NCBI GenBank assembly: GCA_041946805.1
Contig: JBHGBC010000080.1
Coordinates: 1-26,229 of the forward strand
DNA: 26,229 nucleotides
Origin: a bacterium
Lineage (GTDB): Bacteria; Hinthialibacterota; Hinthialibacteria; Hinthialibacterales; Hinthialibacteraceae
Direction: 5' to 3'
Under the pieces are notes generated by a model that saw only the letters and a list, made by a program, of their open reading frames with translations, had not been told where the DNA came from and did not search any database. The first letter of the stretch is position 1; every line of letters starts with the position of its first letter. Of this stretch, positions 1-26,229 are shown one piece after another. Made by a program: the position numbers and the translations under genes.

Positions 1-21
1 ACATCACCGCCCGGCAGTGGT

Positions 22-50
22 TTGTCACCCGCTCCCGCCGGTGGCATAAT
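22..50 (+). promoter_or_regulatory. Putative sigma70-type promoter for the cupin gene
   Basis: TTGTCA (22-27), 17-nt spacer, CATAAT (45-50), with TG at 42-43 forming an extended -10; 64 nt upstream of the ATG at 115. Confidence 0.6.
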
Positions 51-114
51 GGTTCAGGCCTGTTGGCGGTCTTCGGGTCCATGAAAAATCCAGATTACCG
101 GAAGGAATTCGGAA

Positions 115-609
115 ATGAGAAATCGATCGCGTTGGATGGGAATGGCCCTGTTGGCGGCCGCCGGGATCAGTTCACCGATTTGGATGCAAGCCCTGGTCAA
201 GGCGGACGCCGCGCCGGGCGGCGGCCCGAACCGCTCGGGCATCGTCACATGGGAGCAGGCCAAATCCAACACCGGCGAGTGGGGGGAGATGCGGGTCTTT
301 TTTGAAGGCGAAACTTTCGGGACCACGCAAAACCTCGCCGCATTGGCGGTCATCAAGCCCGGCCAGGCCCTGCATCCCGCCCACCGCCACGCCGAGGAGG
401 AATACCTCGTTATCACGGAAGGCTCCGGCGTATGGCATTTGGACGGGAAGGAGTATCCCGCTAAAAAAGGCGACGTGCTCTATACCGAGCCGTGGGTCAT
501 GCACGGCCTGGTGAACACGGGGACCGAGCCGTTGACCTTTTTTGTCGTGAAATGGAACAGCAAAGGCGTGACCCGGCCTCCTGAACCGGTGGGCGATCAC
601 GGGCGGTGA
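115..609 (+). CDS. Secreted cupin-domain protein (164 aa)
   Basis: N-terminal signal-like segment (MRNRSRWMGMALLAAAG...); cupin motif 1 HPAHRHAEEEYLVITEG and motif 2 GDVLYTEPWVMHGLVN with the metal ligands intact; AAGGA upstream. Confidence 0.85.
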   Translation: MRNRSRWMGMALLAAAGISSPIWMQALVKADAAPGGGPNRSGIVTWEQAKSNTGEWGEMRVFFEGETFGTTQNLAALAVIKPGQALHPAHRHAEEEYLVITEGSGVWHLDGKEYPAKKGDVLYTEPWVMHGLVNTGTEPLTFFVVKWNSKGVTRPPEPVGDHGR

Positions 610-685
610 AGGAAAATAGAATCGGGGGAAGGAGGGTGGATATTCGGAAATTCCATCCATCCACCCGGCGGCCTTGCTGTGACAG

Positions 686-714
686 AGCAGGGACACGTGG
701 CCACGTGCCCCGGC
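686..714. repeat. REP-like palindrome, family A (AGCAGGG.CACG.GGCCAC.TGCCCC.GC)
   Basis: agcagggacacgtggccacgtgccccggc matches 3286-3314 agcaggggcacggggccacatgcccctgc at 25 of 29 positions. Confidence 0.7.
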
Positions 715-758
715 GATCCATCGCCGGATGGTATGCCCTTGAACAATGCCGAGACGAG

Positions 759-791
759 GTAGGTTGGGCTTAAAGCGCGGATTAACCCACC
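759..791 (+). repeat. Degenerate GTAG-type REP-like element
   Basis: GTAG followed by the imperfect hairpin GTTGGGCTTAA...TTAACCCACC. Confidence 0.4.
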
Positions 792-804
792 CCCGCGGAT
801 GATA

Positions 805-843
805 CCTGCTTCCTCTGGGAGAAGGCCCAGTGTGTGGAAAACC
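805..843. repeat. Degenerate copy of family B palindrome
   Basis: cctgcttcctctgggagaaggcccagtgtgtggaaaacc aligns with ccctctccctctgggagagggttagggtgagggaaacc (3662-3699). Confidence 0.45.
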
Positions 844-944
844 TTTCACTGGGCTTACATGTCCTGGATTGTGCGTTTCCCCCACTTTCAGGAGGATAAC
901 GTTTTATTATTTTTGGGATATTGGCAAAGGAGGACGGATTCACC

Positions 945-3251
945 ATGCGATGGCCGAAGCGTTTGAAGTATTATTTTCTGTTTTGCTGTTTTGTGTCTCT
1001 AACCTTCGTGGGTGTTCCAGCGCCGGCGGAGGAAAATCCAGAGGGCTGGAAAGACATCACCCTGGAGTGGATCTACCAAAAAGAGAAACTCGGCATCCCG
1101 CCGGCCGCTCCCGATCAACCCCGCGATCTGCAGTGGTCCACGGAGGGGCATTGGCTCGCTTACCTCGTTTCGTACGCGACCGAGGCGCCGCACCTGGTGA
1201 TCTACGATCCCGCCCAGGACGCCACGGCGTTTTTGATTTCCCCCTCCGCGCTGCATGACGCGATCATCCGCCTGGCGTCTCAGCCCGAAGGCGCGCCCAT
1301 CGCTCCCACGCTGGCGCCTCGCCCGTTTCCCCCAGACGCCACCGCCATCGCCCGCATCGACGGGTATGAATGGCTGAAGAAAACCGGCGGCCTGCGCCTG
1401 GACGTGGGCGGCAAGCGGTATGCCTGGGACCGGAAAGAAAACCGGCTCCGGGAAGACACGCGGCCCGAACTGCCCGAAGGCGAAAAGAACGATGTCACCT
1501 TTTCGCCCAACGAACGCTACGCCGCTTTTACCCGCGCCAACGACCTGTATGTGTACGATCTTGAGCAGAAAAAGGAAATCCGCCTCACCCACGATGGCGG
1601 CGGGACAATCCTCAACGGCCGGATGACCTGGGTTTATTGGGAAGAGCTGCATTACCGCCGGAGCTGGCGGGCGTTCGAATGGTCGCCGGACAGCACCACC
1701 CTGGCCTATCTGCAATTCGATGAAGCGGGGGTGTCCATCTATCCCGTGGTGGACTATTCCAATCCCGTCCCCGCCACCCGGATGATGCCGTATCCCAAAA
1801 CGGGTACCAAGAATCCCACCGTGCGCCTGGGCGTCGTGCCTCTATCCACCCGCGAAACGCGCTGGATCGACCTCGGCGAGCCGTACGAGTACATCGCCGA
1901 GATGGCCTGGCATCCCAGCGGCCAAACCCTGGCCATGCAAACCCTGAACCGCGCGCAAACCCAACTGCGGCTCCTGTTCGCCGATCCCGTCCGGGGAACC
2001 AGCCGCGTCATCCTGGAAGAGAACGATCCCGTGTGGGTCAACGCGCATGGCGGGCCCTATTTTCTGGAGAAGGGCAAGGGATTTTTATGGCTGTCCGAAC
2101 GCACCGGGTACCGCCATCTCTACCGCTATTCGGAAGACGGCAAGAACGTGAAGGCGCTGACCCAAGGCGAGTGGGAAGTGAATCCCAGCCTCTGGGAAAT
2201 CTCCCTGCCCATCGATGAAGCCAAGGGCCGGGTCTTTTTCAACGCGAGCAAGCAGTCTCCTTTGGAAACGCAGTTTTATTCCGTGTCTCTCCAAGGCGGT
2301 AAAATTCAACCACTCACGCGCGAGCCGGGAACGCATGATCTGACGTTTTCCCAAGACCGCCGTTTCGCGCTGGACACATTCAGCAGCCTTATGGTCCCCC
2401 AACGCATCCAGGTACTGGACGCCAAGGGCCGTGTCGTCCGGATTCTGGGCGAGCGGACCATGGAAGACTACGCCCCTTACCGGATCAACATCCCGGAGAT
2501 CGTGGAGCTGAAGAACGCCGATGGCCTGACGTTTTACGGCAGTCTGCTGAAGCCTTTCGATTTCGATCCGATGAAGAAATATCCCGTGATCCTGCATATG
2601 TACGCCGGGCCGGGCGGCCGGGTGGTGGCCAACCAGTTCGGCAACCGCAGTCCCCTGGACATGGCCATGGTCAACCGGGGATTCCTGCTGTTCCGCTTCG
2701 ATCCCCGGGGGACGACGCACCGCGGGCGGGCGTGGGTCAACGCCATCCACCGCAACGCCTGCGATATCCCCTTGCAAGACCTCCGCTTGGCCGTGGAGTA
2801 CCTCAAGAGCCTGCCCTACGTGGCGGGAGACCGCATCGGCATCTGGGGCTGGAGCAACGGGGGCTACATGACCTGCGCCGCGATGACCAAAATCCCCGGT
2901 GTGTTCCGGGCGGGCGCGGCGGTGGCCCCGGTGACCGATTGGCGGCTGTATGACACGGTTTATACCGAACGCTACATGGGCCTGCCGGACGAAAACGTGG
3001 AAGGCTACAAGGCCAGCGCTCCGGTGAACTTCGCGAAGCAGTTGGAGGGCGCGCTGCTGTTGGCCCACGGCGTCAGCGACGACAATGTGCACATTCAGAA
3101 CATCTACAGCCTGGTGGACGCGCTGATCGAGGCGGACAAAAAGTACGAGTTGTATGTGTACCCCCAGCGCGACCATGGCATCGGCGGCGACGACCGGCAG
3201 TATCACCTCTTCCAGCGGATCCTGGAATTTTTTGAGCGGGAGCTGAAATAG
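945..3251 (+). CDS. S9B family peptidase (dipeptidyl peptidase IV-like), secreted, ~768 aa
   Basis: Start moved to ATG 945 (AAGGAGG at 927-933, signal peptide follows). DPPIV_N propeller motifs (WVYWEE, WSPD, YPKTG) and catalytic triad motifs GWSNGG, DDNV, RDH; DWRLYDTVYTERYMG. Confidence 0.93.
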   Translation: MRWPKRLKYYFLFCCFVSLTFVGVPAPAEENPEGWKDITLEWIYQKEKLGIPPAAPDQPRDLQWSTEGHWLAYLVSYATEAPHLVIYDPAQDATAFLISPSALHDAIIRLASQPEGAPIAPTLAPRPFPPDATAIARIDGYEWLKKTGGLRLDVGGKRYAWDRKENRLREDTRPELPEGEKNDVTFSPNERYAAFTRANDLYVYDLEQKKEIRLTHDGGGTILNGRMTWVYWEELHYRRSWRAFEWSPDSTTLAYLQFDEAGVSIYPVVDYSNPVPATRMMPYPKTGTKNPTVRLGVVPLSTRETRWIDLGEPYEYIAEMAWHPSGQTLAMQTLNRAQTQLRLLFADPVRGTSRVILEENDPVWVNAHGGPYFLEKGKGFLWLSERTGYRHLYRYSEDGKNVKALTQGEWEVNPSLWEISLPIDEAKGRVFFNASKQSPLETQFYSVSLQGGKIQPLTREPGTHDLTFSQDRRFALDTFSSLMVPQRIQVLDAKGRVVRILGERTMEDYAPYRINIPEIVELKNADGLTFYGSLLKPFDFDPMKKYPVILHMYAGPGGRVVANQFGNRSPLDMAMVNRGFLLFRFDPRGTTHRGRAWVNAIHRNACDIPLQDLRLAVEYLKSLPYVAGDRIGIWGWSNGGYMTCAAMTKIPGVFRAGAAVAPVTDWRLYDTVYTERYMGLPDENVEGYKASAPVNFAKQLEGALLLAHGVSDDNVHIQNIYSLVDALIEADKKYELYVYPQRDHGIGGDDRQYHLFQRILEFFERELK

Positions 3252-3283
3252 AGGGCTGAACGAGAAAAAAACGTTCCCGTTGG

Positions 3284-3319
3284 AAAGCAGGGGCACGGGG
3301 CCACATGCCCCTGCTTTTT
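3284..3319 (+). terminator. Intrinsic terminator of the peptidase gene, formed by a family A palindrome
   Basis: 12-bp stem AAAGCAGGGGCA / TGCCCCTGCTTT with a T5 run, 32 nt after the stop codon. Confidence 0.7.
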
Positions 3320-3390
3320 AAAAACACGCGGAGACCGCCTCGATATCCTCCTTCACCCTCTGGGCTGATCTTTACTCCCCAGTTCAGATC

Positions 3391-3473
3391 CGGGAGGGCG
3401 AACCTCCGGGTGAGCTATAGGAAGAAAGGGGCGTATCGGAACCATGCGGCTCGGCGCGTGCCTCGCCCTCCCG
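3391..3473. repeat. Inverted REP-like doublet, family C (CGGGAGGGCGA...GAGC)
   Basis: 3391-3415 cgggagggcgaacctccgggtgagc versus reverse complement of 3449-3473 cgggagggcgaggcacgcgccgagc: first 11 and last 4 nt identical. Confidence 0.65.
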
Positions 3474-3524
3474 TTCTCAGGCCCTGTTTTTTTGCCAACC
3501 GAAGGATGGCCATTTCGGTACTGT

Positions 3525-3561
3525 TTTCCCTCACCCCGGCCCTCTCCCAGAGGGAGAGGGA
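3525..3561. repeat. Family B palindrome (CCCTCACCC...CCCTCTCCCAGAGGGAGAGGG)
   Basis: 34/37 identical to the reverse complement of 3661-3697; further copies at 5707-5737 and 7767-7800. Confidence 0.85.
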
Positions 3562-3585
3562 GCAGAGAAGTGAGGTTGTGAAATT

Positions 3586-3747
3586 GTAACTGTTTACCCG
3601 AAAGTAGAACTTACTCCATGTTTTATTCGTAGTATGAGCCTAGAGGGGACCGCAACAGATTCCCTCTCCCTCTGGGAGAGGGTTAGGGTGAGGGAAACCG
3701 TGGAAGGGCGCAATTCATCCTTTCTCTGTAATTGAGTAATCAGTTAC
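3586..3747. mobile_element. MITE-like non-autonomous element, copy 1 (162 bp), carrying an internal family B hairpin
   Basis: Imperfect 16-bp terminal inverted repeats GTAACTGTTTACCCGA / TTGAGTAATCAGTTAC (13/16); colinear along its whole length with 7685-7853; no transposase ORF. Confidence 0.65.
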
Positions 3748-3803
3748 GAAAAATTGATGGTTTTCGTGCAAACGCTCTAATGCTTCAGCTTATAGATGAG
3801 GGT

Positions 3804-3847
3804 ACAGATCAGCCCTTATGGGAGAAGATCAGGGTGAGGGAAAACCG
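3804..3847. repeat. Decayed family B / MITE-core fragment
   Basis: acagatc...tgggagaagatcagggtgagggaaaacc resembles acagatt...tgggagagggttagggtgagggaaacc (3655-3699). Confidence 0.5.
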
Positions 3848-3986
3848 GATGGTGGTGGATTCGTTCTGCCTTGTACGCGGAACCATACGCGCATGGGGGG
3901 GACTCCCTTCAGGGGATGGCTTTACAGCCGTACCGGATTTCAATTCTGGGCACAAATCTCGAGTACGCGTTTCCCGGATGAACCAG

Positions 3987-4019
3987 AAAAAAAGCCCTCG
4001 GTAAGACCGAGGGCTTTTT
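3987..4019 (-). terminator. Intrinsic terminator (potentially bidirectional) of the 4041-5183 gene
   Basis: AAAAAGCCCTCGGT-AAG-ACCGAGGGCTTTTT; gives a U7 tail on the minus strand, ~20 nt after the stop. Confidence 0.9.
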
Positions 4020-4040
4020 CGCTTCCAAGAACGAAACCGG

Positions 4041-5183
4041 TTATTCGTCGTTCGTGGGGCCGATGCAGATCAACCACAGTTTGAAGAAGTTCACCACTTG
4101 TTGCTTGGTCAATTTGTTGGCGTTCAGCTTGTAGGTGATCTTGCTGCTGGAGGGAGCGTCGCTGCCCGCGGCCATGGTGTCCACGTACTCGATGGTGCCG
4201 GTCAGGCTGGGGACCGAATTGTCGACGAAGAAAAACGCTTCCTCGTCGCTGGTGCCGGCCTTGAACACGTCGCTCTCGCTGGTGGTGGATTTGTTCTTGT
4301 CCTCGTTGAAGCGCAGGTTGAATTCGTACTGGCCTTTGCCGTTCTGCTCGCGGTTGGGATCTTCCACCCACTTGATCGAGCCGGTGACCATATCTTCCAT
4401 GTCTTGGCCTTCCAGCGCATAGCGGAAGCGGATGCCGTCGGTGTACCAGTTGCCGGTTTCGTAATCGTAATCCAGGCGGCCGTTTACGGTGGTCCGGGGA
4501 TAGGTTCGCGCGGGGCCGGCGGCCAGGGTGATGTTGTCAAACCGCATGGGATCGCTGTTTTTCACCTGGATGTTGACTTTTTTCCCGCCCACCAGGCGCG
4601 AGAAGGTATAGGGGACCAGGCCTTTCTTCTCGGGGGATTTCCCGGCCAGCTGACCGCTGAAGCTTTCGGTAAAACCCTGCGCCGAGCCGATCGTATCGAT
4701 CGCGATGCGCAGGGGGCTGCCCTTCGCGCTCCCGCCGCCCAGTTGATAGACTCCCTTTTCGTCGATGGGGACCGTGCCGACCCATTTCCCGACGCCTCGC
4801 TTCTGGTCCAGGTTGGAGGGATTGCGCACCGAGAGAGTGATGTCATAGTGGAGTTCGGCCGGTTGCATTTCCCGCCCCAGCACTTTGCTGAAGAGGCGCG
4901 GCAAGCGGGTGATGGTCCCCGAGAATTCCGTGGTTTTCGCGACATTCAACGCGAAGGTATAAATGTCCTTGGCGTTTTGCGCGGGTGAACCTTCAGCCAG
5001 TTTTCCCGACGTGTCCCGCTGAGTGCGCGTCTGGAAATCAATGTTCATTTCACCCGCGATAATGCCTTCTTCCGTGACCAAGGGGGACTCGGCCGTTCGC
5101 GAAACCGTCACCGGCAGAACGCACAGCAGACTCAGCAAGAGCCACGGGCGTAAGGCGCGTGCAATGAATGATCGGCGGTTCAT
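4041..5183 (-). CDS. Hypothetical exported protein (380 aa), beta-rich
   Basis: Clean long ORF with AAGGAG RBS, GC3-biased codons and its own terminator; N-terminus MNRRSFI plus a hydrophobic stretch (Tat-like or Sec signal); no family recognised. Confidence 0.85.
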   Translation of the reverse strand: MNRRSFIARALRPWLLLSLLCVLPVTVSRTAESPLVTEEGIIAGEMNIDFQTRTQRDTSGKLAEGSPAQNAKDIYTFALNVAKTTEFSGTITRLPRLFSKVLGREMQPAELHYDITLSVRNPSNLDQKRGVGKWVGTVPIDEKGVYQLGGGSAKGSPLRIAIDTIGSAQGFTESFSGQLAGKSPEKKGLVPYTFSRLVGGKKVNIQVKNSDPMRFDNITLAAGPARTYPRTTVNGRLDYDYETGNWYTDGIRFRYALEGQDMEDMVTGSIKWVEDPNREQNGKGQYEFNLRFNEDKNKSTTSESDVFKAGTSDEEAFFFVDNSVPSLTGTIEYVDTMAAGSDAPSSSKITYKLNANKLTKQQVVNFFKLWLICIGPTNDE

Positions 5184-5338
5184 ATACCTATCTCCTTTTT
5201 GTTGGCCCCTTTGCTGGCAAGGGACATGGATTGGTGGAGCCTATTTGAATTGATCCATGATGTGCTTCCGCGCAGGTTGTTTGCAGCTTATTTCACACGA
5301 ATGATGGTGGTTCGTCAACCGGTCAGGCCTGCCTGGGG

Positions 5339-5371
5339 GCGGGAGGCGGCCCGAGGTTCGCGCCCTCCCGC
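5339..5371. repeat. Family C-related hairpin
   Basis: GCGGGAGG...CCTCCCGC stem; the 3' part gaggttcgcgccctcccg resembles the reverse complement of 3391-3406. Confidence 0.45.
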
Positions 5372-5671
5372 TTCGTCCTGGATCACGAAGGCTTATACGC
5401 CCAACCGGCCGGTTTATTTCAGGTTCAGCCGCGAAAGCATTGAATAATGGGCAAAGCCGGCTGAATCCATTGGCCAGCGATAATCCTCTTGAAAATCCAC
5501 CCATCGGCCGGAGGAGCCAATTTCCTGCCGCGATCCACTGACAAAGGGAATGGAAGATCTGATTCATGGTCCATCCGGCAAGTGCGTGCAGGATTGAGAA
5601 ACTCGTATTCAAGGCGCATCCGGGAAGTGCGTACATAAAGAGGTAAAATCGAATCCATTCACTCCGGGATG

Positions 5672-5698
5672 AGGGCGGACACCAAGGTCCGTCCCTAC
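5672..5698 (-). repeat. GTAG-type REP element
   Basis: Minus strand reads GTAGGGACGGACCTTGGTGTCCGCCCT: GTAG tetranucleotide plus an imperfect palindrome. Confidence 0.65.
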
Positions 5699-5706
5699 CC
5701 AAAAAT

Positions 5707-5737
5707 CCTCACCCTGGCCCTCTCCCAGAGGGAGAGG
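5707..5737. repeat. Family B palindrome
   Basis: cctcaccctggccctctcccagagggagagg, 30/31 identical to 3529-3559. Confidence 0.85.
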
Positions 5738-5848
5738 AAATTGTGGGGGTGGTTTTCATTGATCCTTTCGAAGAGATGCGAACCGGCGATCTGAAAAAAA
5801 GTACGCACTGGCTGGATGAGCCAATAATCCTGAGATGATCCATATATT

Positions 5849-5905
5849 GCAGCGCAGGCGTCCCGCCTGCAACCATTTTTTGTGCAGACAAAATGTCTGC
5901 ACCCC
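5849..5905. repeat. Inverted REP-like doublet, family D (GCAGGCG-TCC-CGCCTGC / GCAGACA-AAA-TGTCTGC)
   Basis: Two hairpins in inverted orientation 11 nt apart; the arms differ almost only by transitions that preserve each stem. Confidence 0.6.
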
Positions 5906-5974
5906 CATCAAGTGACTTTTGGCCGCTCCGTCATATGACTCTGCCGCTAACCTGTAAATGGTTCCGGTCAGCGG

Positions 5975-6967
5975 CTACTCCCGGATCCAATCCGGGCCTT
6001 CCAGGGCCGACAAGACGATGATATCGGCGGGCGGATTGATCTGCAACCGGATGGTCTTGCCGAGTGACGCGGCCAGCCATGATTTGACAGCGGAGGATTC
6101 GCCCAAGCGGGCTAAAATGGCGGGATCCGCTTGCTCCCCGGATCCCCCGCCCATCGCGTAATAAAATAATGTGTGGCTGAGGATCGCCATCTGGTCATGG
6201 GTGGGCAGCAGGCCGATATTTCTTCCGCACGCCGCATAGGGAGTATCCAGTTGGAGCCGTCCGCCGATCGCGTCCAGAACGATGCGCAAATTATCGATAA
6301 AACGCCAATGGCAGGGCCACAGCATGTCGATGGCCAAGCCCAGGGAGATCTCCGCGGGATGGCCGTCGATCCGGTCCTGCAGGATGGTTCTCGCCGTGGC
6401 CAGCCAGAATTCTTCCTGCTCGCGGTAATAGTCCGGACATTGTAAAAAATACATGGCGTCCGTCCCGGCCGGATTGTACAATATCCACCGGTATTGGGAG
6501 GATGGATCCTCGCCGGAGCGCGGCCAATGAATGCAGGAGCGGATTCTCTCGGCCACCCGCTGCGTTTGCCATTCCTTGAGTGGAGAACGCGGCCCCAGAC
6601 CGTCCAAAAGTTGAGAGGCCGGGATGGGGCCGATGTTCATATCCAGGGAAGCGGCGGGACAACCCGCGCACCAAGCCATGAGGGCCGCGCAGGCGTTTTG
6701 CCAGATGTTTTCCACTGGATGGACTTGATCGGGCGCGCGCGTCCCCAGCCCTTTGGCGCTCTCTCCCGACGCAATGGCGGCGAGAACATTGTCGATCCAG
6801 CGGCCGGCTTTGTGATGGCACATTTCAAGGCAGGATATGAGTTCCCGTATCTTCGCCACGCCGGGAGAGAGGGGAATAAGTTCGTCCTCCATCCGGTCGA
6901 TCCGCTCGATTTCGGGATCGGGCGCCACAGCGCAATTTTTCCAGCAGGAGCGAAGCGAAGCGGTCAT
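5975..6967 (-). CDS. Hypothetical cytoplasmic protein (330 aa), Cys/His/Trp-rich, with an internal repeat
   Basis: Start set at ATG 6967 (GGAGG at 6976-6980); the longer ORF call is an antisense overlap with the pilin gene. No family recognised. Confidence 0.75.
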   Translation of the reverse strand: MTASLRSCWKNCAVAPDPEIERIDRMEDELIPLSPGVAKIRELISCLEMCHHKAGRWIDNVLAAIASGESAKGLGTRAPDQVHPVENIWQNACAALMAWCAGCPAASLDMNIGPIPASQLLDGLGPRSPLKEWQTQRVAERIRSCIHWPRSGEDPSSQYRWILYNPAGTDAMYFLQCPDYYREQEEFWLATARTILQDRIDGHPAEISLGLAIDMLWPCHWRFIDNLRIVLDAIGGRLQLDTPYAACGRNIGLLPTHDQMAILSHTLFYYAMGGGSGEQADPAILARLGESSAVKSWLAASLGKTIRLQINPPADIIVLSALEGPDWIRE

Positions 6968-7070
6968 CGGCGGAACCTCCCGGCATGGGCTGGCATTCCA
7001 TCCTGTGCTTGTAATGATCAATAATACCGCAAGAGCTTGGCGGCATTGAAGAGGAAATGAGGGGAGAAAC

Positions 7071-7613
7071 ATGAGCGGCCGGATATACGCATTTACGTTA
7101 ATCGAATTGCTGATTGTCGTGGCGATCATCGGGATTCTCGCGGCGATCGCCGTGCCCAACTTCTTGAACGCGCAAATCCGGGCCAAAATCGGCCGGGTGC
7201 AGTCGGAATTCAACTCGATCCGGACCGCGTTCGAGATGTACCGGATGGATGGCAACGGGCGGTTGCCGGACGCGTGGGTGATCGGCGGATGGTATGAAGC
7301 CTGGCATCGGTTCACGACGCCGGTCGCCTATCTGCCCAGCGTGCCCATCGATATTTTTCAACCCAAGGAAAAAGTGAATTTTGTCAATGAGCACAATTTT
7401 TATGAATTCGTGGAAGCCAACCGCGTTTCCACCGGAACACAAAAGGATTTCGCGCTTGCCAGCCTGGGACCGGACCGGGAAGACGACACCCTGGAATTGG
7501 CCAACTACCCCAACTCGAACAAATGGGTTTCGTACTCGACGTCGAACGGCCTGGTCAGTGACGGCGATGTGCTGTTCGAGACGCACCCCGGGTACAATCC
7601 CATCCGGTGGTGA
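7071..7613 (+). CDS. Type IV prepilin-like protein (N-methylation domain), 180 aa
   Basis: Class III signal MSGRIYA|FTLIELLIVVAIIGILAAIAVPNF with Glu at +5; GGAG RBS. Confidence 0.92.
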   Translation: MSGRIYAFTLIELLIVVAIIGILAAIAVPNFLNAQIRAKIGRVQSEFNSIRTAFEMYRMDGNGRLPDAWVIGGWYEAWHRFTTPVAYLPSVPIDIFQPKEKVNFVNEHNFYEFVEANRVSTGTQKDFALASLGPDREDDTLELANYPNSNKWVSYSTSNGLVSDGDVLFETHPGYNPIRW

Positions 7614-7684
7614 GAAACCGCGAGGCGGCTGGGTGGATCCCAAAGGACGTACAAGACGAATAGGTATCGCGAGCAACATATTCC

Positions 7685-7853
7685 GTGACTATTTACCCGA
7701 ATACAGATACAGAGCTTTCACCGTGCTTTATTCGTGGTGTGAATGTGAATGAGAACGCGAAACGATTCCCTCTCCCTCTGGGAGAGGGTTAGGGTGAGGG
7801 TAGCCCGGAAAGGGCGATATTCATTTTTTCTCTGCAATCGAGTAAATAATCGC
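7685..7853. mobile_element. MITE-like non-autonomous element, copy 2 (169 bp)
   Basis: Terminal inverted repeats GTGACTATTTACCCGA / TCGAGTAAATAATCGC (13/16); the 37-nt core 7764-7800 is identical to 3658-3694 and the flanks are colinear with copy 1. Confidence 0.65.
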
Positions 7854-7901
7854 AATCGATCGATGATTGTACTCCCCCAAATGATCCGTAAGGAATGAAC
7901 C

Positions 7902-8972
7902 ATGATCAACTACACCCCAGAGACACTCTCCCGGCGAAGGTTTTTGGCGCGATCGGCTGCCGGATTGGCTGCCGGGGCCGCGGCGGTCCTCGCGCGAGGG
8001 GAAACCGGGCTAGAAGAGCCCTTCTTTCAAACCCGCGGCGTCGTGCTCACGCCCGGGGATTTCACTTGGACCGGCTGGCCGGAAGCCGCGAAAGACGCCC
8101 GGTTGACCACCATCAGCCTGCATCATTCCCAATCGCCCGCCCATGTCATCCAATTTATGCAGTCGCCGTCCGGCCAGCGGTTTTTGGAGCAATGGAATCA
8201 ATTAGGCCTCCAGGCCGAATATGAACTGCACGCCATGCGCGAACTGCTGCCGCGGGATCTGTTTTCCAAAGATCCCTCTCTGTTCCGCATGGATGAAAAA
8301 GGCGAACGGAATCCCGACGCGAATCTGTGCGTCCATTCTTCCGCCGCCTTGGCTATTGCCGCGGAAAACGCCCTGCGGATCGCCAAGATCCTGAAGCCGG
8401 CGACGCACCGTTATTATTTTTGGGGCGATGACGGGCTTCCCTGGTGCCGGTGCTCCCAGTGCCGGGAGCTGGGGGACAGCGATCAGGCGTTGATCCTGGA
8501 AAATTACCTCGTAAAAGCGTTGCGTTCCCTGGATTCCCAAGCCCAATTGGCGCATCTGGCGTATGCGAATTCGTTGCAGCCGCCCCGCCAGGTCCAGCCC
8601 GGTCCAGGCGTCTTTCTGGAATTCGCGCCCATTCACCGCCGGTACGACATCCCCTTCGAATCCGGAGAGGATGAGGCGCAGAGGCGAAATCTCGAGGCGC
8701 TCGACGCGAATCTCGCGGTCTTCGGCGCGGAGAACGCGCAGGCGTTGGAATATTGGCTGGACGTTTCCCGGTTTTCCCAATGGACCAGGCCCGCGAAGCC
8801 GTTGCCGTTTTCTCCGTCCACCTTGCGGGCGGATTTACGAACCTACGGCCGCCGGGGAATCCGCCATCTGACCACGTTCGCGGTGTTCATCGATGAGGAA
8901 TACATCAAAAAATACGGCGTGCCCCCGGTTCAAACCTACGGGGATGCACTTTATCAATGGCGGCCGGAATGA
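7902..8972 (+). CDS. Tat-exported DUF4838-like protein (putative glycoside hydrolase-like barrel), 356 aa
   Basis: Twin-arginine motif LSRRRFLA; NLCVH, DDGLPWCRCSQC and LAHLAY...QPP motifs typical of DUF4838 proteins; TAAGGA RBS. Confidence 0.75.
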   Translation: MINYTPETLSRRRFLARSAAGLAAGAAAVLARGETGLEEPFFQTRGVVLTPGDFTWTGWPEAAKDARLTTISLHHSQSPAHVIQFMQSPSGQRFLEQWNQLGLQAEYELHAMRELLPRDLFSKDPSLFRMDEKGERNPDANLCVHSSAALAIAAENALRIAKILKPATHRYYFWGDDGLPWCRCSQCRELGDSDQALILENYLVKALRSLDSQAQLAHLAYANSLQPPRQVQPGPGVFLEFAPIHRRYDIPFESGEDEAQRRNLEALDANLAVFGAENAQALEYWLDVSRFSQWTRPAKPLPFSPSTLRADLRTYGRRGIRHLTTFAVFIDEEYIKKYGVPPVQTYGDALYQWRPE

Positions 8973-9018
8973 TAATTGTAATCCGATAGTTCGAGAAAAA
9001 CCGACAGGAGAACCGTTC

Positions 9019-9615
9019 ATGCCGCAAACCACCTGGGGTTTCACCTTGATCGAGTTGTTGATCGTGGTCGCGATCATTGGGATTTTGGCCGCCATCGCCG
9101 TGCCCAACTTTTTGAACGCGCAAATCCGCGCCAAGATCGCCCGCGTGGAATCCGATCAAAACTCGTACGCCACCGCCATGGAGATGTACCAGTTGGACGC
9201 TGGGGGACGATACCCTCCCTACGAGAAAATATGGCTGTTGACGTCTCCGGTCAGCTACATCGCCTCTCTCAATCCCGATCCCTTCGCCCCCGCCATCCCC
9301 GGGCGGTTCAATTTCATCCACGAGTACGATCCCTTCTATTTCATCACCACGCAGACCGATCCGGCGCCGATCTATTGGAACCTGGTGGCCGATTTCAACA
9401 TCTACACCGGTTATCCCAATCAATGGACAGGGGGTCAGAACGACGAGACGTTCGCCGGCGTGGTGCGGTACCAGATCCGCAGCATCGGCCCGAACCGCTA
9501 CAACGAATACGGCATGCGCTATGACGCCACCAACGGCCTGGTGAGCAACGGCGACATCAACCGCTTCGGCCCCGGCCACCTGGACCGCCCGTATGGCGGC
9601 TTCCCGGGGGCGTGA
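9019..9615 (+). CDS. Type IV prepilin-like protein (N-methylation domain), 198 aa
   Basis: Start at ATG 9019 (AGGAG 9006-9010); MPQTTWG|FTLIELLIVVAIIGILAAIAVPNF; paralogue of 7071-7613. Confidence 0.92.
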   Translation: MPQTTWGFTLIELLIVVAIIGILAAIAVPNFLNAQIRAKIARVESDQNSYATAMEMYQLDAGGRYPPYEKIWLLTSPVSYIASLNPDPFAPAIPGRFNFIHEYDPFYFITTQTDPAPIYWNLVADFNIYTGYPNQWTGGQNDETFAGVVRYQIRSIGPNRYNEYGMRYDATNGLVSNGDINRFGPGHLDRPYGGFPGA

Positions 9616-9639
9616 GCCGGGATCCCGGATCGCGGCGGA

Positions 9640-10923
9640 TTATCCGATAGGCTCCGGATCCTCCGGCAGGGTCATATACTCCAACCGCGGCAGCAGAATG
9701 TGGATGATCAACAAGGCGATCAAGTAAGCCGATGAGGCGATCCCGAACAGGATGTGATAATTGCCCGTATACTCCAGCACATAGCCGGCCAGTTTGGCGA
9801 TGCCCATGCCCCCGATGGCCCCGGCCATTCCCCCGATGCCGACGACCGAACTGACCGAATGCCGCGGGACCGTATCCGAAACCAAGGTATACAAATTGGC
9901 GGAAAATCCTTGGTGTGCGGAAGCCGCCAGGCCCACGACGAACACCGCCAGCCATAAGTTCGAGATCATGGACGCGGTAAAGACCGGCACGACGCACAAG
10001 GCGCAGGCGAGCAAGGCGGTTTTGCGTCCCGCGTTCACGCTCCAGCCGCGTTGAATCAGGATGGATGAGAGCCAGCCCCCGCCGATGCTGCCCACGTCGG
10101 TCATCAAATAAATCACCACCAGCGGCGGCCCCAGGTGGATCAAATCCAGCCCGTATTGCTTGTGCAGGAAATCGGGAATCCAGTACAAGTAAAACCACCA
10201 GATGGGGCTGGTCATGAACATGCCCGCCATGAAGGCCCAGGTTTGCCGGTGCCGCAACAGGGCCGGCCAAGACAGCTGCGTGGGCGGATCGGGCGGATCG
10301 CTGCGGATATGGGCCATTTCTTGCGGCGATAACCGGGGATGCCGCTCGGGAGGGTAATACAGCCACAGCCAGAGGGCCACCCAGAACAAACCCAGGCTGC
10401 CGGTCACGAAGAACGCGGTGGGCCAGCCGTAGCGGATGGTGATCCACGGCACGATCAGCGGGGTGATCAGCGCCCCCACGTTGCTGCCCGCGTTGAACAG
10501 GCCGGTGGCGAAGGCCCGTTCTGATTTGGGAAACCAGTCGCCGGTGGTTTTGACGGCCGCCGGGAAATTACCGCCTTCCGCCAGGCCCAATACGAACCGC
10601 GCCCCGCAGAAATGGCTCACTGTACGGGCCCACCCATGGGCCATGGCGGCCAGGCTCCATAACAACACCGCCAGCGCGTAGCCGGCCCGGACGCCGATCA
10701 GGTCCATGAGCCGTCCCCCGAAGGCGTAACCCATGGCGTAGGCCAGTTGGAACGAGAAGACGATGTTGCTGAATTCGATTTCGCTCCATCCCAGTTCGGT
10801 CTGAATTTCCGGTTTGAGCACGCCGATGATCTGCCGGTCGATGTAATTGATGGTCGTCGCGAGAAACAGCAACCCGCAGATCCGCCACCGGTACCATCCC
10901 CGTGGTTGGTTGATGTTTTCCAT
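9640..10923 (-). CDS. exuT: MFS transporter, ACS family, hexuronate transporter ExuT-like (427 aa)
   Basis: RWRICGLLFLATTINYIDRQ, LGLAEGGNFPAA, ERAFATGLFNAGSNVGA, PIWWFYLYWIP and AHQGFSANL motifs; ~12 hydrophobic segments. Confidence 0.85.
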   Translation of the reverse strand: MENINQPRGWYRWRICGLLFLATTINYIDRQIIGVLKPEIQTELGWSEIEFSNIVFSFQLAYAMGYAFGGRLMDLIGVRAGYALAVLLWSLAAMAHGWARTVSHFCGARFVLGLAEGGNFPAAVKTTGDWFPKSERAFATGLFNAGSNVGALITPLIVPWITIRYGWPTAFFVTGSLGLFWVALWLWLYYPPERHPRLSPQEMAHIRSDPPDPPTQLSWPALLRHRQTWAFMAGMFMTSPIWWFYLYWIPDFLHKQYGLDLIHLGPPLVVIYLMTDVGSIGGGWLSSILIQRGWSVNAGRKTALLACALCVVPVFTASMISNLWLAVFVVGLAASAHQGFSANLYTLVSDTVPRHSVSSVVGIGGMAGAIGGMGIAKLAGYVLEYTGNYHILFGIASSAYLIALLIIHILLPRLEYMTLPEDPEPIG

Positions 10924-10927
10924 GATT

Positions 10928-12553
10928 TTAATGACTCAGGTGGTTGGATGATTCAAAAAAGGTGGTTTTCAGTTCCGGCGGATCGAATTCCACGGCGTTC
11001 CGCGCGGACCGCAGATCGCAGCCGGTCAGGCTTACGTCCCGTGTCCCGTCGCTCACCCGCAGAAACACGGCGAGGGGCGAGAGAGCCCGGCATCCCCGCA
11101 GCCAGGCGTTTTCCACCCTCTGGAACGCCAGGGCGGGAAATTCGGCTTCCGGCCCCTGGACAGCCACGTCCTCCAAGACCAGGTCCCGCACCGCGCCGCA
11201 CACCAGGGCGGGGCGCGCGTCGGGGGAGGCCCGCCGGAGGGTGATGGAACGGAAGGTCAGCCCTTCCACATCCCGGCAATAGAATCCATACGCGGGCAGC
11301 ACCCCGAACATGGACGATTCGGGATAGGCCTCGGGCTTAAGCGGCACGTCGCGGCGCGCGTCCTCGGCCGTCCCCCCGCCTTCGAATTCCAGATCCAGAT
11401 CGCTGAGCGTGACGTGTTTGATTTTTCCTTCCGGCAATCCGGTAATGGAACAGCCGATATGGGAAACTCCGGTGGCGGTGATGTGGCTGATCTGGACGTT
11501 TTGGAAGGAACCGATCGCCGGCTTCGGCATCCCGGCTTCATAGGGGCGGGCGCGGTTGCCCAGCCGGAGAAAAATGGGCGCCGAAATCCCTTGCATGGTG
11601 AAATGGGAGATCGACACGCGGTCCAGCGCGCCGCCGTCCACGATCTCCAGGGCGATGCCGGCCAGGCCCCGTTGATTTCCGTAGGTGGAGCGCGAATACC
11701 GCGGCGGGCGGATCACGCAGTTCGTGGCCGTGATATCCGTGAAGCCGCCGTTGGATTCCGTCCCCATCTTGAAGGCGTTGCAGTGGCTGCTCAACACGCA
11801 ATTGGTAATGGTGACATCCTCCGTGGGGCGGCCGGTGGTGCTTTTCAGGCACAGGGCGTCGTCGTCCGAATCGAACACGCAATCCGCGATCCGCACCGCG
11901 CGGCAGCCGTCCACGTCGATCCCGTCGTTGTTGTAAGTCACATGATTGAAGACCGAAATGCCCCGCACCGTGAGGTTCTCGCACGCCAGGTAGTGTTGCA
12001 TCCACATCGCGGAATTGCGGAGCGTGACGCCTTCGATCAGCACGTTCCGGCAGGAGATGAGCCGAATGATGTAAGGGCGGCGCCGGTATTCTTTCCACTG
12101 GAAGGCGGCGCCCTGGCCGTCGATCGCCCCGCGCCCGGTGATGGCCACGTCTTCCAGATCTTCCCCGTAAATCAAACTTTGCGTGACGTAGTTATCCGTG
12201 TAGGACCGGATTTTCGGCCGCGTTTCCGGATAAACGGCCGGATCCGGACTGCCCAATAAAGTGGCGCCCGCCTCGAGGTGAAGAGTGATCCGGTTCTTCA
12301 GGAAGAGCGTGGCGGAGAGATACGTTCCCGCGGGGAAATACACCGTGCCGCCGCCGGCCTCCGCCGCCGCGCCGATGGCGGCTTGGATGGCCTGCGTGTC
12401 CATCTGTTTCCCATCGCCGGAGGCCCCGTAGTGCTTGACGGAATAGAAAATCCACGGCGGGGCGCCTGCTTCATCCGCCGTGAAGCACTCCAACGGCACA
12501 AGCCACGAGAGGCACAGGAACAAAAGGAGGGGAAACCGGGACGGCGCGGTCAT
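10928..12553 (-). CDS. Secreted glycoside hydrolase family 28-like beta-helix protein (~541 aa)
   Basis: Signal peptide from ATG 12553 (start uncertain); YGASGDGKQMDTQAIQAAI...GGGTVYFPAGTY N-terminus; NNDGID and SDDDALCLKS acidic motifs; ends 4 nt before exuT. Confidence 0.85.
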   Translation of the reverse strand: MTAPSRFPLLLFLCLSWLVPLECFTADEAGAPPWIFYSVKHYGASGDGKQMDTQAIQAAIGAAAEAGGGTVYFPAGTYLSATLFLKNRITLHLEAGATLLGSPDPAVYPETRPKIRSYTDNYVTQSLIYGEDLEDVAITGRGAIDGQGAAFQWKEYRRRPYIIRLISCRNVLIEGVTLRNSAMWMQHYLACENLTVRGISVFNHVTYNNDGIDVDGCRAVRIADCVFDSDDDALCLKSTTGRPTEDVTITNCVLSSHCNAFKMGTESNGGFTDITATNCVIRPPRYSRSTYGNQRGLAGIALEIVDGGALDRVSISHFTMQGISAPIFLRLGNRARPYEAGMPKPAIGSFQNVQISHITATGVSHIGCSITGLPEGKIKHVTLSDLDLEFEGGGTAEDARRDVPLKPEAYPESSMFGVLPAYGFYCRDVEGLTFRSITLRRASPDARPALVCGAVRDLVLEDVAVQGPEAEFPALAFQRVENAWLRGCRALSPLAVFLRVSDGTRDVSLTGCDLRSARNAVEFDPPELKTTFFESSNHLSH

Positions 12554-12849
12554 CCGGAATCCGCGATGGGTAATAAGTGGAGTGGGCAACATGCCGGATC
12601 TCTTTCTGCCACGCGCTTGGATTTGGCCGTACACCTCATTGATCTGAACCATTTGCTCGATACGGTACCGAAACCTGACCGGCAGGACAAGAAGACCCGG
12701 GTGTTCATGACAGAAAAGTAATACGTGACAAGGATTCCTGCTGGATCAGATGGATATGCGGAGGTGTTGAGGGCATGCCTTGGAGAGAAAGCGTTTCATC
12801 TCCGAAAGGGATCCACATTGCCCTACGGCAGGGCCTATCACCAATGGCC

Positions 12850-12876
12850 CTGGATTCCCGCTTGCGCGGGGATGAC
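12850..12876. repeat. dRS3-like palindrome (CTGGATTCCCGC...GCGGGGATGAC)
   Basis: Matches the widespread ATTCCC-N8-GGGAAT type repeat with one mismatch; single copy in this window. Confidence 0.6.
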
Positions 12877-12953
12877 TTCCGGAAAGAAGGCGGTGGGCAA
12901 GAAAACCGGTTTGTTGGGGGAGAATAAATTCATCCCCGGGGGGATGCGGATGG

Positions 12954-12993
12954 GTAGCCGCAGGTTTTAAACTACGGCTTGTAAACCTGCGGC
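12954..12993. repeat. GTAG-type REP-like inverted repeat downstream of lpxA
   Basis: GTAG overlapping an 11-bp perfect stem GCCGCAGGTTT (12957-12967) / AAACCTGCGGC (12983-12993). Confidence 0.6.
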
Positions 12994-13025
12994 AAAGCAC
13001 ACCCGGCATCTTGGCCGCGGCTTGC

Positions 13026-13802
13026 TTACATGCGGGCCAAGCCCCGTTGCGAGCGTTGGATGAACTGGATCATGTGCGCCACCTCGGGGACATGGCCGAG
13101 TTCATTTTGGAGGCGTTCGATGGCTTCCTGCTCGGTCAGTTTGGAGCGCATGATGATCTTGTAGGCTTTTTTGAGGTTGGAAATCCGCTCGGGGGAATAG
13201 TTGTGCCGCTTCAAGCCGACGGTGTTGAGGCCGCAGGGCTTGCAGGGATTTCCCCCGTTGGCGGTGAAGGGCAGGATATCCTGCCGCACGGCGGAACCGC
13301 CGCCGACGATGGCGTTTTGGCCGATTTGCACGAACTGGTGCACCCCCACCAATCCCCCCAGGATGGCGTTTTGTTCGACCAGGATATGTCCCGCCAGGCC
13401 GGCGAACGAGGCCATGATTACCCGGTCTTCGAGCACGCAATTGTGGGCGATGTGGCAATAGGACATCACCAGGCAGTTGTTGCCGACCCGCGTGGCTTCG
13501 CCGGCGTAAGTCGCCCGGTTGATGGTGGCGTATTCACGGATGGTGGTGTTGTCGCCGATGATGACGTAACTCTCGTCCCCCCGGTATTTGAGATCCTGCG
13601 GTTCGCTCCCGATGACCGCGCCCACGCCCACGCGGCAGTTCCGTCCAATGAGGGTGTGGCCCTCGATGACCGCATGCGGCGCGATCTGCGTTCCATCCCC
13701 GATCTTGACGTATTGGCCGATCACCGCATAGGGACCCACTTCCACCTTATCACCCAATTCCGCGTGAGGATGGACACTTGCCGAGTTCGAAACCAGTGTC
13801 AT
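13026..13802 (-). CDS. lpxA: Acyl-ACP--UDP-N-acetylglucosamine O-acyltransferase (258 aa)
   Basis: Hexapeptide repeats; PQDLKY, IRE, HIAHNC, LAGH and VHQF motifs intact; start at ATG 13802. Confidence 0.96.
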   Translation of the reverse strand: MTLVSNSASVHPHAELGDKVEVGPYAVIGQYVKIGDGTQIAPHAVIEGHTLIGRNCRVGVGAVIGSEPQDLKYRGDESYVIIGDNTTIREYATINRATYAGEATRVGNNCLVMSYCHIAHNCVLEDRVIMASFAGLAGHILVEQNAILGGLVGVHQFVQIGQNAIVGGGSAVRQDILPFTANGGNPCKPCGLNTVGLKRHNYSPERISNLKKAYKIIMRSKLTEQEAIERLQNELGHVPEVAHMIQFIQRSQRGLARM

Positions 13803-13921
13803 AGACTTTCTTCTTCCTTTTCTTGAAGTCAAGGCGGTTCCTGGTCCTTTGGATCGTTTGCGCCGCGAAGTCCAGCGCATCGCATGAGAGTCTGGGTTGG
13901 CCGTTTTTCAGTTTACCGGAT

Positions 13922-15235
13922 TCAGGCGTCGTTTCCCAGGGAGAAGAACAGTTCCGCTTCCGCGACCAGGACGCCGTCCACGTGGATGGTGCTTTGGACC
14001 TTGCCCGCCTTCTTCCGGATCTTGGTGAATTTCGTCTCGATGATCAGCTGATCACCGGGAACCACCTTGCGGCGCATTTTGGCGTGATCGACGCCCACGA
14101 GATAGGCGATCTTGCCCCGGTTTTCGTTCAGGGAGAGCAGCAGGACGCCGCCCGCCTGAGCCATGGCCTCGATCAGCAGCACCCCCGGCATGATGGGTTC
14201 CTCGGGGAAATGGCCGGTGAAGAAATTCTCGTTATGGGTGACGTTCTTGATGGCCACGACCTTCATTTGGGAATAATCGATATCCACCACCTTGTCGATG
14301 AGCAGGAAGGGATAGCGGTGGGGAAGGAATTTGCGGATTTGCACCACATCCATGGGCAAGGGGGGGACCTGATCCTGTTCCGGCGATTGCGCCTGGCCGT
14401 TCAGGGTTTTCAGGATTTTCCGGACGAAGCGGATGTTGAAGGCGTGTCCCGAGCGGACGGCGATGACGTGACCCTTGAGGGGCTTGCCGAGCAGCGTCAG
14501 GTCGCCGATCACATCTAGAATCTTGTGGCGGACGATTTCATCCTCGAAGCGGAGTTGCTCGTTGAGAAAATCGTGCTCGCCGATGACGATGGCGGTATCC
14601 AGGCTGCCTCCCTTGATTTTCCCCTGCTGGCGGAGAATGTCGACATCCTTGAGGAAACAGAACGTCCGCGCCGGGGCGATCTTCTCGTAAAACACTTCCG
14701 GCGTGATGAGAAACGAGGCGGAGCGGATTCCCACCGCGGGATGGTCGTAGTCGATTTTGTAGGTGATTTCCAGGCGGGGGGAGGGGATGATGGCCAGTTC
14801 GAGGCCGTTCTCGTAGAGCCAGATGGGTTCCTGCACCTCGATGAACTGCTTGGGGCGGTCTAGGGTGACGATCCCCACGCCGCGGAGCGCCTGGACGAAC
14901 ACCTGGGCGCTGCCGTCGCTGATGGGCGGCTCGCTGGACGAGACTTCGAGGATGATGTTGTCGATCCCCAGGCCCGTGCAGGCGGCGAGGACGTGTTCCA
15001 CGGTCTTGATTTGCGTTTCGCCCTTGCCGAGCGCGGTGAGATACAGGGATTCCTCCAGGACCGCGTTGTCGGCGCTCACTTCGATCACCGGTTTTCCCGG
15101 CAAATCGGCCCGCACGAAGCGGATGCCGGCGCCGGCCTCGGCGGGCTTGAAGGTGATGGTGGTCTCCTGGCCGGTATGGAGCCCCACGCCGCTGATGGAT
15201 ACATCCCCTGCGATTGTTTTTTGATATTCGACCAT
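13922..15235 (-). CDS. lpxC-fabZ: Bifunctional UDP-3-O-acyl-GlcNAc deacetylase / 3-hydroxyacyl-ACP dehydratase (LpxC-FabZ fusion, 437 aa)
   Basis: LpxC motifs GVGLHTG, TVEH, APARTF, RHKILD, SGH; FabZ motifs [11 protein letters not shown] and GHFP...[12 protein letters not shown]. Confidence 0.97.
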
Positions 15236-15276
15236 CGGGATTCAATACCTGATTTGAGATAAGAAAATCCAGGGAT

Positions 15277-16284
15277 TCATGGTTCCGGATCGGAATCCGT
15301 CAACCGTTCCTCGAGGGAACGGATTTTCTCGAACAGTTTGGGAAGGCGGGCGATATTGGCTTTCATCCGTTTTTCCTGATGGTGCGGCTGCGCGGGAGCG
15401 CCCCAGTAATCGGCGTCCGGCGGCACATCGCCGGTGACCACGCTCTTGGCCCCGATGCGCGCCATGGCCCCCACCCGGACGCCCGGCGCGATGACCACCT
15501 GGCCCGCGATGGTGACCCGCTCCTCCAAGGTGACGTGTTCGCCGATGGTCACCTGCGCGACGATGATGCAATGCGGGCCGATTTGCGCGCCCGCGCCGAT
15601 CTGGATGAGGTTGTCGGCCTTGGTTCCCTCGCCGATGCGGGTGGGGGCCTGGGGCAGGCCCGAGACCACCACGTTGGCCCCCAGTTCCACGTCGGCCTCC
15701 AATACCACCGGCGCGGGGACGCCGGGGGCGGGGGTGACGTCCATGGGACCGAGCCGGCAGCCGGCGTGGAGAATCGCGCGGTCGCCCACGGCGCAGCCGG
15801 GATAGATGGAAACGTGGGGATACAAGGTGACTTCCTGGCCGATCACGGCGCCTTCCCCCACGAAGACTCCGGGGTAGAGGATGCTGCCCCCGCCGATGCG
15901 GGCGCCCTCCCCGACGAAGGCGTTGGCCATGACGGTCACGTCACGGCCGAGTTGCGCGCTGGCGGCCACATGGCTGGTGGGATGCACTCCGCCGGCGGTC
16001 TTGCGCAGGTCTTTATGAAACAGGTACAAGGCCTTGGAAAAGGTCAGGTAGGGATTCGGCGAGCGGATGACGGGGCGGAAGCCGGTTTCCAGGTCTTTGG
16101 GGACGATGAGGACGGAGGCGTGGGATTCCGGGATCTTGGCGACATACTTGGGATTGGCCACGAACGACAGTTCGCCCGGCTTGGCGGCGGTGATTTCGGC
16201 GACACCGCTCAGGAGGACGGCGCCATCGCCTTCGAACGTTTCACCCAGGAGATCACATAATTCTTTGAGGGAATAGGTCAGCAC
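15277..16284 (-). CDS. lpxD: LpxD homologue (335 aa) lacking catalytic residues; probable pseudoenzyme
   Basis: N-terminal uridine-binding domain (SFVANPKY, NPY), left-handed beta-helix and C-terminal helices are present at the canonical skp-lpxD-fabZ-lpxA position, but QIAHN reads QIGAG and the DGFG and DRG motifs are absent; GTG start. Confidence 0.88.
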   Translation of the reverse strand: MLTYSLKELCDLLGETFEGDGAVLLSGVAEITAAKPGELSFVANPKYVAKIPESHASVLIVPKDLETGFRPVIRSPNPYLTFSKALYLFHKDLRKTAGGVHPTSHVAASAQLGRDVTVMANAFVGEGARIGGGSILYPGVFVGEGAVIGQEVTLYPHVSIYPGCAVGDRAILHAGCRLGPMDVTPAPGVPAPVVLEADVELGANVVVSGLPQAPTRIGEGTKADNLIQIGAGAQIGPHCIIVAQVTIGEHVTLEERVTIAGQVVIAPGVRVGAMARIGAKSVVTGDVPPDADYWGAPAQPHHQEKRMKANIARLPKLFEKIRSLEERLTDSDPEP

Positions 16285-16307
16285 GGAAAAGAACCTACCG
16301 GTCGTTT

Positions 16308-16838
16308 CTATTTTTTGTTGACGCGAGCCAGCACTTTATCCGTGATGTCAAATTTGGGATCGACATAAAAAAGATAACTGCGGCTGAAGATGAAGGAATA
16401 TTTTTCTTCCTTCGCGATATCCTCGATGGTGGCCTTGAGTTTCTGCACGAGCGGCTCGAGCCGCTTTTCGCGTTCCTGGTCCCACTTTTGCGCTTCCGTT
16501 TCGAGCTGCTGCCGGAAGGTGTTGGCTTCGAGTTTCAACGAATCTTCCTGCTGCTTGGCCGATTCGGAGGGCAGCAATTCCTTTTGCAATTCAAAGCCTT
16601 CCCATTCTTTTTGAATCGACTGGCTCTTTTTGCGCAACTCCTGCATTTTCGAAGTGTAAATCGATTTCAATTCATCGGATATTTTCTTGTATTCGATCCA
16701 TTCGCTATGAATCCGTTGCAAGTCCACGAAGCCGAGCTTGATTTGCGCTGATTGGGCCCATCCCGCCGGGGCGCCGAACCAAATCACCCAAACCGCCAGG
16801 CAGCCGGCGTAACGAACCAAGGGCCGAAAAGAGAACAT
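16308..16838 (-). CDS. skp: OmpH/Skp periplasmic chaperone (176 aa)
   Basis: ATG 16838 with GGAGG RBS; signal peptide, KLGFVDLQRI, long coiled coil, DITDKVL C-terminus; lies between bamA and lpxD. Confidence 0.93.
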   Translation of the reverse strand: MFSFRPLVRYAGCLAVWVIWFGAPAGWAQSAQIKLGFVDLQRIHSEWIEYKKISDELKSIYTSKMQELRKKSQSIQKEWEGFELQKELLPSESAKQQEDSLKLEANTFRQQLETEAQKWDQEREKRLEPLVQKLKATIEDIAKEEKYSFIFSRSYLFYVDPKFDITDKVLARVNKK

Positions 16839-16931
16839 GTCGATACCTCCCATGCATGAAATCGCTGCGGTTATTCTATCCGGCTTCCCGGCAAAACACA
16901 CCCCCCGCGTGGTCCGTCCGGATTCCGGAGC

Positions 16932-19321
16932 TTAAAAACTTTGCCCGAAGCTGAAGTGGAAGAACTCCGTGTCGTCCTCGTCGAATTTGCGGATGGGGAA
17001 CGCGAAATCCACGCGCAGCAGGGCGTTCAATCCGGGGATGCGCACCCGCATGCCCACGCCCGTGCTGAAGCGGAAGTCCGCGGGATTGATGTCGCCGATT
17101 TCCGGCCAGTTCGTGCCCATGTCCACGAACGTGACCGCCTGGAAGATTTCCGTGATCGGGTAACGCAATTCCACGTTCCCCACGAAGTCCGCCTCGCCGC
17201 CGAGGTAGGTGCGGAAACCGCCGGTGGGGCTGATGTAACGGATATCGGCGTATTCCCCGATTCCGCCTTCATCGAAGCCGCGGATGGAGTTGGAACCGCC
17301 CACGAAGAACCGTTCCTGCAGCGGGATGAAGCCCGGATCGCCATATGCGTAGGCCAAGTCCATTTGGCCCGAGAGGGCCAGGACCAGCCGCTCGTACACC
17401 GGCATGAAATAATTGACCAGATTCCGCCATTTGATGAATTCGTTATCGGTCAGGCCGGCCACTTCGAGCGTGGAGCGGTTGTAAAAGCCCGTCGTGGGAT
17501 CCAACCGGAAGTCGCGGCTGTCGTAGATGTAACCGAGCGACAGGCTGGTGGTGGTGTTTTCACCCAATTGGAACACTTCGGGCAGGGTGGATTCGTCGAT
17601 AACCACGCCTTCGCCCACATCGGGGGAGATGTCGGTTTGCTCTCCCTTGATTCCCAACAGCAGGGACAGCTCATCATCCAGCTTTTTGCCGATAGTCAGG
17701 CCGGAGCCGATCCGTTGTTCGTCGAACCGGCGCCCGCCGTACCCGTCCTGGTCGATGTAATAGACGTCCAGGTCGCCGCTGTAATCGGTGTTGAACAGGT
17801 GGGGTTCATACAGATTCAGGACGGCGCGGTTGCGGTATTCGCCCAGTTCGCCGGTGAGCGAACCGCGGATGCCGTATCCGAAAAGGTTCCGTTCGGAGAG
17901 GGTTGAAAAGACCGACGGGCCGAAGGCGGTGCTGAAGCCGCCGCCGAAGGTCAGCGCCCCGGTCTGTTTTTCCTCCAGTTGCAGCAGCAGGTTTTCGGTG
18001 TTGGGATCGGAAATGAGGGGTTGCCGGATGAAGCCGGGGACCAGGTTGGTCTGGCCGGGCTGGGGCAGGCCCTTGGTTTTGAAGTAGTCGAGATTGACCA
18101 GGTTCCGGTCGCTTTCGATCACCTGGGTCCAATCGAGCGGATCGCCTTCTTGGAGCTCGATTTCCCGCCGGATGACGAAGTCCTTGGTGCGGAATTCGCC
18201 TTCCTCGGTGGGAACCACGGTGCCGTCGGCGAGGGAGACCACCCCCTGGATTTCGACTTTCCCCAAGTATTTCCGGGTGCTTTCGTTGACCTGGAAATTG
18301 ACGTCACACACCAGGTTATCCTTGTCGGGATTGAGTTGGAAGGGAATGGTGGTGTCCAGGTAGCCTTGCGCCCGGTAGAGGTTCACCATGGCCAGGCGGT
18401 CCATCTGCAGGGTGCTGTAAGAAAAGAGATCGCCGGGACGGAACGTGATCGGCTTGCGCAATTCCTCCTGCGAGAAGATGGTGTTGCCCTCGACCGTGAT
18501 GTTGCCGACCGTATAGGGTTTTCCTTCCTCGACGCGGAAGGTGATCTTGAGGCCCCCATCGATGTTTTCCACGGGATCCTTGGTGGCTTTGGCGTCCAGG
18601 TAGCCGATATCGCGATAGGCCAGTTCGATGATCGACAAGTCGCGCTCGGCCATGGCTTCGTCGTACTGGTGTTTGACGATGAACCAGAACGACTCCTTGG
18701 TCTGGATGCGCTTGCGCAGGGCCTTGGCGGGGATGACCGTGTTGCCCTCGAAAACGATTTCCTTGACCGGCAAGCGTTCGCCTTCCTTGATCTGGAAGAT
18801 CAGGAAGACGGTGCCAGGCTCTTTCGCCGGCTCGGTGCGAAAGGTGATTTCGGTGTGGGGAAACGATTTTTCGGTGTAGTAGGCCAGGATCTTGGTTTTC
18901 AGCTTGTCGGCCAGGGATTCGTCATAAAACAGCCGTTGCTTGGGGGTGTAGCCGATTTCCTCGTTGAGTTTCTTGGCCTTGTACCGCTGGTTGCCTTCGT
19001 AACGCAGATCCGCCACCAGGGGCTTTTCCACGACTTCAAAGATCAAATTTCTCCCGCCCGCCGCCGGTTCCTCGGAAACCGTTACGTCTTCAAAATATCC
19101 CAACGCATAGATGGCCCGGAAGTCATCCCGGATGCGCATGGCCGTGGCCGTGGAGGTCAACTCATCCCCCGGCTGCGTCTGGATGACTTCGAACACCTCT
19201 TTTTTGTCCACATGCACCGTGCCCTCGACCAGGACCTCCACGATCTTTTCCGCGGTCGAAAGGCTGGGACCGGCCAGCACCAAGGTGAATAACCCTAGAT
19301 GGATGATAAGAGACCGCTGGT

Positions 19322-19325
<4 letters not shown>
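16932..19325 (-). CDS. bamA: Outer membrane protein assembly factor BamA (~797 aa; proposed CTG start)
   Basis: Five POTRA repeats, Omp85 barrel with IRGF motif and C-terminal Phe. The CTG at 19325 has AAGGAGGT 6 nt upstream and restores a complete signal peptide; the first canonical start is TTG 19283. Confidence 0.93.
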
Positions 19326-21775
<2,450 letters not shown>

Positions 21776-21917
21776 CGGTTCATACTCCTGCTTTGGCTTT
21801 CGTGTCAGATCCTGTATTCAGGACGCGGCCGGAACCGGCCGTCCGGCCCCGGCGTCGTTCCGGCGCGGCGGATCATCACGGCCCGGTGGATGCCCATGGA
21901 TGACAGAACACTTCGCC

Positions 21918-22985
21918 CTAGGTATTTACAGAATCCCCGTTTTGGATCCAGTTGCGCACCAGCTCCGCCCGCCATTCGTCCCGTTCCGGCGGTGTGAGCG
22001 GCCGTCCCGCCAGTTTTTGCAGATGGGCGGGCCGGACCGAGATAATCATCGCGTTGATGCTTTCGTACGACGGCGTGTCCAGGATGCCCACGGCGCGGCC
22101 CAGGCGGATGGAGGAGATGAGTTCGATGGCTTCGTTGGAGCTCATCACCTGGGCGTAGCGCAGGGTGGCGTAGGCGCGCCAGACGCGGTCCTCGATGCCT
22201 CGCCGGTTTTCCTCCATCAACTGGTCTTGGGCCCGGCGTTCCTGTTCCAAAATCTGCTGGAGGATCTTTTCGATCTTGGTGATGGTGTCCTGCTCGGAGA
22301 TTCCCAGCGTCCATTGGTTGGATATTTGGAAGAGGTTGCCCGCGATCTCGCTGCCCTCGCCGGAGAGGCCGCGCACGGTGAGGCCGATCTGCGTGACCGC
22401 GGCGAGGACCTTTTCGATCCGGCGGGAGATGACCAGGGCGGGCAGGTGGACCATCACGGAGCAGCGGATGCCGGTGCCGACGTTGGTGGGGCAGGCGGTC
22501 AGGAAGCCGAAGGTGTTGGAAAAGGCGTAGGTGATGCGCTTTTCCAGTTCGTCGTCCGCCGTGTTGATCAGCTCCCACGCCTGCCGCAGGTTGGAGCCGG
22601 CCAGCAGCGCCTGGAGGCGCAGGTGATCCTCCTCGTTGATCATGATGCTGATGGTCTGGCCGGGGCGGATGGCCACGTAGCGCTCGATGCCGCTCTTGGC
22701 CAGTTCGCGGCTGATCATGTACCGCTCGGCCAGAAAATGGCGGTCGACCGGTTCGAGGTCCTCGATGCTGAGGACATCGGCCGCATGCAGGAGCGGCGAG
22801 GCCCGCACCGCCTTTTGCGCCGTCTCCGCGATCCGTTTGAGATCGGTGGACGAAGCCCATTGGGAGAAGGGGATGCCTTCGATATTCCGGGCCAGGCGGA
22901 TCCGGCTGCTCACGACCCGCTCATCCGAAGGGGTCCCGGCTTTAAGCCAGCCGCATTCTGAGACCAATGATTTAGGCAGTTCCAT
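21918..22985 (-). CDS. mcsB: Protein arginine kinase McsB (355 aa)
   Basis: SSRIRLARN, MINEEDHLR, LTACPTNVGTG, FQISNQ and C-terminal RD..RA motifs. Confidence 0.96.
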   Translation of the reverse strand: MELPKSLVSECGWLKAGTPSDERVVSSRIRLARNIEGIPFSQWASSTDLKRIAETAQKAVRASPLLHAADVLSIEDLEPVDRHFLAERYMISRELAKSGIERYVAIRPGQTISIMINEEDHLRLQALLAGSNLRQAWELINTADDELEKRITYAFSNTFGFLTACPTNVGTGIRCSVMVHLPALVISRRIEKVLAAVTQIGLTVRGLSGEGSEIAGNLFQISNQWTLGISEQDTITKIEKILQQILEQERRAQDQLMEENRRGIEDRVWRAYATLRYAQVMSSNEAIELISSIRLGRAVGILDTPSYESINAMIISVRPAHLQKLAGRPLTPPERDEWRAELVRNWIQNGDSVNT

Positions 22986-23040
22986 GATTCCTACGTGTCT
23001 TTCCGGGAGCGGCCCGGAAAACAGCCGTCCGGGGGATGGC

Positions 23041-23559
23041 TTATTGGTTTTCGTACTTGGACAAGTCGTTTTCCCATTGGCGGATCTGGTCGCGCAGCTT
23101 GGCGGCGGTTTCGTAGTTTTCGCGGCTGACCGCCTCCTTCAACTGCATCCGCAGATCCGATACGTTCCGGCGCAGGACCAGTTGGATGTTGCCTTTGCCC
23201 GGCACCTTGCCCGTGTGTTTGATTTCCTTCTGGACTTTTTGCAGCAGCGGTTTCAACTCGGTGCAAAAGGTGTCGTAGCAGACGGCGCATCCCAGGCGGC
23301 CGCTTTCCTTGAATCCCCCGTTCGAAAGGCCGCACGCGGGGCAGGTCTGGTGCGTGACCGGTTCGGCGGCCGTTTCCGCCTTGCCCGGGAAGCCGCCGGA
23401 CAAAAAATCCTCGATGGAGAAGCCGGGATTGATGGCCGCGCCTTCGATTCCGCATTCATGCGAACAATCGTGGCAGATATGGATCGAGTATTTCTTGTTG
23501 TCTTTTAGCTGTGTGATATGAATCTTCGCCGGGTTTTTCTTGCATATTTCACAAATCAT
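23041..23559 (-). CDS. mcsA: McsB activator McsA (172 aa)
   Basis: Start at ATG 23559; four CxxC motifs (CEIC, CHDC, CPAC, CAVC), HTGKVP and C-terminal UVR motif ENYETAAKLRDQI. Confidence 0.95.
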   Translation of the reverse strand: MICEICKKNPAKIHITQLKDNKKYSIHICHDCSHECGIEGAAINPGFSIEDFLSGGFPGKAETAAEPVTHQTCPACGLSNGGFKESGRLGCAVCYDTFCTELKPLLQKVQKEIKHTGKVPGKGNIQLVLRRNVSDLRMQLKEAVSRENYETAAKLRDQIRQWENDLSKYENQ

Positions 23560-23669
23560 GGTCCCACCCTCTTTTTTCGTTTCCCGCGACTTCACACACC
23601 TCACCCGAAATCCTCTCTCTCGTGTAACCTCAACCAGCGGCTCGATTCGTCCGTTCCCATCCGACTCCC

Positions 23670-24593
23670 TTAAATCAACACCCCGTCGGTTTCCGTGAGG
23701 CGGATGAACGCTTCCATCAGCCGGGAGGTGATGGGCCCCCGGCTGCCCGCGCCGATGGTCCGGCCGTCGATGACCGCCACCGGGACCACGCGCGCCGCCG
23801 TGCCGGTCAGGAAGCATTCATCCGCGTTGAACAGGTCGGTCAGCGACACATGATCCTCGCGGTGGGGAATCCCCAGGGTGGCGGCCAGTTCCAGGACCGC
23901 CTCGCGGGTGATGCCGGGCAGGGCGCCGTCGTTGACAGGCGGGGTGATCACCTCGCCGCGGCTCACGATGAAGAGATTGTCGGCCGTGGCTTCGGCCACG
24001 TAGCCCATGTGGTTGAGGAATACGGCCTCGGCGGCCCCTTGCCGGTTCGCGTCCAGCTTGGCCAGGATGTTGCACAGGTAATTCAGCGATTTGATCTGGG
24101 GGGGCAGCGCGTCGGGTAGGTTCCGGCGGATGGCGGTGGTGACCAGCGTCAAGCCCGTGTCGTACATTTCCTTGGGGTAGAGTTTGATCCGGTCCACGAT
24201 AACCACCACCTTGGCCACGGGGCATTTGCGGGGATCCAGCCCCAGGTCGCCGTCGCCCCGGCTCACCACCAGCCGCACGTAGAGCGGATTGGTGTTGGCG
24301 GCCAGGTCCACGCCGTTGGTCTCCGCCCACACCCGGGCGGTGGCGCGGATTTCGTCGATCAACTCCGGCTTCGACATGCCGATATTCAGGTTGATGATCT
24401 TGGCCGAGCGGAACAGGCGGTTCATGTGCCGTTCGCCGCGGAAAATCCGGTTTCCGTAGATGCGGATGCCCTCGAATACACCGTCGCCGTACAGAAATCC
24501 GTGGTCGAACACGGAAATCCGGGCGGTATCCCGCGTGTATTGTTCCCCGCCGATGGATATCGCGGGAACCGTGGTGGTGGTGATCACTTCCAT
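23670..24593 (-). CDS. ilvE: Branched-chain amino acid aminotransferase (PLP fold type IV, 307 aa)
   Basis: SVFDHGFLYGDGVFEGIR, YVRLVVSRG.GDLGLDP, IKSLNY (PLP lysine), LPGITR, FLTGTAA; AGGAGG RBS. Confidence 0.92.
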   Translation of the reverse strand: MEVITTTTVPAISIGGEQYTRDTARISVFDHGFLYGDGVFEGIRIYGNRIFRGERHMNRLFRSAKIINLNIGMSKPELIDEIRATARVWAETNGVDLAANTNPLYVRLVVSRGDGDLGLDPRKCPVAKVVVIVDRIKLYPKEMYDTGLTLVTTAIRRNLPDALPPQIKSLNYLCNILAKLDANRQGAAEAVFLNHMGYVAEATADNLFIVSRGEVITPPVNDGALPGITREAVLELAATLGIPHREDHVSLTDLFNADECFLTGTAARVVPVAVIDGRTIGAGSRGPITSRLMEAFIRLTETDGVLI

Positions 24594-24683
24594 GTCGCCT
24601 CCTGGCGGCCAGCGCCGCGCCGGTCAAACCTACGCTTCATTTCTCTTTAATTTCTTTAATTAGTAAGTCTACATGAAGGCTCT

Positions 24684-26153
24684 TTATTCTCCAAGTCGGG
24701 ATGCGTATTGTCTCAGGTAAAACACCCCGCTCTCCGGATCCCGGAGGAACCGGTAAAAGGAACGGCCCGGGAATGCCTTCATCAGTATGATGTTGCGTTC
24801 GCCCAGATCCCACGCGTAGACCACCTCCGCCGCGGCGGGATCGGGCGCGTTGCGGATCAGATCGCCCTGGGTCATGTCTCCGGCCGGCGATCCGGCGATC
24901 ACCACGGCGTGACGCAAGCGGTGGTATTTTACCAGCCGTTCCAATATGCGCCGTTCGTAAATTTGCCGATAGTAGAAACGACTCTCCATTATACCCGCCG
25001 CGGCGGAAAACAAGATCCCCCCGATCAATCCCATCCGGCCAATCCGCCGCCAACGGATGTTATCCAGCGCGGCGCGGCTGACTCCCCGGGCCGCCAGCAG
25101 CGAGAAGAAACCCAGGCTTTCATAGTAAAACCGGGGGCCGTATTGGTTGCCTCCTTCCGCGGGATAGAGGACATACCCCAAGGGCAACAGAACCGCCGCC
25201 GCCGCGAAAGTCCGGATCCAGGGATCTGACCGTCCTTTCCATGCGCCCAGCGCCGCCAGCAGAGGCATTCCGGGAAAAGTCCAGAGCAACAGGCGGCCGA
25301 GGTTGCGGGCCAGATGCGTGGCCGCCTCCCGCGGACCGTAGGTTTGAATTTCCACATAGTCGAACAGAGTGATGCGCCGCTCGCCGAAGCCCAGCCGCTC
25401 GCTCTCGAGCAAGTACCGCGCCGGGCAGAACCAGCGTCCGGTGAGTTCGGCGTTATACCAAACATACAGCAATAGTCCGGGCAGCGCGCCCAGGAGAAAA
25501 CCACCCAAAAACCTCATCCGCCGGGGTGACCGGTAAACGGCCGCCAGGACCGGCAAACTCAGCAGCAACCCGGCGGTCATCTCCCGGACGGAAAACGTCC
25601 AACTGAAGGCGGCCCCCGCCAGGACCGCCCATCCCGGATGCCCGGCCCGGTCCGCCAGCAGCAGAAACCAAACCGTAATCAGCACACCCAACAAACAGGC
25701 GGGATGCGAAAAATACGATGCGCTGTTCCATAGGAAAAAGGGAGAGACGGCCGCGAACAGCACGGTCAGCCAGGCCTCGCGCGGTCCGGACACCATTTTC
25801 CCCACCTGAAAGAGAACCACGGCCGTGGCGGCGGCGAGGAGGGGATTGATCCAGTCCTCCAGGCCGGTTTTCACTCCCAGGGCCAGGATCAGCGGCCACC
25901 CCGGGGGAAAGATGGAAAACACCCGGCCGTTATGCGTGATGATAAAGAACGGATTGAGAAATTCCTGGGCGGGATGCGCGGCGGCGGTGATCCGGCCTTC
26001 CGCGAACAACCGGGCCTGGTAAAGATAGGCGTGCTCGTCGGCGGAATTCGGGAAATGCTGCAGGATCAACGCTCCAATGCCGTAAGCGGCCAACGCGGAG
26101 GCGACGGCCGTGAGGAGCAAGAAGGAGTGGTTTAATTGATTGAATTTTTCCAT
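24684..26153 (-). CDS. Polytopic membrane glycosyltransferase, GT-C fold (ArnT/PMT-like, 489 aa)
   Basis: N-terminal TM followed by the ADE..Y loop motif (SADEHAYLYQA), FPPGWP, ~11 hydrophobic segments, late GPRFY motif and a soluble C-terminal tail. Confidence 0.8.
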   Translation of the reverse strand: MEKFNQLNHSFLLLTAVASALAAYGIGALILQHFPNSADEHAYLYQARLFAEGRITAAAHPAQEFLNPFFIITHNGRVFSIFPPGWPLILALGVKTGLEDWINPLLAAATAVVLFQVGKMVSGPREAWLTVLFAAVSPFFLWNSASYFSHPACLLGVLITVWFLLLADRAGHPGWAVLAGAAFSWTFSVREMTAGLLLSLPVLAAVYRSPRRMRFLGGFLLGALPGLLLYVWYNAELTGRWFCPARYLLESERLGFGERRITLFDYVEIQTYGPREAATHLARNLGRLLLWTFPGMPLLAALGAWKGRSDPWIRTFAAAAVLLPLGYVLYPAEGGNQYGPRFYYESLGFFSLLAARGVSRAALDNIRWRRIGRMGLIGGILFSAAAGIMESRFYYRQIYERRILERLVKYHRLRHAVVIAGSPAGDMTQGDLIRNAPDPAAAEVVYAWDLGERNIILMKAFPGRSFYRFLRDPESGVFYLRQYASRLGE

Positions 26154-26229
26154 GAAAACAGGGCTGAAAGAATTTGGCTCGATCGAGCCACATTCGATGG
26201 TTCATCCGGGAAATGAGTACTTGATGGTG

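Follow-up and report, generated by a model that had tools for sequence, protein, structure and literature searches.

The lipid A operon gene that we call D and an unlinked short paralogue, gene S, likely encode between them an obligately heteromeric LpxD with one composite active site, as judged from sequence comparisons. With somewhat more reserve we favour a phylum-wide form of this arrangement, namely an obligate LpxD heterotrimer whose two paralogues have reciprocally lost opposite walls of the site, one of them having also lost the uridine-binding domain, and which has a single site per trimer. D lies in the 26,229 nucleotide stretch of DNA that was analysed (the window), and is probably an essential partner rather than a relic. 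LpxD is an essential and much-studied antibiotic-target enzyme of lipid A synthesis, and to our knowledge all of its structures and kinetic models take it to be a homotrimer.

The lipid A operon and gene D

The relevant features of the window are the following.

13026..13880, reverse strand: lpxA, 284 aa (NF003657, 340.1 bits against a cut-off of 226)
13922..15235, reverse strand: lpxC-fabZ fusion, 437 aa (NF009667, 495.5 bits against a cut-off of 465)
15277..16284, reverse strand: lpxD-like gene D, 335 aa, with a full-length LpxD fold that lacks the catalytic-side residues
15481..15483, reverse strand: Gly268 of D, in the place of His276 (both alignments)
15592..15594, reverse strand: Ala231 of D, in the place of the catalytic base His239 (both alignments)
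15607..15621, reverse strand: KADNL of D, residues 222–226, corresponding to E. coli K230, D232 and N233
15709..15750, reverse strand: shortened loop GPMDVTPAPGVPAP of D, standing for the canonical DGFGY...K..PQxG loop of repeat 5
16000..16284, reverse strand: N-terminal uridine-binding domain of D, residues ~1–95 (PF04613 match)
16048..16056, reverse strand: NPY motif of D
16144..16164, reverse strand: FVANPKY motif of D, residues 41–47
16308..16901, reverse strand: skp/ompH chaperone gene (PF03938, 89 bits)
16932..19283, reverse strand: large ORF, 783 aa, in the place of bamA in the E. coli bamA-skp-lpxD order and identified by position

The gene order bamA-skp-lpxD-lpxC/fabZ-lpxA (bamA by position) is comparable to the E. 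coli order bamA-skp-lpxD-fabZ-lpxA. LpxA and LpxC/FabZ both score above their equivalog cut-offs, and the LpxA translation reads HIAHN. The genome also contains lpxB, lpxK and waaA, and so needs the N-acylation step.

The D ORF begins with a GTG codon and has no internal stops. Its protein has the three-domain LpxD architecture of uridine-binding domain, left-handed β-helix and C-terminal helix; residues 24–86 match PF04613, the LpxD uridine-binding domain (66.5 bits, cut-off 30.8), hexapeptide repeats (Hexapep) are matched as well, and the best PDB match is C. trachomatis LpxD (2iu8, E 1.4e-42), to which D aligns from end to end. D passes the LpxD subfamily model NF002060 (255.5 bits against a cut-off of 207, profile positions 3–343) and falls below the LpxD equivalog TIGR01853 (224.9 bits against 242.5). 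DNA contigs of sequencing run X2 (~97.5% identical) cover the ORF with no indel inside it, and contigs X5 and X9, from RNA libraries of one study and a relative that is ~91% identical, span lpxA to skp with D intact and no indel in its ORF, the RNA origin of a library being no proof of transcription. Sequencing runs with a 0.05–0.06 share of sampled words, X5 and X9 aside, are no evidence of habitat.

Residues lost and kept by D

Residue equivalences were taken from two alignments, one with C. trachomatis LpxD (2iu8) and one with E. coli K-12 LpxD (NC_000913). A sequence-only reading of the window had described D as an unbroken ORF that retains the uridine-binding domain with its FVANPKY and NPY motifs, and the ORF, the PF04613 match and both motifs are indeed there. 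It had also placed Ala231 and Gly268 at His239 and His276; both alignments agree, and the spacing of 37 residues is that of His239 and His276 in E. coli LpxD. In the cited parts of a review, the H239A change cuts LpxD kcat ~1000-fold (PMC6286764). The replacement of the DGFG/IPQ loop by a shorter one and of IDRG by VSGL is likewise borne out by the E. coli alignment, in which GADGFGY...IPQIG stands opposite GPMDVTPAPGVPAP and the DR motif has become SG; the position of the oxyanion Gly257 is Glu249 in the window's D.

These replacements are not peculiar to the window. Among 34 intact D orthologues from genomes of the phylum, column 239 is never His (A, S, I, Y, V, K and others are found there), column 183 is variable, and the four commonest residues at column 257, D, E, A and P, make up 30 of the 34, with Gly not among the four. 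The loss of His276 is not universal, since column 276 is His in five of the 34, all of family f5. At F183, G184, Q197, G199, R217, H239, N240 and G257 the canonical residue is never among the commonest. F41, N44, Y47, D232 and N233, on the other hand, are each present in 34/34, and D232 and N233 also in all 58 database D-type proteins. Across 47 D-type sequences 46 columns are invariant, and the uridine-binding domain has the most of these (S40, F41, V42, N44, K46, Y47, P78, Y79 and others).

The earlier description of the catalytic machinery as "specifically erased" thus goes too far: what is gone is the half-site given by one chain, and the other half, made up of the uridine-binding domain, Asp232/Asn233 and a band of canonical residues along that β-helix face, is invariant. 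Nor does a rescue by another histidine, in GPHC or GEHV, hold up as the sequence-only reading had allowed; D-type proteins have a His in these columns in just 70% and 40% of cases, C. trachomatis LpxD shares the one in the first column, and both were rejected as alternative catalytic residues. The data support D being a maintained, non-decaying protein that is unable to be a self-sufficient LpxD.

The unlinked short paralogue S

A second lpxD-like gene is found elsewhere in the genome.

G000:C261, ~55388-56221, reverse strand: gene S, a short lpxD encoding protein P0121, 277 aa (LpxD equivalog match)

S passes the LpxD equivalog TIGR01853 despite having no N-domain (255.8 bits against 242.5, profile positions 91–323); PF04613 has no match in S, and in a six-frame search of the genome it is matched only in D. 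F183, G184, G199, R217, H239, N240 and G257 are each present in 33/33 S proteins and Q197 and H276 each in 32/33, and at 293, which contacts ACP, S has a Lys. Gly replaces Asp232 in 32 of the 33, and just six have Asn at 233. No third protein above the LpxD cut-off is present in the genome, which is 96.8% complete; a canonical LpxD is absent from it. S and D are unlinked, and no operon or fusion points to their partnership; in the nine loci whose gene neighbourhoods were inspected there are no lipid A genes near S, and metK adjoins it in four.

Distribution, age and selection

D-type genes are present in all 35 genomes of the uncultured phylum Hinthialibacterota/OLB16 that were examined, 34 of them with an intact full-length ORF, and S in 33. 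The search of G022 (91% complete) gave no S, and in G018 (85% complete) the gene is broken into three pieces that are out of frame. G028 departs in both genes: its D-type copy has a frameshift together with D232E and N44D, and its S retains Asp232 and lacks His276, so this one lineage may work differently. Five of the seven family f5 genomes searched have a third full-length paralogue with both faces, and D and S therefore need not be the sole LpxD there.

Between G000 and its congener, D has a dN/dS of 0.088 at a dS of 1.13, and S one of 0.135 at a dS of 0.78. The D clade has an SH-aLRT support of 99 and the S clade of 96 (one row left out), and their internal topologies match; D and S are both old and vertically inherited. 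The backbone of the tree has short branches with support <95%, and the S_L067 row shifts beside D on a long branch; the tree does not establish a sister relationship of D and S, which would place their duplication inside the phylum. The pair would have originated by duplication followed by reciprocal loss. The loss of catalytic residues in D is, on the comparison of its orthologues, ancient and maintained.

Two checks proposed in the sequence-only reading came out positive here: a second lpxD that keeps the catalytic His exists, in the form of the unlinked S (H239 and N240 in 33/33), and relatives share the losses of D under low dN/dS (His239 in 0/34, dN/dS 0.09). Its view of D as a pseudoenzyme, such as a sensor, a scaffold or an inactive subunit, was right as to maintenance (dN/dS 0.09) and probably wrong as to inactivity, D probably donating a half-site and S, which lay outside the letters then read, the other. 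Its suggestions that D is a subunit of a heterotrimer or that another enzyme performs the N-acylation both pointed in the right direction; the word "inactive" for the subunit probably does not stand.

Complementary residues of D and S and a proposed composite site

The chain assignments in the review come from the LpxD structures of C. trachomatis and E. coli, in which the active sites lie at subunit interfaces (PMC6286764). There, chain B holds the uracil, ribose, pyrophosphate and GlcN groups (F43B/Y49B/N46B), chain A contributes His247A, His284A and Gln248A, D232 (chain B) and Q236 (chain C) bind the acyl β-hydroxyl, and the catalytic chain bears G257C, H239C and F183C; in canonical LpxD, F41, N44 and Y47 stack on the uracil and contact pyrophosphate/GlcN, and Asp232 comes from the same chain as the uridine-binding domain (PMC6286764). 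Each site of a solved LpxD trimer is thus made by two chains, the neighbouring one giving the Phe183 loop, Gln236, His239, Gly257 and His276.

The comparison of the paralogues covered 61 positions (E. coli 95–341) whose conservation across 66 canonical LpxDs is 90% or more. Both paralogues keep 18 of these, D alone keeps 16, S alone keeps 22, and neither keeps five. Past residue 223 the D-only positions fall at helix register 12–0, plus 291 at register 3, and the S-only positions at register 2–10. Conservation within each clade follows the same division: in D the docking face has a mean of 0.90 (20 of 30 positions at least 0.9) and the other face 0.62 (1 of 20), and in S the catalytic face has a mean of 0.84 (24 of 44 positions at least 0.9) and the other face 0.62 (5 of 27). 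The residues of D were put on faces by helix periodicity and the listed contact pairs rather than by coordinates. Residues lost by one paralogue are thus seen, at the level of sequence, to be kept by the other on the opposite β-helix face, and these faces meet in the oligomer according to the chain assignments in the review (PMC6286764).

We propose that D and S form a mixed left-handed β-helix trimer which would carry the LpxD activity of the phylum. D would give the acceptor-docking half of the site, consisting of the uridine-binding domain (F41, N44, Y47), Asp232/Asn233 and the surrounding conserved β-helix face, and S would give the catalytic half, consisting of Phe183 in its DGFGY loop, Gln236, the His239-Asn240 pair that includes the base, Gly257 for the oxyanion, His276 and the Lys at 293. 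A complete site would form only where the catalytic face of S meets the docking face of D, so either D1S2 or D2S1 would have one working site, not three. We infer that D and S associate physically, in such a stoichiometry, and that either protein alone is inactive.

A predicted D1S2 complex is consistent with this proposal. Its ipSAE is 0.91 in 3/3 runs against 0.23 for the best control, a score that resemblance to solved LpxD homotrimers may explain and that does not discriminate the heteromer from the homomers D3 and S3. The ipSAE mark is attained by 116 of 157 solved complexes and by 2 of 215 mismatched pairs. The runs have at least 84% of contacts in common, with a partner pLDDT of at least 88. 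In the model the DGFGY loop (106–123) and residues 141–165 of one S copy pack on the uridine-binding domain of D (28–33, 77–90) and also touch D residues 173–175, 200–204, 222–226, 242–244 and 261–262; the contacts on D include 12 of the 16 D-only positions.

Alternative roles for D

It is possible, though in our judgement unlikely, that an S homotrimer is the true LpxD and that D is a separate non-catalytic homotrimer, acting as a sensor of UDP-sugar or acyl-ACP, as an LpxA/LpxC scaffold or as a regulator. This corresponds to the pseudoenzyme view of the sequence-only reading. S holds all the catalytic-chain residues and passes the equivalog cut-off. The base, the loop and the oxyanion Gly are missing from D, which remains in the lipid A operon under purifying selection, and the two genes are unlinked. 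LpxA, also a β-helix acyltransferase, binds its UDP-sugar without such an N-domain, as do LpxA-type enzymes generally, and S alone might therefore keep some activity. Against this, S has lost 16 residues whose conservation in canonical LpxD is 90% or more, Asp232 (Gly in 32/33) and Asn233 among them; since they form the opposite wall of each LpxD site, an S-S interface would be incomplete. The invariance of D232 and N233 in D (34/34, and 58/58 in the database) also answers no obvious need of a sensor or scaffold, and the non-catalytic face of S and the catalytic-side face of D are both relaxed (0.62), as expected if the S-to-D interface alone is functional.

A neofunctionalised D, which would use its retained UDP-binding domain and other catalytic residues for a different reaction on a UDP-sugar or acyl-ACP, seems quite improbable. 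Its N-domain is strongly conserved, motifs such as CIIVAQV and AGQV are new and specific to the clade, and D has an invariant His173 and a His101 with 93% conservation. But 91% of canonical LpxDs share the His at 173, and 79% of S proteins the one at 101, so that neither is a new catalytic invention, and the remaining His columns of D are all at most 77%. The former cleft positions on the catalytic-side face of D are variable as well (A/S/I/Y/V/K at column 239), and the repeat-5 loop, by which the acyl pocket is closed, has become shorter and is not conserved. Decay of D into a pseudogene, or an artefact of assembly, as the lost catalytic motifs and the frameshifted G028 copy might suggest, is refuted by the conservation of D (intact ORF in 34/35 genomes, dN/dS of 0.088, 46 invariant columns in 47 sequences), and independent DNA and RNA-library contigs have no indels in the ORF.

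Comparison with known systems

D shares its three-domain fold and its operon position with the canonical homotrimeric LpxDs (E. coli 3EH0/4IHF, C. trachomatis 2IU8, P. aeruginosa 3PMO), and S shares their β-helix and C-terminal helix. In those enzymes both walls of the site are on one polypeptide and the three sites are identical, whereas here the walls are on two gene products, neither of which has both, and S is without a uridine-binding domain. The LpxD1/LpxD2 pairs of Francisella and Leptospira are likewise two lpxD genes in one genome, but those of Francisella are both complete enzymes serving different temperatures and acyl-chain lengths, as PMC3545938 implies, and are not complementary halves. 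The papers found on LpxD paralogues concerned complete enzymes only, and a search of titles and abstracts gave nothing on a heteromeric, split or pseudoenzyme LpxD.

The γ-carbonic-anhydrase (CA1/CA2/CAL) of plant mitochondrial complex I is also a left-handed β-helix trimer with interfacial sites, in which the presence of a paralogue that lacks site residues limits each trimer to no more than one potentially functional site (PMC7447434). It differs in belonging to another enzyme family and to a eukaryotic organelle, and the activity of that trimer is uncertain; the CAL subunit lacks the ligands and, in the parts of that report cited, is not described as keeping a complementary half lost by its partners (PMC7447434). 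Trypanosomatid deoxyhypusine synthase and AdoMetDC/prozyme likewise pair an impaired subunit with a dead paralogue, the association being obligate and both subunits essential (PMC3663545, PMC5201418). Their folds are unrelated, they occur in eukaryotic parasites, and prozyme activation is allosteric with no donation of a half-site.

Implications

D and S are both labelled 'UDP-3-O-(3-hydroxymyristoyl)glucosamine N-acyltransferase' in public records, and this automatic annotation appears to be misleading, in that 'lpxD present' on the strength of the operon copy credits a protein that is probably unable to catalyse by itself. If the proposed two-gene enzyme is real, it would be a new quaternary solution for the LpxD step and a natural experiment that parts the roles of the site walls, acceptor docking on the one hand and catalysis with ACP delivery on the other. 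Since the D and S genes are unlinked, the subunit ratio could then be a control point for lipid A flux. It would also be a bacterial example of how the duplicated subunits of a homomer with interfacial sites become mutually dependent, complementary degeneration having locked two paralogues together in an essential envelope pathway.

The envelope gene cluster and its LpxD-like gene

The minus strand of the window carries a classical envelope gene cluster, whose order is that of E. coli bamA-skp-lpxD-fabZ-lpxA:

Envelope genes of the window
16932-19283, -, large ORF in the bamA position (assigned by position)
16308-16901, -, skp/ompH (PF03938)
15277-16284, -, D, LpxD-like, 335 aa (PF04613, hexapeptide repeats, NF002060)
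13922-15235, -, fused lpxC-fabZ, 437 aa (NF009667 equivalog, 495.5 bits, cut-off 465)
13026-13880, -, lpxA (NCBIfam equivalog, 340.1 bits, cut-off 226)

By eye, the 817-aa ORF upstream of the bamA-position gene (19322-21775, -) looks like a ClpC/ClpB-type double AAA+ ATPase, and a 574-aa ORF (10928-12652, -) with a hydrophobic, signal-like N-terminal stretch looks like a right-handed beta-helix glycoside hydrolase of polygalacturonase type.

The D protein contains the uridine-binding domain PF04613 (66.5 bits) and hexapeptide repeats, matches the LpxD subfamily model NF002060 end to end (255.5 bits), and falls below the stricter LpxD equivalog TIGR01853 (224.9 bits, cut-off 242.5). Its closest solved structure is C. 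trachomatis LpxD, 2iu8 (E 1.4e-42); alignment to this structure and a MAFFT alignment with E. coli K-12 LpxD both place Ala231 at the catalytic base His239 and Gly268 at His276 (His numbers are those of E. coli). A shorter GPMDVTPAPGVPAP stands where canonical LpxD has its GADGFGY...IPQIG loop, and VSGL stands at IDRG; the uridine-domain motifs FVANPKY and NPY are unbroken. A sequence-only reading had described D as an LpxD without its catalytic motifs, and these alignments bear it out; all of its codon coordinates for D were re-derived and are right. The LpxD fold is present in D and the catalytic features of the family are gone.

A full-length D orthologue is present in all 35 genomes of the phylum sample (the window's own included) and is frameshifted in one, G028. 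The 34 intact orthologues share the losses: none has His at column 239, which is A, S, I, Y and others, and only five, all from family f5, have it at column 276. The best 120 database homologues of D comprise 58 that lack His239 and 62 with both histidines. A scan of bacteria and archaea with one genome per species listed 79 loci. The His-less type accounts for 27, whose titles, if informative, point to the window's lineage; the other 52 are canonical LpxDs, mostly of Candidatus Eisenbacteria (35-43% identity). Public records of close matches are titled "Candidatus Hinthialibacteria bacterium OLB16", "HK-STAS-OLB16-2" or, under an older label, "Candidatus Omnitrophota". Against the congener G001 the D dN/dS is 0.088, taken over whole open frames with a few upstream codons included and at a dS (1.13) near saturation. 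Forty-six columns are invariant among 47 D-type sequences, most densely in the uridine-binding domain. DNA contigs of another study (run X2, ~97.5% identical) and RNA-library contigs of a single study (runs X5 and X9, ~91% identical) span the D ORF without internal insertions or deletions. Decay or artefact as the origin of D is excluded by the intact orthologues, the dN/dS, the invariant columns and the independent contigs; the loss of catalytic motifs is old, shared and maintained, as the sequence-only reading had proposed checking in relatives.

The two RNA libraries are metatranscriptomes from an anaerobic-digester study, and in each a single contig takes in lpxA, lpxC-fabZ, D and skp of the ~91% identical relative (window 13013-16906); one contig with the span from lpxA to skp is 4.2 kb long. 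The RNA-library contigs give only a hint that D is transcribed. In the X9 relative 283 different letters replace 26 in the skp/bamA spacer, at window 16906-16933.

A second, unlinked LpxD gene

Searched in six frames with the LpxD model, the window's genome (96.8% complete) gives exactly two matches over cut-off, D (252.3 bits, profile positions 3-343) and C261:55427-56170, a locus on a different contig that scores 262.6 bits over profile positions 95-343; LpxA ranks third at 102.6 bits. The second gene, here called S, is called as a 277-aa protein (P0121) and reads QVGHN; the sequence-only reading had suggested a search for a second lpxD. A domain search found no PF04613 in S, and no further significant PF04613 match in this genome beyond D. 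Despite this absence S exceeds the TIGR01853 cut-off (255.8 vs 242.5 bits), and it also has SDGFGY, PQVG, DRAT and MVGH; its catalytic features are present and the LpxD architecture is not. The cell needs the LpxD step, since lpxB, lpxK and waaA are all present.

Of the 35 phylum genomes, 33 have an intact S; in G018 (85% complete) the gene is broken into three out-of-frame pieces, and the search of G022 (91% complete) did not find it. Its nearest ~50 database neighbours are short forms of 234-289 aa without PF04613, followed by full-length canonical LpxDs at 41-51% identity. S adjoins metK in four of nine loci inspected; by translation reading, this S-adenosylmethionine synthetase-like neighbour is seen in G000 (the window's genome, contig C261), G001, G010 and G006, and no lipid A gene is adjacent to S in loci L042-L046.

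Reciprocal half-sites

Each canonical LpxD site lies between two chains in the C. trachomatis and E. coli structures, as summarized in a review (PMC6286764). According to this review, F41 and Y47 of the docking chain stack on uracil, N44 and Y47 hold pyrophosphate and GlcN, and Asp232 is the contact for the beta-hydroxyl on the incoming acyl chain, while Phe183 (on the long loop of repeat 5), Gln236, His239 as base, position 240, Gly257 as oxyanion residue and His276 come from the neighbouring chain. D and S are reciprocal, D keeping the docking set and S the catalytic set. In D, F41, N44, Y47, D232 and N233 are each found in 34/34 orthologues (D232 and N233 also in 58/58 database D-types), and none of the catalytic-chain residues is present. 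In S, F183, G184, G199, R217, H239, N240 and G257 are each found in 33/33 and Q197 and H276 in 32/33; position 232 is Gly in 32/33, 233 is Asn in only 6/33, and the uridine-binding domain is absent. The ACP-contact position 293 is Lys in all 33 S proteins and most commonly acidic in the 34 D orthologues (Asp 15, Glu 8).

This pattern was scored at 61 positions of E. coli residues 95-341 with 90% conservation or more among 66 canonical LpxDs (four from outgroup genomes and 62 database proteins chosen for both histidines, so that these two columns are conserved by construction). Both proteins keep 18 and neither keeps five. D alone keeps 16 (G99 V158 H173 D206 E208 A211 N212 G228 K230 D232 N233 A251 Q252 G269 Q270 V291) and S alone 22 (G167 V177 D181 G182 F183 G184 K194 Q197 G199 D205 D216 R217 G221 H239 N240 G254 G257 S258 G262 G272 H276 G290). 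Past residue 223, in an 18-residue register, D-only positions fall at 12-0 (plus 291 at 3) and S-only positions at 2-10, which are different faces of the triangular helix.

A model of one D with two S chains, built from their own alignments (A1, 47 rows; A2, 48 rows), gave an ipSAE of 0.91 in all three runs (best of three controls, 0.23); 116/157 solved complexes and 2/215 mismatched pairs reach that mark. The runs share at least 84% of contacts, with partner pLDDT at least 88. Such a trimer would be sterically LpxD-like; the score does not imply preference over homotrimers, and it may reflect memory, because solved LpxD homotrimers exist. The modelled geometry remains useful: in one of the S copies, residues 106-123 (the DGFGY loop) and 141-165 pack on the D uridine-binding domain (28-33, 77-90) and on D residues 173-175, 200-204, 222-226, 242-244 and 261-262, and 12 of the 16 D-only positions are among these D contacts. 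With D residues put on faces by helix periodicity and listed contact pairs rather than by coordinates, within-clade conservation is one-sided in both proteins, averaging 0.90 on the D docking face (20/30 positions at least 0.9) vs 0.62 on its other face (1/20), and 0.84 on the S catalytic face (24/44) vs 0.62 (5/27).

Ancestry and divergent lineages

In a quick-search tree of the shared region (74 rows), SH-aLRT support is 99 for the D clade and, with row S_L067 left out, 96 for the S clade, and each clade reproduces the same family-level groupings, so both genes date to the ancestor of the phylum and were vertically inherited; the backbone does not decide whether they are sisters. In G028 (family f6, 84% complete) D carries D232E and N44D (FVADPRY, TKMENMV) and lies in two overlapping frames (L090 1506-2141 and 2116-2511, G028:C45), by frameshift or assembly error, and S (L067) keeps Asp232 (DAQVQVGHN) without His276; this lineage may differ in state from the others or be intermediate. 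The same locus has a 444-aa lpxC-fabZ fusion (L090 2508-3842). A third LpxD paralogue, T, full-length and with both faces kept, occurs in five of the seven f5 genomes (L072-L076: G033:C615, G029:C13, G027:C38, G030:C126, G032:C188; open frames of 375-419 aa). T is above the TIGR01853 cut-off (L073, 273.1 bits), and DGFGY, DN, GHN and the second His are all retained. The uridine motif of T is altered to DLVWAESKEA, in which W, S and A replace F41, N44 and Y47, and its PF04613 match (28.5 bits) stays below cut-off. T may work as an LpxD on its own, or its acceptor specificity may differ.

A probable two-subunit LpxD

The simplest account is that D and S meet, because each conserves one wall of the same interfacial site while its other wall drifts. 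In a mixed trimer only the S-to-D interface would form a complete LpxD site, giving one such site per mixed trimer whatever the stoichiometry, and from these comparisons we regard this arrangement as fairly likely. The account is weakened or limited by the separate locations of the two genes, by the divergent D and S of G028, by T with both its faces in five f5 genomes, and by G022 and G018, both incomplete, in which no intact S was found. The sequence-only reading was right in its observation, and its interpretation holds in part, in that D is maintained. The pseudoenzyme that it proposed would now mean that S homotrimers catalyse the reaction and that D homotrimers serve another purpose; this is a good deal less probable, as it leaves unexplained the loss of Asp232/Asn233 and 14 other canonical positions from S and the retention of precisely this set in D. 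It is quite unlikely that D has gained a new catalytic function: the positions of its former cleft vary, and of its histidines only two are strongly conserved, His173, which is also His in 91% of canonical LpxDs, and His101, which is also His in 79% of S.

The LpxD paralogue pairs of Francisella and Leptospira are complete enzymes, whereas D and S of the mixed-trimer account each lack one half. The nearest structural precedent is the gamma-carbonic-anhydrase heterotrimer of plant complex I, which has the same fold and interfacial sites and whose ligand-less paralogue leaves at most one possible site (PMC7447434); in concept, the closest case is the deoxyhypusine synthase of trypanosomatids, which is paired with a dead paralogue (PMC3663545). 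The literature searched, which covers few subscription journals, yielded no description of LpxD as a heteromer, a split enzyme or a pseudo-enzyme, though one may exist. With strong comparative support, D and S probably constitute a two-subunit LpxD.
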